Of a DNA stretch of 64,000 nt, positions 1 to 64,000 are shown piece after piece. Each line of letters starts with the position of its first letter. Position 1 is the stretch's first letter. Below the pieces are notes generated by a model. That model saw only the letters and a program-made list of their open reading frames with translations. It ran no database searches and was not told where the DNA came from. Origin of the DNA: Clostridiales bacterium (GTDB lineage: Bacteria; Bacillota; Clostridia; Oscillospirales; Acutalibacteraceae); contig JAAWQC010000007.1 in NCBI GenBank assembly GCA_022800315.1, positions 6,907 through 70,906 on the forward strand. The letters run 5' to 3'. The position numbers and the translations under genes were made by a program.

Positions 1-165
1 CCGCACATGGGGATTATAATACTGCTGTAGCTCCCCTCCCGGCTGCATAACCAGAACATCCGCCTGAAACCGAGAATAATCCAGCTTATCAAGTAACGCC
101 AGCAGGCTTTTCTGAGGTCCTCCAATATTTATATTGCCCAAAATGAAAAGCAGCCTTTTCATCAT
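1..165 (-). CDS. Glycosyltransferase (GT4-like), N-terminal fragment; continues beyond the window start
   Basis: Reverse translation from ATG at 165 gives MMKRLLFILGNINIGGPQKSLLALLDKLD..., a typical GT4/GT1 N-terminal Rossmann start. It lies 3 nt from the stop of the upstream gene. Confidence 0.5.
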   Translation of the reverse strand, partial: MMKRLLFILGNINIGGPQKSLLALLDKLDYSRFQADVLVMQPGGELQQYYNPHVR

Positions 166-168
166 CAA

Positions 169-1548
169 TCACCTGATTTTCACTTTTTTGGATATATAGA
201 TAAAGAAACAACAGGGGACAATCATTGAGTAAAAATAGCTAAGGACAACACTCATATTGGTTAACAGCCCCATACTGCAGATCGCGGCCTCATAAGCGTA
301 CAAATAAACTTCCATTAACCCATCTGCACTATTATATTTTTTATCGAAATAGGACATAAGTATTAAAAATAAGCACGAGGGAACAACGGAAAATACGGGA
401 CCAAGATGAAATAACCCCTGTCCGACCATCGGTATTATCTGATCCCTCGACAACCCTCCGGAATAATACATTATATTGAATAAAGTAGACGATCTGTTCT
501 CTGAGTCAAACAGTGAACTCAGTCCCGGGAAATTTCCCATAATGTCGTTAATCCGGGTAGAAAATGAAAAATTTTCTCGCAATTGTTCATAGGCCCTAAC
601 GGAAATGGAAGTATTCCGCGGTCCTGCAAACGCTGCCTGGAGATAATTGTTGAGTTCACCCACCGTATTGAAACTTGTTCCAAGATAGGTTGTTTTCAGC
701 AGCGTAAGCATCAGCACCCCTGCCAATATCGATATCGATATCCAGTAAAAGGTGATCCTCTTTTTTTCAGGATAAGCATACAAAATAAAAAAAAGGGAGG
801 CTATCGCGGGAATAATAGCGGAATTGCGGCTGGATCCGCTGAAAATACACAGGTTAAAAAACAACATGAGGACGCACACAATGAGGTAATAGCGGTTGGG
901 GTTATTACCTCGCCGCTTCCACAAAAAAATGCTGATTACAACCGGGAGAAACAGCTTTCCCCAGTCAATAATCATGGCCCCCAAGCCGGTGATCAGACTG
1001 CGTCCCCTAACTACCTCATAGTTGTCGACGGCAACCCATATAAAATTATATTGCTGCAAAACATCCGGCTGAAAAATCAAGATACCAAGTGCGATAACTA
1101 CGATGACTGCATAGAGGCCGACCTGTTCCCCACTGGTAGACAGCGGCTGTTTCTTATCGAGACCCGCGTACCGTTTGCGTATCAGTATACCCATGGTTAC
1201 CAATATAGCAATTTCCTCGTACAGATATAAGAGGATTCCTGCCTGCTCCGCATAGTCGATGGAATACGATGAATCCAACATCATCAAGGCTGGAATCAGC
1301 AGATATCGCACGACGGAAATGCAAAAGAAAATACAAAGCCCGGGATAATCTATATAATCCATGACATCCGTAACACATACAAAACCGATAAATATCAGAG
1401 GGACAAATAAGATCAGCAGGCTGGACTTCATCGGGACAAACGCAATATACACGCACAAAATTAAAAATAGAAAGATCAGCAGAAGTCGCACCAATGTCAT
1501 TGCTTTATGTGAGAATATGGGTTTGGGGTTATGATTTTGTATCCTCAT
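169..1548 (-). CDS. Polytopic membrane protein, O-antigen/EPS polymerase (Wzy/EpsG-like)
   Basis: 459-aa ORF with about 10 or more hydrophobic segments. It is low GC, embedded in the polysaccharide locus, and has a 4-nt overlap with the GT2 gene. Confidence 0.55.
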   Translation of the reverse strand: MRIQNHNPKPIFSHKAMTLVRLLLIFLFLILCVYIAFVPMKSSLLILFVPLIFIGFVCVTDVMDYIDYPGLCIFFCISVVRYLLIPALMMLDSSYSIDYAEQAGILLYLYEEIAILVTMGILIRKRYAGLDKKQPLSTSGEQVGLYAVIVVIALGILIFQPDVLQQYNFIWVAVDNYEVVRGRSLITGLGAMIIDWGKLFLPVVISIFLWKRRGNNPNRYYLIVCVLMLFFNLCIFSGSSRNSAIIPAIASLFFILYAYPEKKRITFYWISISILAGVLMLTLLKTTYLGTSFNTVGELNNYLQAAFAGPRNTSISVRAYEQLRENFSFSTRINDIMGNFPGLSSLFDSENRSSTLFNIMYYSGGLSRDQIIPMVGQGLFHLGPVFSVVPSCLFLILMSYFDKKYNSADGLMEVYLYAYEAAICSMGLLTNMSVVLSYFYSMIVPCCFFIYISKKVKIR

Positions 1549-2444
1549 ATACTATTCTTTCTCCAATAACCGGCCAGCAGCCACCCAAAGGGTTTCGCCC
1601 ACTTTTTGAGATACCGTTTATCCATACCCACGGCGGCGATATCCTGTTTGCTCAAATGCCCAAAGCAGGCATACGCCTGGGCGGAGATCGCATATTTCAG
1701 CCGTATTCGGCGGCTGGGATTTTGCTTTGACTGCAGCAAACCGCTGTAATGTACCATCCCCATAGGATTATTCAGCCGTAGCTTCCTGCCGGATTTGGAA
1801 AGACCTCCCTCTTGATATTCCGCTATACCGATCACAACGTTGGTAAAAGCAATTTTATATTTATCGGCCATCATCATCTGAATGACAATAGGCCCCACAT
1901 ATTTTTCATTCTTATATACCGGATAGCGATATTCCGATACCGCCCTTTGAAAATACCCCATACAGCCATCATCCTTGGCATAACAGGCATCGTGCTCGTA
2001 ACGGGTCATCACCACCTCGCCTGCCGGCATAAGACCGCCCTTCAAATGGAGAATCGACCCGTCCGGATTCTGATAACGGAAGAAGATGGCGCCGACCTCA
2101 TAGATCCCCTCGTATTGTCCTACCTTCTCCCGGATGCGGTGCAGCGCCTCTGGAACCGCATGATCGTCGCTGTCGATGACAGCAAAAAAATCGATATCGG
2201 GTTCGTTCTGAAAAGCATAATTTAGCGCACTGGCCTTACCGCCGTTTTCTTTGTAATAATAACGGATGGTAAAAGGCGGACGAGCATTGACAAACGACTC
2301 GATTACCGATTCCGTATCGTCGGTGCTGCCATCGTCCACCACAATCCATACAAAATCCGTATCCGTTTGGGAAAGCAGGCTGTGGTACAAGCGGCCCAAT
2401 AAATGGGCCCGGTTATAGGTTGGCGTCAGTACCGCTATCTTCAT
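1545..2444 (-). CDS. Family 2 glycosyltransferase
   Basis: MKIAVLTPTYNRAHLLGRLYHSLLSQTDTDFVWIVVDDGSTDDT contains the GT2 DxD-type motif. Start chosen at the internal ATG 2444, which has a GAGAGGG RBS, not at the ORF-track start 2495. Confidence 0.85.
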   Translation of the reverse strand: MKIAVLTPTYNRAHLLGRLYHSLLSQTDTDFVWIVVDDGSTDDTESVIESFVNARPPFTIRYYYKENGGKASALNYAFQNEPDIDFFAVIDSDDHAVPEALHRIREKVGQYEGIYEVGAIFFRYQNPDGSILHLKGGLMPAGEVVMTRYEHDACYAKDDGCMGYFQRAVSEYRYPVYKNEKYVGPIVIQMMMADKYKIAFTNVVIGIAEYQEGGLSKSGRKLRLNNPMGMVHYSGLLQSKQNPSRRIRLKYAISAQAYACFGHLSKQDIAAVGMDKRYLKKWAKPFGWLLAGYWRKNSI

Positions 2445-2448
2445 CGTT

Positions 2449-3036
2449 TCAGCCCTCTCCGATTTTTTTAATAAAACGGGCAGGAACTCCCGCATTCACG
2501 GTAAAGGGGGCTATATCTTTCGTAACAACGCTGTTGGCTCCCACTACTGCGCCCTTCCCAATTCGTTTACCGTATAAAATGGTCGCCTTCGCGCCGATCC
2601 ATGCATTATCTTGGATTTCAGTCTCCGCAAATTCAATTCCCTGATTGCGAATCGGTAAATCCGTACGGTCATAACGATGTGTTGACGACATAATCGTTAC
2701 CCCATGTGCAATGGATATATCGTTGCCGATACGGATACCTCCAGCTGCATCGATATAGCACATCGGTTGTATACTCACATTATCGCCAATAGCTAGTTTT
2801 TCCGGATGCAATATGAAACAGTTGGGAAAAATCGCGACATTCTCGCCGCAGCTCTGAGCCAGCGTTCTTAACAGCGCATAACGAACGGCTAAACCATATT
2901 TTCCTCTTGAGCCTCGCTTACGCTCGAACATTTTCATCCGGGCCCTTCGCGGGAAAAAAGAATAAAATTTTATAAGCAATATCAATACACTTTTATACCT
3001 TTGGAATTTAACTCTCCCCCGTTCCCGATTTCCCAT
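2449..3036 (-). CDS. Hexapeptide-repeat (LbH) sugar O-acetyltransferase, WcaF/Maa-like
   Basis: Left-handed beta-helix repeats (IGDNVSIQP..., IRIGNDISIAHGVTI, IGAKATILYGKRIGKGAVVGANSVV). The start overlaps the epimerase stop (TAATG). Confidence 0.8.
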   Translation of the reverse strand: MGNRERGRVKFQRYKSVLILLIKFYSFFPRRARMKMFERKRGSRGKYGLAVRYALLRTLAQSCGENVAIFPNCFILHPEKLAIGDNVSIQPMCYIDAAGGIRIGNDISIAHGVTIMSSTHRYDRTDLPIRNQGIEFAETEIQDNAWIGAKATILYGKRIGKGAVVGANSVVTKDIAPFTVNAGVPARFIKKIGEG

Positions 3037-4010
3037 TACAGATTCTCCTTATACCATGCAATAGCCAGTTTGATCCCGTCCTCGAAGCTGTAGTCGGGAT
3101 CGTATCCCAGCAGGCGTCTCGCCTTGCCGATATCGGCGTTGGAATGCTTGATATCGCCGGGACGGTCGGGTCCGAAACGGGGCTCGATATCCTTTCCGAG
3201 GGCGCCGCACAGATGGCGGTAAATGTCGATCAGATATTCCCGCCCGCCGTAAGCGATGTTGAAAGCCTCCCCCGCCGCCTCATGGGGCGCCAGACAGGCG
3301 CGCAGGTTCGCCTCAATCACGTTGTCCACATAGGTAAAGTCGCGGGACTGCTTCCCGTCGCCGTTGATGGTGGGAGCCTCACCGGCCAGCAGCTGCTTGA
3401 GGAACTTCGGTATCACCGCGGCGTAAGCCCCGTCCGGGTCCTGCCGGCGGCCGAAGACGTTGAAATAACGCATACCGTAGGTATCCAGCCCATACAGACG
3501 GGTGTACAGCTTGCCGTATTCCTCGTCCGCCCGCTTGGTCAACGCATAGGGGGACAGCAGGTTGCCCTCCTGCCCCTCCGTTTTCGGCAAAACCGGATGG
3601 TCGCCGTACACAGAGGAACTGGAGGCGTAAACGAATTTTCGAACGCCCTGACGGCGGGCCGCCTCCATCATGTTTAAGGTGCCGCGAATATTTATCTCTT
3701 CGTATAACAACGGCATTTCTATACTGCGGGGAACGCTTCCCCACGCAGCCTGATGAAGCACATAATCCGCGCCCTCGCACGCCTTCAGGCAGGTGTCGAG
3801 GTCACGGATATCACCTTTCATAAACGTATAGCGCGGATTCCCGCTAAAGAGATCCACATTTTTCACTTTACCGGTGGACAGGTCATCGAGACACCGCACG
3901 GTGTATCCCATGTCCAGCAGCGCCTCACACAGGTTGGAACCGATAAAACCAGCCCCCCCTGTCACCAAAAAAACCGAGGCAGCGTCAAATTTCAGCTGTT
4001 GATAACCCAT
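3036..4010 (-). CDS. NAD-dependent nucleotide-sugar 4-epimerase (WbpP/TviC-like)
   Basis: GGAGFIGSNL Rossmann motif and YxxxK (SPYALTKRADE). Paired with a TviB-like dehydrogenase. Confidence 0.85.
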   Translation of the reverse strand: MGYQQLKFDAASVFLVTGGAGFIGSNLCEALLDMGYTVRCLDDLSTGKVKNVDLFSGNPRYTFMKGDIRDLDTCLKACEGADYVLHQAAWGSVPRSIEMPLLYEEINIRGTLNMMEAARRQGVRKFVYASSSSVYGDHPVLPKTEGQEGNLLSPYALTKRADEEYGKLYTRLYGLDTYGMRYFNVFGRRQDPDGAYAAVIPKFLKQLLAGEAPTINGDGKQSRDFTYVDNVIEANLRACLAPHEAAGEAFNIAYGGREYLIDIYRHLCGALGKDIEPRFGPDRPGDIKHSNADIGKARRLLGYDPDYSFEDGIKLAIAWYKENL

Positions 4011-4049
4011 TTTACTTTCCGTCCTTCCCGTCCTGTCGTCGGACCAGAT

Positions 4050-5366
4050 TTACAAGCGCCAGTAGAGATAACCGGCCTCTTCGCAGGCGCCGCGGTCAAA
4101 AATACCCTTGACGTCGGACAGTACCCGCTGTTTCCCATTATCGGCGTACAGGCGGCCGATCGTTTCCGGCGTCAGCGCTGCAAAAGCGTCGTGCGCTACC
4201 GCGACCACGACGGCGTCCATGTCGCGGATCGCCGACAAATCGGTAAAGGATATGCCGTACAGATTCCGAGCCTCTTCGCTGTCCGCCACAGGATCGGAGA
4301 CTACCGGCTCAATCCCGTATTCTCTCAGTTCGGTGACGAAGTCGATCACACGGGTGTTGCGGGTGTCGGGACAGTTTTCCTTAAAGGTGAATCCTAAAAT
4401 GGCCACCCGGGCTCCCTTCACCGGGATATCGGCGCGGATCAGGTTTTTCACCAGGCATTCGATGACGTATTTGCCCATATCGTCATTGATGCGGCGGCCC
4501 GCCAGGATCACCTGGGAATGATAGCCCATCTGTTCCGCCCGATAGGTCAGGTAGTACGGGTCCACCCCGATACAGTGGCCGCCTACCAAACCGGGGGTAA
4601 AGTTGAGGAAATTCCATTTGGTGCCCGCGGCTTCCAGCACCGCTTTGGTATCGATCCCCGCCCGATTGAAAATAATGGACAGCTCGTTCATAAAGGCGAT
4701 GTTGATATCCCGCTGGCTGTTTTCGATCACTTTGGCGGCCTCGGCCACCTGAATGCTCGCCGCCCGGTGAACGCCCGCTTCCACCACCAGCTCGTAGACC
4801 TTCGCCACGGTGTCCAGGGTCTCCTCATCCATGCCGGAGACGATTTTGACGATGCTTTCCAGCCGATGGACCTTATCCCCCGGGTTGATCCGCTCGGGGG
4901 AATAACCCACCTTAAAGTCCACACCGCATTTCAGACCGGATTCCTTCTCCAGTATCGGCACACAGATCTCCTCGGTGACGCCGGGATATACCGTGGATTC
5001 GTAAACGACGACCGCGCCGCGGGTCAGATGCCGTCCCACAATCCGGCTCGCTCCCTCCACCGGCGACAGGTCGGGTGTTTTGTCCGCATTGATAGGCGTG
5101 GGGACGGCAACAATCAGGAAACTCGCTTCCTCCAAGCGCTTCTCGTCCGCTGTAAACTCCACCGAACAGGCACGAATCGCTTCGTCCCCCACCTCGCCGG
5201 TAGGATCGAAGCCGTTCCGATACCGTTCAATTTTAGCCTGATTGGTATCGAAACCGATGACCTTCACCTTTCGGGAAAAAGATACGGCGATGGGCATTCC
5301 CACATATCCGAGACCCACCAGTGCCAGCTTCGCCGTTCCGCCGACAATATCCTCATACAGTTTCAT
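4050..5366 (-). CDS. UDP-N-acetyl-hexosamine 6-dehydrogenase (TviB/WbpO family nucleotide-sugar dehydrogenase)
   Basis: LALVGLGYVGMPIAVSF NAD fold and the catalytic-Cys region GLVGGHCIGVDPYY, typical of the UDP-glucose/GDP-mannose dehydrogenase family. Confidence 0.85.
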   Translation of the reverse strand: MKLYEDIVGGTAKLALVGLGYVGMPIAVSFSRKVKVIGFDTNQAKIERYRNGFDPTGEVGDEAIRACSVEFTADEKRLEEASFLIVAVPTPINADKTPDLSPVEGASRIVGRHLTRGAVVVYESTVYPGVTEEICVPILEKESGLKCGVDFKVGYSPERINPGDKVHRLESIVKIVSGMDEETLDTVAKVYELVVEAGVHRAASIQVAEAAKVIENSQRDINIAFMNELSIIFNRAGIDTKAVLEAAGTKWNFLNFTPGLVGGHCIGVDPYYLTYRAEQMGYHSQVILAGRRINDDMGKYVIECLVKNLIRADIPVKGARVAILGFTFKENCPDTRNTRVIDFVTELREYGIEPVVSDPVADSEEARNLYGISFTDLSAIRDMDAVVVAVAHDAFAALTPETIGRLYADNGKQRVLSDVKGIFDRGACEEAGYLYWRL

Positions 5367-6483
5367 AATCCCTCACCTTTTCCTTATTCGTACCGCAGAT
5401 CATCGCGATCTCTTTTTGATACGCATCAATCACGATTTCACGGCTGAATTCCCGCTCCATTTTTTCACGACCGGCCAGGCCCATACGTTTCTTCTGTTCG
5501 TAGGGAAGCGCTAAAAACGCTTCCACCGCCCGGCACAGGTCGGCGGCGCTTTGGGCCTCGAAGCCCAATCCGCTGATCCCCTCATCAAAGGTCTCCCGGC
5601 AACCGGGAACCCGTGAGGCCAAAACGGGCCGTCCGCTGGATGCCGACTCCAGCAGTACATTGGCCAGTCCCTCATGATAGGATGGCAGCACCGTAGCATG
5701 ATGCTCCCGAATAAAGGCATGGACATCGTCCTGCTGTCCGTAATAACGAAGCAGCCCCGCCTCCTGGGCGTCAGCCAGGCGCTGCCCGTATTCTTCCTCA
5801 CAGGCGCCAATCACACTAAAGGAAACCGGGGCCTGCTGTTCATGCATGTACTTTGCGCATTCCAACAGCTCCTCGATTCCCTTTTCACGCATCACCCTGC
5901 CGATAAACAGCAGTCGGCATTTTTCGGTTTCATCCGGGTAGTCTTCCAGGCAGTGGTGCTCCAGGTTCACGCCCGAGCCCGGTATCGAACGCGCCGCATC
6001 CTTCACCATACCTCTTTGCATAAAGAAGCGCCTGTTGTCATCGTTCTGAAAAAAGACGGCGGAAGCCCGCGCCAGGCCCTTTTTATACAGCCACAGGACC
6101 ACCTTTTGCAGCAAGCCAGACTTTTTCAACCCCGAACCCAACCCGGTGATGTTCGCTATGTAGGGTATGCGGAGGCGGCCGCAGGCCAGGCCGCCGTAGA
6201 CATTGGGCTTAACCGTATAGGTCAGCACCACGTCGGGGCGTTCCGCCCGCAGCAAACGGCGGTAGTTCCCCATCAGCTTGGCGTCGCGCAGGGGGTTGGT
6301 ACCGCGGCGATCGATCGGCGTTTCCAAAAACCGGCACCCCTTTTGCACCAGAGCCTCTATGTACTCGCCGTCAGGCAGCGAAATCACAACCTCAAAACCC
6401 GAAGCCAGCAGCGAATCGATCAGCTCACCGCGAAACTTATACAAGCCCACATCGCTGTTGGCTAATATCATAACCTTACTCAC
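5353..6483 (-). CDS. Family 4 glycosyltransferase
   Basis: 376 aa with a GT4 C-terminal EGLANVLLESASSGRPVLASRVPGCRE (E-x7-E-like) motif. The 3' end overlaps the dehydrogenase start by 14 nt. Confidence 0.8.
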   Translation of the reverse strand: MSKVMILANSDVGLYKFRGELIDSLLASGFEVVISLPDGEYIEALVQKGCRFLETPIDRRGTNPLRDAKLMGNYRRLLRAERPDVVLTYTVKPNVYGGLACGRLRIPYIANITGLGSGLKKSGLLQKVVLWLYKKGLARASAVFFQNDDNRRFFMQRGMVKDAARSIPGSGVNLEHHCLEDYPDETEKCRLLFIGRVMREKGIEELLECAKYMHEQQAPVSFSVIGACEEEYGQRLADAQEAGLLRYYGQQDDVHAFIREHHATVLPSYHEGLANVLLESASSGRPVLASRVPGCRETFDEGISGLGFEAQSAADLCRAVEAFLALPYEQKKRMGLAGREKMEREFSREIVIDAYQKEIAMICGTNKEKVRDYETV

Positions 6484-6537
6484 TGTGTAACCCTTTTCTT
6501 CACGGAATTGTTTTCTAAACGGCAGATGGTGCCTTTA

Positions 6538-7188
6538 TTAACGGACCATCTGCGGCAGGCTGCTCCTGGACTCACTGGAATCACAGCTGCCGGTGAAGGT
6601 CTGCATGGTATCGCTGACGCCGGCATTGATTCCCTGACGCTTGAGCACGTTGACAATGGTCATCCAGAATATCTTCATGTCGAGCAGGAACGAATAATGA
6701 TCCACATACCAGACATCCCGCTCAAATTTTTGCTCCCATGTCAGCTCGTTGCGCCCATTCACCTGCGCCCAGCCGGATATTCCCGGCAGTACATCGTGCC
6801 GCCGGCTCTGTTCCGGGGTATACAGCGGGAGATAGCTGACCAACAGGGGCCGCGGACCGATAAAACTCATCTCCAGCTTGAATATGTTCAGCAGCTGGGG
6901 CAGCTCGTCAAAACTGCATTTGCGGATAATCCGCCCTGTCCTGGTCATCCGCTCCATGTCGGACAGCGGACGGCCGTCCCGCTCAGTCTCCACGCACATG
7001 GTCCTAAGCTTGTATATCTTGAATATTTTCCCTTTGTAACCCGGCCGTTCCTGCACAAAAAAGACCGGGCCGCCTGTTTCCGCCTTGATCGCGATATAGC
7101 AGATCAGGACAATGACCGCTGCAGGAAGGCAGAGAATCAACGCCAGCAGTATATCGAGAACATGCTTAATATATCGATACGGTTTCAT
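6538..7188 (-). CDS. Undecaprenyl-phosphate sugar phosphotransferase (PglC/WbaP C-terminal type, small monotopic form)
   Basis: One N-terminal TM, then GGPVFFVQERPGYKGKIFKIYKLRTM...SFIGPRPLL...PGISGWAQVNGRN, the bacterial sugar-transferase signature. Confidence 0.85.
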   Translation of the reverse strand: MKPYRYIKHVLDILLALILCLPAAVIVLICYIAIKAETGGPVFFVQERPGYKGKIFKIYKLRTMCVETERDGRPLSDMERMTRTGRIIRKCSFDELPQLLNIFKLEMSFIGPRPLLVSYLPLYTPEQSRRHDVLPGISGWAQVNGRNELTWEQKFERDVWYVDHYSFLLDMKIFWMTIVNVLKRQGINAGVSDTMQTFTGSCDSSESRSSLPQMVR

Positions 7189-7209
7189 CGATTACCCCCC
7201 TGTATGAAC

Positions 7210-8346
7210 TCAGAAACAATTTTTGAGTTCGGTAATGACCATTTGCTGCTGCAGTTCGGTCATACCGTCACCGCTGGGAAGACAGACAGCGTGAGCAAAA
7301 ACGTCCTCATCCACCACGTGATCCTCGTCATGGGTAAAGAAACGGGGCTGATTGAATACCGGCTGCATATGCATGGGTTTCCATGCGGGCCGGGCCTCGA
7401 TCCCTGCATTCTGAAGCTTCACCACAATGTCATTGGGTGCGATATTTTCGTCAACGATATACAGAAGATTCAGCCAGCAGTTGGAATAATTCTTCTGGGC
7501 ATGCTCCTTGATATACGCCGGAAGCCCTTTCAGCCCCTCTACATAGGCTTTGTGTATCTTTTTACGTATACGGATCTTCTCTTCCAGAAACTCCAACTGG
7601 CCGCGGCCTATGGCGGCACAGATGTTGCTCATACGATAGTTGTAACCGTACTCCTTATGTTCGTAATGGATGGCTGGCTCTCTTGCCTGGGTGGACCAGA
7701 AGCGCATCTTCTCGATGGCGACGGTGTCGTGAGACAGCACCATACCGCCGCCGGAGGTCGTCATAATTTTATTGCCGTTATAACTCTGTACGGCAAAATC
7801 GCCGAAGGAACCGCAGCGCTTCCCCTTATAAAGGGAACCGACCGCTTCCGCCGCATCTTCAATAACCGGCACGCCGTACTTGCGGCAGATAGGCAGCAGA
7901 CTGTCCCAATCCGCGCTCTCGCCATACAAGTCGACAACAATGACCGCCTTGGGCATTCTGCCCTCAGCCTTCGCCCAACGAAACGCTTTTTCCAGCGCGA
8001 CGGGAGACATGTTCCAGCTATCCGGCTCACTGTCGATAAAGACCGGTACCGCCCGCTCATAAAACACCGGGTCGCAACTGCCGATAAAGGTCAGATCGGA
8101 GCAGAAAACCAGGTCCCCTTCTTGAATATTCAGCCATCGAAATATCAAGTGGATCGCCGCCGTACCCGATGTCACCGCCAGTGCGTCGGCCACTCCTATG
8201 TAATCCGCCATCGCCTCTTCAAACTGGTTGATGGAGGGACCATACGGCGCGATCCAGTTGCTGCGGAACGCCTCCTGGACATACTCCAGTTCCTTTCCCC
8301 CCATATGCGGGGGGGACAAAAAAATATCAAAAGCCATTTCTTTCAC
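7210..8346 (-). CDS. DegT/DnrJ/EryC1 family PLP aminotransferase (PglE-like, 4-keto-sugar aminotransferase)
   Basis: 378 aa with the family-typical SYNGNKIMTTSGGGMV PLP-lysine region. Located between PglF-like and PglC-like genes. Confidence 0.9.
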   Translation of the reverse strand: MKEMAFDIFLSPPHMGGKELEYVQEAFRSNWIAPYGPSINQFEEAMADYIGVADALAVTSGTAAIHLIFRWLNIQEGDLVFCSDLTFIGSCDPVFYERAVPVFIDSEPDSWNMSPVALEKAFRWAKAEGRMPKAVIVVDLYGESADWDSLLPICRKYGVPVIEDAAEAVGSLYKGKRCGSFGDFAVQSYNGNKIMTTSGGGMVLSHDTVAIEKMRFWSTQAREPAIHYEHKEYGYNYRMSNICAAIGRGQLEFLEEKIRIRKKIHKAYVEGLKGLPAYIKEHAQKNYSNCWLNLLYIVDENIAPNDIVVKLQNAGIEARPAWKPMHMQPVFNQPRFFTHDEDHVVDEDVFAHAVCLPSGDGMTELQQQMVITELKNCF

Positions 8347-8436
8347 CCTTTTTCGACATCCCTACGCACAGAATGTCCGTAATTTCACAACTGCCTTTTA
8401 TTTTCTCCCCCTTGCCGTCCTCATAACGGCCCCATA

Positions 8437-10281
8437 TCAATCGTTCGTGCTGTGTTGAAACGTCGGTACCAGCTCGTGCAGGCAGGACAGTATCTCTTCC
8501 ACGTCGTCGCTGTCCATCACCCGCTTGATCGCGTTGAGCTTATCTATAAACTCGTCGATTTTAACCGGGATCTGACTGCCGATAAATATCTTATGATTCA
8601 TGGTGGACTGGAGGCCTTCCTCACTCATCAGCAGCTCCTCGAACAGCTTTTCGCCGGGACGCAGACCGGTGAAGATGATATTGATATCACGATAAGGCTC
8701 CTTGCCGTACTGGCGGATCAGGTTTTCTGCCAGTGTGACGATCTTGACCGGCTGCCCCATATCCAACACAAAGATTTCGCCGCCTTTGGCCATGGAGCCC
8801 GCCTGCAGGATCAAAGACACCGCCTCGGGTATCGTCATGAAATAGCGGATAATATCGGGATGGGTAACGGTAACCGGACCGCCGTCCTCAATCTGTTTGC
8901 GGAACAGGGGAATGACCGAGCCGTTAGAGCCCAGTACGTTACCGAACCGCACCGCCACGTATTCGGTGCCGGTGGACTGCTCCGCCATATACTGCATGAT
9001 CATTTCGCAGCAGCGTTTGGTAGCCCCCATCACATTGGTGGGATTCACCGCCTTATCGGTGGAAACCAGCACAAACTTTTTAATGCGGTAGAGGTCGGCC
9101 AGATTGGCTACGTTAAAGGTACCGATGATGTTGTTTTTCACCGCTTCCTCGGGGTTGGTCTCCATCAGGGGTACGTGTTTATGGGCCGCCGCATGGAATA
9201 CCACCGTCGGGCGGAACCGGCGGAACAGCTGATCCATCTTCTTGAAATCACGCACCGACGCAATCTGGACGGTCATGTTCAGATCGCTGTGGTATTCCCG
9301 CAGCAGCTCCTGCTGAATCTCGTAGGCATTGTTTTCATAAATATCCACGATGACGAGCAGCTTCGGGCGGTAGCGGGCAATCTGCCGGCAAAGCTCCGAG
9401 CCAATGGACCCGCCGCCGCCGGTGACCATGCAAACCTCGTCCTGTATGAATGAGGCCACTTCGCTGTTGTCGAACTGAATGGGCTCCCGGCCCAGCAGAT
9501 CCTCGATCCGCATCTCCTTGGCCTGGTTCAGCAGTCCCTGATCCTCGATCATAGTGTGGAGATACGGCAGCATTTTGATCTTCCGGCCGGTGCTGGTGCA
9601 TATCTGCAGGATGCGCTTACGATCCTCCTCGTCAATGGAGGGCATGGCGAACAGGATCACGTCAACCTGCAGCTGATCGCACAATTCGGGTATGCGGGCG
9701 GTGGGGCCGTAAACCCGTACGCCGCTGATACTGCGGGAGATTTTTTCCTTACTGTCGTCCACGATGCACACCGGATAATAGGGACAATCGGTCCCCAGCA
9801 TCTCCGACAGGATGGTTTTGCATGCCTGGCCGGCGCCAACAATCATAGTCCTGTCCCGCAGGGGTTTGCCCCAATGGCGGTTGGTGACGAGATACAGGGA
9901 CTGGTACAGCATGCGCATACTGACGATCAGGACATTGCTCAGCAAAAAGGCCAGTACCATATAGATGTTCGACCGGAAGTCCTTTTCCACCGTCAGCACC
10001 GTCAGGATATAGCTGGCGGCCGTGCCCACACACAGGCTGAGAATGCAGGAAACAAAATCACGGGAGTTGGCATACCGCCAAATACTGCGGTAGGCGCCGG
10101 ACAAACCCAGCGCCAGCAGATTGCAGGCGGTAAAGTTGACGATTTGCCAATACATGTTTTCCGGTTCCAGATTGACAATCGTCAGTGTATTGGACAGAAA
10201 ATACGCCGCAAAACACGCCAGAATCAGGGTCAGCATATCAATCAGGATCAACAGGCTCTTCCGTGTGTTAAACTTTTTCAT
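8437..10281 (-). CDS. Membrane-anchored UDP-GlcNAc 4,6-dehydratase (CapD/PglF family)
   Basis: 614 aa: four N-terminal TMs, then two Rossmann regions (VTGGGGSIGSEL) and the conserved CapD core. Confidence 0.9.
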   Translation of the reverse strand: MKKFNTRKSLLILIDMLTLILACFAAYFLSNTLTIVNLEPENMYWQIVNFTACNLLALGLSGAYRSIWRYANSRDFVSCILSLCVGTAASYILTVLTVEKDFRSNIYMVLAFLLSNVLIVSMRMLYQSLYLVTNRHWGKPLRDRTMIVGAGQACKTILSEMLGTDCPYYPVCIVDDSKEKISRSISGVRVYGPTARIPELCDQLQVDVILFAMPSIDEEDRKRILQICTSTGRKIKMLPYLHTMIEDQGLLNQAKEMRIEDLLGREPIQFDNSEVASFIQDEVCMVTGGGGSIGSELCRQIARYRPKLLVIVDIYENNAYEIQQELLREYHSDLNMTVQIASVRDFKKMDQLFRRFRPTVVFHAAAHKHVPLMETNPEEAVKNNIIGTFNVANLADLYRIKKFVLVSTDKAVNPTNVMGATKRCCEMIMQYMAEQSTGTEYVAVRFGNVLGSNGSVIPLFRKQIEDGGPVTVTHPDIIRYFMTIPEAVSLILQAGSMAKGGEIFVLDMGQPVKIVTLAENLIRQYGKEPYRDINIIFTGLRPGEKLFEELLMSEEGLQSTMNHKIFIGSQIPVKIDEFIDKLNAIKRVMDSDDVEEILSCLHELVPTFQHSTND

Positions 10282-10797
10282 GTCATCGTTTCCTTTACAA
10301 AGGTTCGTACCGGCTCTACACCTGCTAGTATAGGACTATTTTCTTCATTATAACAGATACTGGAAGATTTCATCTTTGCCGTTAGCAGACATTTGGGCAC
10401 CGTAGGTCAAAAGAGGCAGACTTCTTCTTATACGATACAACTAATGAATTATACCAATTTCGACATTTAGTGTCAACCGACCATCGTCTGGAAACAGGGG
10501 AGTATTAATGTCCAATGCATGCAGGGAGCGGCTTTTCACAAAGGAAAGCGTAAACACCCGTGGAAGCAGGCGTTAAGCGAAGGCTGCCACGATTCATTAT
10601 CGCTGATCACTGCTGATCGAAGGGAGACCCAGTCTGACAAACCGAATTTTCGCCCTTTTATTTATCTCAACGGGACTATATTAATATCTTATAAGGATAA
10701 TGTCAACACTAAAAAACTTGTTTGGAATATTTTGTTAGCTATATTCGGGAAAATGCTATACTTTAACTATCTCATTTGGACACAATTGGGGGATAAT

Positions 10798-11154
10798 ATG
10801 GATTTTTCCACCCGTTTACGAGAACTGCGAGTCAGTCACGATATGCTGCAGCAGGAACTGGCCGATTTGCTGAATATGAAACCGAGCGCCGTATCTAAGT
10901 ATGAAAAAGGATTGACACAGCCCAGTCTGGACACGCTGATCCGTCTTGCAGATATCTTCCATGTAAGTGTGGATTTTCTAGTAGGAGTTTCCAGTGTGGA
11001 AAATCCCTACGAGAAAAGCCAGCTGTCCCCGCGGGAGGCAGATGTCATTCTGCGGTTTCGCCGTCTGTCCTATGAAAACAAGATACGGATTGACGAACGG
11101 ATCAACGCGCTGCTGGATACACAGACCGGCCGTACCTATACCGATAAATCCTGA
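10798..11154 (+). CDS. XRE-family HTH transcriptional regulator
   Basis: MDFSTRLRELRVSHDMLQQELADLLNMKPSAVSKYEKGLTQPSLDTLIRLADIFHVSVDFLVG. Internal ATG at 10798 with a GGGGGA RBS; the longer track ORF from 10519 has no support. Confidence 0.8.
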   Translation: MDFSTRLRELRVSHDMLQQELADLLNMKPSAVSKYEKGLTQPSLDTLIRLADIFHVSVDFLVGVSSVENPYEKSQLSPREADVILRFRRLSYENKIRIDERINALLDTQTGRTYTDKS

Positions 11155-11175
11155 ATCTTTTTCGGCATGACCGGT

Positions 11176-11210
11176 AAAAGCCCTCCATTCGGTGTGAATG
11201 GAGGGCTTTT
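11176..11210. terminator. Bidirectional intrinsic terminator between convergent genes
   Basis: 15-bp stem AAAAGCCCTCCATTC / GAATGGAGGGCTTTT with a 5-nt loop. A-run on one side and T-run on the other. Confidence 0.7.
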
Positions 11211-11489
11211 CTACCCCTTATGTACAGTTTCCTTTTCCTCAGGCATAGTCTTCCCTGTCTGTACAGACAGGGCCCCCTCCCGCGGTTTTCTCCCGAACAA
11301 CAGCTTAAAACGGCTTATGCGGTGAATCCTGACAACGAGATTTTCAACCCCGCCACAGGATCCGCAGGGATGAGGGTAATATAAATAGACGCAGTCTTTT
11401 GGCTGTAAATTCAGCCCGAACAGGCGGTTGATGCATTTGCGGCACATGCCGGGACCGATAGTTCGTTTGAAACGGGAATAGGTGATCAT
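11211..11489 (-). CDS. Small hypothetical protein with a putative 4-Cys zinc ribbon (CxxC...CxxC)
   Basis: 92-aa ORF with a strong AAGGAG RBS 8 nt upstream. Contains CRKC and CGSC pairs. No family recognised. Confidence 0.45.
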   Translation of the reverse strand: MITYSRFKRTIGPGMCRKCINRLFGLNLQPKDCVYLYYPHPCGSCGGVENLVVRIHRISRFKLLFGRKPREGALSVQTGKTMPEEKETVHKG

Positions 11490-11619
11490 GATTGATTATC
11501 TCCTTTTTCCGGCCTATCGAGTCAATTCCATTATGATAGCGATCACATGAATTTCGTGTCGATTTTCGGTATTATTTGGTTCCTTGTCTCTTTATGCCGT
11601 GACGGCACGGCACGGTTTC

Positions 11620-11796
11620 CTAATTGGAGAAAGATTCTTTCAATGACTCACGAACACAGGCGCCACTCTCAATGTGCTGCTGGTCCAGCATACCCCTGAT
11701 ATAAATCTGTATTTTTTCTATCAATTCTTCGTCCTGAATCTGCTCGACCTGCGAACGCAGTTGCTTTTGTGCCTGAGTCATCGTTTTCACCGCCAT
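11620..11796 (-). CDS. Possible small ORF (58 aa, or 53 aa from the second ATG), hypothetical
   Basis: Not in the ORF track (under 60 aa). Translates as MAVKTMTQAQKQLRSQVEQIQDEELIEKIQIYIRGMLDQQHIESGACVRESLKESFSN. Same strand as, and upstream of, the zinc-ribbon ORF. RBS is weak. Confidence 0.2.
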   Translation of the reverse strand: MAVKTMTQAQKQLRSQVEQIQDEELIEKIQIYIRGMLDQQHIESGACVRESLKESFSN

Positions 11797-11863
11797 ATAT
11801 TGCTTTTGTCAATATTATACATTGCTTTTATCAATTGGTCAAGAGTTTTTAAAGAGAGATGCG

Positions 11864-11892
11864 TTGACATAAGCAACAGCATTTGTTATGCT
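11864..11892 (+). promoter_or_regulatory. Sigma70-type promoter for the XRE gene at 11916
   Basis: TTGACA (11864-11869), 17 nt, TATGCT (11887-11892), followed by a GAGGTGAGGA RBS and a TTG start. Confidence 0.5.
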
Positions 11893-11915
11893 AACTTTTA
11901 TGAGGTGAGGATACA

Positions 11916-12248
11916 TTGATCAATGATCGGCTGAAAATCCTGTTAAGTGAGCTTCGGCTGTCGCAGCGGCAGTTCGCTTTGAAAATAAATTTGGACCCCG
12001 GCTATTTTTCCCGTATCATCCAGGGGAAGGTGACCCCGCCCGATCGGATACTCCTCCTGATCGAAAACGTGTTCCACGTCAATCCCCAATGGCTGGAATC
12101 CGGCGAGGGTCCTGTTTTTGTCAGCCAGGGACGTTCGCGGGCGAAGCAGCAGGTGCTGGAAACCATTGATCTGCTCAGCGACGAGCAGGTGAAGGCGGTC
12201 TCCTCTTTTATCCGTTATCTGACCGAAGAGGAACCACCACAGGAATAA
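11916..12248 (+). CDS. XRE/CI-repressor-like HTH regulator
   Basis: TTG start. LSQRQFALKINLDPGYFSRIIQGKVTP HTH and a VNPQWLESGEGPVF motif typical of phage CI-type repressor N-domains. Confidence 0.75.
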   Translation: MINDRLKILLSELRLSQRQFALKINLDPGYFSRIIQGKVTPPDRILLLIENVFHVNPQWLESGEGPVFVSQGRSRAKQQVLETIDLLSDEQVKAVSSFIRYLTEEEPPQE

Positions 12249-12303
12249 AACAGAACACAGGCCCTGCAAAATTTCAGATTTTGCAGGGCCTGTGTTCTGT
12301 TTT
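12247..12303. terminator. Bidirectional terminator, 26-bp perfect inverted repeat
   Basis: AAAACAGAACACAGGCCCTGCAAAAT, loop ttcag, ATTTTGCAGGGCCTGTGTTCTGTTTT. It sits between convergent XRE and V-ATPase D genes. Confidence 0.8.
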
Positions 12304-12315
12304 ATACGGGTATTT

Positions 12316-12933
12316 TTATCGTTCCGCGTTTTTCTGCGCCTTGATCACCTTCAGACGGGAGAAGTCCTCCCGTTCCTTTTCTTCCAGCGAATCGGTGATA
12401 AATTTCACCGTGGCGGTAAAACGGGGAATGATAATATTTTTCAGGGCGTTTGCCCGCTTCTGCGTTTTGTTGACCGCCGTCGCCAGACGATAGACACTGT
12501 TTTCCACCTCGGCCAGTTCAGCGGTGAGCTTTTTCACCTGATCGAATTTGATATATGCCTCGTCTACCAGGGAACTGGTGGACATGAAACCGTAGGTCAG
12601 CTCCAGCGGCTGGGCATCCAGCTGCACCAGCGGGATTTCCACGCCCATCACGCTGCGGGTGGTCAGGCTGAGACCGTTCTCCACCGGCACCGCCTCGGCG
12701 ATATCCTCGCAGACGCCGTGGGCGATATTGGCTCGCTGCAGGGCGAGATACGCCTCCGCATAACAGGAATCGATGCTGGACTGAATCGCCTCCGCCCGGT
12801 CGATCAGCGCCATCATTTCCCGCACGATGATGTTGCGCTTGCGGTCCAACAGCTCAAAGCCCACCCTGGCCAGATCGAGTGATTTTTTGGTGCTGATCAG
12901 ATTGCCTTTTGTCGGGAAAACCTGTTCCGCCAT
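12316..12933 (-). CDS. atpD: V-type ATP synthase subunit D
   Basis: MAEQVFPTKGNLISTKKSLDLARVGFELLDRKRNIIVREM is the canonical V/A-ATPase D N-terminus. Last gene of the operon. Confidence 0.9.
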   Translation of the reverse strand: MAEQVFPTKGNLISTKKSLDLARVGFELLDRKRNIIVREMMALIDRAEAIQSSIDSCYAEAYLALQRANIAHGVCEDIAEAVPVENGLSLTTRSVMGVEIPLVQLDAQPLELTYGFMSTSSLVDEAYIKFDQVKKLTAELAEVENSVYRLATAVNKTQKRANALKNIIIPRFTATVKFITDSLEEKEREDFSRLKVIKAQKNAER

Positions 12934-12978
12934 AGGGGGTCACCTCCTGCCGCTGTCAATAGGTGAGTATTCATCTTA

Positions 12979-14397
12979 CTAAGCTTCGGTAGATACCTGG
13001 GGATGATAATGCTCGTCGAGCATCTTGTCGTCCACACGGTCCAGTTCCTCGCGGGGCAGGGTGGACAGCAGCTCCCAGCCTAGATCCAGCGTCTGGTCGA
13101 TGGTGCGGTTCTCATCTGGTCCCTGATTGACGTATTTCTGATCGAACAGACGGCCGAACTCCAGCAGCTTCTTGTCATTAGGGGACAGCTCTTCCTCGCC
13201 GATGACCGATGCGAGGGACCGGGCCTCCTGCACGCGGGCGTAGCAGGCGAACAGCTGGTTGGACACCGCCGCGTGATCGGCTCGGGTAAATCCCTCGCCG
13301 ATGCCATCCTTCATCAGACGGGAGAGAGACGGCAGCACCGATACCGGCGGGTAGATGCCGCTGTTGTCGAGGCTGCGGTCCAGCACGATCTGCCCCTCGG
13401 TGATATACCCCGTCAGATCGGGCACCGGGTGGGTGATGTCGTCGTTGGGCATGGTCAGAATCGGAATCTGTGTTACCGAGCCGCGACTGCCGTGGATCAT
13501 GCCGGCGCGTTCGTACAGAGAGGCCAGATCGGAATACAGATAGCCGGGATAGCCTTTCCGGCCGGGAATCTCGCCCTTGGAGGAGGAGAATTCCCGCAGT
13601 GCCTCCGCATAGGAGGTCATATCGGTCATAATGACCAGAATATGCTTGCCCAGATCAAAGGCCAGATACTCCGCCGCTGTCAGGGCGCAGCGGGGGGTCA
13701 GGATACGCTCGATAATAGGGTCGTTGGACAGGTTAAGGAACATGGTGACCCGCCCCAGCACGCCGCTTTCCTCGAAACTGCGGCGGAAATAATCGGCCAC
13801 ATCGTTGGTGACGCCCATGGCGGCGAATACGATGGCAAAGTCGCTGTCCCCGCCATCCTGATCGGCAATTTTCGCCTGCCGGACAATCTGGGCTGCCAGC
13901 TCGTTGTGCCGCATGCCCGAACCGGAGAAAATCGGCAGCTTCTGCCCGCGGATCAGGGTCATCATACAGTCGATGGAGGAAATGCCGGTGGCGATATAGT
14001 TGCGGGGATATACACGGGACACCGGGTTGATGGCGGTGCCGTTGATGTCGCGTGATACTGGCCTGCCGTCCTTTCCCATGGCGGGGAACAGAGCCCCCAG
14101 CCCGTCGGCTGGACGTCCGGCGCCATCAAAGATACGGCCCAGCAGCTCGGGGGACAACGGCATTTCCACTGGACGGCCGCGCAGACGGGTATGGGTATTG
14201 CTCAGGGAGATACCGTTGGTACCCTCGAATACCTGGATGACCGCCCGTTCGCCCTCCATCTGCACGATACGGCCGGAACGCTCGACGCCGCCCTCCATTC
14301 GGATGGTAACCGTCTCTTCGAAGGTAGCGCCCTTCACGCCGTCGATCGCGATCAGGGAACCGCTGATCTCCTTCACCCCGACATATTCAATAATCAT
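12979..14397 (-). CDS. atpB: V-type ATP synthase subunit B
   Basis: 472 aa with strong family signature ([43 protein letters not shown]). Confidence 0.95.
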
Positions 14398-14475
14398 GGA
14401 AGCCCCACGCCTTTCGGTGCCGTCCGGCCCTCCCCGCAGGGAACGGCCGAAGGAAGATTTTCAGTGATTCTGCGG

Positions 14476-16239
14476 TCAGTTCAGGCCGCGGAGAGTGTCG
14501 TCGATTTCTTTCAGGTATCCGTCCAGCAGCTCCAGCTGGTCGTTGGGCACGTCGTATTTGATACGGCTCACCTTGTCGAACAGGCCGGTGCCCGTGATAT
14601 GGGACAGCGGAATACCCTTGCCCACCAGTGACAGGGCCGTTTCGTGGAGATGGAGGATGACCCGCATCATCTTCAGCTGCTTCTCCAGCGGCACATAGGT
14701 GTCGTCCTGATGGTAGGCATTCTGCTGGAGGAACCCGACCCGGATCACACGGGCTGTCTCGATGACCAGCTTCTGATCGTCGGGCAGCACGTCGGAGCCG
14801 ATCAGCTTGACGATCTCCATCAGCTTGCTTTCTTCCTGCAGCAGGCGGGCGATCCGGCCGCGGCAGTCGATGAAGTCGGCGCCCACGTTCTTTTCGTACC
14901 AAGCGGACAGGTCGCCCAGATATTCGCTGTAGCTGGAGGTCCAGTTAATCGCGGGATAGTGACGGGCATAAGCCAGCGATTTATCCAGCGCCCAGAAGCA
15001 GCGGGTGAACCGCTTGGTGTTCTGGGTGACCGGTTCGGAGAAGTCGCTGCCCTGAGGGGAGACGGCGCCGATGATGGTGACGCTTCCCTTGTCGCCGCCC
15101 AGGGTCTCGGTCATACCGGCCCGCTCGTAGAACTCGGACAGGCGGGAGGGCAGATAGGCTGGAAAGCCTTCCTCCGCGGGCATTTCCTCCAGACGTCCCG
15201 ATATCTCACGAAGCGCCTCCGCCCACCGGGAGGTGGAGTCGGCCATGATCGCGACGTGGTATCCCATATCGCGGTAGTATTCCGCCAGGGTGATACCGGT
15301 ATAGATAGATGCCTCACGGGCGGCCACCGGCATATTGGAGGTGTTGGCAATGAGCACAGTGCGGTCGGTCATAGGCCGGCCCGACTTGGGGTCCACCAGA
15401 CTGGAGAACTCCTCCAGCACCTGGGACATCTCGTTGCCGCGCTCACCGCAGCCCACATAGACGATGATATCGGCATCACACCACTTCGCCAGCTGGTGCT
15501 GGGTCATGGTTTTCCCGGTACCGAAGCCTCCGGGGATAGCCGCCGTGCCGCCCTTGGCCACCGGGAAAAGTGTGTCGATGACCCGCTGACCCGTAATCAG
15601 GGGCGTCTCCGCATACAGGCGGCGCGCCACCGGACGGGGGGAACGGATGGACCACTTCTGGCACAGGGACAGCTCGTGCACCCCGCCGCCGTCGTCCTCC
15701 AGCACCACCACCGTGTCGTTGACCCGGTATTTGCCGTCGGGCTTCACCGTCTTCACCGTGCCGGACAGCCCTACGGGGGTCAGGCAGCGGTGTACGATGG
15801 CGGGGGTCTCGGGACAGGTGGCGTACACTGCGCCGGAGGCCAGACGGTCCCCCGCCTTTACCGTTACGGTCACGTCCCATTCCTTTTCCTCGTCGATGGC
15901 CGACACCGACACGCCGCGGCTGATGAAGTCGCCGGAGCGCTCTTCAATGGCCTTCAGAGGCCGCTCGATGCCGTCGAATATGTTGTCGAGGATACCGGGA
16001 CCCAGCGTGGCGCACAGGGGGCCGCCGGTCCCGTGAACCGGCTCGCCGGGATGCAGGCCGGTGGTGTTCTCATATACCTGGATGGTGGTCTCCTTCGCGT
16101 TGATGCCGATGACCTCGCCCACCAGTTTTTCGTCGCCCACCAGCACCATTTCCATCATGGACAGCCCCGTATCGCCCAGCAGGGTGACCACCGGCCCGTT
16201 GATGCCGTATATGCGGTTATTCGTCATAGTCAGGACCAT
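14476..16239 (-). CDS. atpA: V-type ATP synthase catalytic subunit A
   Basis: Walker [10 protein letters not shown] and the non-homologous-region insert typical of A subunits. Start set at ATG 16239 ([17 protein letters not shown]); the track start 16302 adds an unsupported basic extension. Confidence 0.9.
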
Positions 16240-16326
16240 GCCTTTCCGTGCCCTATTCCGCCGCTCTGCGAGCGGACGGACCGGCCTAGTATATCGGGGC
16301 ACCGAGTCCCCTTATCAACCTGTTGC

Positions 16327-16923
16327 TTATTCCAGAGTCAGACCGGAATAGGCGGTAAACCACTCCCGCTCCTTCTCCAGCTTCTGGTCCAGCGTATCGT
16401 CGGCAATGACGCCCGCCCGCCGGTTTTCGCCCCGGATGCCGCCCAGACGGATATCGTCGGTCAGTTCCAGACGGCCGTCGGCGGGACAGAGAGCTTTCAG
16501 CCCTTCCAGCAAGGCTTCATCCCCGCGGGAAAGGTAATATATCCGCTCCCCCTCAGGCAGCTTTTCAGTGATGGCGGCCATCGACTGCTTGAGCCCCTCG
16601 GCATAAGCGGGGGTTTTCGTATACGCCCGCAGCCGGTCGGCCGCTTCGGCAAACACCGACTCCATCCCGTCGCGGCGCTTTTCCAGCAGGTGGCTGCGAG
16701 CTTCCAGCTCCCGGCGGGAGACATCCCGGCTGCGGTCGCTGCGCATTTCGGCGCTCTCCTTCTGGATGAGCAGGTACGCGTCCTGCAGCACCTGCTGCTC
16801 CGCCTGATGGAGGCGCTCCGCTTTATAATCCTCCACCTCCTGGTGGATTTTCCGTGACTGCTCCTCCGCGTATTCGGTGATCGCGTCCACGAACTTGCTT
16901 ACTTTTTCGTCGTTGTTAGCCAT
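16327..16923 (-). CDS. atpE: V-type ATP synthase subunit E
   Basis: 198 aa with a long N-terminal charged helix plus a C-terminal globular domain. Positioned between F and A. Confidence 0.8.
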   Translation of the reverse strand: MANNDEKVSKFVDAITEYAEEQSRKIHQEVEDYKAERLHQAEQQVLQDAYLLIQKESAEMRSDRSRDVSRRELEARSHLLEKRRDGMESVFAEAADRLRAYTKTPAYAEGLKQSMAAITEKLPEGERIYYLSRGDEALLEGLKALCPADGRLELTDDIRLGGIRGENRRAGVIADDTLDQKLEKEREWFTAYSGLTLE

Positions 16924-17010
16924 ACCGTCGATTCACGCCTTTCTTGCGCTGTCGCCCCAAAAGGGAACGGCTGGGATTTGCACACGTTCCGCCGGCGCGG
17001 CGGAACGCCG

Positions 17011-17319
17011 TCAGATGCGGATGCCGATCGCCTCACGGACATAGCGGGTGATAGAATCCTTGGCACGCCCGTTGCCATGGCGGTCGGGAATTTCCACGAT
17101 CAGGGGACGGGAGCGGTTCAGCTTGAGTTCGTCCACCAGGTCGGAGCACTGGCGCACCAGATGCTCGGTCATCAGGATCACGGCGATGTCCTCCCGCTCC
17201 ATAGCGTCTGACAGGGCCTTATGTATCTCCTCGGCCTCGTGTACCACCACGCCCTCGATGCCGGCGAGGCGCATCCCCACCTTGGTGTCGATGTTGTCGC
17301 TGATTACGTAAAAACGCAT
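17011..17319 (-). CDS. atpF: V-type ATP synthase subunit F
   Basis: 102 aa, MRFYVISDNIDTKVGMRLAGIEGVVVHE...ILMTEHL is the typical F-subunit fold signature. Confidence 0.85.
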   Translation of the reverse strand: MRFYVISDNIDTKVGMRLAGIEGVVVHEAEEIHKALSDAMEREDIAVILMTEHLVRQCSDLVDELKLNRSRPLIVEIPDRHGNGRAKDSITRYVREAIGIRI

Positions 17320-17337
17320 ACGGGACCCGCCTTCCGT

Positions 17338-17778
17338 TTAAAGGACCAGGATCAGGATCGCGATCAACAGGCCGTAAAGGCCGAAGCCTTCGCCCAGCGC
17401 CACGAAGATGATGGATTTACCGAAGTTCTTGGGATCCTCGGCGGTGGCACCGATAGCCGCGGGAGCGGCGGATGCGACGGCGATACCGCCGCCGATGGTG
17501 CCGATGCCCACTGCCAGGGCGGCGCTGATGTACGCGATGCTCTTGTCGGTCATACCGCTCTTCACCGTTTCGCTCTGAGAGGTGCCATCCGCTCCCTCTT
17601 CCGGCGCGGCGGCGGCGCCCAGGGGCAGGGCGAAGCACAGGGCACTGATGACGATCAGGGACAAAAAGTGGATGGCCATGGCGCGCTTCGCGGGGGTGCC
17701 GCGGCGGACCAGCAGGACCGAGATGACCACCGAAGCCACCAGCAGGGCGGCGGGAAGCAGCAGATAAACGAGTGTCAT
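17338..17778 (-). CDS. atpK: V-type ATP synthase proteolipid subunit K (single c-hairpin with a non-homologous N-terminal two-TM extension)
   Basis: The C-terminal ~70 aa form a G-rich c-subunit hairpin (AVGIGTIGGGIAVA...FVALGEGFGLYGLLIA) carrying the conserved Glu. Strong AAGGAGG RBS before ATG 17778. Confidence 0.8.
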   Translation of the reverse strand: MTLVYLLLPAALLVASVVISVLLVRRGTPAKRAMAIHFLSLIVISALCFALPLGAAAAPEEGADGTSQSETVKSGMTDKSIAYISAALAVGIGTIGGGIAVASAAPAAIGATAEDPKNFGKSIIFVALGEGFGLYGLLIAILILVL

Positions 17779-17840
17779 AATACATTACCTCCTTAAATTA
17801 CACGGCAGGTGATCCCGCCGCTGTCAGACAAAACATAAAT

Positions 17841-19778
17841 TCAGCGGTCCTCCGCCGCAGGGGTGAGCGGCACGAAGGGCCGCCCGTCGCCGTTGTAATA
17901 CCGGCTGAACATCTCGTAAAATTCGAGACGCATTACCTGAATGGCCACCAGCAGGGCCTCCATGGCCATGACCAGAGCGTTGCCCAAAATGACGGCCACC
18001 GTGTAGCCGAAGGGACCGAACAGGCCGGCCAGTGTAAACACCGCCATCATCATACCAGCGTGAATCATGACGAAAGCCGCCACACGCAGGAAGGACATGG
18101 TGTTGGACAGGTAGGAGAGCACGCCCTCGAACAGTTCGAAGAAGCTCTGCAGGACGTATTCGCCCCATTTTTCCGGTTTCCAGTCGGGGCGCCGTTCTGC
18201 AAGCCCGCCCAGCGGTTCCTTGAACAGGATCACCACCAGCGGCAGTATCACCAGCAGCAATATATAGGGCAGGGAGAACACCGGGATGCTGAACATCAGC
18301 TGTGCCACCGCCCCGCAGGCCAGCGATCCGAAAAACAGGAAGCCGGCGACCCCATTGGGGCCGAACAGGGCGTTTTCGTAGTCCCGCCTTCGCAGGCAGG
18401 AGTACATGTTGAGCAGCATGCTGATCAGGATCAGGGCGATACCGATGAAGACGGCCGCCAGTATGATCTTGATCGGGGTACCGGTGCCCATGACCTCGAT
18501 GGGTTTTTCGGACAGGCCGAACAGGGACTTGTACACCGGGTCGAGGACGTGTTCGAAGCCGAACACCGACCCGAAAATCGTCCCGAAAACCGCCGCCGCG
18601 ATACCGCAGGGGATCAATATCCTGCCGATCTCCATGCGCTTGAAACGCCACATCAGATACCCGACGATGGACAGGCAGATTCCCTGCCCCAAATCGCCGA
18701 ACATGAAACCGAACAGCAGCGTGTAGGTGATCGCCACGAAAATGGTGGGGTCCAGCTCGTTGTACCGGGGGGTGCCGTACATGCCCACCAGATATTCGAA
18801 AGGACGGAACATTTTGGGGTTTCGCAGCTCCACCGGCGGGGTATGGTGATGGTCCTTATCCGGTTTCTCCACCGAATACTCGATGGCCTCCACCCTGTCA
18901 AGAGCCTCACAGAACCGCTTTTCCTCCCGGGCGGGTATCCAGCCGGTGAGGACGAATTTGTCGTGATAACGGGCGGCATAATGCCGTACCTCGAAATAAT
19001 AGGATCGGGTTTTCAGGCAGCGGTAAACCGACAGGCAGCTGTCCCGCTGCTGTTCCCAGTAACCGGCGATTTCCTCCCGGCACCGCACCAGCTCCTGGTA
19101 CACCTCTTCCCGCTCTTTCCGCAGACCGGCCACCACATCCTCGGGCAGGCCGACGGCGGCGGGGATACGCAATCGTTCGAAGTACAGGCTGGAAAAGATC
19201 CGGTCGATATCCGCCGCCGTATCGAAGGGGGCGAAGTAAACCCCCCAGCAGTACTCCTCCTCCCGCACGCCGGGAAAGAACAGCACGAAGGGATTGTCTT
19301 CGTACAGGTCCAAACGGTCGAGGCTTTCGTTGGGAAGACGGCCGAACCGCACCTTGATATTCTCGCAGGACAGGATTTTGTCCAGGTCGATATCCAGCCC
19401 GAAAAAATGCTGGAACTGTTCGATGTCCTTGCCGATGGATTCGTAACGGGCGGACAGTTCCCCCCGTTTGCGCGTCAGATCGGCGGCATGAGCGGACAGC
19501 TCATCCACGAAGGAAAACAGTTCCCCGTCCGGCTGGCCGCCGTCCGATCCGCCCCCCTCCAGCACGCCGCCCAGACGGGCGACCGCCGACTGGAGACGGT
19601 TCAGCGGATCGGCAAACGGGTTTTCCTCCCGCACCGATTCGAATCCATAGGTGTCGGAAAAAAAGGTGATCGCGTCGTCCGGCTGGGAGACGCAGGTGTC
19701 GCCGCAGACGCGCACCACCTCATCCAGACGGTCCATCCGGCCGATGATGCTGACCAGCTTCATTTTAGAAACAGCCAA
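17841..19778 (-). CDS. atpI: V-type ATP synthase subunit I (a-subunit stator)
   Basis: 645 aa: an N-terminal cytoplasmic coiled region plus a C-terminal multi-TM domain with the conserved Arg region (MSFLRVAAFVMIHAGMM). Confidence 0.9.
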   Translation of the reverse strand: MAVSKMKLVSIIGRMDRLDEVVRVCGDTCVSQPDDAITFFSDTYGFESVREENPFADPLNRLQSAVARLGGVLEGGGSDGGQPDGELFSFVDELSAHAADLTRKRGELSARYESIGKDIEQFQHFFGLDIDLDKILSCENIKVRFGRLPNESLDRLDLYEDNPFVLFFPGVREEEYCWGVYFAPFDTAADIDRIFSSLYFERLRIPAAVGLPEDVVAGLRKEREEVYQELVRCREEIAGYWEQQRDSCLSVYRCLKTRSYYFEVRHYAARYHDKFVLTGWIPAREEKRFCEALDRVEAIEYSVEKPDKDHHHTPPVELRNPKMFRPFEYLVGMYGTPRYNELDPTIFVAITYTLLFGFMFGDLGQGICLSIVGYLMWRFKRMEIGRILIPCGIAAAVFGTIFGSVFGFEHVLDPVYKSLFGLSEKPIEVMGTGTPIKIILAAVFIGIALILISMLLNMYSCLRRRDYENALFGPNGVAGFLFFGSLACGAVAQLMFSIPVFSLPYILLLVILPLVVILFKEPLGGLAERRPDWKPEKWGEYVLQSFFELFEGVLSYLSNTMSFLRVAAFVMIHAGMMMAVFTLAGLFGPFGYTVAVILGNALVMAMEALLVAIQVMRLEFYEMFSRYYNGDGRPFVPLTPAAEDR

Positions 19779-19792
19779 ATCTTTTCACCCCC

Positions 19793-20836
19793 TCAGTGAT
19801 CCGCGAGGACAAGCACCGGCTTGATTTCCTCGGGGGTCATACCGTATCGGATGCCCTCAATGACATTGACGATATCGTCCAGCTCCATATCGCTGACGAT
19901 AATATAGGAGATCAGCGCCACCATCGGGTGGATGGAATATCGGATATAGTGACGGGCGCTGTAAAAGGGCGCCCGGTGGTAAAGGTCGTGGATATAGCCC
20001 CGCTGCCCCTCCGGTATCCGCCGTCCCGCGGGACTGGCGAAAAACAGGTCCAGCACTTCTTCCGCCGTAGCCGCTTCCAGCATCTTTTCCCGTATTTTTT
20101 CGGGTATCACGCCGCTCCACGGCAGGAGGTTCCGCCTGATCTCGTCGGCGGAAGCGTTAAAATACCGTTTCAGGCGGATGATGCGGGTAACGTTCTGGGT
20201 ATCGATCTGGGTGCCGCACAGATCGGTGAGCTGTTCCCGCACCTCTCCCGAAGTTTTGGCGATGGTTTGCAGCAAATTCTTCGTCAGGGCGATAAACAGC
20301 TCGTTTTCAATCTCCCGAATGCGCAGGGTCCCGTCGGCGAGGGGCGGGTATTTCTCCAGCACCCTGCGGAAAGCGGTGTCGCCCAGCGCCTCGGTCAACT
20401 CAGAAAAGTTGGTCGCCCGGCTCATTTTCACAAAATCGATACGGGCGGTATCCATCAGAAACATGGGCATTTCGTAGAAGTATTCCTCCGGACGCCCGGC
20501 GCCCATTAGGCGCAAACAGCTGATGATCTGCTCGATCTCTTCCTTATGGATGAGGTATTCGGCCATCTCCCGGCCGCCGGCGAAGCCGTACTGGCACAGG
20601 GAGGTATAATCGTTGCGTATTTTGCGCCGCAGCAGCGTCTCCAGATAACCGCGGTGGATATTCGCCTCGTTGATCTCGCCGAGTACCGACACGTAACTGG
20701 TTTTGCTCTTGAGATAAGAGGCAGCCTCCGCGACGGTGTGGCAGTTGAGCAACGCCGCGAAATCCTCCGGTTTCAGGCGGCTCCCGTACAGCGCGCGCGC
20801 CCTGGCCAATATGACGTTGGAGGTATATTCCAGCAT
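19793..20836 (-). CDS. atpC: V-type ATP synthase subunit C (d-type)
   Basis: 347 aa, all-helical, MLEYTSNVILARARALYGSRL... is family-typical. Adjacent to subunit I. Confidence 0.85.
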   Translation of the reverse strand: MLEYTSNVILARARALYGSRLKPEDFAALLNCHTVAEAASYLKSKTSYVSVLGEINEANIHRGYLETLLRRKIRNDYTSLCQYGFAGGREMAEYLIHKEEIEQIISCLRLMGAGRPEEYFYEMPMFLMDTARIDFVKMSRATNFSELTEALGDTAFRRVLEKYPPLADGTLRIREIENELFIALTKNLLQTIAKTSGEVREQLTDLCGTQIDTQNVTRIIRLKRYFNASADEIRRNLLPWSGVIPEKIREKMLEAATAEEVLDLFFASPAGRRIPEGQRGYIHDLYHRAPFYSARHYIRYSIHPMVALISYIIVSDMELDDIVNVIEGIRYGMTPEEIKPVLVLADH

Positions 20837-20919
20837 GTGCCGCCCGCGCCCCTTTCCATCCTAGTGTGTCCCGCCTGCCGGCGGTTTGCCATTCACTGAC
20901 GGTGGTATCGTTCCCCGCC

Positions 20920-21237
20920 TCAGCCGGTAACGTGTTCGACGATCTGGCTGACCCAGCTTTCCCGGTTTGATTCAATCAGCTGATCGAGACGGGACGCCTG
21001 CTCGGCGTAATAGGTCTCCCGCCGCTGCCATTCCTCGTCGGCGAGACGGCGTTCGGTTTCGGCGTTTTTGCGGATACGCTCCCGTGCGCGCTCCAGATAC
21101 GCGTCGCGCAGCTGGGCGGCCTTCTCGGCGATTTCCTTTTCCGAATCCGCCTTTTCCTGTTCGGCGGCGTCGGTGATCTGACGGGCCTTTTTGTCCATAT
21201 CGATGATCCGTTTGATCATGGCTTCCATGCGAAACAC
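20920..21237 (-). CDS. Small charged coiled-coil protein, probable V-ATPase peripheral-stalk (G/H-like) subunit
   Basis: 105 aa, highly charged helical sequence (KKARQITDAAEQEKADSEKEIAEKAAQLRDAYLERARE). First gene of the operon. Assignment rests on position and composition only. Confidence 0.45.
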   Translation of the reverse strand: MFRMEAMIKRIIDMDKKARQITDAAEQEKADSEKEIAEKAAQLRDAYLERARERIRKNAETERRLADEEWQRRETYYAEQASRLDQLIESNRESWVSQIVEHVTG

Positions 21238-21327
21238 CGCACCTTTCCGCGTCAGGCCGCGGCGGCCCGACGTTCCTATTTACTGCGCCGGTTCTCCCGA
21301 TTACTATCAGTTTTCCGGCGAAACTAA

Positions 21328-21356
21328 AGTATATACCTGCTCCACACAGATTTCAA
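21328..21356 (-). promoter_or_regulatory. Candidate sigma70 promoter of the V-ATPase operon
   Basis: On the minus strand: TTGAAA, 17 nt, TATACT, about 90 nt upstream of the 21237 start. Confidence 0.4.
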
Positions 21357-21390
21357 TGTCAATTTGACCAAATAACTTTCCTCTCTTTGG

Positions 21391-22755
21391 TCAATTTTTC
21401 AGACTCTGTATGGGCGCGGGGATTCGGCCGCCCCGTCCGATGAAGCGGGCCGGAGACCAGGTGTTCAGCGGCATCACCGGTCCGCCGCCCAGCAGTCCGC
21501 CGAACGAGAGCTCCTCACCCACCCCTTTGCCGATGGCAGGGACCACCCGCACGGCGGTTGTTTTGGAGTTGATCATACCGATAGCCGCTTCGTCCGCGAT
21601 GATCGCGGAAATTACCTCCGCCGGCGTATCACCGGGGATATTGATCATATCGAGGCCCACCGAACACACGGCGGTCATGGCCTCCAGCTTCTCGATGCGC
21701 AGGCAGCCGCAGCGGGCCGCGTCGATCATGCCCGCATCCTCGGTGACCGGGATAAAAGCGCCGGACAGCCCCCCCACGTGGGAGGAGGCCATGACGCCGC
21801 CCTTTTTCACCGCGTCGTTGAGCAGCGCAAGGGCCGCCGTGGTACCGTGGGCACCGCAGCATTCCAGTCCCATCTCCTCCAGGATATGGGCCACCGAGTC
21901 GCCCACCGCGGGGGTGGGCGCCAGGGAGAGGTCCACGATGCCGAAGGGGACGTTCAGCGCTTTGGACGCCTCCGCTCCCACCAGCTGGCCCATCCGGGTG
22001 ATCTTAAAGGCGGTTTTCTTAATCAGGTCAGCCACGGCGGTGAGGTCGCAGTCCCCCGCCTTGGCCAATGCGGCCCGCACCACACCGGGACCCGAAACGC
22101 CCACGTTGATGACGCAGTCGGGCTCTCCCGCCCCGTGGAAAGCGCCCGCCATAAAGGGATTGTCCTCCGGCGCGTTGCAGAAGACCACCAGCTTCGCACA
22201 GCCGATACAGTCCCGGTCGGCGGTGCGCTCCGCCGTCAGGCGGACCACTCTGCCCATGGCCGCCACCGCGTCCATGTTGATGCCGGCCTTGGTAGACCCA
22301 ATGTTGATGGAAGAACACACGTGGTCGGTAACAGCCAGCGCCTCGGGTATGCTGTCGATCAGCTCCCGGTCGCCGGGGGCGAAGCCCTTCTGCACCAGGG
22401 CGGAATAACCGCCGATGAAGTTGACTCCGCACGTCACCGCCGCCCGCTCCAGCGTTCGGGCGATCCGTACCATGTCCTTGTCGTCGCAGGCCGCCCCGAT
22501 CATGGCGATGGGGGTGACCGAAATTCGTTTATTGATAATCGGGATACCGTACTTTTTCTCGATCTGCTCCCCGGTTTTCACCAGATCGCTGGCACAGCGG
22601 GTGATCTTATCATAGATACGGTCGCATACGCGGCCCACGTCACTGTCACAGCAGTCGAGAAGGGATATGCCCATGGTGATGGTGCGCACGTCCAGGTGTT
22701 CGTCCTGGATCATGGTGATGGTCTCCAGTATATCTCCTGCGTTGAGCATGCTCAT
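21391..22755 (-). CDS. UPF0210 (DUF711) family protein
   Basis: N-terminus [27 protein letters not shown] matches the UPF0210 signature as I recall it. 454 aa is the usual size. Confidence 0.85.
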
Positions 22756-22797
22756 TGTCGTTATCTGTCCTTTCGTAGAGGGCGCAAATCCCCGGCG

Positions 22798-23067
22798 TTA
22801 TATCCGATGCATGGAATTAAAAATATCCTCGTGCATCGCATGGATGGATAAGCCCATCTCACCGCCCAGGGCGGTCAGTTCCTCTGCAAAATCGGTAAAG
22901 GGGAGGTCGCAGTCCGAAATGTCCACCATCATAATCATGGCGAACATCCCCTGTAAAATCGACTGGGTGACGTCCGAAACGTTCACCCGGTGGCGGGCGC
23001 AAACCTCCGACACCCGGGCGAGAATGCCCACCGTATCCTTGCCGATAACCGTTATCACTGCACGCAT
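22798..23067 (-). CDS. ACT-domain protein (UPF0237 family), partner of UPF0210
   Basis: MRAVITVIGKDTVGILARVSEVCARHRVNVSDVTQSIL. Start at ATG 23067 with a GGAGGAA RBS; the track start 23082 lies inside that RBS. Confidence 0.85.
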   Translation of the reverse strand: MRAVITVIGKDTVGILARVSEVCARHRVNVSDVTQSILQGMFAMIMMVDISDCDLPFTDFAEELTALGGEMGLSIHAMHEDIFNSMHRI

Positions 23068-23180
23068 AACTGTTTCCTCCAACCTATTTTGACTTCGGAT
23101 TGTCTATCCTGTTTACTCAAGATTTCAGTTTATCACACTTGCGAAAAATTGAAAAGCGATTTTTTCCGTCCCGATTCCGC

Positions 23181-23209
23181 TTGACAGTCGGACGATGCTT
23201 TTTTAATAT
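23181..23209 (+). promoter_or_regulatory. Candidate sigma70 promoter
   Basis: TTGACA (23181-23186), 17 nt, TAATAT (23204-23209) in a low-GC intergenic region upstream of the small ORF and the PHP gene. Confidence 0.4.
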
Positions 23210-23314
23210 AGTAAAATAACAGATGCCCTATCAATTGATTTCGCGTCAATGTCATCTGTATACCAATTATCTTTTATTTAATAAGATATAATCCTTTAAA
23301 AAGGTGTGAGAAAA

Positions 23315-23473
23315 ATGCTGATTACCCAACGGCTATACCTGCGCCTGCTGGAGTGGGAGGATTACCCCGACCTGCGCCGCCGGAAAATCATCCGCGCCTG
23401 CCACTGGAACGGCGAACACCCTCACAATATATACTCTTTGAATAGTCCTCATCCGAATACTCACAACGTATAA
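23315..23473 (+). pseudogene. 52-codon ORF resembling only the N-terminus of a GNAT acetyltransferase; possible gene remnant
   Basis: MLITQRLYLRLLEWEDYPDL resembles the RimJ/RimL-type GNAT start (xERLxLRPLxxxD). The remainder is unrelated and stops at 23473, inside the RBS of the next gene. Confidence 0.25.
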
Positions 23474-23487
23474 GAAGGAGGCGCCTT

Positions 23488-24291
23488 ATGTACCTTGCCG
23501 ACTGCCACCTGCACACCCATCACTCCCCCGATTCGGAATCCGGCCTCCGCGACGTGTGCGAGGCGGGCCTGCGGGCGGGCCTGTCCGCCCTGACCGTCAC
23601 CGACCATGTGGAGATGAGCTGGTTCGTGGGGGGCGGGTACGACCGTTCCTCCGCCGCTTCGTTTGAAGAAACCAGCCGTTTCGCCGCCGAATACAGGGAG
23701 CGGCTGCTCATTCTGCGAGGGGTGGAACTGGGCGAACCGCTGGAGGACCAGGAGGCCGCCGAGGCCCTGCTGAACAGCCACGACTACGATTTCGTCCTCG
23801 GTTCCCTGCACAACCTGCCGGGGGTGGACGATTTCTATTTTCTCGACTACGGCAAGGTGGACCCCCTCCCCCTGCTGGACCGGTATTTCGACGAACTGCT
23901 CCGTATGGTCGGATGGGGCCGGTTCGATTCTCTCGCCCACCTGACCTATCCCTTCCGCTATCTTCCTGAGGACCTGCGCTCCGCCGGGACGGGCCGCTGG
24001 CGCGACGGCATAGATGCGGTGCTGAAGGCGGCGGCCGGTAAGGGCCTGGCGCTGGAGATCAATGTCTCCGGTCTGCGGGATCCCCGATATTTCCTCTCCC
24101 CCGACCTGCCTCTCCTCCGCCGGTTCCATGAGCTGGGCGGCCGTCTGATCACGGTGGGTTCCGACGCCCATCGTCCCCAGGACGTGGGCGTGCCGGTGGA
24201 GGAGGGCCTGCGCGCCGCAAAGGAGGCGGGCTTCGACGCCTATGCCCTCTTCGTGGGACGCCAGCCGGTGCTGCATCCCCTCGATTTGTGA
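23488..24291 (+). CDS. PHP-domain phosphoesterase, histidinol-phosphatase (HisJ) family
   Basis: MYLADCHLHTHHSPDS, TVTDHVE and GSDAHRPQDVG are PHP metal-binding motifs. Confidence 0.8.
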   Translation: MYLADCHLHTHHSPDSESGLRDVCEAGLRAGLSALTVTDHVEMSWFVGGGYDRSSAASFEETSRFAAEYRERLLILRGVELGEPLEDQEAAEALLNSHDYDFVLGSLHNLPGVDDFYFLDYGKVDPLPLLDRYFDELLRMVGWGRFDSLAHLTYPFRYLPEDLRSAGTGRWRDGIDAVLKAAAGKGLALEINVSGLRDPRYFLSPDLPLLRRFHELGGRLITVGSDAHRPQDVGVPVEEGLRAAKEAGFDAYALFVGRQPVLHPLDL

Positions 24292-24345
24292 GGAAGAGGA
24301 TTCGAAACGGTGGGCATTTCCTCCGCTTTTCTTTTATGATATAAT

Positions 24346-24519
24346 GTCCTCGACCGCAGGATCAGCGGTCGAGAACCGGAAGAATCCCCTTTCGGGACGA
24401 AGTCCCTCCGCGGCAGTTGCCGCGCCGGATATTCTTCCAGGCGGATAATGGAAACACCATTATACATAAATAGCCGCCCGGCCCCGGCCGCGGCGGCGCC
24501 TGTAAAGGGAGGATAACAA
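24346..24519 (+). promoter_or_regulatory. Structured ~170-nt 5' leader of the Lrp-aminotransferase operon (unclassified)
   Basis: Extended -10 TGaTATAAT at 24337-24345. Then four stems: CTCGACCGC/GCGGTCGAG; GGAAGAAT/ATTCTTCC enclosing GGGAC-gaa-GTCCC and CGCGGC/GCCGCG hairpins; ATAATGG/CCATTAT. Confidence 0.3.
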
Positions 24520-24993
24520 ATGGATAAGCTGCTCAAATTGCTGGATACCAACGCACGGCTTACCAACAGCCAGCTGGCCGTCATGCTCGGCTGCACTGAA
24601 TCGGAGGTGCAGACCCAGCTGGGCGAACTGGAACGCAGCGGCATCGTCCGCGGATACAAAGCGGTCATCGACTGGGAAAAGACCGACCGGGAATACGTCA
24701 CCGCCCTCATCGAACTGCGGGTGACGCCGGAGCGCGACCTGGGATTCGAGGGCATTGCCGAACAGGTGATGAAATTCGACGAGGTGGAGAGTGTTTATCT
24801 GATGTCCGGCGGCTACGATCTGGCGGTCACGGTATGCGGACGCACCTTCCGCGACGTGGCCCTGTTTGTGGCCAAGCGGCTGTCCACCCTGGACGCCGTC
24901 ACCTCCACTGCGACCCATTTTGTCCTGCGTCGCTATAAGGATAACGGCGTGATGTTCCCCAGCGGGGAAAAGGATATGAGAGGAGTCCAGTAA
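24520..24993 (+). CDS. Lrp/AsnC family transcriptional regulator
   Basis: MDKLLKLLDTNARLTNSQLAVMLGCTESEVQTQLGELERSGIVRGYKAVID (HTH_AsnC) plus a C-terminal RAM-like domain. Confidence 0.9.
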   Translation: MDKLLKLLDTNARLTNSQLAVMLGCTESEVQTQLGELERSGIVRGYKAVIDWEKTDREYVTALIELRVTPERDLGFEGIAEQVMKFDEVESVYLMSGGYDLAVTVCGRTFRDVALFVAKRLSTLDAVTSTATHFVLRRYKDNGVMFPSGEKDMRGVQ

Positions 24994-24997
24994 TTAG

Positions 24998-26203
24998 ATG
25001 AACGATCAAGATATCCAATACGAACAGCTCCTCAATCCCACCCTGGTGGATCTCAAGCCGTCGGGTATCCGGCGTTTCTTCGATATCGCCAGCGAGATGG
25101 AGGATGTGATAACCCTGTCGCTGGGAGAACCGGATTTTACCACCCCCTGGCATATACGGGAGGAGGGCATCCGTTCACTGGAACGGGGCCACACCTGGTA
25201 TACCTCCAATGCGGGCCTGTTACAGCTGCGGGAGGCCATCGCCCAGTTCACCCATCGCCATTCCCACGTGCAGTATGACCCCAAAAACGAAATACTGGTC
25301 ACGGTGGGCGGCAGCGAAGCTATCGACCTGGGGCTCCGCGCCCTGCTCCGCCCGGGGGATGAAGTGCTGATCCCCGAACCCAGCTTCGTCTGCTACGAGC
25401 CGCTGACCCGTATGGCGGGCGGAATACCGGTGCCGCTGGTCACCCGGTCGGAGGATGCCTTTCGCCTGACGCCGGAGGCGCTGCGGGCCGCCGTCACCCC
25501 CCGCTCCAAACTGCTGATCCTGCCCTACCCCAACAACCCCACCGGCGGGGTCATGCGCCGCCGGCATCTGGAAGCCATCGCCGAGGTGGTAAAGGAACAT
25601 AACCTTTTCGTTTTATCGGATGAAATATACGGCGCGCTGACCTACGGCGGAGAATCCCACGTCAGCTTCGCCTCCCTGCCCGGTATGCAGGCCCGCACCC
25701 TGCTCATCAGCGGCTTTTCCAAGGCGTTCGCCATGACCGGCTGGCGTCTCGGCTATGTCTGCGGACCCGCGCCGGTGATGAAGCAGATCGTCAAGTTGCA
25801 CCAGTACGCCCTGATGTGCGCCCCCACCACCGCCCAGTATGCCGCCGTGGATGCCATGAGAAACGGAGATGACGACATCACCCGCATGCGGGGCGAATAC
25901 GATACCCGCCGGCGCTTTATCGTGGACGAGCTCAACCACATGGGTCTGACCTGCTTCGAACCGGAGGGAGCCTTCTACGTTTTCCCCTGCATCCGTTCCA
26001 CCGGCCTCACCTCGGAGGAGTTCTGTCAGCAGCTTCTGATGGAAAAACATGTGGCCGTGGTGCCCGGCACCGCCTTCGGCGACAGCGGCGAGGGCTTCGT
26101 CCGCGTCTCTTATTGCTATTCCCTCAGTCACATCACCGAGGCGATGAAGCGCATCGGCGAATTTTTACAGGAACACGCGGTGAAGCCCGCCGCCCAAGAC
26201 TGA
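24998..26203 (+). CDS. Class I/II PLP-dependent aminotransferase (aspartate/aromatic type)
   Basis: 401 aa with YPNNPTGG and SGFSKAFAMTGWRLGY (PLP-lysine) motifs. Starts 4 nt after the Lrp stop. Confidence 0.9.
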   Translation: MNDQDIQYEQLLNPTLVDLKPSGIRRFFDIASEMEDVITLSLGEPDFTTPWHIREEGIRSLERGHTWYTSNAGLLQLREAIAQFTHRHSHVQYDPKNEILVTVGGSEAIDLGLRALLRPGDEVLIPEPSFVCYEPLTRMAGGIPVPLVTRSEDAFRLTPEALRAAVTPRSKLLILPYPNNPTGGVMRRRHLEAIAEVVKEHNLFVLSDEIYGALTYGGESHVSFASLPGMQARTLLISGFSKAFAMTGWRLGYVCGPAPVMKQIVKLHQYALMCAPTTAQYAAVDAMRNGDDDITRMRGEYDTRRRFIVDELNHMGLTCFEPEGAFYVFPCIRSTGLTSEEFCQQLLMEKHVAVVPGTAFGDSGEGFVRVSYCYSLSHITEAMKRIGEFLQEHAVKPAAQD

Positions 26204-26222
26204 TCCGATCGGAGGAATATCC

Positions 26223-27203
26223 ATGCCTGTCACCGTCAATGCCCCGGCCAAGATCAATCTGTCACTGGATGTCGGCGAACGGCGGGACGACGGCTATCAC
26301 CTGATCGACACGGTGATGCAGACGGTCAGCCTTTATGACACCGTCACCGTCTGGGAAAGCGATGGTCCCGGTGTGACGCTGACCCTCACAGGGGACGGCG
26401 CCGGCAGCCTGCCGGCAGATGGGAGCAATACCGCCTGCCGGGCGGCGGCTGCTTTCTGCTCCGCGGCCGGTATCGCAGAACCCGCCTTTGGCATCCGAGT
26501 GCACAAGCGCATCCCCTTTGCCGCCGGCATGGCGGGGGGCAGCGCCGACGCTGCCGGGGTGCTGACGGCCCTCAACGAACTCACCGGGGCGCGCCTTCCG
26601 CAGGAGGAGCTGTGCCGGATCGGAGGCCGGATCGGCGCTGATGTCCCTTTTTGCCTGTTGGGCGGCACGGCACGGGCCACCGGCATCGGCACCATCCTGA
26701 CCCCCCTGCCCGATCTGCCCGACTGTTATATCGTAGTGGTCAAGCCTTCAGCGGGCGTGTCCACCGCCGAGGCGTACCGGGCGGTGGATGCGGCCTTCGG
26801 CTCCGCGGGAGAAGATGGAAAAAGCGGCGTCCGTCATCCCCATACTTCCTCCCTCATCGACGGGGTCTGCGCCGGCGACCTGTCCATGGTCGGCCGGGAG
26901 CTTTGCAATGTGTTCGAGGAGGCGGTGCGCCTGCCTGCGGTGGAATCGATCAAGGCGCATCTGCGCCGCTTCCGCCCTCTGGGGTGCTTAATGACCGGGA
27001 GCGGCTCCGCTGTTTTCGGCCTGTTCGGCCGGCTGAGCGATGCCGAGCGCTGCGCCGACTCCCTATCCCGTTCCCCCCTGCCCGCCGCTGACCGTTCGGT
27101 CTTTTTATGCCGTCCGACAGCTGACGGCCCCGTTATGGTGACCGACAACGCTCTTTCCGAAGCGGCGGAAGACCTGCTGGAGGCAGAGGCTGATCGGGGG
27201 TAA
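26223..27203 (+). CDS. ispE: 4-(cytidine 5'-diphospho)-2-C-methyl-D-erythritol kinase
   Basis: APAKINLSLDVGERRDDGYHLIDTVMQ and the GHMP motif PFAAGMAGGSADAAGVL. Carries a ~35-aa acidic C-terminal tail. Confidence 0.9.
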   Translation: MPVTVNAPAKINLSLDVGERRDDGYHLIDTVMQTVSLYDTVTVWESDGPGVTLTLTGDGAGSLPADGSNTACRAAAAFCSAAGIAEPAFGIRVHKRIPFAAGMAGGSADAAGVLTALNELTGARLPQEELCRIGGRIGADVPFCLLGGTARATGIGTILTPLPDLPDCYIVVVKPSAGVSTAEAYRAVDAAFGSAGEDGKSGVRHPHTSSLIDGVCAGDLSMVGRELCNVFEEAVRLPAVESIKAHLRRFRPLGCLMTGSGSAVFGLFGRLSDAERCADSLSRSPLPAADRSVFLCRPTADGPVMVTDNALSEAAEDLLEAEADRG

Positions 27204-27257
27204 CCGCTAACCAAATTTTCACCTGACCTGAAATCGTGTAAATAAACCACTGAATAT

Positions 27258-27300
27258 TTCCCGATTGGAAACAATATTATTCCAATCGGGAACCATTTTT
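27258..27300 (+). terminator. Intrinsic terminator of ispE
   Basis: 13-bp stem TTCCCGATTGGAA / TTCCAATCGGGAA followed by CCATTTTT. Confidence 0.8.
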
Positions 27301-27374
27301 CGACATTTATCGTGTATAATAAGAAAAACGGAAATCCTCTGTAACACGGTATCGCCGCTATGGTTTGGGTGAGG

Positions 27375-27406
27375 TGTACTCAGTTTGTACTGTCCATACT
27401 AGTACA
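27375..27406 (+). promoter_or_regulatory. Candidate GntR/YtrA operator
   Basis: TGTACT (27375-27380), TGTACT (27386-27391) and inverted AGTACA (27401-27406), with the 8-bp palindrome TACTAGTA (27397-27404), 30 nt upstream of the GntR start. GntR sites have GT-N-AC cores. Confidence 0.4.
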
Positions 27407-27435
27407 TATCAAACGATAGGCAAGGGGGGCCTTCC

Positions 27436-27825
27436 ATGTTTACCATTGATTCTCTGTCGCGCCAGCCCCTGTATGAGCAGCTCATCGAACAGCTGGAACA
27501 GCTGGTACTGACCGGTGTGCTGGAACCCGGCAGCCGGATTCCCACCGTACGCGGCCTCTCCTGTGAGTTGTCCGTCAATCCCAACACCATACAAAAGGCC
27601 TATTCCGACCTGGACCGGCGAGGCGTCATCTGCTCGGTACCCGGCCGCGGCTGCTATATCACCGACCAGGCGGTAACGCTTCTCCGACAAGAGTGTCAGG
27701 GGCTTCTCCCGCTTTTGGAAGACCAGCTCCGTCGGCTGAAGCTGGCCGGTATCGGACGGGAGGCGATCGAAGCCCTGCTGGACCAGATCTATCCCATATC
27801 CAATGAGGGGGGACAACAGCCATGA
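27436..27825 (+). CDS. GntR family transcriptional regulator (short YtrA subfamily)
   Basis: 129 aa, PLYEQLIEQLEQLVLTGVLEPGSRIPTVRGLSCELSVNPNTIQKAYSDLDRRGVI is a GntR winged HTH with a short C-terminus. Confidence 0.9.
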   Translation: MFTIDSLSRQPLYEQLIEQLEQLVLTGVLEPGSRIPTVRGLSCELSVNPNTIQKAYSDLDRRGVICSVPGRGCYITDQAVTLLRQECQGLLPLLEDQLRRLKLAGIGREAIEALLDQIYPISNEGGQQP

Positions 27826-28760
27826 TCAAGACGCAGAATCTCACCAAGCGTTTCGACGGGGAAACGGCGCTGGCGGGGGTAGACTGTCTCATCCCGCAGG
27901 GCTGTATTTACGGACTGGTCGGCTCAAACGGCGCGGGAAAATCCACCTTTCTACGCCTGCTGTCGGGCATTTACCGCCCCGACGAGGGAACGGTCACCAT
28001 CGATTCCCTGCCCGTTTACGACAACCCCGCGGTCAAGGGACGGATGGCCTTTGTTCCCGACGACCTGTATTTCCTGCCCGGCGCCGACCTGCGCCGTATG
28101 ATGAAGCTGTATGAGGCCGCCTATCCCGCTTTTGACAAAGCGTACTGCTCCCGTCTGATCGAGACGCTCCGTCTCAACCCCTGCAAGGCAATTCATACCT
28201 TTTCCAAAGGTATGCGGAGGCAGGCCTCTCTCCTGCTGGCCCTGTCCTGCCGTCCCGATTACCTGTTCTTTGACGAGACCTTCGACGGCCTCGACCCGGT
28301 GGTCCGGCGGCTGGTGAAGTCCCTCATCTGTCAGGAGGTGAGCGAACGGCAGGTAACCGCCATCATCGCCTCCCATTCCCTGCGGGAGCTGGAGGATACC
28401 TGTGACCAGCTCGCCCTGCTGCATGAGGGCGGCATTGTTCTGGAAAGCGATGTCAGCGATCTGAAAACCAGCCTGTTCAAGGTACAGATCGCCCTGCCGG
28501 AGCCCTATGACCGTACCGTGTTCGAAGGAATCGAGCTGCTGGAATACAACCGTCTCGGTTCGGTGTCCCGCCTCATTATCCGGGGCGGCCGGGATGAGAC
28601 GGTACAGCGGCTGCAGGCGCTGTCGCCGCTGGTGCTGGACGTGCTTCCCCTGACGCTGGAGGAGGTCTTCACCCACGAGATGTCGGCCCTGGGCTATTGT
28701 TTTGACACCTCCCTGCTCGGCGGGGGGACAACCGAAGCGGCGGAGGTGAGCGGACTGTGA
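27822..28760 (+). CDS. ABC transporter ATP-binding protein
   Basis: Walker A GSNGAGKST, signature FSKGMRRQ, Walker B LFFDETFDGLD. 4-nt overlap with the GntR gene. Confidence 0.9.
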   Translation: MIKTQNLTKRFDGETALAGVDCLIPQGCIYGLVGSNGAGKSTFLRLLSGIYRPDEGTVTIDSLPVYDNPAVKGRMAFVPDDLYFLPGADLRRMMKLYEAAYPAFDKAYCSRLIETLRLNPCKAIHTFSKGMRRQASLLLALSCRPDYLFFDETFDGLDPVVRRLVKSLICQEVSERQVTAIIASHSLRELEDTCDQLALLHEGGIVLESDVSDLKTSLFKVQIALPEPYDRTVFEGIELLEYNRLGSVSRLIIRGGRDETVQRLQALSPLVLDVLPLTLEEVFTHEMSALGYCFDTSLLGGGTTEAAEVSGL

Positions 28761-30886
28761 AAAAATCCTGTTTCAGCAGACGCCTGTATCTCGAAGGGCT
28801 GCGGCAGCTGAGGCTTCCCGGCATCATCGGCGGCCTGCTGCTGGTTCTGGCAGCCCTGCTGGTCATCATCGGCAGGGCCGTCACCCACTCGTACTTATCC
28901 AGCATCTACCTCTTCAATTCCATTGATCTGTTCTCCGCTTTTCCCCTGCTGCCGGCGGTTCCCCTGCTATTGGCCCCGCTGATGATCCTGCGGCTGTTCC
29001 GCTTCCTCAACAAACGGAGCTCCAGCGACTTTTATCACGGGCTGCCGGAAAACCGCCTTTCGCTCTTTCTGAGTTTTTTTGCCGCAGCCATGACCTGGCT
29101 GACCGGTATCCTCCTGCTGGTTTCCACGATCACCCTGTCGGGTTTCAGCATCGTGTACCACTCCTATGCCATTCAGTGGGCGGAGAGCCTTTCCTTCCTC
29201 TTTAACATGTTCGCAGCCACGGTGTACGTCTCCGCCGCTTTCTCACTGTGCATGTGTATCACCGGTACCGTGCTGACCAACGTCACGGCGTCGCTGCTGC
29301 TGATCTTCCTGCCGCGCCTGCTTCTGTCCATCCTCTCCTGGCAGGTGACCGAGCTGCTTCCCCTCCTGCCGGAGGGCCTGTCTTTTCCCCTGTCGGGCAG
29401 CGAGTATCAGATCGTCTTCGGCCTGTTCGCCTCGTTAGGAGGGATGCAGGACCACTCCCCTCTCACCTACCTGCCCGGCGGCCTGTATACCCTGATTCTG
29501 GGCCTGCTGTACGGCGTTGGCGCCGCCGCGCTGTTCCTGCGGCGCAAGAGCGAGGCGGCGGGCCTGGCGACCCCCAACCGCGCATTGCAGACGACGCTGC
29601 GCCTGCTCGTCGCTTTCCTGCTGTGCCAGTATCCCTGCCGCGTGATCATCCGCGTGGTGCTGCACCGGGAGACGGTCACCAGCTCAGCGGTATTCACCTG
29701 CGTGGTGTGGTACATTGTGGCACTGGTGGTCTACTTCCTGTTTGAGCTGGTCACCACCCGGCGGGTGAAAAACCTGCTGCGCTCCCTGCCCGCTGTGGGG
29801 CTCCTCGCCCTGCTCAACCTGCTCTTTATCGGCGGAATGGCCTGCTCTTATCACACGGTTATCAGCGCCAATCCCACTCCCGAAGAAATTGAGACGGTGG
29901 TCTTCGATACCGACGACAGCCTCGGTGACCGGTTCGGCCGCCACTTCATCCGTTCGATGCAGGGGCTGACCTTCCAGGGCGAAGAGGTACGGCAGCAGGT
30001 ATCGGAACGGTTACGGGATACCGCCTCCGTATTCCGCGGCGACTGGAACAACGACCACAACGTCGACAAGTGGATGGCCCTGCGGTATGACAACAGTATG
30101 AGCGGGTCTTATTGCTCTGTGAAGGTGAATATCCGCCTGGAAGGACGGATCCTCCGGCGTAAAATCGCGTTGTCGCCTGAGGATATCGCCAAAATGAAGA
30201 CCGCCATCTCCCGGGAAGAAGCCTTCCGGGCCGCCTACGCCGCTCTGCCGTCCCCTGAGAATTGTACGATCATACGGGGCGGGCGCATTATCGACACCAA
30301 GGCCCGGCAGGTATATGAGACGATGCGGCGGGAGATTCCGACGGTGGATTTCGAAACCTGGTATGCCTTTATGGACTGGTGCGACCGGACGGAGATCCAA
30401 AGCGCCCTTTCCGGCACTCCTTCGGATATCGACTGCCCCTTCCCCGTCCTGCCCGACAAGCTCACCATCAAGCAAATCACGGAGGAAAGCAACCTGTCCT
30501 TTCCTCTCCCGGCCTTTTTGACCGACACCGCTGATGTTTATATGAGCTATTATGCCGACGACTGGATTCTGGACGCCCTGACCGCCTCGCCGGAGGAAAG
30601 CCGCTATACCGTCCAGTTCACCCTCTACCCGTCCGGCGAGACATCGGACGTCATGACTCGGATTTATCAGCATGCCCCTCATTCTTTAGCAATAGCCGTC
30701 CAGCGGATGGATTCCCTGACCAATTTTTTGAAAGAAAACCGGCTGGAACAGCCCGATATGAAAAAGCCCACCCTGTGCATCGCGGTGAAAAGCTATACGG
30801 GTCCTTCGACCAACCGCGGCAACCTGTATTTCTGCAGCGCGGAGGACGGGGAAACCCTGAACCGGCTTGTGGAACAGCTGTTTTAA
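28757..30886 (+). CDS. 709-aa membrane protein: N-terminal ~330-aa polytopic (ABC-2-permease-like) region fused to a ~380-aa C-terminal domain of unknown function
   Basis: GTG start overlapping the ATPase stop (GTGA). About 8-9 hydrophobic segments up to residue ~330; the C-terminal half matches no family I recognise. Confidence 0.6.
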   Translation: MKKSCFSRRLYLEGLRQLRLPGIIGGLLLVLAALLVIIGRAVTHSYLSSIYLFNSIDLFSAFPLLPAVPLLLAPLMILRLFRFLNKRSSSDFYHGLPENRLSLFLSFFAAAMTWLTGILLLVSTITLSGFSIVYHSYAIQWAESLSFLFNMFAATVYVSAAFSLCMCITGTVLTNVTASLLLIFLPRLLLSILSWQVTELLPLLPEGLSFPLSGSEYQIVFGLFASLGGMQDHSPLTYLPGGLYTLILGLLYGVGAAALFLRRKSEAAGLATPNRALQTTLRLLVAFLLCQYPCRVIIRVVLHRETVTSSAVFTCVVWYIVALVVYFLFELVTTRRVKNLLRSLPAVGLLALLNLLFIGGMACSYHTVISANPTPEEIETVVFDTDDSLGDRFGRHFIRSMQGLTFQGEEVRQQVSERLRDTASVFRGDWNNDHNVDKWMALRYDNSMSGSYCSVKVNIRLEGRILRRKIALSPEDIAKMKTAISREEAFRAAYAALPSPENCTIIRGGRIIDTKARQVYETMRREIPTVDFETWYAFMDWCDRTEIQSALSGTPSDIDCPFPVLPDKLTIKQITEESNLSFPLPAFLTDTADVYMSYYADDWILDALTASPEESRYTVQFTLYPSGETSDVMTRIYQHAPHSLAIAVQRMDSLTNFLKENRLEQPDMKKPTLCIAVKSYTGPSTNRGNLYFCSAEDGETLNRLVEQLF

Positions 30887-30910
30887 TCTGCCCGCTTCTA
30901 CTCTCTTCAT

Positions 30911-30953
30911 AAAGCCGCCGGCCGCCGTTATACAACGGCGGCCGGCGGCTTTT
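30911..30953. terminator. Bidirectional GC-rich terminator
   Basis: 19-bp stem AAAGCCGCCGGCCGCCGTT / AACGGCGGCCGGCGGCTTT with loop atac, between convergent genes. Confidence 0.8.
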
Positions 30954-30963
30954 ATCGGCGGTG

Positions 30964-31248
30964 TCAGTTCTGCGGAGGGGGATCGGACGGCGGCACATCG
31001 CTGCCGTCGTCGCCCGGTTCGGGATTCATCGGCGGCTCACCGGCAGGGGTACCAGCAGACGGGCCTGCCTGGCCCGCTGGGCCGGGACCCTGCGGCCCCT
31101 TCTTCTGCTTGTTGCTGACCACCTGCAGTACGATCAGGGCAATCAGAAGCAGGATGCCAATCCCCATCAGGATAAACGGCCAGGGATTGAACTCTTCGCC
31201 GGTGGCGGGGGTGAAGCCGGCCGCCAGCAGGGATACGACAGTTTCCAT
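30964..31248 (-). CDS. Small single-TM protein with a Pro/Gly-rich C-terminal tail
   Basis: 94 aa: METVVSLLAAGFTPATGEEFNPWPFILMGIGILLLIALIVLQVVSNKQKK, then a P/G-rich tail. GGGAGGAA RBS and its own promoter. Confidence 0.55.
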   Translation of the reverse strand: METVVSLLAAGFTPATGEEFNPWPFILMGIGILLLIALIVLQVVSNKQKKGPQGPGPAGQAGPSAGTPAGEPPMNPEPGDDGSDVPPSDPPPQN

Positions 31249-31313
31249 GGTGGTTTCCTCCCATACCCGCCGCGTCCCTGTCCGAACCGGACAGCCCCGG
31301 CGTGTTTTTTATC

Positions 31314-31342
31314 AGTATACGTCATCCGCCCGTTTTTTTCAA
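31314..31342 (-). promoter_or_regulatory. Sigma70 promoter for the small membrane protein gene
   Basis: Minus strand: TTGAAA, 17 nt, TATACT, about 60 nt upstream of ATG 31248. Confidence 0.5.
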
Positions 31343-31392
31343 CAGGCGGCGCGCTTTCCGCCCTCATTTATAAGAGGCGAAAGGAAAAGCCG

Positions 31393-31761
31393 CTACCGAC
31401 TGTTCGTCATCCGTCTGACGGCCTCTTCCCTTGTCGCGGCAAAAAAAACGTCGCGGCCGTTGTTAGATTCGTAGATAAAATCCCGCAGCGGCTTGCTCGT
31501 GTACCGGGTAAAATCGCCGTAGACGGCAAAAGCCAGGTGATAGCTGACGAATTTCTGCAGGATTTTGCCTGCCAGGCCGGTGCTTAAAATAAAGAAATCC
31601 TCGGCAAGCGCTTCCTTATTCAGGACGATTTTCTCCGCCCCGGTTTCGTATTTCACGCTCATCATCAGATCCAGCGCCGAGCGCTCGTCGGTGATGACCG
31701 CCTGCTCACTGGTAACGACCGCTATAGTGCTGCCTTTTTCGGTGATTGTCTCCACTTTCAT
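31393..31761 (-). CDS. DUF4180 domain protein
   Basis: MKVETITEKGSTIAVVTSEQAVITDERSALDLM...VYGDFTRYTSKPLRDFIYESN. Start at ATG 31761 with a GGAGG RBS; the upstream part of the track ORF is unsupported. Confidence 0.75.
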   Translation of the reverse strand: MKVETITEKGSTIAVVTSEQAVITDERSALDLMMSVKYETGAEKIVLNKEALAEDFFILSTGLAGKILQKFVSYHLAFAVYGDFTRYTSKPLRDFIYESNNGRDVFFAATREEAVRRMTNSR

Positions 31762-31957
31762 AGGAACCTCCAACGGGATGAATTCGTAATAGACTGTTAC
31801 TATACGGCAGTCCGCCCCCTTTGTCAATTGCCCTTTCACCGGCGGCCGGAAACTAAGCTTTGACGAGATGGGCCTTGCGTCAGCGGTGAAAACCGTGTAG
31901 AATAAGAGCGATTTATATATACCGACAACCATCCCAGGAAAGGCGTGAAGTATTTCC

Positions 31958-33388
31958 ATGCACGACCGTTATGAAAGCCCACTGTCCTCCCGTTATGCCA
32001 GCGACGAGATGCAGTATCTCTTCTCCTCCGACAACAAGTTCCGTACCTGGCGCAAGCTCTGGATCGCCTTGGCGGAAACCGAGCGCGAGCTGGGCCTGCC
32101 GGTGACCGAGGAACAGATCGCCGAGCTGAAAGCCCATGCCGACGACATCAATTACGACATAGCCGCCGCACGGGAAAAAGAGGTCCGCCACGACGTGATG
32201 GCCCATGTGTACGCTTACGGCCAGCAATGCCCGAAGGCCAAGGGTATCATACATCTGGGCGCCACGAGCTGCTATGTGGGCGACAACACCGACCTGATCA
32301 TCCTGTACGACGCCCTGCGCCTGATCCGCGGCAAACTGGCAGGCGCCATTGCACAGCTGGCCCGCTTCGCGGACGAATACCGGGCGCTCCCCACCCTGGC
32401 TTTCACCCATTTCCAACCCGCCCAGCCCACCACGGTGGGCAAACGGGCCACACTGTGGATACAGGAATTCCTCATGGATCTGGAAGAGGTGGAATACCGC
32501 CTGTCCGGCGCGAAGCTGCTGGGCTGCAAGGGTACCACCGGCACCCAGGCCAGCTTCCTCGAGCTGTTCGGCGGCGACCACGAAAAATGCCGCCGGCTGG
32601 ACCGCCGCATCGCGGAAAAAATGGGATACGACGCATGCTTTGCCGTATCGGGCCAGACCTATCCGCGCAAGCTGGACTCTGCCATCCTGTCCACACTGTC
32701 GGGCATCGCCCAGAGCGCGGCGAAGTTCTCCAATGACATCCGCCTGCTCCAGCACCTGAAAGAGGTGGAGGAGCCCTTTGAAAAGAACCAGATCGGTTCC
32801 TCCGCCATGGCGTACAAGCGCAATCCCATGCGGAGTGAACGCATCGCCTCCCTGTCCCGCTATCTCATCGCCGACACGGTGAACCCCGCCATGACCGCCG
32901 CCACCCAGTGGTTCGAGCGGACGCTGGACGACAGCGCCAACAAGCGCATCAGCGTGGCGGAGGCCTTCCTGGCCGCCGACGCGGTGCTGTCCCTGGTGAT
33001 CAACGTGTCAGGGGGGCTGGTGGTCAACACCGCCGTCATCGACCGCGACCTGCGGCGGGAGCTGCCCTTCATGGCCACCGAGAACATCATGATGGACTGC
33101 GTCAAGCGGGGCGGCGACCGGCAGGAGCTGCACGAGCGCATCCGTGTCCATTCCATGGAAGCCGCCCGCCGGGTCAAGCAGGGGGACGGCGTCAACGACC
33201 TGATGGAGCGCATCGCCGGCGATCCCGCCTTCGGCGTCACCGCCGCGGAGCTGGAAGGGATTCTGGAGCCGTCCCGCTATGTGGGCCGCGCGCCGGAGCA
33301 GACCGCCGAATTCCTGAAGGAAGAGGTCCGGCCGGTACTCGACCGGCTGAACGACTGCCTCAGCCTCGATGTGGAAATCAAGGTTTGA
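31958..33388 (+). CDS. purB: Adenylosuccinate lyase
   Basis: 476 aa with fumarate-lyase signature GSSAMAYKRNPMRSE and a purB-typical N-terminus RYESPLSSRYAS. Confidence 0.95.
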   Translation: MHDRYESPLSSRYASDEMQYLFSSDNKFRTWRKLWIALAETERELGLPVTEEQIAELKAHADDINYDIAAAREKEVRHDVMAHVYAYGQQCPKAKGIIHLGATSCYVGDNTDLIILYDALRLIRGKLAGAIAQLARFADEYRALPTLAFTHFQPAQPTTVGKRATLWIQEFLMDLEEVEYRLSGAKLLGCKGTTGTQASFLELFGGDHEKCRRLDRRIAEKMGYDACFAVSGQTYPRKLDSAILSTLSGIAQSAAKFSNDIRLLQHLKEVEEPFEKNQIGSSAMAYKRNPMRSERIASLSRYLIADTVNPAMTAATQWFERTLDDSANKRISVAEAFLAADAVLSLVINVSGGLVVNTAVIDRDLRRELPFMATENIMMDCVKRGGDRQELHERIRVHSMEAARRVKQGDGVNDLMERIAGDPAFGVTAAELEGILEPSRYVGRAPEQTAEFLKEEVRPVLDRLNDCLSLDVEIKV

Positions 33389-33479
33389 CACACCGGTTCT
33401 CCTTCCCCTGCTTTCCGATACGATCGAGAGGACCCTTTCGTTACTGCGATCACTCACGATGCCTGATGGAGAGAATCAT

Positions 33480-34385
33480 ATGGACGTCAGTCTGGATTTG
33501 TACCGGGTGTTTTACACCGTGGCGGAAAGCGGCAGCCTCACCGCTGCCGCCGAGAAGCTGTACCTGTCCCAGCCTGCCGTCAGCCAGAAACTGCGGCAGC
33601 TGGAGGAAACTCTCGGCTGCCGCCTGTTTTTGCGCACCTCCCGCGGGGTGCGTCTGACGGCGGAGGGGGAAACCCTGCGCCGCCATGTGGGGGACGGCCT
33701 GGACCACATCCGCTTGGGGGAGCGAAAGCTCCGCGAGCAGCTGAGCCTGGACAGCGGCGAAATTCGGGTGGGGGCCAGCGACATGACCCTGCAATTTTTC
33801 CTGCTCCCCTATCTGGAGCGATTCCACGCGCTGTATCCCTCCATCCGCATCAGCGTCACCAACGGACCCACGCCGGAGACCGCCCGGTTCCTCGCACAGG
33901 GGGCTATCGATTTCGGCGTGGTCAGCGAGGAGGTCCCCGACGGTATGCCCGGCGGGGAGGAATACGCCGGCGATTTCACCTGCCTGCCGGTCAGCGGCAT
34001 ACAGGACGTGTTTATCGCGGGCACCCGGTTCCGTGAGCTGGCGGGTAACCCTCTCCCGCTCGCAGAATTGGCGGCGCAGCCCATGATCTGCCTGAAGGAC
34101 AACAGCAGTACCCGGCGGTATATTGACCGTTTCTTCGCGGATCGCGGCGTCACCCTCACCCCCGAATTCGAGCTGGCCACCAGTGAGCTGATCGTCCGCT
34201 TCGCCGAGCGGAATCTCGGCGTGGGCTGCGTGGTGCGGGATTTCGCCCTCCCCGCCATCGAGCGGGGAACCGTGTTCGAGCTGACCCCCGCCGAGCTGCC
34301 GCCGCCCCGCCGTCTCTGCATCCTGCAGAGCGGCCTTCCCGTCTCCCATGCGGCGGAAAGCCTGCTGAAATTCATCATGGCATAA
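33480..34385 (+). CDS. LysR family transcriptional regulator
   Basis: MDVSLDLYRVFYTVAESGSLTAAAEKLYLSQPAVSQKLRQLEETLG. Internal ATG 33480 with a GGAGAG RBS. Confidence 0.9.
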   Translation: MDVSLDLYRVFYTVAESGSLTAAAEKLYLSQPAVSQKLRQLEETLGCRLFLRTSRGVRLTAEGETLRRHVGDGLDHIRLGERKLREQLSLDSGEIRVGASDMTLQFFLLPYLERFHALYPSIRISVTNGPTPETARFLAQGAIDFGVVSEEVPDGMPGGEEYAGDFTCLPVSGIQDVFIAGTRFRELAGNPLPLAELAAQPMICLKDNSSTRRYIDRFFADRGVTLTPEFELATSELIVRFAERNLGVGCVVRDFALPAIERGTVFELTPAELPPPRRLCILQSGLPVSHAAESLLKFIMA

Positions 34386-34549
34386 CTCCCGCTTATATAT
34401 TTTATAAGAATTCCCTATTTTACTTATAATGTATCCCTGTGCTATACTGCATAGGGATACTGCCGGCGAAGCGCACTGTCCGCCGGACGACATCACGACG
34501 TATCAAGCGGCCTCCCACACAAGGGACGGCCGTCACAGGAGGTTCAACA

Positions 34550-35821
34550 ATGGTTAAGGCAATCGTGGGCGCCAACTGGGGCGACGAAGGCAAGGGCAAG
34601 ATCACCGACGTGCTGGCGGGCCAGTCGGACGTGGTCATCCGCTTCCAGGGCGGAAGCAACGCGGGGCACACCATCATCAACGATTATGGCCGTTTCGCCC
34701 TGCACCAGCTGCCCTCCGGCGTGTTTTATGAGCATATCACCAACGTCATCGGCAACGGCGTGGCGCTGGATATCCGCAAATTTCTGAAAGAAATGGCCGA
34801 GCTGGACGAAAAGGGAGTCCATCCCCGCATGCTGGTCTCCGACCGGGTGCAGATCGTCATGCCCTATCACGTACTGTTCGACCAGTACGAGGAAGAGCGG
34901 CTGGGCGGCAAGTCCTTCGGCTCCACCAAATCGGGGATCGCCCCCTTCTATTCGGACAAATACGCCAAGACGGGCTTCGAGCTGTGCGAGCTGTTCGACG
35001 AGGACTACGCCTACCAGAAGCTCCAAGGGATACTGGAGGTCAAAAACGTCCTGCTGCGCGACCTGTATCATAAGCCCGAACTGGATGTGGACAGCCTGTT
35101 CACCGAGGTGATGAAGCTGCGGGACGCCATCCGTCCCTATGTGGGCGACACCTTCCGCTTCCTGCGCGGCGCGCTGAAGGACGGGAAGAACATCCTGCTG
35201 GAGGGCCAGCTGGGCGCGCTGAAGGACCCCGACTACGGCATTTATCCCATGGTCACCTCCTCCTCCACCCTGGCTGGCTACGGCGCTATCGGCGCGGGCC
35301 TGCCCCCCTACGCCATCCAGGACATCGTCGTGGTGGTCAAGGCCTACTCCAGCGCGGTGGGCGCCGGCGCCTTCGTCAGTGAGATTTTCGGCGACGAGGC
35401 GCAGGAGCTGCGCGTGCGCGGCGGCGATTCGGGCGAATTCGGCGCCACCACCGGCCGTCCCCGCCGCATGGGCTGGTTCGACTGCGTGGCCTCCCGCTAT
35501 GGCGTACAGGCGCAGGGCGCCACCGAGGCGGTGCTCACCGTCATCGACGCCCTGGGCTATCTGGACGAGATCCCCGTCTGTGTCGGGTATGAGATCGACG
35601 GGCAGGTCACCCGCGACTTCCCCACCACCCGCCTGCTGGAACGGGCCAAGCCGGTGCTTCAGGTGCTGCCGGGATGGAACTGCGACGTGCGGGGCATTAC
35701 TAAGTACGAGGACCTGCCCGAGAACTGCCGCCGCTACGTGGAATTCATTGAAAAAGAGCTGGAGATCCCGGTCACCATGGTGTCCAACGGCCCCGGCCGC
35801 CACGAGCTGATCTACCGCTGA
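34550..35821 (+). CDS. purA: Adenylosuccinate synthetase
   Basis: [21 protein letters not shown]-loop and GGSNAGHT. Start at ATG 34550 behind a CAGGAGG RBS; the track ORF start 34439 is rejected. Confidence 0.95.
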
Positions 35822-35846
35822 TCCCACCTGTAAAGGAGTCGTTTGC

Positions 35847-37376
35847 ATGGAGCATGAAACCATATTGGTACTCGATTTCGGCGGACAGTACAACCAGCTG
35901 ATCGCCCGCCGTGTCCGTGATGCAGGGGTCTATTCGGTGGTCAAATCTTATAAGACCCCGCTGGCGGAGATCGAAGCCGCGGGGTACAAGGGCATCATTT
36001 TCACCGGCGGACCCAACAGCGTGTACGACGAAAAGTCCCCCCATTATACGAAGGATATCCTCTCGCTGGGGATTCCCGTGCTGGGCATCTGCTACGGGGC
36101 CCAGCTGATGGCCTGGATGCTGGACGGCAGGGTGGAGCCCGCCGCCTGCGAATACGGCAAGGCCGACGTACAGGTGGAGGAGGACAGCCTGCTGTTCAAG
36201 GGGCTGGAGCCCACCCAGCGCTGCTGGATGAGCCACACCGACTTTATCGCGGAGCCCCCGGCGGGCTTTCACGTATCGGGCACCACCGCCAGCTGCCCCT
36301 GTGCAGCGATGGAGGACCCGGCGCGGCGGCTGTACGCCGTCCAGTTCCACCCCGAGGTGAACCACACCGAAAACGGCAGCGGGATGCTGAAAAACTTCCT
36401 GTTCCGCGTGTGCGGCTGTACCGGCGACTGGAAAATGGACTCCTTCGCGGAGGAATCGGTCCGGCGCCTGAAGGAGCAGATCGGTTCGGACAAGGTGCTG
36501 TGCGCCCTGTCCGGCGGCGTCGATTCCTCGGTGGCCGCCGTGATGGTCTCCCGCGCGGTGGGCCGCCAGCTCACCTGCATCTTCGTCGATCACGGCCTGC
36601 TGCGCAAGGACGAGGGCGACATGGTGGAGCGGATGTTCACCGAGAACTACGACATCAACTTCATCCGGGTGGACGCGGCCGACCGCTTCCTCGAAAAACT
36701 GGCGGGAGTATCCGACCCCGAGCGCAAGCGCAAAATCATCGGAGAGGAATTCATCCGCGTATTCGAGGAGGAGGCCAACCGGATCGGCAAGGTCCAGTGG
36801 CTGGTGCAGGGCACCATCTATCCCGACGTGATCGAGAGCGGCAGCGACGAGGCCGCCGTCATCAAGAGCCACCACAACGTGGGCGGCCTGCCCGAGCGGA
36901 TGAATCTGAAGCTGTGCGAGCCGTTGCGTGACCTGTTCAAGGATGAGGTACGCCGCGCCGGCCTGGAGCTGGGCCTGCCCTATCACATGGTATGGCGCCA
37001 GCCCTTCCCTGGCCCCGGCCTGGCGGTGCGCTGCATCGGCGCCCTGACCCGGGAGCGTCTCGGCATCCTGCGGGAGGCGGACGCCATTTTCCGCGACGTG
37101 ATTATGGAGGCGGGGCTGGAGAAAACGGTGGGCCAGTACTTTGCCGTCATCACCGACATGCGTTCGGTGGGGGTGATGGGCGACGCCCGCACCTACGACT
37201 ACACCATCGCGCTGCGAGCGGTCTCCACCACCGACTTCATGACCGCCGACTGGGCGCGGCTCCCCCTCGACGTGCTGGCAGAGGCTTCCAGCCGCATCGT
37301 CAACGAGGTCAAGGGGGTCAACCGGGTGGTGTACGACATCACCTCCAAACCCCCGGCCACCATTGAATGGGAATGA
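35847..37376 (+). CDS. guaA: GMP synthase (glutamine-hydrolysing), full length
   Basis: Class I GATase with GICYGAQ (Cys nucleophile) and FHPEV (His/Glu), an ATP-PPase SGGVDSS P-loop, and C-terminal ...PPATIEWE. Confidence 0.95.
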
Positions 37377-37382
37377 TAAACT

Positions 37383-37430
37383 AATCCCCGGAAACCCGCA
37401 TGAATGCTGGGTTTTCGGGGATTTTTCTTT
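37383..37430 (+). terminator. Intrinsic terminator of guaA
   Basis: 15-bp stem AATCCCCGGAAACCC / GGGTTTTCGGGGATT followed by TTTTCTTTT. Confidence 0.85.
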
Positions 37431-37575
37431 TGAAATCGTAACAGAAGCGTAACAAAAATTCCTTCAGGCTCCTTTTTTGAGTGTTTCCAGATCCTTCAGA
37501 ACGGACGAGCGATCCTACATAACCCGCGATGATAAACTCAGTGATTACAAACCACGACAAAGTCTCGCTATAACC

Positions 37576-37617
37576 TTGACTTTCTATGCGCACAAGAAAA
37601 TTATTGATATGCGCACA
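37576..37617 (+). promoter_or_regulatory. Candidate promoter and direct-repeat operator of RHH gene 1
   Basis: TTGACT (37576-37581), 17 nt, AATTAT. Two copies of TATGCGCACA (37585-37594 and 37608-37617) lie 23 bp apart, flanking the -10 region. Confidence 0.35.
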
Positions 37618-37634
37618 GAAAGCGAGGTGACTAA

Positions 37635-37814
37635 ATGGCGCAAAAAAGGATGGGACGTCCACCTGCAGAGAAACCCTTGAAAGACAGAATCTTTGTTTTG
37701 GTCAGCGATGAAACAAAGGATAAGCTGGAACAATGCAAAAAGGCGTGGGGATCCACAACGTCGGATATTGTTCGCAAGGGTATCGACAGGATGTACGACG
37801 ACCTGAAAAAATGA
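37635..37814 (+). CDS. Ribbon-helix-helix (CopG/MobC-like) DNA-binding protein, copy 1 (59 aa)
   Basis: Not in the track (under 60 aa). MAQKRMGRPPAEKPLKDRIFVLVSDETKDKLEQCKKAWGSTTSDIVRKGIDRMYDDLKK shows a GRP-x-beta-strand-helix-helix pattern. GAGGTGA RBS. Confidence 0.65.
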   Translation: MAQKRMGRPPAEKPLKDRIFVLVSDETKDKLEQCKKAWGSTTSDIVRKGIDRMYDDLKK

Positions 37815-37885
37815 AAGGAAACAGCGCACTCCTCATCAAAGTAACACGCCGCTTCCCCCACACAGCCGCCACAGGGGCGAACCGC
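37806..37885 (-). ncRNA. Candidate ~80-nt convergent small RNA (countertranscript) 1
   Basis: Minus strand: TTGCAG (37920-37915), 17 nt, TATACT (37897-37892). Then hairpin GGAAGCGGCG / CGCUGUUUCC (37856-37847 / 37826-37817), whose two G.U pairs are A.C mismatches on the plus strand. Then UUUCAUUUUUU over the RHH stop. Confidence 0.4.
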
Positions 37886-37921
37886 ATAAATAGTATACAC
37901 TGTGCGGCGGGTTCCTGCAAG
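37853..37921. repeat. 69-nt conserved block, copy A
   Basis: TTCCCCCACACAGCCGCCACAGGGGCGAACCGCATAAATAGTATACACTGTGCGGCGGGTTCCTGCAAG. Differs from copy B at 2 positions, while the flanks and the adjacent RHH genes are strongly diverged. Confidence 0.9.
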
Positions 37922-38015
37922 GGATTACGTATAAACAACACGGAAGGAAACTGTCGTTGTATAAAAAACGCACCATCGGAAACATAGATAGACTGTTTGA
38001 TAATAACAAAATTAT

Positions 38016-38061
38016 TGGCGGTAAAATAATACTTGATTTTATGGCGGTAATAAATTATACT
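38016..38061 (+). promoter_or_regulatory. Promoter and direct-repeat operator of RHH gene 2
   Basis: TTGATT (38033-38038), 17 nt, TATACT (38056-38061). TGGCGGTAA repeats at 38016-38024 and 38042-38050, plus a degenerate TGGCAAGGA at 38070. Confidence 0.5.
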
Positions 38062-38090
38062 TAAATTGTTGGCAAGGAAAGGGGGGATAT

Positions 38091-38261
38091 ATGCCAGGAA
38101 AAAACCGAGGGCGCCCAACTACTGATAATCCAAAGAGTTTACGAGTCGATGTACGTCTTACCCCGGAAGAACTCAAAATGCTCGATGAGTACTGTCAGAG
38201 GAAGGGCGTGTCACGCCCGCAGGGCCTGCGTGATGGCATAAAAGCCCTCAATAAAAAATGA
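38091..38261 (+). CDS. Ribbon-helix-helix (CopG/MobC-like) DNA-binding protein, copy 2 (56 aa)
   Basis: Not in the track. MPGKNRGRPTTDNPKSLRVDVRLTPEELKMLDEYCQRKGVSRPQGLRDGIKALNKK. AAAGGGGGG RBS. Confidence 0.7.
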   Translation: MPGKNRGRPTTDNPKSLRVDVRLTPEELKMLDEYCQRKGVSRPQGLRDGIKALNKK

Positions 38262-38335
38262 AAGGAAAAGTGGTGCGTTGTTGGCAAACGTACTACACCA
38301 CTTTCCCCCACACAGCCGCCACAGGGGCAGACCGC
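38253..38335 (-). ncRNA. Candidate ~83-nt convergent small RNA (countertranscript) 2
   Basis: Same minus-strand hexamers: TTGCAG (38370-38365), 17 nt, TATACT (38347-38342). Hairpin of different sequence but the same geometry (GGGAAAGUGGUG / CACCACUUUUCC, 20-nt loop as in copy 1), then UUUCAUUUUUU over the RHH-2 stop. Confidence 0.4.
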
Positions 38336-38371
38336 ATAAATAGTATACACTGTGCGGCGGGTTCCTGCAAG
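38303..38371. repeat. 69-nt conserved block, copy B
   Basis: Identical to copy A except GA to AG at 38328-38329. Lies 450 bp downstream of copy A in the same orientation. Confidence 0.9.
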
Positions 38372-38408
38372 AGGTTGTGTGCTGTCAACACGAAAGGACG
38401 GAACCCGT

Positions 38409-38684
38409 ATGGAAAACATTTTGGAATTGTTCTACGACCAGCCCTGTGCGACAATACACGGGCAGGGCTCGACCTTCGTCAGACTGGCGCGGATTAAAAA
38501 GGAACAGCTGGATATGCTGAACGCTACCCTGTCCGACGAACAAAAGGAACGGCTGGAAGCCTACTTCGACGCCGAAACCGAGATAGAAGGCATGATCGGC
38601 TTCGACCGGTTCCGGTACGCCTTCCATCTGGGGGCCCAGCTGACGGCCGAGCTGGCGCGGGGAAAAGACCTGCTGTTGCGGTAA
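38409..38684 (+). CDS. Hypothetical 91-aa helical protein
   Basis: MENILELFYDQPCATIHGQG...FDRFRYAFHLGAQLTAELARG. Start at ATG 38409 behind an AAAGGACGGA RBS; the track start 38352 lies inside the conserved block. Confidence 0.55.
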   Translation: MENILELFYDQPCATIHGQGSTFVRLARIKKEQLDMLNATLSDEQKERLEAYFDAETEIEGMIGFDRFRYAFHLGAQLTAELARGKDLLLR

Positions 38685-38743
38685 CAGCCCCGCTGCCGCC
38701 TGATCCGGTGATAACGGCTGTTCCCGAAAAATTTACGGAAAGC

Positions 38744-38771
38744 TGTCACAGCCTGTCCTCCCCGCCGTCTA
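38744..38771 (+). promoter_or_regulatory. ECF-type promoter candidate upstream of the sigma factor gene
   Basis: TGTCAC (38744-38749), 16 nt, CGTCTA (38766-38771). Resembles Bacillus sigW/sigX/sigM-type promoters (TGxAAC-N16/17-CGTx). 22 nt before ATG 38793. Confidence 0.4.
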
Positions 38772-38792
38772 ATCCATCAGGAGGTGTCAACC

Positions 38793-39653
38793 ATGACGAC
38801 GATAGACAACGAAAAGGAAACGATTGAAAAGGCGGTGGCCGGCGACCGCCAGGCGCTGGAGGCCCTGCTGGGCGGGGTGCGGGACATGGTGTTCAACCTG
38901 TCCCTGCGCATGCTGGGCATGATCCCCGACGCGGAGGACGCCACGCAGGAAATCCTGATCAAGGTGATGACCCATCTCTCCTCCTTCCGTCAGGAGAGCC
39001 GCCTGTCCACCTGGGTATTCCGCATCGCGGCGAACCATCTGCGGGATTATCGGAAGGGGATGTTCGCCGCCCGTCCGCTGAGCTTCGAGGATTACGGGGA
39101 GGACATCGCCTCCGGCCGGGAAAAGGACGTGCCCGACATGAGCGGCGGCGTGGACCGCTCGCTGCTGGAGCAGGAGCTGAAGCTGTCCTGCACCAACGTC
39201 ATGCTGCAGTGCCTGGACCCCGAAAGCCGCTGCATCTACATCCTGGGCACCATGTTCCGTCTGAACAGCCGGATCGCGGCGGACATACTGGAAATGACCC
39301 CCGAGGCCTATCGTCAGAAGCTGTCCCGTGTGCGCAAAAAGATGGCGGCGTTTCTCGGCGAATACTGCGGACTAAGCGGCACCGGGACCTGTTCCTGCCG
39401 GCGCCGGGTGGACTACGCCATCGCCACCCGCCGCGTCGATCCGGCGAAACTGGGATTCCAGTCCCTGACCGCCTGCGGGTACGGCGACGTGGCGGGCTTT
39501 ACCGACGCGATGGAGGAACTGGACGAGCAGTCCCGGATCTTTGCGGAGTTCCCCGCCTACCGCTCCACCGAGAACCTGACCGAGTGGATGCGCAACCTGA
39601 TGGCCTCCCCGAGCTTTGCCGCCGTGACCGAAAGACAGGAGGCCGTGAGATGA
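38793..39653 (+). CDS. Sigma-70 family (ECF-like) RNA polymerase sigma factor with a ~95-aa Cys-containing C-terminal extension
   Basis: Region 2 (DAEDATQEILIKVMTHLSSFRQESRLSTWVFRIAANHLRDY) and region 4 (RCIYILGTMFRLNSRIAADILEMTPEAYRQKLSRVRKKM), then an extension with CGLSGTGTCSC. ATG 38793 lies 8 nt after GGAGG. Confidence 0.8.
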   Translation: MTTIDNEKETIEKAVAGDRQALEALLGGVRDMVFNLSLRMLGMIPDAEDATQEILIKVMTHLSSFRQESRLSTWVFRIAANHLRDYRKGMFAARPLSFEDYGEDIASGREKDVPDMSGGVDRSLLEQELKLSCTNVMLQCLDPESRCIYILGTMFRLNSRIAADILEMTPEAYRQKLSRVRKKMAAFLGEYCGLSGTGTCSCRRRVDYAIATRRVDPAKLGFQSLTACGYGDVAGFTDAMEELDEQSRIFAEFPAYRSTENLTEWMRNLMASPSFAAVTERQEAVR

Positions 39654-40339
39654 ACACCGCCGATATGCAGGGAATACTGGACTACCTTTCCTCCTTGGAA
39701 CAGAACAACAACCGGGAGTGGTTTCACGCCAACAAACCGCAGTACAGCGAGGCCGTCCGGTCGTTTGAAACCCTTGTCGGCGAGCTGATGGGGGCGCTGA
39801 GGGAACACGACGACAGCCTGCCGCTGACAGAGCCGAAGGAGCTGACCTTCAAGCTGATGCGGGACACCCGTTTCAGCCACGACAAATCCCCCTATAACCC
39901 CGCCTTCCGCGCCCACATTTCCTCAAAGGGCAAGCTGCCCATTCCGGTGGGCTATTTCCTGATGATTCAGCCGGGCGGGCGCTCCTTCCTCGGCGGCGGC
40001 CTGTTCGCGGACATGTTCCGTGAGGCCACCGTCCTGGTGCGGGACCATATCGCCGCCCATGGGGGCCGCTGGCAGCAAATCGTGGAGGACCCTGCCTTCA
40101 CCTCCCGTTTCACCGTGGGGGGAACGGCGCTGAAGAAGGTGCCGCAGGGCTACGACCCCGGTCATCCTCAGGCAGAATACCTGAAAAACAAGAGCTGGTA
40201 TATCGAGTATCCTCTCACCGACGCCCAGCTGCTGGACAAGGATTTTCTCCCCTTCGCGGTGGATACCTTCGTCGGGATGCAGCCCTTCAACGGCTTTTTG
40301 AACGAAGCGCTTCAGAGGTTCCAGATGCCGTCGCGATAA
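39650..40339 (+). CDS. DUF2461 (TIGR02453) family protein
   Basis: LEQNNNREWFHANKPQYSEAV..., FKLMRDTRFSHDKSPYNP..., GYFLMIQPGGRSFLGGGLF..., KKVPQGYDPGHPQAEYLKNKSW. ATGA overlap with the sigma stop. Confidence 0.85.
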   Translation: MNTADMQGILDYLSSLEQNNNREWFHANKPQYSEAVRSFETLVGELMGALREHDDSLPLTEPKELTFKLMRDTRFSHDKSPYNPAFRAHISSKGKLPIPVGYFLMIQPGGRSFLGGGLFADMFREATVLVRDHIAAHGGRWQQIVEDPAFTSRFTVGGTALKKVPQGYDPGHPQAEYLKNKSWYIEYPLTDAQLLDKDFLPFAVDTFVGMQPFNGFLNEALQRFQMPSR

Positions 40340-40371
40340 GGCACATTTTTTCGCCTCCCACTGCCGTAAAT

Positions 40372-40414
40372 AGCCGTCCGTCCCCACAACTTCGGGGACG
40401 GACGGCTTTCTTTC
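40372..40414 (+). terminator. Intrinsic terminator after the DUF2461 gene
   Basis: 14-bp stem AGCCGTCCGTCCCC / GGGGACGGACGGCT followed by TTCTTTCC. Confidence 0.75.
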
Positions 40415-40445
40415 CCCTTCCGTCGACAAAATATGGGCGATTCTC

Positions 40446-40475
40446 TTGCCAAACTCTGCCCGCATGCGTTATAGT
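40446..40475 (+). promoter_or_regulatory. Candidate promoter of the guaA paralogue
   Basis: TTGCCA (40446-40451), 18 nt, TATAGT (40470-40475). This would exclude the GTG at 40474 as a start codon. Confidence 0.35.
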
Positions 40476-40521
40476 GGAATCATACGTTAACAGTACTGGA
40501 GGAATCTTTCTGCAACAGGAT

Positions 40522-41808
40522 ATGATCGTCATCCTTGATCTGGGCAGCGAGCAGAATGCGCAGATCGCACGGGAGGTGCGCGCCCTCGGCGTGTATTCGG
40601 AAATCCATCCCCACGACATCACCGCTGACCAGCTGAAGGCACTGCCCGGCGTCCGCGGCATCATCCTCAACGGCGGCAAAAACCGCGTGGTGGACGGCGC
40701 GGCTATCGACGCGGGCGAGGCGGTTTATCAGAGCGGCCTGCCCCTGCTCACTGTGGAGCATACCGCCGGCAGCGATCTCGACCGGTGGCCCGCGGACGAC
40801 GCCGAGCGTAGGGATTGCCTCTCCCGTTTCGTGTTCGGGCGCTGCGGCGCCGCAGCCAATTGGAACATGAAGAATTTCATCGACGACCAGGTGGAGCTGA
40901 TACGCCGCCAGGTCGGGGAGCGCCAGGTCCTGCTGGCCCTGTCGGGCGGCGTGGATTCCTCGGTGGTGGCCGCCCTGCTCATCAAGGCCATCGGCAGCCA
41001 GCTCACCTGTGTCCACGTCAACCACGGCCTGCTGCGCCTCGGCGAGCCGGAGCAGGTGGTGGAGGTATTCCGGGAGCAGCTCCACGCCAACCTGATCTAT
41101 GTGGACGCCAGCAAGCGCTTTCTCGATAAGCTGGCGGGGGTAGCCGAACCGGAGAAGAAACGGAAAATCATCGGCACGGAATTTATCCGCGTGTTCGAGG
41201 AGGAGGCCCGCCGGCTGCAGGGCATCGACTTCCTCGCCCAAGGCACCATCTATCCCGATATCGTGGAGAGCGGCACCAAAACCGCCAAGGTGGTCAAATC
41301 CCATCACAACGTGGGCGGCCTGCCGGAGGATATGCAGTTCGAGCTGGTGGAACCGCTGAAAATGCTGTTCAAGGACGAGGTGCGCGCCTGCGGCGTCGAG
41401 CTGGGCCTGCCCGAGGGCATGGTATACCGGCAGCCCTTCCCCGGCCCCGGACTCGGCGTGCGCTGCCTGGGCGCCATCACGGCCGACCGGCTGGAGGCCG
41501 TCCGCCACTCCGACGCCATCCTGCGGGAGGAATTCGCCGCCGCCGGCCTCGACCGAACGGTGTGGCAGTATTTTACCGTCGTGCCCGACCTCAAGTCGGT
41601 GGGCGTGCGGGACAACGCCCGCTGCGTCGAATACCCGGTCATCCTGCGCGCGGTCAACACGGTGGACGCCATGACCGCCACGGTGGAGGACGTCCCGTTC
41701 CCCCTGTTGCAGAAAATTACCGCCCGTATCGTCAGCGAGGTGGCAGGGGTCAACCGTGTACTGTACGATCTGACACCCAAGCCCACCGCCACCATTGAGT
41801 GGGAATAA
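40522..41808 (+). CDS. GMP synthase paralogue: intact ATP-pyrophosphatase and dimerisation domains, truncated and degenerate glutaminase domain
   Basis: SGGVDSS P-loop and C-terminal ...TATIEWE are conserved (by eye ~60% identity to guaA over the synthetase part). The N-domain is ~110 aa, with GLPLLTVEHTAG in place of [12 protein letters not shown] and the His/Glu segment missing. Confidence 0.8.
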   Translation: MIVILDLGSEQNAQIAREVRALGVYSEIHPHDITADQLKALPGVRGIILNGGKNRVVDGAAIDAGEAVYQSGLPLLTVEHTAGSDLDRWPADDAERRDCLSRFVFGRCGAAANWNMKNFIDDQVELIRRQVGERQVLLALSGGVDSSVVAALLIKAIGSQLTCVHVNHGLLRLGEPEQVVEVFREQLHANLIYVDASKRFLDKLAGVAEPEKKRKIIGTEFIRVFEEEARRLQGIDFLAQGTIYPDIVESGTKTAKVVKSHHNVGGLPEDMQFELVEPLKMLFKDEVRACGVELGLPEGMVYRQPFPGPGLGVRCLGAITADRLEAVRHSDAILREEFAAAGLDRTVWQYFTVVPDLKSVGVRDNARCVEYPVILRAVNTVDAMTATVEDVPFPLLQKITARIVSEVAGVNRVLYDLTPKPTATIEWE

Positions 41809-41817
41809 AGGATACCC

Positions 41818-41859
41818 TCCCGGGAACCCGTCTGTTCGGCGGATTCCCGGGATTCTTTT
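41818..41859 (+). terminator. Intrinsic terminator of the guaA paralogue
   Basis: Stem TCCCGGGAA / TTCCCGGGA, extended by CCG/CGG, followed by TTCTTTT. Confidence 0.7.
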
Positions 41860-41927
41860 ATCCGTTTTGTCTGTAAAACGAGCAGGTACGCTGTGCTGTA
41901 CACAATCGCCGGATAATAAGCAGCTAT

Positions 41928-41969
41928 AGAGGAAGGCCGGAGCATGGTATCATGCCCCGGCCTTCCTCT
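41928..41969 (-). terminator. Terminator downstream of the XRE gene (minus strand)
   Basis: 13-bp stem AGAGGAAGGCCGG / CCGGCCTTCCTCT, located 19 nt after the stop of the 41988-42350 gene. Confidence 0.6.
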
Positions 41970-41987
41970 AATAAAATTGTTTCTGTA

Positions 41988-42350
41988 CTAACAAAAAATA
42001 TCCATGACGGCGCGCAGCTTGTGGAGATAATCCTCCAGCTTTTCTTCGGTGAGCTCTTCTTCCTCCTGCAAAAGGCCGTATTTGATGAATTTACGCCGCA
42101 GCATATCGTCCCCGTCCTTCCCCCCTGCGCTGTAACAAGAAAATAGCTGGTCGTTCCCCAGCAAATAATCGGTAGAAACGTGAAACATGGCGGCGATTTT
42201 CAGTTTGATGTCGTCACAGGGGACACGGCTGCCGTGCTCGTATTGGGACAGGGTGGTATTGCTGATATGCAGCCTGTCGGCCATTTCTTTTTGAGTAAGA
42301 CCCGCCTCTTCACGCAGCTGTCGGATTCTGTCGCCTATAATGGGAAACAC
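41988..42350 (-). CDS. XRE-family HTH transcriptional regulator
   Basis: IGDRIRQLREEAGLTQKEMADRLHISNTTLSQYEHGSRVPCDDIKLKIAAMFHVSTDYLLG. GTG start as in the ORF track. Confidence 0.8.
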   Translation of the reverse strand: MFPIIGDRIRQLREEAGLTQKEMADRLHISNTTLSQYEHGSRVPCDDIKLKIAAMFHVSTDYLLGNDQLFSCYSAGGKDGDDMLRRKFIKYGLLQEEEELTEEKLEDYLHKLRAVMDIFC

Positions 42351-42425
42351 CGCCTTACCACATCGGAATAGTCCCGCTTCTGTCTCTCAAATTATACCAT
42401 ATGCATTGAAAATAGCGTAAAACTT

Positions 42426-42475
42426 CACAATATGAGAAGCCAAGCTTGACTTTTCTCATATTGTGGAAATATAAT
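42426..42475 (+). promoter_or_regulatory. Promoter of the SGNH/MBOAT operon bracketed by a 13-bp perfect inverted repeat (candidate XRE operator)
   Basis: CACAATATGAGAA (42426-42438) and TTCTCATATTGTG (42453-42465) flank the -35 TTGACT (42446-42451). 18 nt further is TATAAT (42470-42475). Confidence 0.5.
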
Positions 42476-42555
42476 TGTGAGACAGTACTTGTGGCCGAAA
42501 CAGCGCGGAAAGCTTCACATAACAGAGGGCAGTTTGTGCCCGAGGAGGGTTTGTC

Positions 42556-43593
42556 TTGGACGAAAAAGAGCGGCCCCGGTTACTAACGGTGGTCATCTGG
42601 CTTATCAAAGCGCTGGCGGCGGGAGCGCTCGCCCTGATTCTGCTGTCGGTTGTGGTGACGGGGTACGAATTCACCGGCACCCACATCGACAATCCGGAAG
42701 GCTACACCGATTACAAGTGGAATCCCTATCAGTATAAAGGGACGATGACCGAGGGTTTCTCCTGGTTATCCATGGATCAGAACGGCTTCAACAACGGGTA
42801 TCCCGCCGCCGATGCGGTGGATATCCTGCTGATGGGCTCCTCCCACATGGAGGCGGTCAACATTCCCCCCGACAAAAACGTCGGCTATCTTCTCAACGAG
42901 CGGTTGGAAAAAGAAGCGGGCCTGTATACCTATAACATCGGCGTATCGGGTCACACCCTGTATCACTGCGCCAAAAATATGGAGGCGGCCGTCGATACCT
43001 ACCATCCCTCCGTCGTGGCGGTGGAGACCTCCACCGTGGAATTAGACACTACCGCAATGGAGAAGGTGCTCGCCGGCAGCTACCCCAAGCTGAAATCTTA
43101 TGACAGCGGACTGCTGTACCAGATACAGCGGATTCCCAGCATTAAATGGCTGTACAAGCAGGCGGGGGATCTGAGCTTTCCCGCCGCCGCATCCGCTGCC
43201 CCGCCCGCTCCCTCCTGGGATAAAGACCGGGTGGCGTACGCCGCGGCGCTGGACGGTCTGCTGGCGCAGATGAAGGCGGCGGCCGATCGCAGCGGCGCCG
43301 ACCTGATCCTTTTCTATCACCCCACCCTGCGGCTGAACGCCGACGGTTCCGCCTCCGTCGACACCCCCGCGGAAGCCCTTGCCCTGTTTGCCTCCCTGTG
43401 TGAAGAAAACGGAGTGGTTTTTCTCGACATGACGGCGGATTTCCTGGAGAATTACCGTTTGGCCCACACCCTCCCCCACGGTTTTTCCAATACCCCCGTG
43501 GGAACCGGCCATCTGAATGAAACCGGGCACGCGCTGGTCGCCGACCGCCTGTGCGGCGCCATCGCAGCGCTGAAAGGGCAGGTGAGCTCATGA
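42556..43593 (+). CDS. Membrane-anchored SGNH/GDSL-like protein, probable acetyl-transfer partner of the MBOAT (DltD/AlgX/PatB-like role)
   Basis: TTG start 7 nt after GGAGGG. One N-terminal TM, a block-I-like LLMGSSHME and a block-V-like GTGHLNETGH. ATGA overlap with the MBOAT gene. Confidence 0.6.
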   Translation: MDEKERPRLLTVVIWLIKALAAGALALILLSVVVTGYEFTGTHIDNPEGYTDYKWNPYQYKGTMTEGFSWLSMDQNGFNNGYPAADAVDILLMGSSHMEAVNIPPDKNVGYLLNERLEKEAGLYTYNIGVSGHTLYHCAKNMEAAVDTYHPSVVAVETSTVELDTTAMEKVLAGSYPKLKSYDSGLLYQIQRIPSIKWLYKQAGDLSFPAAASAAPPAPSWDKDRVAYAAALDGLLAQMKAAADRSGADLILFYHPTLRLNADGSASVDTPAEALALFASLCEENGVVFLDMTADFLENYRLAHTLPHGFSNTPVGTGHLNETGHALVADRLCGAIAALKGQVSS

Positions 43594-45053
43594 ATTTTTA
43601 CAGCCTGACCTTTGTCCTGTTTTTCGCCGCTGTGCTGCTGGTTCTGTGGCTGCTCAAAATACCGGCGCTGGACCGTCTGCTGCGCGGTAAGGCCCGCGGA
43701 GCGGGCCATCTGGTCCTGCTGCTGGCGAGTTATTGTTTCCTGTGGATGGCCGACGGTCTGCTTGCCTCCCTCCTGCTGCTTCTGAGCGTGATCACCTACC
43801 TCTGCGCCCGCGGCGCGGGAGGAAGCCGTCATCCCCTTTTTTGGACCCGGCTGGGCGTGATCGCCCCCCTGCTGATGCTGGCAGTCTTCAAGTATTTCAA
43901 CTTCTTCGCCGCCTCGTTCGAATCGGTTTTCGGCGGCCTGTCCAGCCTGCCCAGCCTGGTGCTGCCGGTAGGGATTTCCTTCTACACCTTCAGCGCCATC
44001 AGCTATGTGGTGGATGTCCATCGGAAGAAGTATGCCCCCTGCACCAGCTTCGTCCGTGTGGCGATGTTCCTTTCCTTCTTTCCCAAGCTGCTATCGGGCC
44101 CCATTGTCCGCGCCTCCGAATTTCTTCCCCAGCTGGAGGAGGATCGAACGGTCAGTCTGAAAAACCTGGAAACGGGCGTACAGATTTTCCTGTTCGGCCT
44201 GTTTAAAAAGGTGGTGCTGGCCGATCACTTATCGGTGTTTGTGGGCGACGTGTTCGGCGCGCCGGGCGCGTTCGGCTCACTGACGGTCATTCTTGCCGCC
44301 GTCTCCTATTCCCTTCAGATTTATCTGGATTTCTCCGGTTATTCCGATATGGCCATCGGCCTCGCCAAGTGTATGGGATACGACATCACCCGCAATTTCA
44401 ACCTGCCGTATCTGTCCCGCAACGTCACCGAATTCTGGAAGCGATGGCACATTTCCCTGTCCTCCTGGCTGCAGGATTATCTGTACATACCGCTGGGCGG
44501 CAATCGGAAAGGTCCCGTTCGCACCTATCTCAACCTGCTGATTACCATGCTGCTGGGCGGATTGTGGCACGGCGCCAGCTGGACCTTTGTGGTCTGGGGC
44601 GGTATTCAGGGGATCGGGCTATGCGCCCATAAGCTGTTCCTCCGCTGGCGCAAGGGCCGGCACTCCCGGCCCTCCCCGCTGACGACGGTATTGTCGGTAG
44701 CCGGCACCTTCCTGTTCGTCACCGTCAGCTGGGTATTCTTCCGCGCCCCGGACCTGAATACGGCCTTTGCCGTGCTGTCGCGCATGGTGATCTGGCAGGG
44801 CGGCGTGTCCCAGCTCTATTCCTGGTCTTTCGCCGCCATACTGTTGAGTGTCGGGGCCACCGTCGTCGCCTGCCGCCGAAGCCGCCGCCAGCCCGTCTAT
44901 GATAAAAGGACCGGGTGTTTGCAGATGAACGGTTTTTATCTCCTGTTTGATCTGACGAAGTTCTGGTCCCTCGTTCTCTTCTTTACCATTCTGGGCCTGA
45001 CCATCGGCCTCGCTTATACCGGCGCCAGCCCCTTTATTTACGGCAATTTTTAA
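43590..45053 (+). CDS. MBOAT family O-acyltransferase (AlgI/DltB/PatA-like)
   Basis: 487 aa, polytopic, with the conserved FWKRWHISLSSWLQDYLYIPLGGNR...LGGLWHGASW (catalytic His) motifs. Confidence 0.9.
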   Translation: MNFYSLTFVLFFAAVLLVLWLLKIPALDRLLRGKARGAGHLVLLLASYCFLWMADGLLASLLLLLSVITYLCARGAGGSRHPLFWTRLGVIAPLLMLAVFKYFNFFAASFESVFGGLSSLPSLVLPVGISFYTFSAISYVVDVHRKKYAPCTSFVRVAMFLSFFPKLLSGPIVRASEFLPQLEEDRTVSLKNLETGVQIFLFGLFKKVVLADHLSVFVGDVFGAPGAFGSLTVILAAVSYSLQIYLDFSGYSDMAIGLAKCMGYDITRNFNLPYLSRNVTEFWKRWHISLSSWLQDYLYIPLGGNRKGPVRTYLNLLITMLLGGLWHGASWTFVVWGGIQGIGLCAHKLFLRWRKGRHSRPSPLTTVLSVAGTFLFVTVSWVFFRAPDLNTAFAVLSRMVIWQGGVSQLYSWSFAAILLSVGATVVACRRSRRQPVYDKRTGCLQMNGFYLLFDLTKFWSLVLFFTILGLTIGLAYTGASPFIYGNF

Positions 45054-45315
45054 CCATATAATCGGATATTCATCCCTGATTTGAGACATTTGTAAACGAT
45101 GACCAGGTGCCATGTTATATAAATTTGCCTATTTTATTAAAAATAATTGCATTTTTCTATTTTATGTGATAGGGTTTATATAAATTTATACAACCTCTAT
45201 AACTAATAAGCCTTCTTGAAGAACGGAAAGGCTTGATCTTGTGAATGAGCGAGAAACCAACAGACAATATCCGGGTCTGTCCGTTTCCACTGTCACCTCC
45301 TCACAAACGGTAATG

Positions 45316-45362
45316 ACGCACTCCCTGCAGATGCCTGCGCATCTGCAGGGCGGTGCGTTTTT
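45316..45362 (+). terminator. Strong intrinsic terminator inside the 5' leader of the surface-protein gene (attenuator, or the end of a leader sRNA)
   Basis: ACGCAC-t-CCCTGCAGATG, loop cctgcg, CATCTGCAGGG-cg-GTGCGT, then TTTTT. It lies 110 nt upstream of ATG 45472 and downstream of an AT-rich promoter region. Confidence 0.65.
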
Positions 45363-45471
45363 GCATTCATCCGGCAGAGGAATCCGTTCACCCACCATTG
45401 CCGGCAAACGAAAACCGTACAGACAGCATCGGATTACATGCAGAAGCGATTGGGGTAAAGGGAGGCGTATT

Positions 45472-48400
45472 ATGAAAAAAGCATTGAGTTTCCTGTTGGC
45501 ATTTGTCCTGATAGTTTCCCTGCCGGGAGTCCCCCTATTGGCGGGTGCCGCAGCGGCGGCGCCTGCGGCGGACATCCTGAATGTGGACTTTACGAACGGC
45601 ACACCGGAAGACCGAACCGGCAAGCACACCCCGCAAACACAGGGCCAACCGATAATTAAAGCGGAACAGAGCCTGAGCGGGAAAACCGCGGCGACCTTCG
45701 ACGGAGCCTCTTCCTATTTTTACGATATGGCCGATGCCGATTACACCGCCACGGAAAGCTCGGTCACGATGGAATGTCTGTTCCGTTATCAGTATATACC
45801 CGAAAGCGGCGAGAGCGATGTGTTCTCCAACCAGCAGCGCGGCGGTATGGGAATCGGCATCGACGCCGGCAGATTGAACCTGTTTGTCAATGTGGGCGGA
45901 GCCTGGAAGCAGCCCGCCTGCAATATAGAGACAGGCCGATGGTATCACGTGGCCGGGACCTACGACGGCCGTACGGTTAAGCTCTATGTAAACGGTGAGC
46001 TGGCAGACAGCGTCGCCGCGCCGGGCATCATCCAGCCGCCCGAAACCGCCGCCCGGTTCTTCGTCATCGGCGGCGACAGCGGCAATCAGGTGGTGCAGTA
46101 CCATTCCCAAACCACCGTCAGCTTCGCCCGGCTTTACAGCCAGGCCCTTACCGCAGAGGATGCCGCGCTGCTGTCGGAAGAGGCGCTGAAGGCGGTGTCT
46201 CCGGTGGATTCCGGCGATATGCTGCTGAACGTGGATTTCGCGGACGGTACGGCGGCGGACACCGCGGGAGGCCGTCCTCCCCGCGCGCAGGGCGAACCGG
46301 TGATCGCCTCGCTGGACGAACTCAAAGGGCAGAAAGCGGCGGCTTTCGACGGCTCCTCCTCCTATTCCTACGACATGACCGCGGCGGATTATACCGCCAT
46401 GGAAACCACGGTGACGCTGGAATCCATGTTCCGATACGACGAACTGCCCTCCAGCGGGGAATTCGACATCTTTTCCAATCAGCAGTACGGCGGGATCGGG
46501 ATCGGCACCCTGGACGGCCGGCTGACCCTGTTTGCCAATGTGAACGGGACCTGGATACAGCCCGACTGCGAGATCGGCGCGGGAATCTGGTATCACGTCG
46601 TGGGTACCTACGACGGCAAAACAGCCCGGCTGTATATCAACGGCAGGCTGGCGGACAGCATCGAAGCCGCCGGCTCCCTTCAGCCGCCCGCAGTGGCGGC
46701 CCGATTCTTCGTCATCGGCGGCGACAGCGGCAACCAAACGGTGCAGTTTCAGTCCCGCTCCACCGTCAACTTCGCCCGCCTCTATAAAACGGTGCTCGGC
46801 GACGACGAGATCGCCGGCCTGAGCAACTGGGCGTTTGCCCAAACCGACGTGCCCGAGGACCCGCCCCAGCAGGTGAAGGTGGGCATCGTCGCCGCCGGAG
46901 CCATGGCTTCCGACGCCATGGTCAACGTCAACCTTCATATCGGCTCGGACATCGGCGGCTCCATCGACCAGGTTGCCTTTGACGTCCGGTACGACCCCGA
47001 ACGCCTTGAGTATAAGGGGCTTCAGCATCTCAGGACGGGCGCCTCCGTCAAGCAGAGCAGCCCCGGCATCCTCTCGGTCGCCTGCCGGGGAAAGCTGTCC
47101 GCCTCCTCCTTCCAGCAGTACGGCGATACACGGCTGGCGAAGCTGGATTTTGCCGTCCGACATGTGGACCAGGAGGTTCAGACCTCCCTGGAGATTGAAA
47201 ATATCCGGCTGTACGCACGGGGAGAACCGCTGGACAACGGATCCACCGCACAGGGAGCTGACCATGGGGTCACCCTCCTGCCCCAGGACCGGCTGGACCT
47301 CAACGGCGACGGGTTTATCGGTGCAGGCGATGTCGCTCTGGCCGACAGCGGCCTCCGCGAGGCCGCTGCGCAGGCAGCGTCCATCCATCCCTACAAGCAT
47401 GTACTCGTCCTGACCATGGACGGCGCCGGCCTCGTTTGGAATCCCGACGAAATGTACTATGCCTCTTCGGCCGGCGTCAATCCGGTCAAAACCAGCGACC
47501 CGGCAATCATGGCGCTTCGGAAAAATACCTACGCCATGGAGCTCATCAACCAACAGTTTGCGGTCAGTTACACCGCCTCGGCGGTAAATCCCCCGATTTC
47601 CGCCCAAAATTACAGCTCAATCCTCCACGGCGTTCCCTGGCAGCAGTTTCCCAGCGCGTACAGGGTGACCAACGACATCGCCGCCCGGCAGTATTTTGCG
47701 GATTTCGGGAAGGAAAGGGCGCTGTTTCCTTCTGTCTTTTCATCGCTGAGCAATCAGCTTCCCGGCCGGCCGCTAGCGGCCTTTGCAGAATGGACGCCTA
47801 TCCTCAACGGCATCATCGAGCCGGATATCCCCGTGTTCGGCAGTGTCAGCAGCGGAGGCCGCGCCTTTTACGATGTCGCGGACTATATCCGGGGCGATTC
47901 ATTCCAGGATACCCCCCTGATTTTCATGGAAAGCGACAAAATGGACTCTCTGGGCCACACCGTCGGCTACTATACCCCCTCCTATTGGTCCGGCCTGCAA
48001 TCGTATGACAGCTATTTCAAAGCGGTAATGGATGCATTGGAGGAAACCGGTCATGCCGACGACACCCTGATCATCACCAACGCTGACCACGGCGGCAGCG
48101 GCACCGGCCACAGCAATCCCGGCCTCTCCTCCCATATGAACGTCTTTATCGCCCTGGGAGGCCTGACGATAGACAGCGGCAGGCGCCTGAGCGGCGGAAC
48201 CAACGCGGACATCCCCGCTCTGATCCTGAACGGGCTGCGGATGGAAAAGCCTGCGGAAATGGCGGCGAGTTCGGTATTCGACCCTTCCGCATTCCTGTCC
48301 CAGGAGGAGCTGTCCCAAAAGAACCGCGATGTGGAAAACGTCGTCTTCCGAAGAAGCGGCAACCGAGCGTCCCTCACGCTGGATAACCCCAAAACCGATA

Positions 48401-49419
48401 CCCGTGCGGTGGATATGGTCATCGACCTCCACGGCAGCACGGTGGAATCCATTCTGACCGACGGCACCCTTCTGCGCCAGTCGGAGGAACAGGGACGGCT
48501 ACTTCTCACCATCGTCTACGACAGTCAGCCGGAAAATCTGGCGGTAGTGACCTTTGCTTCGGCGGCGGATAAAGTCGAACTGAGCGAAGTGATGCTGGGT
48601 GCGGCGGATGGCAGCGAGACCTATTGTAATCTGTCGACAGAGACCTCCTGCCCCGACGCCCTGCGGCAGGCGATCGAAGACGCCCGGGAGGCAATCGCCT
48701 CCGGCCTCTATCCGGATGGGGAAAACCAGCAGCTGCTTCAACAGGAGATCGACGCCTCCCGGAAGCTTATCGAACAGGCCGCATCCGACAGTGCCTATCA
48801 GACACAGCTCTCCGCTCTCCGCCTTGCGTTGGCCCGTCTCAAAGGGTTGGATACCGATACTCTCAGCGGGCGGATCACCGCGGCGGAGCAGCTTCATATG
48901 GAGGACTATCTGGACGGCGACGCCAAGGACCGTTTTCTCTCCGCCCTGGAGGAAGCTAAAAATGTATTGAAATCGGTCGAAAAAGAAGACGTAACCCAAC
49001 AACGAATCGACCAGACGGCGGCCGCCTTGGAAACAGCGCAGCGGGAGCTGGTCGCCAAACCGGATAAATCGGCTTTGCAGGAACTGCTGGAAAAAGCCCG
49101 TCAAATCGACCTTACCGCCTATACCGAAAAGAGCGGGGCGGAACTGGCGGCAGCGATTGGGGAAGCGGCAGCCCTGTACGCCGATCTCCAGGCCGACGCC
49201 CGGCAGGTCGCTCAGGCAGAAGCCCGGCTGTCAGAGGCAATCGCGTCCCTGATTCCCATCGGTTCTGTTGCGGAATCCACCAAAGGAACCCCCTCCGCAA
49301 CCGGCCCGGGCGCGATTCCCGCTACAGGGGACAGCGGCGGCGCGGCGATGGTCCTCCTCGCCGTCGGCGCCCTGCTGACTCTCGCCGCCCGGAAGCGGAC
49401 GTCCACAAAGGCCAACTGA
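45472..49419 (+). CDS. 1315-aa sortase-anchored surface protein: signal peptide, 2x LamG-like, cohesin-like, one Ca-loop (dockerin/EF-hand-like), alkaline-phosphatase-superfamily (type I phosphodiesterase/NPP-like) domain, helical FIVAR-like repeats, IPATG anchor
   Basis: ATG 45472 after AAAGGGAGG with signal peptide MKKALSFLLAFVLIVSLPGVPLLAGA. DLNGDGFIGAGDV, LTMDGAG, MDSLGHTVG and NADHGGSGTGHS metal-site motifs. C-terminal IPATGD, hydrophobic stretch, RKRTSTK. Confidence 0.8.
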   Translation: MKKALSFLLAFVLIVSLPGVPLLAGAAAAAPAADILNVDFTNGTPEDRTGKHTPQTQGQPIIKAEQSLSGKTAATFDGASSYFYDMADADYTATESSVTMECLFRYQYIPESGESDVFSNQQRGGMGIGIDAGRLNLFVNVGGAWKQPACNIETGRWYHVAGTYDGRTVKLYVNGELADSVAAPGIIQPPETAARFFVIGGDSGNQVVQYHSQTTVSFARLYSQALTAEDAALLSEEALKAVSPVDSGDMLLNVDFADGTAADTAGGRPPRAQGEPVIASLDELKGQKAAAFDGSSSYSYDMTAADYTAMETTVTLESMFRYDELPSSGEFDIFSNQQYGGIGIGTLDGRLTLFANVNGTWIQPDCEIGAGIWYHVVGTYDGKTARLYINGRLADSIEAAGSLQPPAVAARFFVIGGDSGNQTVQFQSRSTVNFARLYKTVLGDDEIAGLSNWAFAQTDVPEDPPQQVKVGIVAAGAMASDAMVNVNLHIGSDIGGSIDQVAFDVRYDPERLEYKGLQHLRTGASVKQSSPGILSVACRGKLSASSFQQYGDTRLAKLDFAVRHVDQEVQTSLEIENIRLYARGEPLDNGSTAQGADHGVTLLPQDRLDLNGDGFIGAGDVALADSGLREAAAQAASIHPYKHVLVLTMDGAGLVWNPDEMYYASSAGVNPVKTSDPAIMALRKNTYAMELINQQFAVSYTASAVNPPISAQNYSSILHGVPWQQFPSAYRVTNDIAARQYFADFGKERALFPSVFSSLSNQLPGRPLAAFAEWTPILNGIIEPDIPVFGSVSSGGRAFYDVADYIRGDSFQDTPLIFMESDKMDSLGHTVGYYTPSYWSGLQSYDSYFKAVMDALEETGHADDTLIITNADHGGSGTGHSNPGLSSHMNVFIALGGLTIDSGRRLSGGTNADIPALILNGLRMEKPAEMAASSVFDPSAFLSQEELSQKNRDVENVVFRRSGNRASLTLDNPKTDTRAVDMVIDLHGSTVESILTDGTLLRQSEEQGRLLLTIVYDSQPENLAVVTFASAADKVELSEVMLGAADGSETYCNLSTETSCPDALRQAIEDAREAIASGLYPDGENQQLLQQEIDASRKLIEQAASDSAYQTQLSALRLALARLKGLDTDTLSGRITAAEQLHMEDYLDGDAKDRFLSALEEAKNVLKSVEKEDVTQQRIDQTAAALETAQRELVAKPDKSALQELLEKARQIDLTAYTEKSGAELAAAIGEAAALYADLQADARQVAQAEARLSEAIASLIPIGSVAESTKGTPSATGPGAIPATGDSGGAAMVLLAVGALLTLAARKRTSTKAN
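45571..46191 (+). repeat. LamG-like module, tandem copy 1 (intragenic duplication, period 645 nt)
   Basis: ADILNVDF...WYHVAGTYDGRTVKLYVNGELADS...ARFFVIGGDSGNQVVQYHSQTTVSFARLY. Roughly half the residues are identical to copy 2, with identical nucleotide runs such as TTCTTCGTCATCGGCGGCGACAGCGGCAA. Confidence 0.85.
46216..46836 (+). repeat. LamG-like module, tandem copy 2
   Basis: DMLLNVDF...WYHVVGTYDGKTARLYINGRLADS...ARFFVIGGDSGNQTVQFQSRSTVNFARLY. Confidence 0.85.
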
Positions 49420-49425
49420 CCCACC

Positions 49426-49479
49426 GGCTATACACAAGAAGGACCCGACGAAACCGTCGGGTCCTTCTTGTGTATAGCC
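49426..49479. terminator. 25-bp perfect inverted repeat between convergent genes (bidirectional terminator-like hairpin)
   Basis: GGCTATACACAAGAAGGACCCGACG, loop aaac, CGTCGGGTCCTTCTTGTGTATAGCC. The flanking U-tracts are weak. Confidence 0.6.
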
Positions 49480-49481
49480 GC

Positions 49482-50423
49482 CTACCTTTCTTCGAGCTGG
49501 ATATTGCCCATACTGGCGCTTCCCGAAATCCGGTACGGGCCGCCGCCGTTCAGCCTGCCTTCCAGGGTGCCGTCCCGGTCTTCACCGGCGAATCGAGAGC
49601 CGAAGTCCTGGTCCGCGTTTCCCATGGAAGCGGAGAGGGATACCTCCGCCGCCGTATCGGAGGGAAGTTCCAGGGTCACACTGCCCATGCTGACGTCACA
49701 GCTGATGTCGCCGCCCAGCCGGTCAAAGGTCAGCTCCGCACCGCCGGTGCTGACATCGATCGAGGCTCCGCCGGTCAGCCCGGCCAGCTCCGCCGCGCCG
49801 ATACCTACCGACAGTTTCACCTGGACGGCGTCCAGCTTTTCCGCCTCGATATGCCCGGCCGACACACTCAGGTCGGCTTTATCGGTTTTGACCGATCCCA
49901 TCAGGCATTCGCCCGCGCCCACGTCCACCTTCATGCTGCTGAAGGTGTGCTGATCCCGCAGAGTCAGGGTACCGGCGCCGACCTCAGCGTCCAGCTCACC
50001 GCTGTAATCTCGGGGCAGGTCGATGACCACCCTCACGAGGCGGAAATCGCGAAAAAAATTCCACAGATGAATGGTCTGATCCAGCGTCTTGACGGTCAGT
50101 GTCCCCCCCGACTCGGACAGGCTCACCGGGGACTTCCCCTCCACGGGCCGGTTGGACGTGTAGCTCAACCCGATGTCGGAGCGGTCCGACCGCTGTACGA
50201 TCAGTTCTGCAGCCCCCACGTCCAGCTTGATTTTCTTCAGTCCGTCGGCTGATGCCGTCTGATCCGGCCCCTGATGGCTCAGCTGGCCTTCGGACTGCCA
50301 GAACAGTTCCTCCAGCGTGTTGATACCGTCCTCCATGCCCACCGCCGTCAGGGTGATCCCCACCGCCATGGCGATACAGAAAACAGCTGTCGCGACGATG
50401 GCGATTATTTTCATTGCTTTCAT
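49482..50423 (-). CDS. DUF4097 (putative adhesin / LiaG-like beta-strand repeat) protein with an N-terminal TM
   Basis: 313 aa with repeated beta-strand units (GAGELTFDRLGGDISCDVSMGSVTLELPSD...). GGGGAGGAA RBS. Confidence 0.7.
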   Translation of the reverse strand: MKAMKIIAIVATAVFCIAMAVGITLTAVGMEDGINTLEELFWQSEGQLSHQGPDQTASADGLKKIKLDVGAAELIVQRSDRSDIGLSYTSNRPVEGKSPVSLSESGGTLTVKTLDQTIHLWNFFRDFRLVRVVIDLPRDYSGELDAEVGAGTLTLRDQHTFSSMKVDVGAGECLMGSVKTDKADLSVSAGHIEAEKLDAVQVKLSVGIGAAELAGLTGGASIDVSTGGAELTFDRLGGDISCDVSMGSVTLELPSDTAAEVSLSASMGNADQDFGSRFAGEDRDGTLEGRLNGGGPYRISGSASMGNIQLEER

Positions 50424-50442
50424 AGCCTATTCCTCCCCTCGA

Positions 50443-51186
50443 TCAAGACGGCCAGCGTCCTTCGCGGCAGATACGTTCACAAAAACGGATATATTTGGTC
50501 AGCCCGATGACGCATACGCGGATGAGCGCCGCCACCGCCACCCCCAGCAGTACGCTGAGAGCCAGCACCGCCACCCCGCCGCAGATCACCGTGCCGCCAG
50601 CTGCAGGGGAAAGACCAAAGGCCGCGGCGGAGAAGATAAACAACGCCACCGCGCACACCAACAGGCCGACAGCCGCCATAGCGATGCCGAACAGGCCCAT
50701 CATCACGCCGAAAAAGAGCGGCGTGCCGATCATGATATTGAACAGGACCACCAGCACCACCGCCAGCGCCTGATTGGAGGCCCCTGCCTGCCGGGGCTGG
50801 TTGACGGGATAAGCATAGGCCGTCCCCTGCGGAGGGACCGGCGGCGGAGGGGGCGCGGTCCCCACACCCGGCGCCGGTTCCGGCTGCGGGTACCCGTTTG
50901 CATCGAGCGGTACCGGGGGGATCGGAGGGATGGGCGGGATCGGGGGCGTTGCCGGCCCTGTGCCGGCCGCGGTGTCCTCCCGGAGCGGTGTTTCCCGTCC
51001 GTCCAGATAGGAGCGGGACAGCTCCGCCGGGTCTCCCAGCCCCTCCGCGATTTCCTCCCCGGTTTTTCCCTGTTCCTCGCCCGCGCGGAAATGTTCCATA
51101 TAATCGCCGAGGATATCGATGCGCTCGTTAGCCGGCAAGGGCTCCAGCGCCCGCTCCATGGCAAGCAAAAATTCGTCTTTCGTCAT
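50443..51186 (-). CDS. DUF1700 (HAAS-type) membrane protein with a proline-rich linker
   Basis: MTKDEFLLAMERALEPLPANERIDILGDYMEHFRAGEEQGKTGEEIAEGLGDP is the DUF1700 N-domain. Then a PIPPIPPIPPVP linker and C-terminal TMs. Confidence 0.75.
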   Translation of the reverse strand: MTKDEFLLAMERALEPLPANERIDILGDYMEHFRAGEEQGKTGEEIAEGLGDPAELSRSYLDGRETPLREDTAAGTGPATPPIPPIPPIPPVPLDANGYPQPEPAPGVGTAPPPPPVPPQGTAYAYPVNQPRQAGASNQALAVVLVVLFNIMIGTPLFFGVMMGLFGIAMAAVGLLVCAVALFIFSAAAFGLSPAAGGTVICGGVAVLALSVLLGVAVAALIRVCVIGLTKYIRFCERICREGRWPS

Positions 51187-51250
51187 GGTATCAACCCTTC
51201 CTTTCGCCGGGACGGCAGATTTCGGTCACGACCGGTGCCTGAGCACTGTC

Positions 51251-51610
51251 TCATGCCGTCTCCCCCTCCTCTATACCGTGCCCGCTGTGTCCACTGCCGG
51301 CCCCCACTGTTATCAGGTCGTTGACCTGCCGCTGGAAACGGGCCCATTCCTCCCGCAGGAGGGCGGCGAATTCCCTGCCGTGGTTGGTCAGCGTATAGTA
51401 TTTGCGGGGCGGCCCGCCGCTGGACTCCTCCAGATAGGACGATACATACCCATCAACCTTCAGCCGCCTCAGGATGGGGTACACGGTGCCGTCGGACACC
51501 TCCAGCTCGACCGAAAATGTCTGTGCGATTTCGTAGCCGTAGCAATCACCTTTTTCAAGCAGGGACAGCACACACATCTCCAGGACGCCCTTCTTGAACT
51601 GTATATTCAA
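51251..51610 (-). CDS. PadR family transcriptional regulator
   Basis: VLEMCVLSLLEKGDCYGYEIAQTF...SDGTVYPILRRLKVDGYVSSY. Start reassigned to TTG 51610, which lies 8 nt after AAAGGAGG; the track ATG 51637 would put that RBS inside the ORF. Confidence 0.8.
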   Translation of the reverse strand: MNIQFKKGVLEMCVLSLLEKGDCYGYEIAQTFSVELEVSDGTVYPILRRLKVDGYVSSYLEESSGGPPRKYYTLTNHGREFAALLREEWARFQRQVNDLITVGAGSGHSGHGIEEGETA

Positions 51611-51763
51611 GTACACAGCCTCCTTTCTATCAACCATCGTCCACTACTGTTTATTGTACAATAGTGAGTATAGCCTGATACAGAGGGACTGTCAACCCGT
51701 CTTCCCGCTCTTTTATCATTCCTTCGCATTTTCTTAAGAATTCATCCGGCGGGGTGTCAGACA

Positions 51764-51796
51764 AAAAAGGAGGCGGACAATGTCCGCCTCCTTTTT
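51764..51796 (-). terminator. Intrinsic terminator of maa (minus strand)
   Basis: AAAAAGGAGGCGGACA / TGTCCGCCTCCTTTTT hairpin, with a T-run on the minus strand immediately after the maa stop. Confidence 0.8.
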
Positions 51797-51799
51797 ACT

Positions 51800-52390
51800 T
51801 TATCGTTCAGTGGGCGGCGTTTCAAAGGGATGATCCTGATCGATCTCACGTATCGCCCGTGCCGGATTGCCCGCGATGACCACGTCAGGCCCGAAGCTCT
51901 TGGTGACCACCGCCCCCGCGCCGACCACCACGTTGTCCCCCAGGGTGACGCCGGGGCAGATGATCGCGCCGCCGCCGATCCAGACATTGTTCCCGATGGT
52001 GATAGGCCGGCCGAACTCCCAGCCCGAGTTGCGGGTCGCCGCATCCAGTGGATGGCCGGCGGTGAACAGGCTCACCCGCGGTCCAAACATACAGTTGTCC
52101 CCTATTCGCACCTCACAGGTGTCCAGTATCACGCAGTCGAAATTGGCGTAAAAATTCTCCCCCACGTACACATTGCCGCCGTAATCGCAGGTAAAGGGCG
52201 TTTCGATAAAAAGCGTCTTTCCCCGCGCGCCCAGCAGCTCACGCAGCAGGGCGTCCCGTTCGGACTCCTGCTCCTCGGTGGTGGCGTTATACGCGCGGAC
52301 CAGCCGGCGGGCGCGCCGGCGCTCTGCCGTCAGTTCCGGGTCGGCGCTGAAATACAGCTGGGCGGCCAGCATCCGTTCCTTCTGGTTCAT
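51800..52390 (-). CDS. maa: Maltose/galactoside O-acetyltransferase (LbH)
   Basis: MNQKERMLAAQLYFSADPELTAERRRARRLVRAYN (Mac N-domain), then hexapeptide repeats and GHPLDA. Confidence 0.85.
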   Translation of the reverse strand: MNQKERMLAAQLYFSADPELTAERRRARRLVRAYNATTEEQESERDALLRELLGARGKTLFIETPFTCDYGGNVYVGENFYANFDCVILDTCEVRIGDNCMFGPRVSLFTAGHPLDAATRNSGWEFGRPITIGNNVWIGGGAIICPGVTLGDNVVVGAGAVVTKSFGPDVVIAGNPARAIREIDQDHPFETPPTER

Positions 52391-52517
52391 CGGTCATTCT
52401 CCTTTAATACCGGATAAATAAACACGGCCGTGCCGTGCGCCTGTTCCTACTATGCCACAGGGCGGATCAAAAGGCAAGGGCGGCGGGCGGGAAAGTTAAT
52501 GGAAGTATAAAACAGGC

Positions 52518-52548
52518 TTAACATTCGCCTAACATGCCGGATTTAACA
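52518..52548 (+). promoter_or_regulatory. Pho-box-like direct repeats upstream of pstS
   Basis: TTAACA (52518), CTAACA (52529, 11-bp spacing), TTAACA (52543). The Bacillus PhoP consensus is TT(A/T/C)ACA repeats with ~11-bp phasing. PhoP/PhoR are encoded downstream. Confidence 0.5.
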
Positions 52549-52595
52549 TAACGAGCGTAGAAAGAAAAAATGAAGAAAAAAGGATGGTCCTACAG

Positions 52596-53465
52596 ATGAA
52601 AAAGATCCTGACTGCCGCTGTCGCGGCCCTGATGGCATCGGTGCTGCTGGCGGGCTGCTCCGCCGGAGAAGTGGGCGGCACCACCTCCACCCCCGGCACG
52701 GATGGTTCCATGAGCTCCTCCGACGAGCTCAAAGGCAAGCTCGTTTTCGCCGGTTCCAGCTCCATGACCGACATCAACAACGCCCTGACCGAAGCCTTCA
52801 AGAAGAAGAACCCCGGCGTGACGGTAGAGGTCGAAGGCAAGGGCTCGGGCACCGCTATCCCGGCGCTGGCCGACGGCACCGCCCAGATCGGATCCCTCTC
52901 CCGCGATGTGAAGGCGGAGGAAAACGCCGAGGGTAAATACACGGCGGTTACCATCGCCCTGGACGGAATCGCCATCGTGGTCAATCCCGCCAACGGGGTG
53001 GCCGACCTGACAAAAGAACAGATCGCCGGTATCTTTACTGGTGAGATCACCAACTGGAACCAGGTCGGCGGCGACGACGGGGCCATCATGGTCCTGGGCC
53101 GCGAGGAAGGCTCGGGTACGCGGGATGGCTTTGAGGAAATCGTCGGTGTCAAGGGCAAATGCCAGTATAACTCCCTGTACGGCGAGACCGGCGACGTGGT
53201 GAGCAAGGTCGCCTCCGAAAAGGCCGCCATCGGCTATGTCTCCTACGCTTCGGTCAAGGACAGCATCAAAGCGGTGAAAGTCGGCGGTGTTTCCGCCTCC
53301 GAGTCCACTATCGCGGACAAGAGCTACGTCATCCAGCGGCCTTTCGTCTACACCTACCTGAAAAACACCGAGGACGAGGTCATCAAAGCCTACATGGAAT
53401 TTGTCAAGAGCAGCGAAGGCCAGAGCCTCATCAAGGCCGACAAGCTGGTTCCCCAGTCCTTCTGA
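52596..53465 (+). CDS. pstS: Phosphate ABC transporter substrate-binding lipoprotein
   Basis: MKKILTAAVAALMASVLLAGCS lipobox, then GSSSMTD, GSGTAIPALADGTAQIG and the EGSGTRDGFEE PstS family core. Confidence 0.9.
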   Translation: MKKILTAAVAALMASVLLAGCSAGEVGGTTSTPGTDGSMSSSDELKGKLVFAGSSSMTDINNALTEAFKKKNPGVTVEVEGKGSGTAIPALADGTAQIGSLSRDVKAEENAEGKYTAVTIALDGIAIVVNPANGVADLTKEQIAGIFTGEITNWNQVGGDDGAIMVLGREEGSGTRDGFEEIVGVKGKCQYNSLYGETGDVVSKVASEKAAIGYVSYASVKDSIKAVKVGGVSASESTIADKSYVIQRPFVYTYLKNTEDEVIKAYMEFVKSSEGQSLIKADKLVPQSF

Positions 53466-53493
53466 ACATACGACCTCTTCACTCCCTCTCCCA

Positions 53494-53540
53494 AGGTTCC
53501 TGAGCGGGTCTCCCCTGTGGGGATTCCCGCCTGGGAACCT
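53494..53540 (+). other. Intercistronic nested hairpin between pstS and pstC
   Basis: AGGTTCC/GGAACCT enclosing GCGGG/CCCGC and TCCCC-tgt-GGGGA. There is no clear U-tract, so it may be a partial terminator or an mRNA-stabilising element. Confidence 0.3.
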
Positions 53541-53609
53541 ATTTGAGGATACGGCCCCCGGCGGGAATAACGGTCCGCGGGGAGCACGGAACCGGAAAGG
53601 TTTGACTAT

Positions 53610-54947
53610 ATGGACGCACAAATGAACAACCCCCTGGCTCAGCGAAAGCGCCGGCGCAAAAGCCTCGTCATGACCGTGCTGGCCCTCGTACTGACGGCGG
53701 CCGCGCTGAGCTGCCTGCTGATGCCCTTCGTCACCTTCACCCTTAACAAGACCAGCTACACCTTTCAGCTGTGGCAGGTACTCACCGGGTACATGAACGT
53801 GCGGGACACCCTCATTTCCCTGCCTCTGACCGCTAAGGCGGGCACCGTGCTTCTGCCCCTGCTGGCGCTGGCCGGCGGTGTGCTCACCCTGCTGAAAAAG
53901 CACACCGCCTCCGCCGTGTGCTATGCCCTGTCCGCCCTGTGTCCCCTGGTGGTCATGATGGCGGCCAACACCCTTTCCCCCCAGTTCATCGACGCGGGCA
54001 TCAGCACCGTCAGCGTCGCCTATCACACCGGCCTTCTGGTGATGCTGGCCGCCCTGCTCCTCGCCGCCGTCCTTGCCATGTGGGCGAAGGGCGGGGAAAA
54101 GCTGGCGGAATCCATCTTTCTCGTCTTCGCCTGCCTGTCGGTGGGTTCGGTGGTCATCATCACCGTCTACATGATTGCGGCGGGAGCTCCCGCCCTGAGT
54201 GAAATCGGGCTGGGCAACTTTCTGTTCGGCACCGAGTGGGTCCCCAGCGACGGCAAGTACGGCATCGCCTACATGATCCTTTCCTCCATCGTCGGTATGC
54301 TGGGCGCCATCCTGATCGGCGTACCCATCGGACTGCTGACCGCCGTCTTCCTGGCCGAGTTGGCCCCCCGCCGTCTGGCGGGGATTGTCCGCCCGGCGGT
54401 GGAGCTGCTGGCGGGCATCCCCTCGGTCATCTACGGCTTCTTCGGCATGATGATCATCGTCCCTGCCATCCGCAGGGTGTTCCCCAGCTCCTTCGGCGAC
54501 AGCCTGCTGGCCATGGTCCTGATTCTCGCCATTATGGTGCTGCCCACCATCATCAGCGTGTCGGAGACCGCCCTGCGGGCGGTGCCCGGCGCCTACCGGG
54601 AGGCCTCCCTCGCGCTGGGCAACACCCGGGTGGGCACCATCTTCGGCGTCACCGTCCCCGCCGCCAAATCGGGGATTCTCGCCGGGGTGATTCTGGGGGT
54701 GGGCCGCGCCATCGGCGAAACCATGGCGGTGGTCATGGTCTGCGGCAACGTGGTCCAGTTTCCCCAGCTGCTGAACAGCGTGCGGCCCCTGACCTCCGGC
54801 GTGGTGCTGGAGATGAGCTACAGCTACGGGCTGCACCGGCAGGCCCTGTTCAGCATCGGTCTGATCCTCTTCATTTTCATCATGATCGTCAACATCGCGT
54901 TTACCATCATTTCTCGCAGGGGGGTGCAGATCAGTGGAAAGGAATAA
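53610..54947 (+). CDS. pstC: Phosphate ABC transporter permease PstC with a ~150-aa N-terminal 4-TM extension
   Basis: The canonical PstC core begins near EKLAESIFLVFACLS...FGTEWVPSDGKYGIAYMILSS and includes the EAA-type loop. The preceding ~150 aa are extra hydrophobic segments in the same ORF. Confidence 0.85.
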   Translation: MDAQMNNPLAQRKRRRKSLVMTVLALVLTAAALSCLLMPFVTFTLNKTSYTFQLWQVLTGYMNVRDTLISLPLTAKAGTVLLPLLALAGGVLTLLKKHTASAVCYALSALCPLVVMMAANTLSPQFIDAGISTVSVAYHTGLLVMLAALLLAAVLAMWAKGGEKLAESIFLVFACLSVGSVVIITVYMIAAGAPALSEIGLGNFLFGTEWVPSDGKYGIAYMILSSIVGMLGAILIGVPIGLLTAVFLAELAPRRLAGIVRPAVELLAGIPSVIYGFFGMMIIVPAIRRVFPSSFGDSLLAMVLILAIMVLPTIISVSETALRAVPGAYREASLALGNTRVGTIFGVTVPAAKSGILAGVILGVGRAIGETMAVVMVCGNVVQFPQLLNSVRPLTSGVVLEMSYSYGLHRQALFSIGLILFIFIMIVNIAFTIISRRGVQISGKE

Positions 54948-55857
54948 TATCGCGGTTTTGGAACCGCCCCGCACTCCCGCTCCGGTCAGCCTCTATCACA
55001 AGCAGCGGCGGCTGGGCGACGGCATCCTGACCGCCCTGATCTACCTGTCGGCGGCGGTGACCGTGCTCGTGCTGGTGGGGCTTATCGCCTACATCCTCAT
55101 ACAGGGGGTGCCCCACATCTCCTTTGAGTTCCTCTCCACCGGTTATTCCGCGCTGGAGGGCGGTCAGCGGGGTATCCTGCCCATGATTATCAATACCTTG
55201 TATATTGTCGTCATCACACTGCTGATCGTCACCCCTATCGGTATCTGTTCCGCTATCTACCTGACCCAATACGCCCGGCAGGGTAAGCTGGTGCGCAGCA
55301 TCCGCTTCGCCACCGAGGTGCTGTCCGGCGTGCCCTCCATTATTTTCGGCCTGTTCGGCTACACCGTGTTCTGCGTCATGTTCGGCTTCGGTACCTCCCT
55401 GCTGGCGGGCTGCCTGACCATGACCATCTGCATCCTGCCCACCATCGTGCGCACCACCGAGGAATCCCTCCTCGCCGTACCCGAGAGCTACAAGGAGGGC
55501 GCCCTCGCCCTGGGCGCGGGCAAGCTGCGGGTGGTGATGGGTATCGTGGTGCCCTGCGCCATGCCGGGCATCCTCACCGCCGTCATCCTCGGCATGGGAC
55601 GGCTGGTGGGAGAGTCGGCGGCCCTGCTGTTTACCTCCGGTATGGCGTACGATATGCCGAACGGCCTCCTCTCCCACATCATGGACAGCGGGCGGACACT
55701 GACCCTCCACCTGTACCAGACCGCCAAACAGGCGGTGGACCCCGATGCCTTCCAGATCGCCTACGCCACCGCCTCAGTGCTGCTGATCCTGGTATTCATT
55801 CTCAACCGCCTGGCAGGATTGCTGTCAAGGGTGTTCAGAAAGGACCAAACCGCATGA
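54934..55857 (+). CDS. pstA: Phosphate ABC transporter permease PstA
   Basis: 307 aa with PstA-type core ([27 protein letters not shown]). GTG start overlapping the pstC 3' end. Confidence 0.9.
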
Positions 55858-56609
55858 AAACGAAAATCGAGATCGAGAATCTCAACCTTCACTACGGCGA
55901 ATTCCAGGCCCTGAAGGGCATCTCCATGAAGATCGCGGAAAACCAGATCACCGCCTTCATCGGTCCGTCGGGCTGCGGCAAGTCCACCTGCATCAAGACC
56001 CTCAACCGGATGAACGATCTGGTGGACGGCTGCCGTATCACCGGGCGGGTATCCATCGACGGGGAGGATATCTACGACCCGCGCACCGACGTGACTCTGC
56101 TGCGCCGCCGGGCCGGCATGGTGTTTCAAAAGCCCAACCCCTTTCCCATGAGCATCTACGACAACATCGCTTACGGCCCCCGCGTCCACAAGATCAAAAA
56201 CAAACGGGAGCTGGACGAACGGGTGGAAAAGTCCCTGCGGGGCGCCGCCTTGTGGGACGAGGTAAAGGACCGGCTGAAATCCTCCGCCCTGGGCCTGTCC
56301 GGCGGGCAGCAGCAGCGGCTGTGCATCGCCCGCGCCCTGGCGGTGGAGCCCGACATCCTGCTGATGGACGAACCCACCTCCGCCCTCGACCCCATCTCCA
56401 CCCTGAAAATCGAGGACCTGATGCAGGAGCTGAAGAAAGAGTATACCGTGGTCATCGTCACCCACAACATGCAGCAGGCAGGCCGCATTGCGGACAAAAC
56501 CGCCTTTTTCCTGCTGGGCGAGATCGTGGAGTACGACGACACGGTACTGATGTTCAACACCCCCCGCGACAAGCGCACCGAGGACTATATCACCGGCCGC
56601 TTCGGTTAA
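55854..56609 (+). CDS. pstB: Phosphate import ATP-binding protein PstB
   Basis: [41 protein letters not shown] overlap with pstA. Confidence 0.95.
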
Positions 56610-56654
56610 TCACCGGCGGTTTGGTTACAATGATGACTGATAAGGAGAACGACT

Positions 56655-57329
56655 ATGCCGAGAACCCTATTCGATCAGGAGCTGGAGCGGCTGGGCCGCG
56701 ATCTGTCGGCTATGGGCCGGCTGGTGGATAAGATCATGCAGGGCACCATCAAGTGCCTGAAAACGATGGATATCGGGCTGGCCCGCACCATTTTTCCCCG
56801 GGACGCCGAGATCAACAGCATGGAAAAAAATATCGAGCAGAACTGTATGAATCTGCTGGCCCTGCAGCAGCCGCTGGCCGGTGACCTGCGCATCATCACC
56901 TCCACGCTGAAAATCATCACCGATATGGAGCGCATCTCCGACCAGTGCGCGGATATCTGCGAGATCCTGTCCACCGTACCCCGCATCGCCTCTCTGACCC
57001 CCTCCTCACAGATGCTGAAGATGTTCGAAAAGGCGCGGGAGATGACCGCCGGCGCGCTGGACGCCTACATCCGCCGGGACGCGGAGGCCGCCCGCGCCGT
57101 CTGTCTGGCCGACGATGAAATCGACAGCCTGTTCTCCTCCGCCGTGCTGGAGCTGTGCGGCCGCATCGGCTCCCACCCCTCCGCCGTGCCCGAAAACGTG
57201 GACTTCATGTTCATCGCCAAGTATATCGAGCGCATGGGCGACCACGCCACCAATATCGCCGAATGGGCCATTTTCGTCCAGACCGGCGTCCACCCCAACC
57301 TGAACGATACCGCCGCCCCCGAGGAATGA
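56655..57329 (+). CDS. phoU: Phosphate signalling complex protein PhoU
   Basis: 224 aa with two PhoU repeats (DxxxD motifs: ITDMERISDQCADI and IAKYIERMGDHATNI). Confidence 0.9.
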   Translation: MPRTLFDQELERLGRDLSAMGRLVDKIMQGTIKCLKTMDIGLARTIFPRDAEINSMEKNIEQNCMNLLALQQPLAGDLRIITSTLKIITDMERISDQCADICEILSTVPRIASLTPSSQMLKMFEKAREMTAGALDAYIRRDAEAARAVCLADDEIDSLFSSAVLELCGRIGSHPSAVPENVDFMFIAKYIERMGDHATNIAEWAIFVQTGVHPNLNDTAAPEE

Positions 57330-57522
57330 TTCCCCCGGCGAAAAAACGGCTGGAGCAGTTGGCGAGCGGAATGGCATAAATGGAGGCTACCGGACTGGTG
57401 CCAATTTCATCCGTTGATTGCTCTAGGCACTATAAAAAGATTATGATATGATAGAGGCAACGGATAGAATTATGTGTTATGCTGCCCGTCCTGTTTCTGA
57501 CGTGACGAAAGGAAGAATCATC

Positions 57523-58212
57523 ATGCCTTTGGCCTATATAGTCGACGACGAGCCCCACATCCGCCGTCTCGCCTCCATCAGCCTGAAGGACGCGGGTTTC
57601 GACACGGCGGAATTTTCCGACGGCGCCACCGTGCTGCGGGCGGTGGGACAGCAAAAGCCGGACGCCATCCTGCTCGACTGGATGATGCCGGGGCTGGACG
57701 GGATGGAGGTGCTGCGCCAGCTGCGGGCCAACCCGGCGACCCGGCCGGTACCGATCCTGATGATGACCGCCCGTTCCGACGAGGTGGACCGGGTGCTGGG
57801 GCTGGAGCTGGGTGCGGACGACTATGTCACCAAGCCCTTCAGCGTCAAGGAACTGGCGGCGCGGGTCCGCGCGGTAATCCGGCGGCAGGAATACCTGACC
57901 CCGCCCCAGGAACAGCTGCTGAAAAGCAACGGCATCACCCTCGATTACGCCCGCCGCCGGGTGACCAAGAACAACCAGCCGGTGGAGCTGACCCAGAAGG
58001 AATTCGAGCTGCTCTATACTCTGATGAAAGCGCCGGGCCGGGTCTTCACCCGGGAGATGCTGCTGGATACCGTGTGGAAGATCGATTTTTACGGCGATAC
58101 GCGGACGGTGGACGTCCACGTGCGCTATCTGCGGCAAAAGCTGGAGGATGAGCCGGACAATCCCAAACTGATCCTTACCGTCCGCGGCGCGGGCTACCGG
58201 TTCCGGGACTGA
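57523..58212 (+). CDS. phoP: OmpR-family response regulator (PhoP/PhoB-type)
   Basis: MPLAYIVDDEPHIRRL...DAILLDWMMPGLDG receiver domain plus a winged-helix C-terminus (RTVDVHVRYLRQKLE). ATG 57523 follows GAAAGGAAG. Confidence 0.85.
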   Translation: MPLAYIVDDEPHIRRLASISLKDAGFDTAEFSDGATVLRAVGQQKPDAILLDWMMPGLDGMEVLRQLRANPATRPVPILMMTARSDEVDRVLGLELGADDYVTKPFSVKELAARVRAVIRRQEYLTPPQEQLLKSNGITLDYARRRVTKNNQPVELTQKEFELLYTLMKAPGRVFTREMLLDTVWKIDFYGDTRTVDVHVRYLRQKLEDEPDNPKLILTVRGAGYRFRD

Positions 58213-58272
58213 TGTTCCGCCCGAGCCCGCTCCGCGGTTTTCCCTTTTCCCACTTTGAAATGAGGTGATTGA

Positions 58273-60039
58273 TTGAGAAAGCGCTTTTTTCGCGCGGCCA
58301 CCATCGCCATTGCCGCCGGCCTGTTTATCGCGTTTTTATTTGCCGTTCCCCTGATGGAACAGGTGTATATCGACGAGGCGGAGCTGCGTCTGCAGGCCGC
58401 CCTCACCCTGATGGCGGAGAACGCGAGATCGGACGGCGGCCCTCAGTCGCTCACCGAACGGACGGCGGCCGCCCTTGCGCAGGCCGGCCAGCATATCCGC
58501 CTGACCGTCATCTCCGAGGATGGCCAAGTGCTGGGGGACAGCGAATCGTCACCAGCGGGAATGGGCAGCCACGAGAATCGCAAAGAGGTGGTCAAAGCCC
58601 TGTCGGAGGGCAGGGGCCGGGATATCCGCCGCAGCGCCACGTTGGGCGGCCGGCAGCTCTATGCCGCCCTGCGCGGCGTCGGCGCCGGCGGCGAAACGGT
58701 GATATACCGCGCCGCCCTGCCATTGGACGGCATGAACCGGGTGCTGTATCTCCTATGGGGCTGCGGCGCCATCGGGATTTTCATGGGGCTGGTGGCCGCT
58801 CTCATCGCAGCCAGCTATTCCGCTGGACGGGTGGTGGAGCCCCTCCACTCCCTGACACGGGCGGCCCGCTCCATGGCGGACGGGGACGAACCAGCCGCCC
58901 TCTCCCTCTCGGAGCAGGAAGCTCCCGATGAACTGGGAGAACTTTCCCGCGCGTTCAGCCGTATGGCGGAACGGCTGGCAGCCGCCCAGCTGGACCTGGC
59001 GCAGAATAACGACCGGCTGGCCGGTGTGCTGCAGGGGATGGACGACGGAGTGATCGCAGTGGACGCGGCCGGCAGCGTCACCCTCATGACCGACCGGGCG
59101 CGGGCATTGCTGGGCGACTGCCCCGCCACTGCCGCCCACCTGTCTGAACGGGGGGTCAATTACGCCGCTATCGCCGCGCTGCTGGAAACGGTGGCCGATA
59201 CCGGCGAACCGGTGCGGGACACCCTGTTTCTCGCCGCTCCGGAGGAACGCACCCTGCAGGTATACGCCGCGCCCCTTTCCTCCGTCGTCTCCCATACGGG
59301 CGCGGAGGAGGACGGCGGTGCCCTGGCGGTCATTTCCGATATCACCCGTCTCACCAAGCTGGAGGAGATACGCAGCGAATTTGTGGCCAACGTCACCCAT
59401 GAGCTGAAAACGCCCCTGACCTCCATCCGCGGCTACATCGAACTGCTCAAAAGCGGGCCACGTGACGAGGATACCACCCACAGCTTTTACGAGATCATCG
59501 AAATCGAGGCCGAGCGGCTGCAAAAGCTGACCGATGACCTGCTGCAATTATCCGAAATCGAAAACCGACGGAGCGAGACGGAAGACCCCCTCACCTCCCT
59601 GAGCGAAATCATCGAGCGGGCCGCGGGGACACTGCGCCCCGAGGCGGAAAGCCGCGGCATCCGCCTGTACCTCTTCACCGACCCCTCCCTGATGGTAAAG
59701 GCCAATCCCCGGCGCCTGTACCAGCTTATCAAGAACCTGATGGAAAACGCCGTCAAATATAACCGCGACGGCGGCGCGGTCAACGTGTCCGCCCACGGAG
59801 AGCGGGGTCTGGCGGTCATCCGCGTCCACGACACCGGTATCGGCATCCCCGCCGAGCACCGGGAGCGGGTGTTCGAGCGGTTCTACCGGGTGGACAAAGG
59901 GCGCTCCAGGGAGCTGGGCGGCACCGGGCTGGGGCTGTCCATCGTCAAGCACATCGTCAGCCTGTACGGCGGCGACCTGCGGGTGGACAGCGAGCCGGGA
60001 GTGGGCACCACCTTCACGGTACGGCTGAAAATACAATAA
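58273..60039 (+). CDS. phoR: Sensor histidine kinase (PhoR-type): TM, extracytoplasmic domain, HAMP, PAS, HisKA, HATPase
   Basis: H-box FVANVTHELKTPLTSIRGY and N/G boxes (NAVKYN, DTGIGIP, GTGLGLSIV). TTG start after GAGGTG. Symbol assigned from context with the pst operon. Confidence 0.8.
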   Translation: MRKRFFRAATIAIAAGLFIAFLFAVPLMEQVYIDEAELRLQAALTLMAENARSDGGPQSLTERTAAALAQAGQHIRLTVISEDGQVLGDSESSPAGMGSHENRKEVVKALSEGRGRDIRRSATLGGRQLYAALRGVGAGGETVIYRAALPLDGMNRVLYLLWGCGAIGIFMGLVAALIAASYSAGRVVEPLHSLTRAARSMADGDEPAALSLSEQEAPDELGELSRAFSRMAERLAAAQLDLAQNNDRLAGVLQGMDDGVIAVDAAGSVTLMTDRARALLGDCPATAAHLSERGVNYAAIAALLETVADTGEPVRDTLFLAAPEERTLQVYAAPLSSVVSHTGAEEDGGALAVISDITRLTKLEEIRSEFVANVTHELKTPLTSIRGYIELLKSGPRDEDTTHSFYEIIEIEAERLQKLTDDLLQLSEIENRRSETEDPLTSLSEIIERAAGTLRPEAESRGIRLYLFTDPSLMVKANPRRLYQLIKNLMENAVKYNRDGGAVNVSAHGERGLAVIRVHDTGIGIPAEHRERVFERFYRVDKGRSRELGGTGLGLSIVKHIVSLYGGDLRVDSEPGVGTTFTVRLKIQ

Positions 60040-60063
60040 TTTGTACGATTCCCTTATAGTAAT

Positions 60064-60102
60064 AGACGGGGTCTGGCGATTGGCGCCGGACCCCGTCTTT
60101 TG
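60064..60102. terminator. Terminator between phoR and the convergent AraC gene
   Basis: AGACGGGGTC ... GACCCCGTCT stem with an inner GGCG/CGCC stem, followed by TTTT. Confidence 0.75.
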
Positions 60103-60117
60103 CGTGGCTGCCGTCTT

Positions 60118-60963
60118 TCAGTCTTCCACCTTCATCCGCATTATCCGCCGGTATTCGTTGGGGGTAAAGCCGGACAGCCGGCGGAAGCACTGGGAAAAAT
60201 ACGACTGGGACGAAAAACCGGTAAAAGAAGCGATTTTGGCAATATTCAGGTCGGTGGTTTTCAGCAGGGTTTTGCTCTCCTCCACCCGGCGGGCGATGAG
60301 GTAATTGATGGGAGAAATGCCGTAATCCTCGGTAAAGCTGTGGATCAGATGAAATTTGCCCACATGCAGTTCGTCTGCCAGCTCCTGCAGCGTCACCGCT
60401 TCCTTAAAATGGTCGTCGATAAACCGTTTGGCCGAGCTGCTGACCGACCGCAGCCGTCGGGAGGACACCACCGACAGGGTGAAGTTGGCCAGCCGCATCA
60501 TGTGGATAATCATAACCTCCAGCAGATTCTGGCAGACCACCTCATGATAGAGCGCCTTGTTCTCCACCTCACGCAGCATGGTTTTCAGGTACCAGTTCAT
60601 CTGGGACGCCTGTTCCTGATAATGGTAGAGCCGGTAACTGCTCGCCGCCCCCAGCGGATCGAAGGTGAATATTACATTATCTACGCCTAATACTATATAT
60701 TCCAGCGGGTGATCTTTCAGCGAGGTCTCGGTATGTTCCACATGGGGGTTGACGATCACCAGATCGTTTTCCTTAATGTCCAGGACGGTGTTTTCTACCA
60801 GGAAACGCCCTTGCCCGTGGAGCACATAGATAAACTCGGAAAAATAGTGGGAATGCATGGTGCTGTGCCAGTCGGTGTCGTACCGCGCGGCAGTGACGTA
60901 CAGCAATTTAGCGGACGGTCGTTCCCCGCCGTTGGCCGCCATTTCATACTGCTGGTTGCTCAT
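60118..60963 (-). CDS. AraC family transcriptional regulator (cupin sensor plus HTH)
   Basis: 281 aa with an N-terminal cupin-like region (HSHYFSEFIYVLHGQG) and C-terminal AraC HTH (IAKIASFTGFSSQSYFSQCFRRLSGFTPNEYRR). Confidence 0.9.
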   Translation of the reverse strand: MSNQQYEMAANGGERPSAKLLYVTAARYDTDWHSTMHSHYFSEFIYVLHGQGRFLVENTVLDIKENDLVIVNPHVEHTETSLKDHPLEYIVLGVDNVIFTFDPLGAASSYRLYHYQEQASQMNWYLKTMLREVENKALYHEVVCQNLLEVMIIHMMRLANFTLSVVSSRRLRSVSSSAKRFIDDHFKEAVTLQELADELHVGKFHLIHSFTEDYGISPINYLIARRVEESKTLLKTTDLNIAKIASFTGFSSQSYFSQCFRRLSGFTPNEYRRIMRMKVED

Positions 60964-61420
60964 GGGACAGGTCCCCTTTCAGCCGTCGCCGGCAGTGGCG
61001 GCAGGCATAACTGGTTTTGAACGTTTTTTCCCGAATTTGGGCTTTTTCGCTTTACTCTGTTACTATATTGCGTGAATCTCTTGCGATTTATACCCGCTTT
61101 TCTTTCTGGATTGTATTATATAACAAGACACCCGATCTGGCAAGCTGCCTAAAATTATAGAATATTATCATGAAATATGGCCAATTGGCGGATAACGCCC
61201 TTCATGATAGCGGAAGAACGCACAACAATGTTGAACAAAACATGTATACAGTGGGCAAAAGCTCCAAATACAGCAATATATATAAAAAATGCCGCAATAT
61301 CCAAATTGAATGCGGCCCCAAAAACGATATACTGAGATTGTAAGCAAAACACACCACCGCATTCCCCCATCGTTTTGGCATTCGAAAATAAACCAACCGA
61401 CATCAGAAGGAGTGAAGGGC

Positions 61421-62743
61421 ATGAAAAAGGCAGTATCCCTCGTGCTGGTCGCAGCAATGTCCGTCAGCGTGCTGGCAGGATGCTCCGCCAAGAACAACGA
61501 CACTGGCAGCGGCAGCAACAAAACGCTTAAGGTAGCCGCTATCGAAACCGCCTATGGCGCCGAAATGTGGAAAGAGGTCGCCGCCGCGTTTGAAAAGGCG
61601 AATCCCGGCGTAAAGGTGGAGCTGACCCTGGATAAGAATCTGGAGGACGTCATCAGCCCCAAAATGAAATCCGGCGATTATCCCGACGTCATCCACCTGG
61701 CCGTGGGCCGCACCCTGGCCCTGACCGAGACCATGACCAAGGACAACGCCATCCGTGACCTGTCCGGCATGCTGGAGATGACCGTCCCCGGTGAAGAGGT
61801 CAAGGTCAAGGACAAGATCGTCGACGGCTTTCTGGACACCCTGGTGACCAACCCCTATACCGACGGCAAAACCTATCTGTCGCCGATGTTCTACGGACCC
61901 TGCGGCCTGTTCTACGACGCCGCTTTCCTTCAGTCCAAGGGCTGGGAAGTCCCCAAGACCTGGGATGAGATGTGGGAGCTGGGCGAGAAGGCCAAGGCCG
62001 AAGGCATCGCGCTGTTCACCTATCCCACCACCGGCTACTTCGACGCTTTCTTCTACGCTCTGCTCAACGAGACGGGCGGCCCCGAGTTCTTCAACCGGGC
62101 GATGAAGTATGAAGAGGGTATCTGGGATACCCCCGAAGCCACCGAAGCCTTCAACATCGTGGCCAAGCTGGCCTCCTATACCGAAAAGAGCACGGTGGCC
62201 AACGCCAATGATTCCAACTATCTGAAGAACCAGCAGCTTATCCTGGACCACAAAGCCCTGTTCGTGCCCAACGGTACCTGGATTGTGGACGAAATGAAGG
62301 ACGCGCCCCGCGCCGACGGTTTTGAGTGGGGCTTCACCGCCCTGCCGGCCGTAACCGACGGCGGAGACCAGTATTCCTACACCTTCTTTGAGCAGGTGTG
62401 GAGCCCGAAGCAGGCGAAGAATCCCGAACTGGCCGACCAGTTCATGGCGTACCTGTACTCCGACGAGGCCGCGGCCATCTTCGCCAAGGCCGGCGCCATC
62501 CAGCCCATCAAGGGCATCAGCTCGAAGCTGGAGGGCAACAATAAGCTGTTCTACAGCATCTACGACAACGGCGCCAAGGCCGCCATGGGCACCTTCGCCA
62601 CCACCGAGCCGGTGGAGGGCGTGAGTATGAAGGATTCCCTGTTCGGCACCGTGGACAGCGTCGTCAGCGGACAGAAGACGGTGGACGAATGGAAAGCCGC
62701 CGTCAACAAGGCCAACGACGCCCTGCGCGGCGCGATGAAATAA
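61421..62743 (+). CDS. Carbohydrate ABC transporter substrate-binding lipoprotein
   Basis: MKKAVSLVLVAAMSVSVLAGCS lipobox after an AGAAGGAG RBS. Family-1 extracellular solute-binding fold, 440 aa. Confidence 0.85.
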   Translation: MKKAVSLVLVAAMSVSVLAGCSAKNNDTGSGSNKTLKVAAIETAYGAEMWKEVAAAFEKANPGVKVELTLDKNLEDVISPKMKSGDYPDVIHLAVGRTLALTETMTKDNAIRDLSGMLEMTVPGEEVKVKDKIVDGFLDTLVTNPYTDGKTYLSPMFYGPCGLFYDAAFLQSKGWEVPKTWDEMWELGEKAKAEGIALFTYPTTGYFDAFFYALLNETGGPEFFNRAMKYEEGIWDTPEATEAFNIVAKLASYTEKSTVANANDSNYLKNQQLILDHKALFVPNGTWIVDEMKDAPRADGFEWGFTALPAVTDGGDQYSYTFFEQVWSPKQAKNPELADQFMAYLYSDEAAAIFAKAGAIQPIKGISSKLEGNNKLFYSIYDNGAKAAMGTFATTEPVEGVSMKDSLFGTVDSVVSGQKTVDEWKAAVNKANDALRGAMK

Positions 62744-62879
62744 GCTGGACAGCGCCCGTTACGGCTGATACCGGAAGGCGGCGGGCAATGCCCGCCGCCT
62801 TCTCCCCTGCGGGGAAACCATCCCGCCCCAATACGGCGCACGATGCGGCGCAAATCCCTCACGACAGGAGAGTGAGCTA

Positions 62880-63776
62880 ATGGAAAAACACAAGGGACGC
62901 GGCCGATTTATCTTTTTCTGTGTGGCACCCGCCGCCGTCCTCTTCACCATCTTTATGGTGATCCCCACCCTGCAGGTGTTCTGGATGTCTCTGTTCAAGT
63001 GGGGCGGTTATTCGGCGGAGGGCAAGACCTTCGTCGGCCTGGATAATTTCCAGAAACTGCTCGGGGACGAAAAGTTCCTTCGATCCTTTCAGAACTCCGT
63101 CCTTTTGATCGTTCTGGTGACCATTGTCACCTTTGCCTTCGCCCTGCTGTTCGCCGGCATCCTGACACGGGAAAAGCTCAAGGGCCAGAATTTTTTCCGC
63201 ATCATTTTCTATATCCCCAACATTCTCTCGGTGGTGGTCATCGCCGCTATCTTCAACGCCATCTACGACCCCAACAGCGGTCTGCTCAACAGCATTCTGG
63301 GCCTCTTCACCAACCTGAAGGACAACCCGGTGCTGTGGCTGGGTGATCAGAAAATCGTGGTATTCAGCCTGGCGGGGGCCATGGTCTGGCAGGCCATCGG
63401 CTACTACATGGTCATGTACATGGCCAGCATGTCCGCCGTGCCTGAGAGCCTGTATGAGAGCGCCTCGCTGGAGGGTGCGGGACGATTCCGCCAGTTCTTC
63501 ACCATCACCGTCCCGCTGATCTGGACCAACATCCGCACCACCCTGACCTTCTTCATCATCAGTTCCATCAATCTCAGCTTCCTGTTCGTCAAGGCGATGA
63601 CCAGCGGCGGGCCGGACGGCTCCAGCGAAGTGTTCCTGAGCTATATGTACGGCCAGGCCTACACCAACTCGTCCTACGGGTACGGCATGGCCATCGGCGT
63701 GATCGTGTTCCTGTTCTCCTTTGCGCTGGCGGCGATTGTCAATGCCGTCACCAAGCGGGAACCGCTTGAATACTAA
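62880..63776 (+). CDS. Carbohydrate ABC transporter permease (MalF/UgpA-type)
   Basis: 298 aa, six TMs, EAA loop (SLYESASLEGAGRFRQFFTITVPL). Confidence 0.9.
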   Translation: MEKHKGRGRFIFFCVAPAAVLFTIFMVIPTLQVFWMSLFKWGGYSAEGKTFVGLDNFQKLLGDEKFLRSFQNSVLLIVLVTIVTFAFALLFAGILTREKLKGQNFFRIIFYIPNILSVVVIAAIFNAIYDPNSGLLNSILGLFTNLKDNPVLWLGDQKIVVFSLAGAMVWQAIGYYMVMYMASMSAVPESLYESASLEGAGRFRQFFTITVPLIWTNIRTTLTFFIISSINLSFLFVKAMTSGGPDGSSEVFLSYMYGQAYTNSSYGYGMAIGVIVFLFSFALAAIVNAVTKREPLEY

Positions 63777-63791
63777 GAAGGGGGTCGAAAC

Positions 63792-64000
63792 ATGAAAAAG
63801 CGCAAGCCCATGAGTGCGGAAACCCTCTACAAAATCTTTATTTATGTGGCGCTCATCACCTTCGCCGTCACCATCATTGTGCCGGTGGGCTGGGCCTTTC
63901 TGGCCTCGGTGAAGGAAAACTCCGAATTCTACGGCAGTCCGTGGGCGTGGCCCAAGGGCTTCTATTTCCAGAACTTTATCGACGCCTTCCAGAAGGCGAA
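63792..64000 (+). CDS. Carbohydrate ABC transporter permease (MalG/UgpE-type), 5' fragment running off the window
   Basis: ATG 63792: MKKRKPMSAETLYKIFIYVALITFAVTIIVPVGWAFLASVKENSEF... is a typical second-permease N-terminus. Confidence 0.75.
   Translation, partial: MKKRKPMSAETLYKIFIYVALITFAVTIIVPVGWAFLASVKENSEFYGSPWAWPKGFYFQNFIDAFQKA

Follow-up and report, generated by a model that had tools for sequence, protein, structure and literature searches.

Candidate antisense RNA genes at the ends of small ribbon-helix-helix repressor genes in Clostridia and their relatives in phages

The window, the whole 64-kb stretch of DNA analysed here, contains two small ribbon-helix-helix (RHH) repressor genes on the plus strand. 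RHH1 (37635..37814) encodes a 59-aa protein with an N-terminal GRP arm, and RHH2 (38091..38261) a 56-aa protein with an RGRP arm. The RHH/repressor fold of both is supported by profile matches to phrog_876, 'transcriptional repressor' (2e-11 for RHH1 and 1e-11 for RHH2); RHH1 has in addition a weak match to Pfam RHH_1. The first-pass annotation had placed the two proteins at about 30% identity, and a global alignment agrees, with 20 identities in 67 columns. No local alignment between them was found by BLASTP. Homologues of RHH2 form 157 clusters in gut Clostridia. The pair is followed by a 91-aa DUF6809 gene (38409..38684, plus strand; Pfam PF20648, 2e-13), an ECF sigma gene, and a DUF2461 gene.

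Both RHH genes have a plus-strand promoter of their own. That of RHH1 (region 37576..37617) comprises TTGACT at 37576-37581 and AATTAT at 37599-37604, and that of RHH2 (region 38016..38061) comprises TTGATT at 38033-38038 and TATACT at 38056-38061. The putative operators are two repeats of TATGCGCACA (37585-37594 and 37608-37617) for RHH1 and two of TGGCGGTAA (38016-38024 and 38042-38050) for RHH2. A separate direct-repeat operator for each gene had been proposed earlier; the repeats are present, overlap the promoters, and are conserved within each RHH subfamily. RHH1-like genes elsewhere have two copies of a TGCGCA-core palindrome at equivalent promoter positions. The RHH2 layout recurs in about 25 RHH2-like loci, where the operator variants TGTCGGTAA and TGACGGTAA change along with the RHH protein. 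The RHH proteins probably autoregulate their own operons through these direct repeats. A third 'operator', TTGTTGGCAA, was considered and rejected because it stays constant across the operator variants and changes with the P2 loop of the RNA described below.

Behind each RHH gene lies one copy of a direct repeat (37853-37948 and 38303-38398). It had been described as a 69-nt block with 2 differences; the 2 differences in the first 69 nt are correct, but the repeat is actually 96 nt long, with 88% identity. Its 40-nt core occurs at these two places only within the window, against 0 expected. The ends of both RHH genes share AAAAAATGAAAGGAAA, as had been noted. The copy 1 tail of the repeat (37921..37948, plus strand) ends in an SD-like ACACGGAAGGA without a gene behind it, and may be the remnant of a downstream-gene leader.

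On the minus strand, each copy contains the promoter TTGCAG-17 nt-TATACT (37892..37920 in copy 1 and 38342..38370 in copy 2; coordinates checked). The -35 hexamer TTGCAG lies at 37915-37920 and 38365-38370, and the -10 hexamer TATACT at 37892-37897 and 38342-38347. Next come a hairpin P1 (37860-37887 and 38310-38337), a hairpin P2 (37817-37856 and 38264-38306), and the U tract UUUCAUUUUUU (37806-37816 and 38253-38263), which overlaps the RHH stop codon. The roughly 30 conserved nucleotides that the earlier reading saw after the promoter are present, but they form hairpin P1. The fold and the covariance model R1 predict minus-strand sRNAs at 37804..37887 (5' end 37885-37887) for copy 1 and at 38251..38337 (5' end 38335-38337) for copy 2. 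Model R1 was built from 48 sequences, none from the window, and it detects in the window exactly the two copies and nothing else (49.1 bits, E=7e-12 for copy 1; 36.6 bits, E=3e-8 for copy 2).

In related loci, the unit consists of a promoter TTGAAA-17-(TGn)TATAAT, the covarying hairpins P1 and P2, and a U tract that overlies the last Lys codons and the stop of a small RHH gene. The family promoter consensus CTTGAAAGG..GCGCATGnTATAATATTT also occurs in loci picked by protein only, where TTGNNN is found in 43 of 51 and a TG extended -10 in 38 of 51. The near-consensus promoter claimed for the minus strand is conserved across related loci while its spacer sequence varies.

Compensatory change, first noticed between the stems of the two window copies, extends to both stems in related loci. 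All 10 pairs of P2 have compensatory changes. In an alignment of a single length class that was not fitted to structure, P1 and P2 together are 89% paired, as compared with 38-57% when slid, 15 of 21 pairs have double changes, and none of 500 shuffles is as good. P1 alone has double changes in 7 of 11 pairs, and the protein-anchored set has them in 21/21 pairs for both hairpins and 11/11 for P1. One pair reads UG in 38, UA in 35, and CG in 35 sequences. RNAalifold on a MAFFT alignment returned P2 alone, since the mixture of length classes left P1 misaligned; P1 was recovered after restriction to one length class. YUNR-type loops are found in 78 of 114 P1 loops.

The sRNA strand folds with a mean MFE of -36.4 kcal/mol, as compared with -22.4 for the other strand, and it gives the more stable fold in 113 of 114 sequences. 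G·U wobble pairs are confined to the minus strand, with A·C in their place on the plus strand, and their frequency therefore identifies the minus strand as the RNA strand. The first-pass annotation had claimed both this asymmetry and a U tract on the minus strand only, and both hold. In another explanation, the DUF6809 gene would have the block as its cis-regulatory leader on the plus strand (attenuator or riboswitch-like), and no minus-strand RNA would be made. It draws on the structured appearance of that strand, and on the SD masking and the inverted repeat around the -10 box discussed below. However, many stem G·U pairs turn into A·C on the plus strand, which folds 14 kcal/mol worse; the promoter and the U tract are on the minus strand only; and copy 1, like the inner copies of tandem arrays, has no downstream small-protein gene to serve. 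A plus-strand terminator was looked for and dismissed, as no U tract accompanies it. The leader explanation is consequently highly improbable.

In each window copy, one plus-strand frame stays open from the RHH stop onward, so that the block could encode a small protein, either from the ATGA-overlap ORF MKGK... or from a minus-strand ORF. The chance of this is close to nil. Homologues have no ATG and read TAA or TAAG at that place, which refutes the plus-strand ORF; between the -10 box and P2 lie 31 to 45 nt, with length differences that are not divisible by 3; and conservation tracks base pairing rather than codons. The coding signature that had been named as a check on the RNA interpretation is accordingly absent.

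The block is quite probably the gene for an ~80-nt cis-antisense RNA (countertranscript) that acts on the RHH operon mRNA. Comparative sequence evidence supports the anatomy, conservation, covariation, and strand of the RNA, and the RNA is presumably produced. The two convergent ~80-nt minus-strand RNAs originally predicted are strongly supported by comparison with other loci. The covariance-model search and stem covariation check, which had been suggested as tests, gave the window copies and covarying stems. The predicted RNA has the features of a generic cis-encoded antisense sRNA: its own promoter, a terminator, conserved structure, and full complementarity to the mRNA.

In the RHH2 subfamily, the P2 loop of the RNA may pair with the RHH leader. 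The RHH2 5' leader contains ATTGTTGGCAAGG (38065..38077, plus strand) just 5' of the SD, and its complement lies in the apical loop of sRNA copy 2, whose motif is GUUUGCCAACAAC (38277-38289, minus strand). The leader motif is included in a 10-nt direct repeat (D5) that flanks RHH2. Loop and leader covary in 22 of 23 RHH2-like modules, and none of 3,000 permutations matches the cognate pairs. The covariation is significant in the RHH2-like subfamily only (p=0.07 for the others) and is absent in three of four phage examples. Mismatches between the flanking-repeat copies are transitions that preserve U·G pairing.

The unit was found in more than 119 genome stretches, nearly all from Clostridia, and in metagenome loci anchored on proteins. 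The exceptions in the genome scan are two false positives (L065 and L104) and a short MAG contig labelled Bacteroides (L041). The genome-scan loci were picked by promoter pattern, which biases that set. The unit is present in 48 of 80 loci picked only by the RHH peptide MGRPTDNP, about 16 further loci of the 80 have a variant form as judged by eye, and one RHH clade lacks the RNA altogether. All four usable DUF6809-anchored loci contain it. A 21-sequence DUF6809 alignment was too diverse as a search seed, and RHH was used instead. The protein-anchored sets offset the selection bias only partly, because model R1 misses diverged variants; those of Streptococcus and Fusobacterium were not detected by it. 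A generic promoter pattern in IMG/VR gave the RHH architecture in 28 of 128 matches, and most matches were unrelated strong promoters.

The recurring order is RHH, sRNA, and a small protein, either DUF6809 or others. In other loci, the downstream gene is swapped for unrelated families or for another RHH gene. Units occur in chromosomes, ICE/IME-like elements, and phages. A survey of gene context by greedy ORF mapping is rough, since in high-GC loci small genes can disappear beneath spurious long ORFs. Phages of Streptococcus and Fusobacterium have the unit too, and among the streptococcal prophages that carry it are ones from S. pyogenes, S. equi, and S. suis. In the phage relatives Javan489, Javan190, and Javan570, the unit lies upstream of an antirepressor, with ANT/Bro-N domains confirmed for Javan489. 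In the Fusobacterium phage phiFN37 it lies upstream of a gene annotated as Rha family. A blastn search with the 861-nt region gave no match in plasmids or phages, and the exact 40-mer gave none in viral contigs.

Alternatively, the block could be an element of recombination or a repeat (a cassette boundary, or MITE-like), with conservation that comes from mobility and not from RNA function. The segment of promoter and P1 hardly varies within tandem arrays or between phages with different RHH genes, and the flanking 10-nt repeat of RHH2 also fits such an element. It has only a slim chance of being right, as the place and orientation relative to the RHH gene are constant, the covarying stems have G·U on just one of the strands, and the flanking-repeat mismatches are the transitions that keep U·G pairing. 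An RHH-type ORF ends in the sRNA 3' end in 132 of 153 matches. The block is thus widespread but tied to RHH genes, which answers the concern that it might be a repeat unrelated to them.

Rfam 15 returned no family at the window sRNA positions with E up to 10, only chance matches, and none at the sRNA in 17 loci (gathering score) or in four phage loci. Literature searches turned up no paper on 'DUF6809', none that combines RHH with antisense RNA in Clostridia or conjugative elements, none that combines an antirepressor with antisense RNA in Streptococcus prophages, and none with the sRNA sequence. The ~80-nt RNA family is therefore previously uncatalogued, with no Rfam 15 entry and no paper found.

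The AF2 model of the DUF6809 protein is a helical hairpin (pLDDT 83) that is soluble-looking and amphipathic-helical. Foldseek found no fold match for it in the PDB, and PHROGs and NCBIfam returned nothing for DUF6809. The sigma factor/DUF2461 neighbourhood is not conserved in the four usable closest DUF6809-relative loci, and the earlier link of the module to an ECF sigma operon is not upheld. The modules are small, multi-copy, often orphan, and adjoin housekeeping genes. These traits, together with the RHH fold common among antitoxins, would suit a toxin-antitoxin system, in which the RNA is a type I or III antitoxin of a DUF6809 toxin, or RHH and DUF6809 form a type II pair. This is very improbable: DUF6809 is not a hydrophobic short peptide, the RHH proteins are minimal (50-60 aa) and have no space for a toxin-binding tail, unrelated families or another RHH gene can replace the downstream gene, and in the phage versions an antirepressor comes next.

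The predicted sRNA 5' end is located 55-90 nt upstream of the start codon of the next gene in most loci. In the window it is at 38337, as compared with the DUF6809 AUG at 38409. The sRNA does not overlap the downstream ribosome site, and any control must therefore be indirect. A putative mRNA leader helix (38358..38407, plus strand) formed by CGGGUUCC (38358-38365) and GGAACCCG (38400-38407) abuts the SD and AUG of DUF6809, and its 5' arm falls in the sRNA promoter spacer/-35 region. An IRE-like hairpin match at the same coordinates is spurious. In 88 leaders, the SD unpaired probability is 0.61 when free and 0.33 with the sRNA site blocked, with a decrease in 75 and an increase in 2. With native upstream sequence it is 0.61, compared with 0.37 for shuffled sequence (p=1e-15). 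The competing segment corresponds to the complement of sRNA nt 5-20, and the anti-SD lies in the spacer/-35 region. Cognate anti-SD:SD duplexes are better than non-cognate ones, with none of 2,000 permutations as good. These folding calculations suggest a leader switch that would mask the downstream SD upon sRNA pairing. The calculation gives a small effect for window copy 2 (0.53 to 0.43), and copy 1 has no gene to gate. The covarying inverted repeat around the -10 box has G·T and A·C exceptions in about equal number, so that the mRNA strand is not clearly indicated, and the repeat could instead be a DNA operator.

The sRNA promoter itself lies 25-45 nt from the downstream start codon. At this distance a near-consensus promoter with a short terminated transcript would suffice for convergent transcription alone to matter, by blocking or colliding with polymerase from the RHH promoter, and the RNA product would have no role. 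That the RNA is dispensable in this way is unlikely, as P1 covaries though it is unneeded for termination, and the P2 loop covaries with the RHH leader. Transcriptional interference may add to an RNA effect, and the two are compatible.

In the proposed antisense circuit, a strong sigma-70-type promoter faces the RHH gene, and its transcript would fold into P1 and P2 and end at an intrinsic terminator with the U tract over the RHH stop codon. The predicted RNA is fully complementary to the RHH operon mRNA between the RHH gene and the next gene. The RHH protein would repress the operon promoter through the direct-repeat operators, and the RNA would hold down the downstream gene post-transcriptionally. 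In free mRNA, the complement of the P1 5' arm would pair with an anti-SD (UCCUUUC-like), which on the DNA is the sRNA promoter spacer/-35. Binding of the sRNA would release the anti-SD, which would then mask the downstream ribosome site. In the RHH2 subfamily, including window copy 2, the P2 loop would also pair with the RHH 5' leader beside the SD. The gated gene would be DUF6809 in the window and would encode other small proteins at further loci; in phages a small protein and an antirepressor would take this place. Expression of the gated gene would be limited to a burst, such as upon entering a naive cell.

A more speculative and rather doubtful extension takes the RNA as a specificity-coded immunity determinant. 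The promoter and P1 would be a shared scaffold, the variable P2 loop/leader and the RHH/operator pairs would define immunity or incompatibility groups among phages and integrative elements, and orphan or tandem chromosomal arrays would be kept as a repressor-plus-antisense 'immunity island' for defence against mobile elements. If so, arrays such as that of the window would switch off the early genes of related elements that enter the cell.

Gates that combine a repressor with a countertranscript are textbook material, represented by a handful of unrelated examples in P22 and small plasmids. The present loci form a single structured RNA family of well over a hundred members, spread across gut Clostridia, streptococcal prophages, and a Fusobacterium phage, at the same junction, which lies upstream of an antirepressor in phages. 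If transcribed as predicted, it would be a general induction or establishment switch for temperate phages and integrative elements in Firmicutes. It would give a first handle on the uncharacterised DUF6809-type proteins and offers many natural variants for the study of antisense specificity evolution. An entry in RNA family libraries would end the annotation of such loci as empty intergenic DNA.

Among known systems, type I toxin-antitoxin modules differ in that the 91-aa DUF6809 is not a short hydrophobic peptide and the downstream family varies. In plasmid R1, the binding site of the antisense RNA lies well upstream of the ribosome site under control, and the action is indirect, via a leader peptide and translational coupling. 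PMC5717011 describes the R1 repressor gene (CopB) as co-transcribed with the controlled gene. The CopB / CopA-CopT / tap-repA system thus resembles the module in its co-transcribed repressor gene, indirect antisense action, and YUNR-type loops. In contrast, the module is predicted to use a masking helix, and has no replication function and no homology.

In pMV158, the RHH gene of CopG is co-transcribed with repB, and RNAII, which inhibits translation, pairs immediately 5' of the translation signals. RNAII is 48 nt long and has a single hairpin and a single-stranded 5' tail of 17 nt. The first-pass analogy to CopG/RNAII is fair: an RHH gene and a downstream gene are co-transcribed, and an intergenic opposite-strand countertranscript has its own promoter and an intrinsic terminator. 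The absence of a rep gene is also confirmed, with DUF6809 or other small proteins in place of a Rep initiator. The module RNA differs: it has ~80 nt and two hairpins, and its 5' end is paired. Nor does the module reside on a rolling-circle plasmid (no plasmid DNA match by blastn), and it occurs in tandem arrays.

In P22, a short hairpin-rich antisense RNA, sar, from a convergent promoter inside the arc-ant operon reportedly restrains ant, as described by Liao et al. in 1987. Sar pairs with ant mRNA and blocks ant translation; in the primary P22 papers, its pairing is said to cover the ant ribosome site. The module RNA, in contrast, ends ~58 nt upstream of the SD and does not cover the ribosome site. 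It has no sequence or Rfam relation to sar, the module RHH proteins bear a GRP arm at the N terminus, a small extra protein is always encoded first, and an antirepressor follows only in the phage relatives, not in the window or most Clostridia. Like immI arc-sar-ant, the module has a small RHH repressor first in the operon, a convergent internal antisense RNA, and a downstream gene that would be held down, and its Streptococcus phage relatives lead into a Bro-N/ANT-domain antirepressor. Since an antirepressor follows in phages, P22 arc-sar-ant is at least as close a parallel as pMV158 CopG/RNAII, and by this analogy the module apparently gates the next gene much as sar gates the antirepressor.

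The window contains a 96-nt direct repeat (37853-37948 and 38303-38398) with 88% identity. The first-pass annotation had described a repeated block of 69 nt; the repeat itself is confirmed, with 2 differences in those first 69 nt, and its true length is 96 nt. Within the 64 kb, a 40-nt core of the repeat is confined to the two copies, with a chance expectation of 0. Read on the minus strand, each copy belongs to a predicted antisense RNA gene of about 80 nt (the sRNA), composed of TTGCAG, a 17-nt spacer, TATACT, ATTT, a 28-nt hairpin (P1), GGG, a 40-43-nt hairpin (P2), and UUUCAUUUUUU. In both copies this last element overlies the final Lys codons and the stop of a small ribbon-helix-helix gene, RHH1 (37635-37814) for copy 1 and RHH2 (38091-38261) for copy 2. 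Both proteins match phrog_876 'transcriptional repressor' (2e-11 and 1e-11, respectively), and both promoters have two direct repeats apiece. The two proteins are about 30% identical in a global alignment, and BLASTP found no local alignment between them. Downstream are a DUF6809 gene (38409-38684; PF20648, 2e-13), an ECF-type sigma factor gene (38784-39653; TIGR02937, score above the cut-off), and a DUF2461 gene (about 39650-40339; profile match).

This 3-kb islet has a lower GC content (53% vs about 62%) and is bordered on both sides by guaA-like genes (35847-37376 and 40474-41808), the second of which encodes 444 aa with a divergent N-terminal amidotransferase part. A DUF6809 relative in the comparison locus L221 is close to guaB. 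Directly after guaA, an ordinary intrinsic terminator (37383-37427), made up of a GC-rich inverted repeat of 15 bp and a T run behind it, insulates the islet from guaA. The copy 1 repeat runs beyond the sRNA promoter (37921-37948) into the SD-like ACACGGAAGGA, which no gene follows; this stretch is apparently a leftover leader whose downstream gene has been lost. At all loci the RHH proteins have a conserved N-terminal arm, (R/M)GRP(T/P)xxNPK, ahead of the RHH beta-strand (37635-37680 and 38091-38135 in the window), which is reminiscent of an AT-hook (RGRP).

The anatomy of the sRNA, its conservation, its covariation, and its assignment to the minus strand are supported by sequence comparison. 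The claimed covarying minus-strand hairpin with G·U pairs is borne out by RNAalifold on 114 sequences, which has compensatory changes at 10 of 10 P2 pairs, one of them occurring as UG 38, UA 35, and CG 35 times. When a single length class was aligned with MAFFT, with no fitting to structure, the 21 pairs of P1 and P2 are 89% paired, compared to 38-57% with the partner slid; double changes occur at 15 of the 21, and none of 500 shuffles is as good. A set of loci chosen by protein has double changes at 21/21 pairs in an alignment fitted to the model. G·U pairs are frequent on the sRNA strand and would become A·C on the RHH strand. The mean minimum free energy is -36.4 kcal/mol for the sRNA strand vs -22.4 for the other, the sRNA strand being better in 113 of 114 sequences. 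The proposed near-consensus promoter also recurs in the protein-chosen set, where it was read directly upstream of matches to a covariance model (R1) that does not include the promoter. The consensus there is CTTGAAAGGA..GCGCATGnTATAATATTT, with TTGNNN in 43/51 and a TG extended -10 in 38/51. A coding reading of the block, raised in the first-pass annotation as a possible refutation, was rejected: homologues have no ATG there on the plus strand, and segment lengths differ by numbers not divisible by three.

The homologues of RHH2 in gut Clostridia form 157 clusters. Loci fetched by this protein alone have a DUF6809-type gene about 150 nt after the RHH gene in every case, and the gap always contains a minus-strand sRNA unit, whose promoter is mostly better than that of the window (TTGCAA or TTGAAA, 17 nt, (TGn)TATAAT). 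The four loci fetched for the closest DUF6809 relatives all contain the sRNA, one of them as a tandem pair. A genome scan for only the sRNA promoter and the first 8 nt gave more than 119 genome stretches at least, with 135 distinct sequences among the matches listed. The listed matches are all from Clostridia, including Oscillospiraceae/Ruminococcaceae, Lachnospiraceae, Christensenella, Hungatella, Anaerotruncus, and Acetatifactor, except two false positives (L065, L104) and a 1.4-kb MAG contig labelled Bacteroides (L041). Among them, 132/153 have an opposite-strand ORF of 36-123 aa ending within the sRNA 3' end, which argues against a widespread repeat unrelated to RHH genes. The 105 distinct proteins of these listed ORFs are nearly all RHH with a GRPxxxNPK-like N-terminal arm and are highly diverse elsewhere.

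The search of relatives with a covariance model, proposed earlier, gives the same association. R1 was built from 48 sequences with the window copies excluded, and in the window it finds two sites only, both on the minus strand: copy 1 at 37804-37887 (49.1 bits, E=7e-12) and copy 2 at 38251-38337 (36.6 bits, E=3e-8). Among 80 metagenome loci gathered by the peptide MGRPTDNP rather than by DNA pattern, 48 have an R1 match antisense at the RHH 3' end, and about 16 more have a diverged, visibly similar unit. One RHH clade among these loci, GRPIHVRLDAEAD (within L189-L214), lacks the unit. In L190 and L209, the RHH gene of this clade is followed directly by CRISPR-like repeats, GATCACCCCCGCGTGTGCGGGGAAAAC.

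The gene downstream of the sRNA starts 25-45 nt past its -35 box. It is DUF6809 (often two in a row), a family of about 92-109 aa ending in YRQGLRDCV.LL..LG, a family of about 93-105 aa of the form IIRQL..EPLDASYTV..AVLQAL, a 140-237-aa family, or a further RHH module. The AF2 model of DUF6809 is a helical hairpin, for which no fold match was found. Tandem arrays, in which two or three RHH-sRNA modules precede a single small-protein gene, recur in L036, L037, L074, L086, L097, L103, L105, L115-L117, L120, and L221, and the window layout is therefore a standard one. The claimed tie to the ECF sigma operon is not supported, as the sigma factor and DUF2461 genes are absent from the close DUF6809 relatives examined. 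Some sRNA loci clearly resemble ICE or IME elements and contain Sigma70_r4+HTH_16 genes, MobC, relaxase, serine recombinase, or ImmR/ImmA-like pairs, and others are islets amid housekeeping genes. Skipping-rope RNA, 6S RNA, and THF and FMN riboswitches are found no more than a few kb from modules (L097:701-772; L105:4551-4741; L036:6386-6481; L103:4011-4126), so many modules are in ordinary chromosomal neighbourhoods. The plasmid collection has a single DUF6809 protein match (OY725877.1, 219727-219972; Subdoligranulum variabile, 267 kb); the replicon is large and mobilizable, and the matching DNA is unannotated. The promoter and P1 are near-identical within arrays (window, L037, L086, L097, L103, L105, L117, L120, L221) and among streptococcal-type phages (contigs L237-L326), while RHH proteins and P2 stems differ widely, which points to the conserved block as a site of gene conversion or cassette exchange.

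RHH2-like genes have two conserved copies of TTGGCGGTAA, one on each side of the -35 box, with the variants TGTCGGTAA and TGACGGTAA changing along with the protein, and RHH1-like genes keep two palindromes with a TGCGCA core. Because operators are conserved per RHH type, RHH autoregulation would be expected. The sRNA, being cis-encoded and perfectly complementary, would pair with the operon transcript of the RHH gene and its downstream gene. About 58 nt lie between its 5' end (38337) and the downstream SD (about 38395), and direct occlusion is therefore excluded. A structural switch in the mRNA leader may act instead, with sRNA binding causing the downstream SD to be masked by an anti-SD. For 88 leaders, the SD is predicted to be unpaired with a probability of 0.61 when free and 0.33 when the sRNA-complementary 85 nt are blocked; this value falls in 75 and rises in 2. 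The native upstream sequence keeps the SD more open than dinucleotide shuffles do (0.61 vs 0.37; higher in 74/88, p=1e-15). The predicted competing segment is the complement of sRNA nt 5-20, and the predicted anti-SD (UCCUUUC, complementary to the TTGAAAGGA -35 box) maps to the promoter spacer/-35 region. Cognate anti-SD:SD duplexes have -12.4 kcal/mol vs -10.6 for non-cognate ones, with 0/2,000 permutations as good. The blocked-state helix of the window pairs CGGGUUCC (38358-38365) with GGAACCCG (38400-38407), and the predicted change is modest. The convergent strong promoter probably adds transcriptional interference. The downstream gene is expected to show a burst of expression at the first transcription of the operon in a cell without repressor and sRNA.

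An inverted repeat around the sRNA -10 box at all loci (38326-38358 in the window) comprises untranscribed promoter spacer and the first RNA nucleotides. It covaries across phyla (GCGGCG/CGCTGC, CCGCA/TGCGG, ACATG/CATGT, CTTATG/CATAAG), with 56% Watson-Crick pairing vs 20-30% when slid. As RNA it could form in the mRNA only. G·T and A·C exceptions occur in roughly equal numbers, so it may be either an RNA helix, which would fit the leader switch, or a DNA operator.

The P2 apical loop is also complementary to the RHH 5' leader directly upstream of the RHH SD. In the window, GUUUGCCAACAAC (38289 to 38277, minus strand) would contact ATTGTTGGCAAGG (38065-38077, plus strand), a motif at about the predicted RHH2 transcript start, just 5' of the SD. 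Of the 23 distinct RHH2-like modules, 22 show joint change of loop and leader, the mismatches being U·G. Cognate pairing exceeds permuted pairing (none of 3,000 permutations reaches it); the control with the opposite strand is only weak (p=0.03). In other subfamilies the pairing has p=0.07.

A tblastn search of sequenced phages with RHH2 found the Streptococcus prophages Javan489 (S. pyogenes), Javan190 (S. equi), and Javan570 (S. suis), and the Fusobacterium phage phiFN37. All have, in this order, an RHH gene, an 82-130-nt gap, a 55-82-aa protein, and an antirepressor, confirmed in Javan489 by Bro-N and ANT domains; the phiFN37 gene at this position is annotated as Rha family. On the minus strand the gaps contain TTGAAA, 17 or 18 nt, TGaTATAAT, (AG)ATTT, P1, P2, and a U tract over the RHH stop. 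The loop-leader contact is present in Javan489 and absent in the other three. A generic promoter scan of IMG/VR found the RHH-sRNA architecture in 28/128 matches, of which about 26 look genuine. These contigs are mostly streptococcal-type phages with a common promoter and P1; their RHH proteins and P2 stems are of five or more different kinds.

The earlier reading of convergent minus-strand antisense RNAs is thus largely right on comparative evidence, and the finding is broader than the two-copy chromosomal module then proposed. The predicted sRNAs make up a large family of uncatalogued antisense RNAs in Firmicutes temperate phages and integrative elements, also present in one Fusobacterium phage. 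Rfam has no match to the sRNA at the window or the loci searched, blastn found no plasmid DNA match to the module, and no paper on the sRNA or DUF6809 was found within the limited literature collection searched. The module would work like P22 arc-sar-ant and pMV158 CopG-RNAII-repB and is a member of neither. The window sRNA leaves the ribosome site uncovered, and its RNA architecture is different. The module lacks the Rep gene of pMV158, and the window lacks an antirepressor after the RHH gene, unlike P22. The CopG/RNAII analogy of the first-pass annotation stands as a likeness in working and not as membership. Because of the phage members, P22 immI appears to be a closer functional analogue than pMV158. 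The kind of circuit is long known and involves no new principle.
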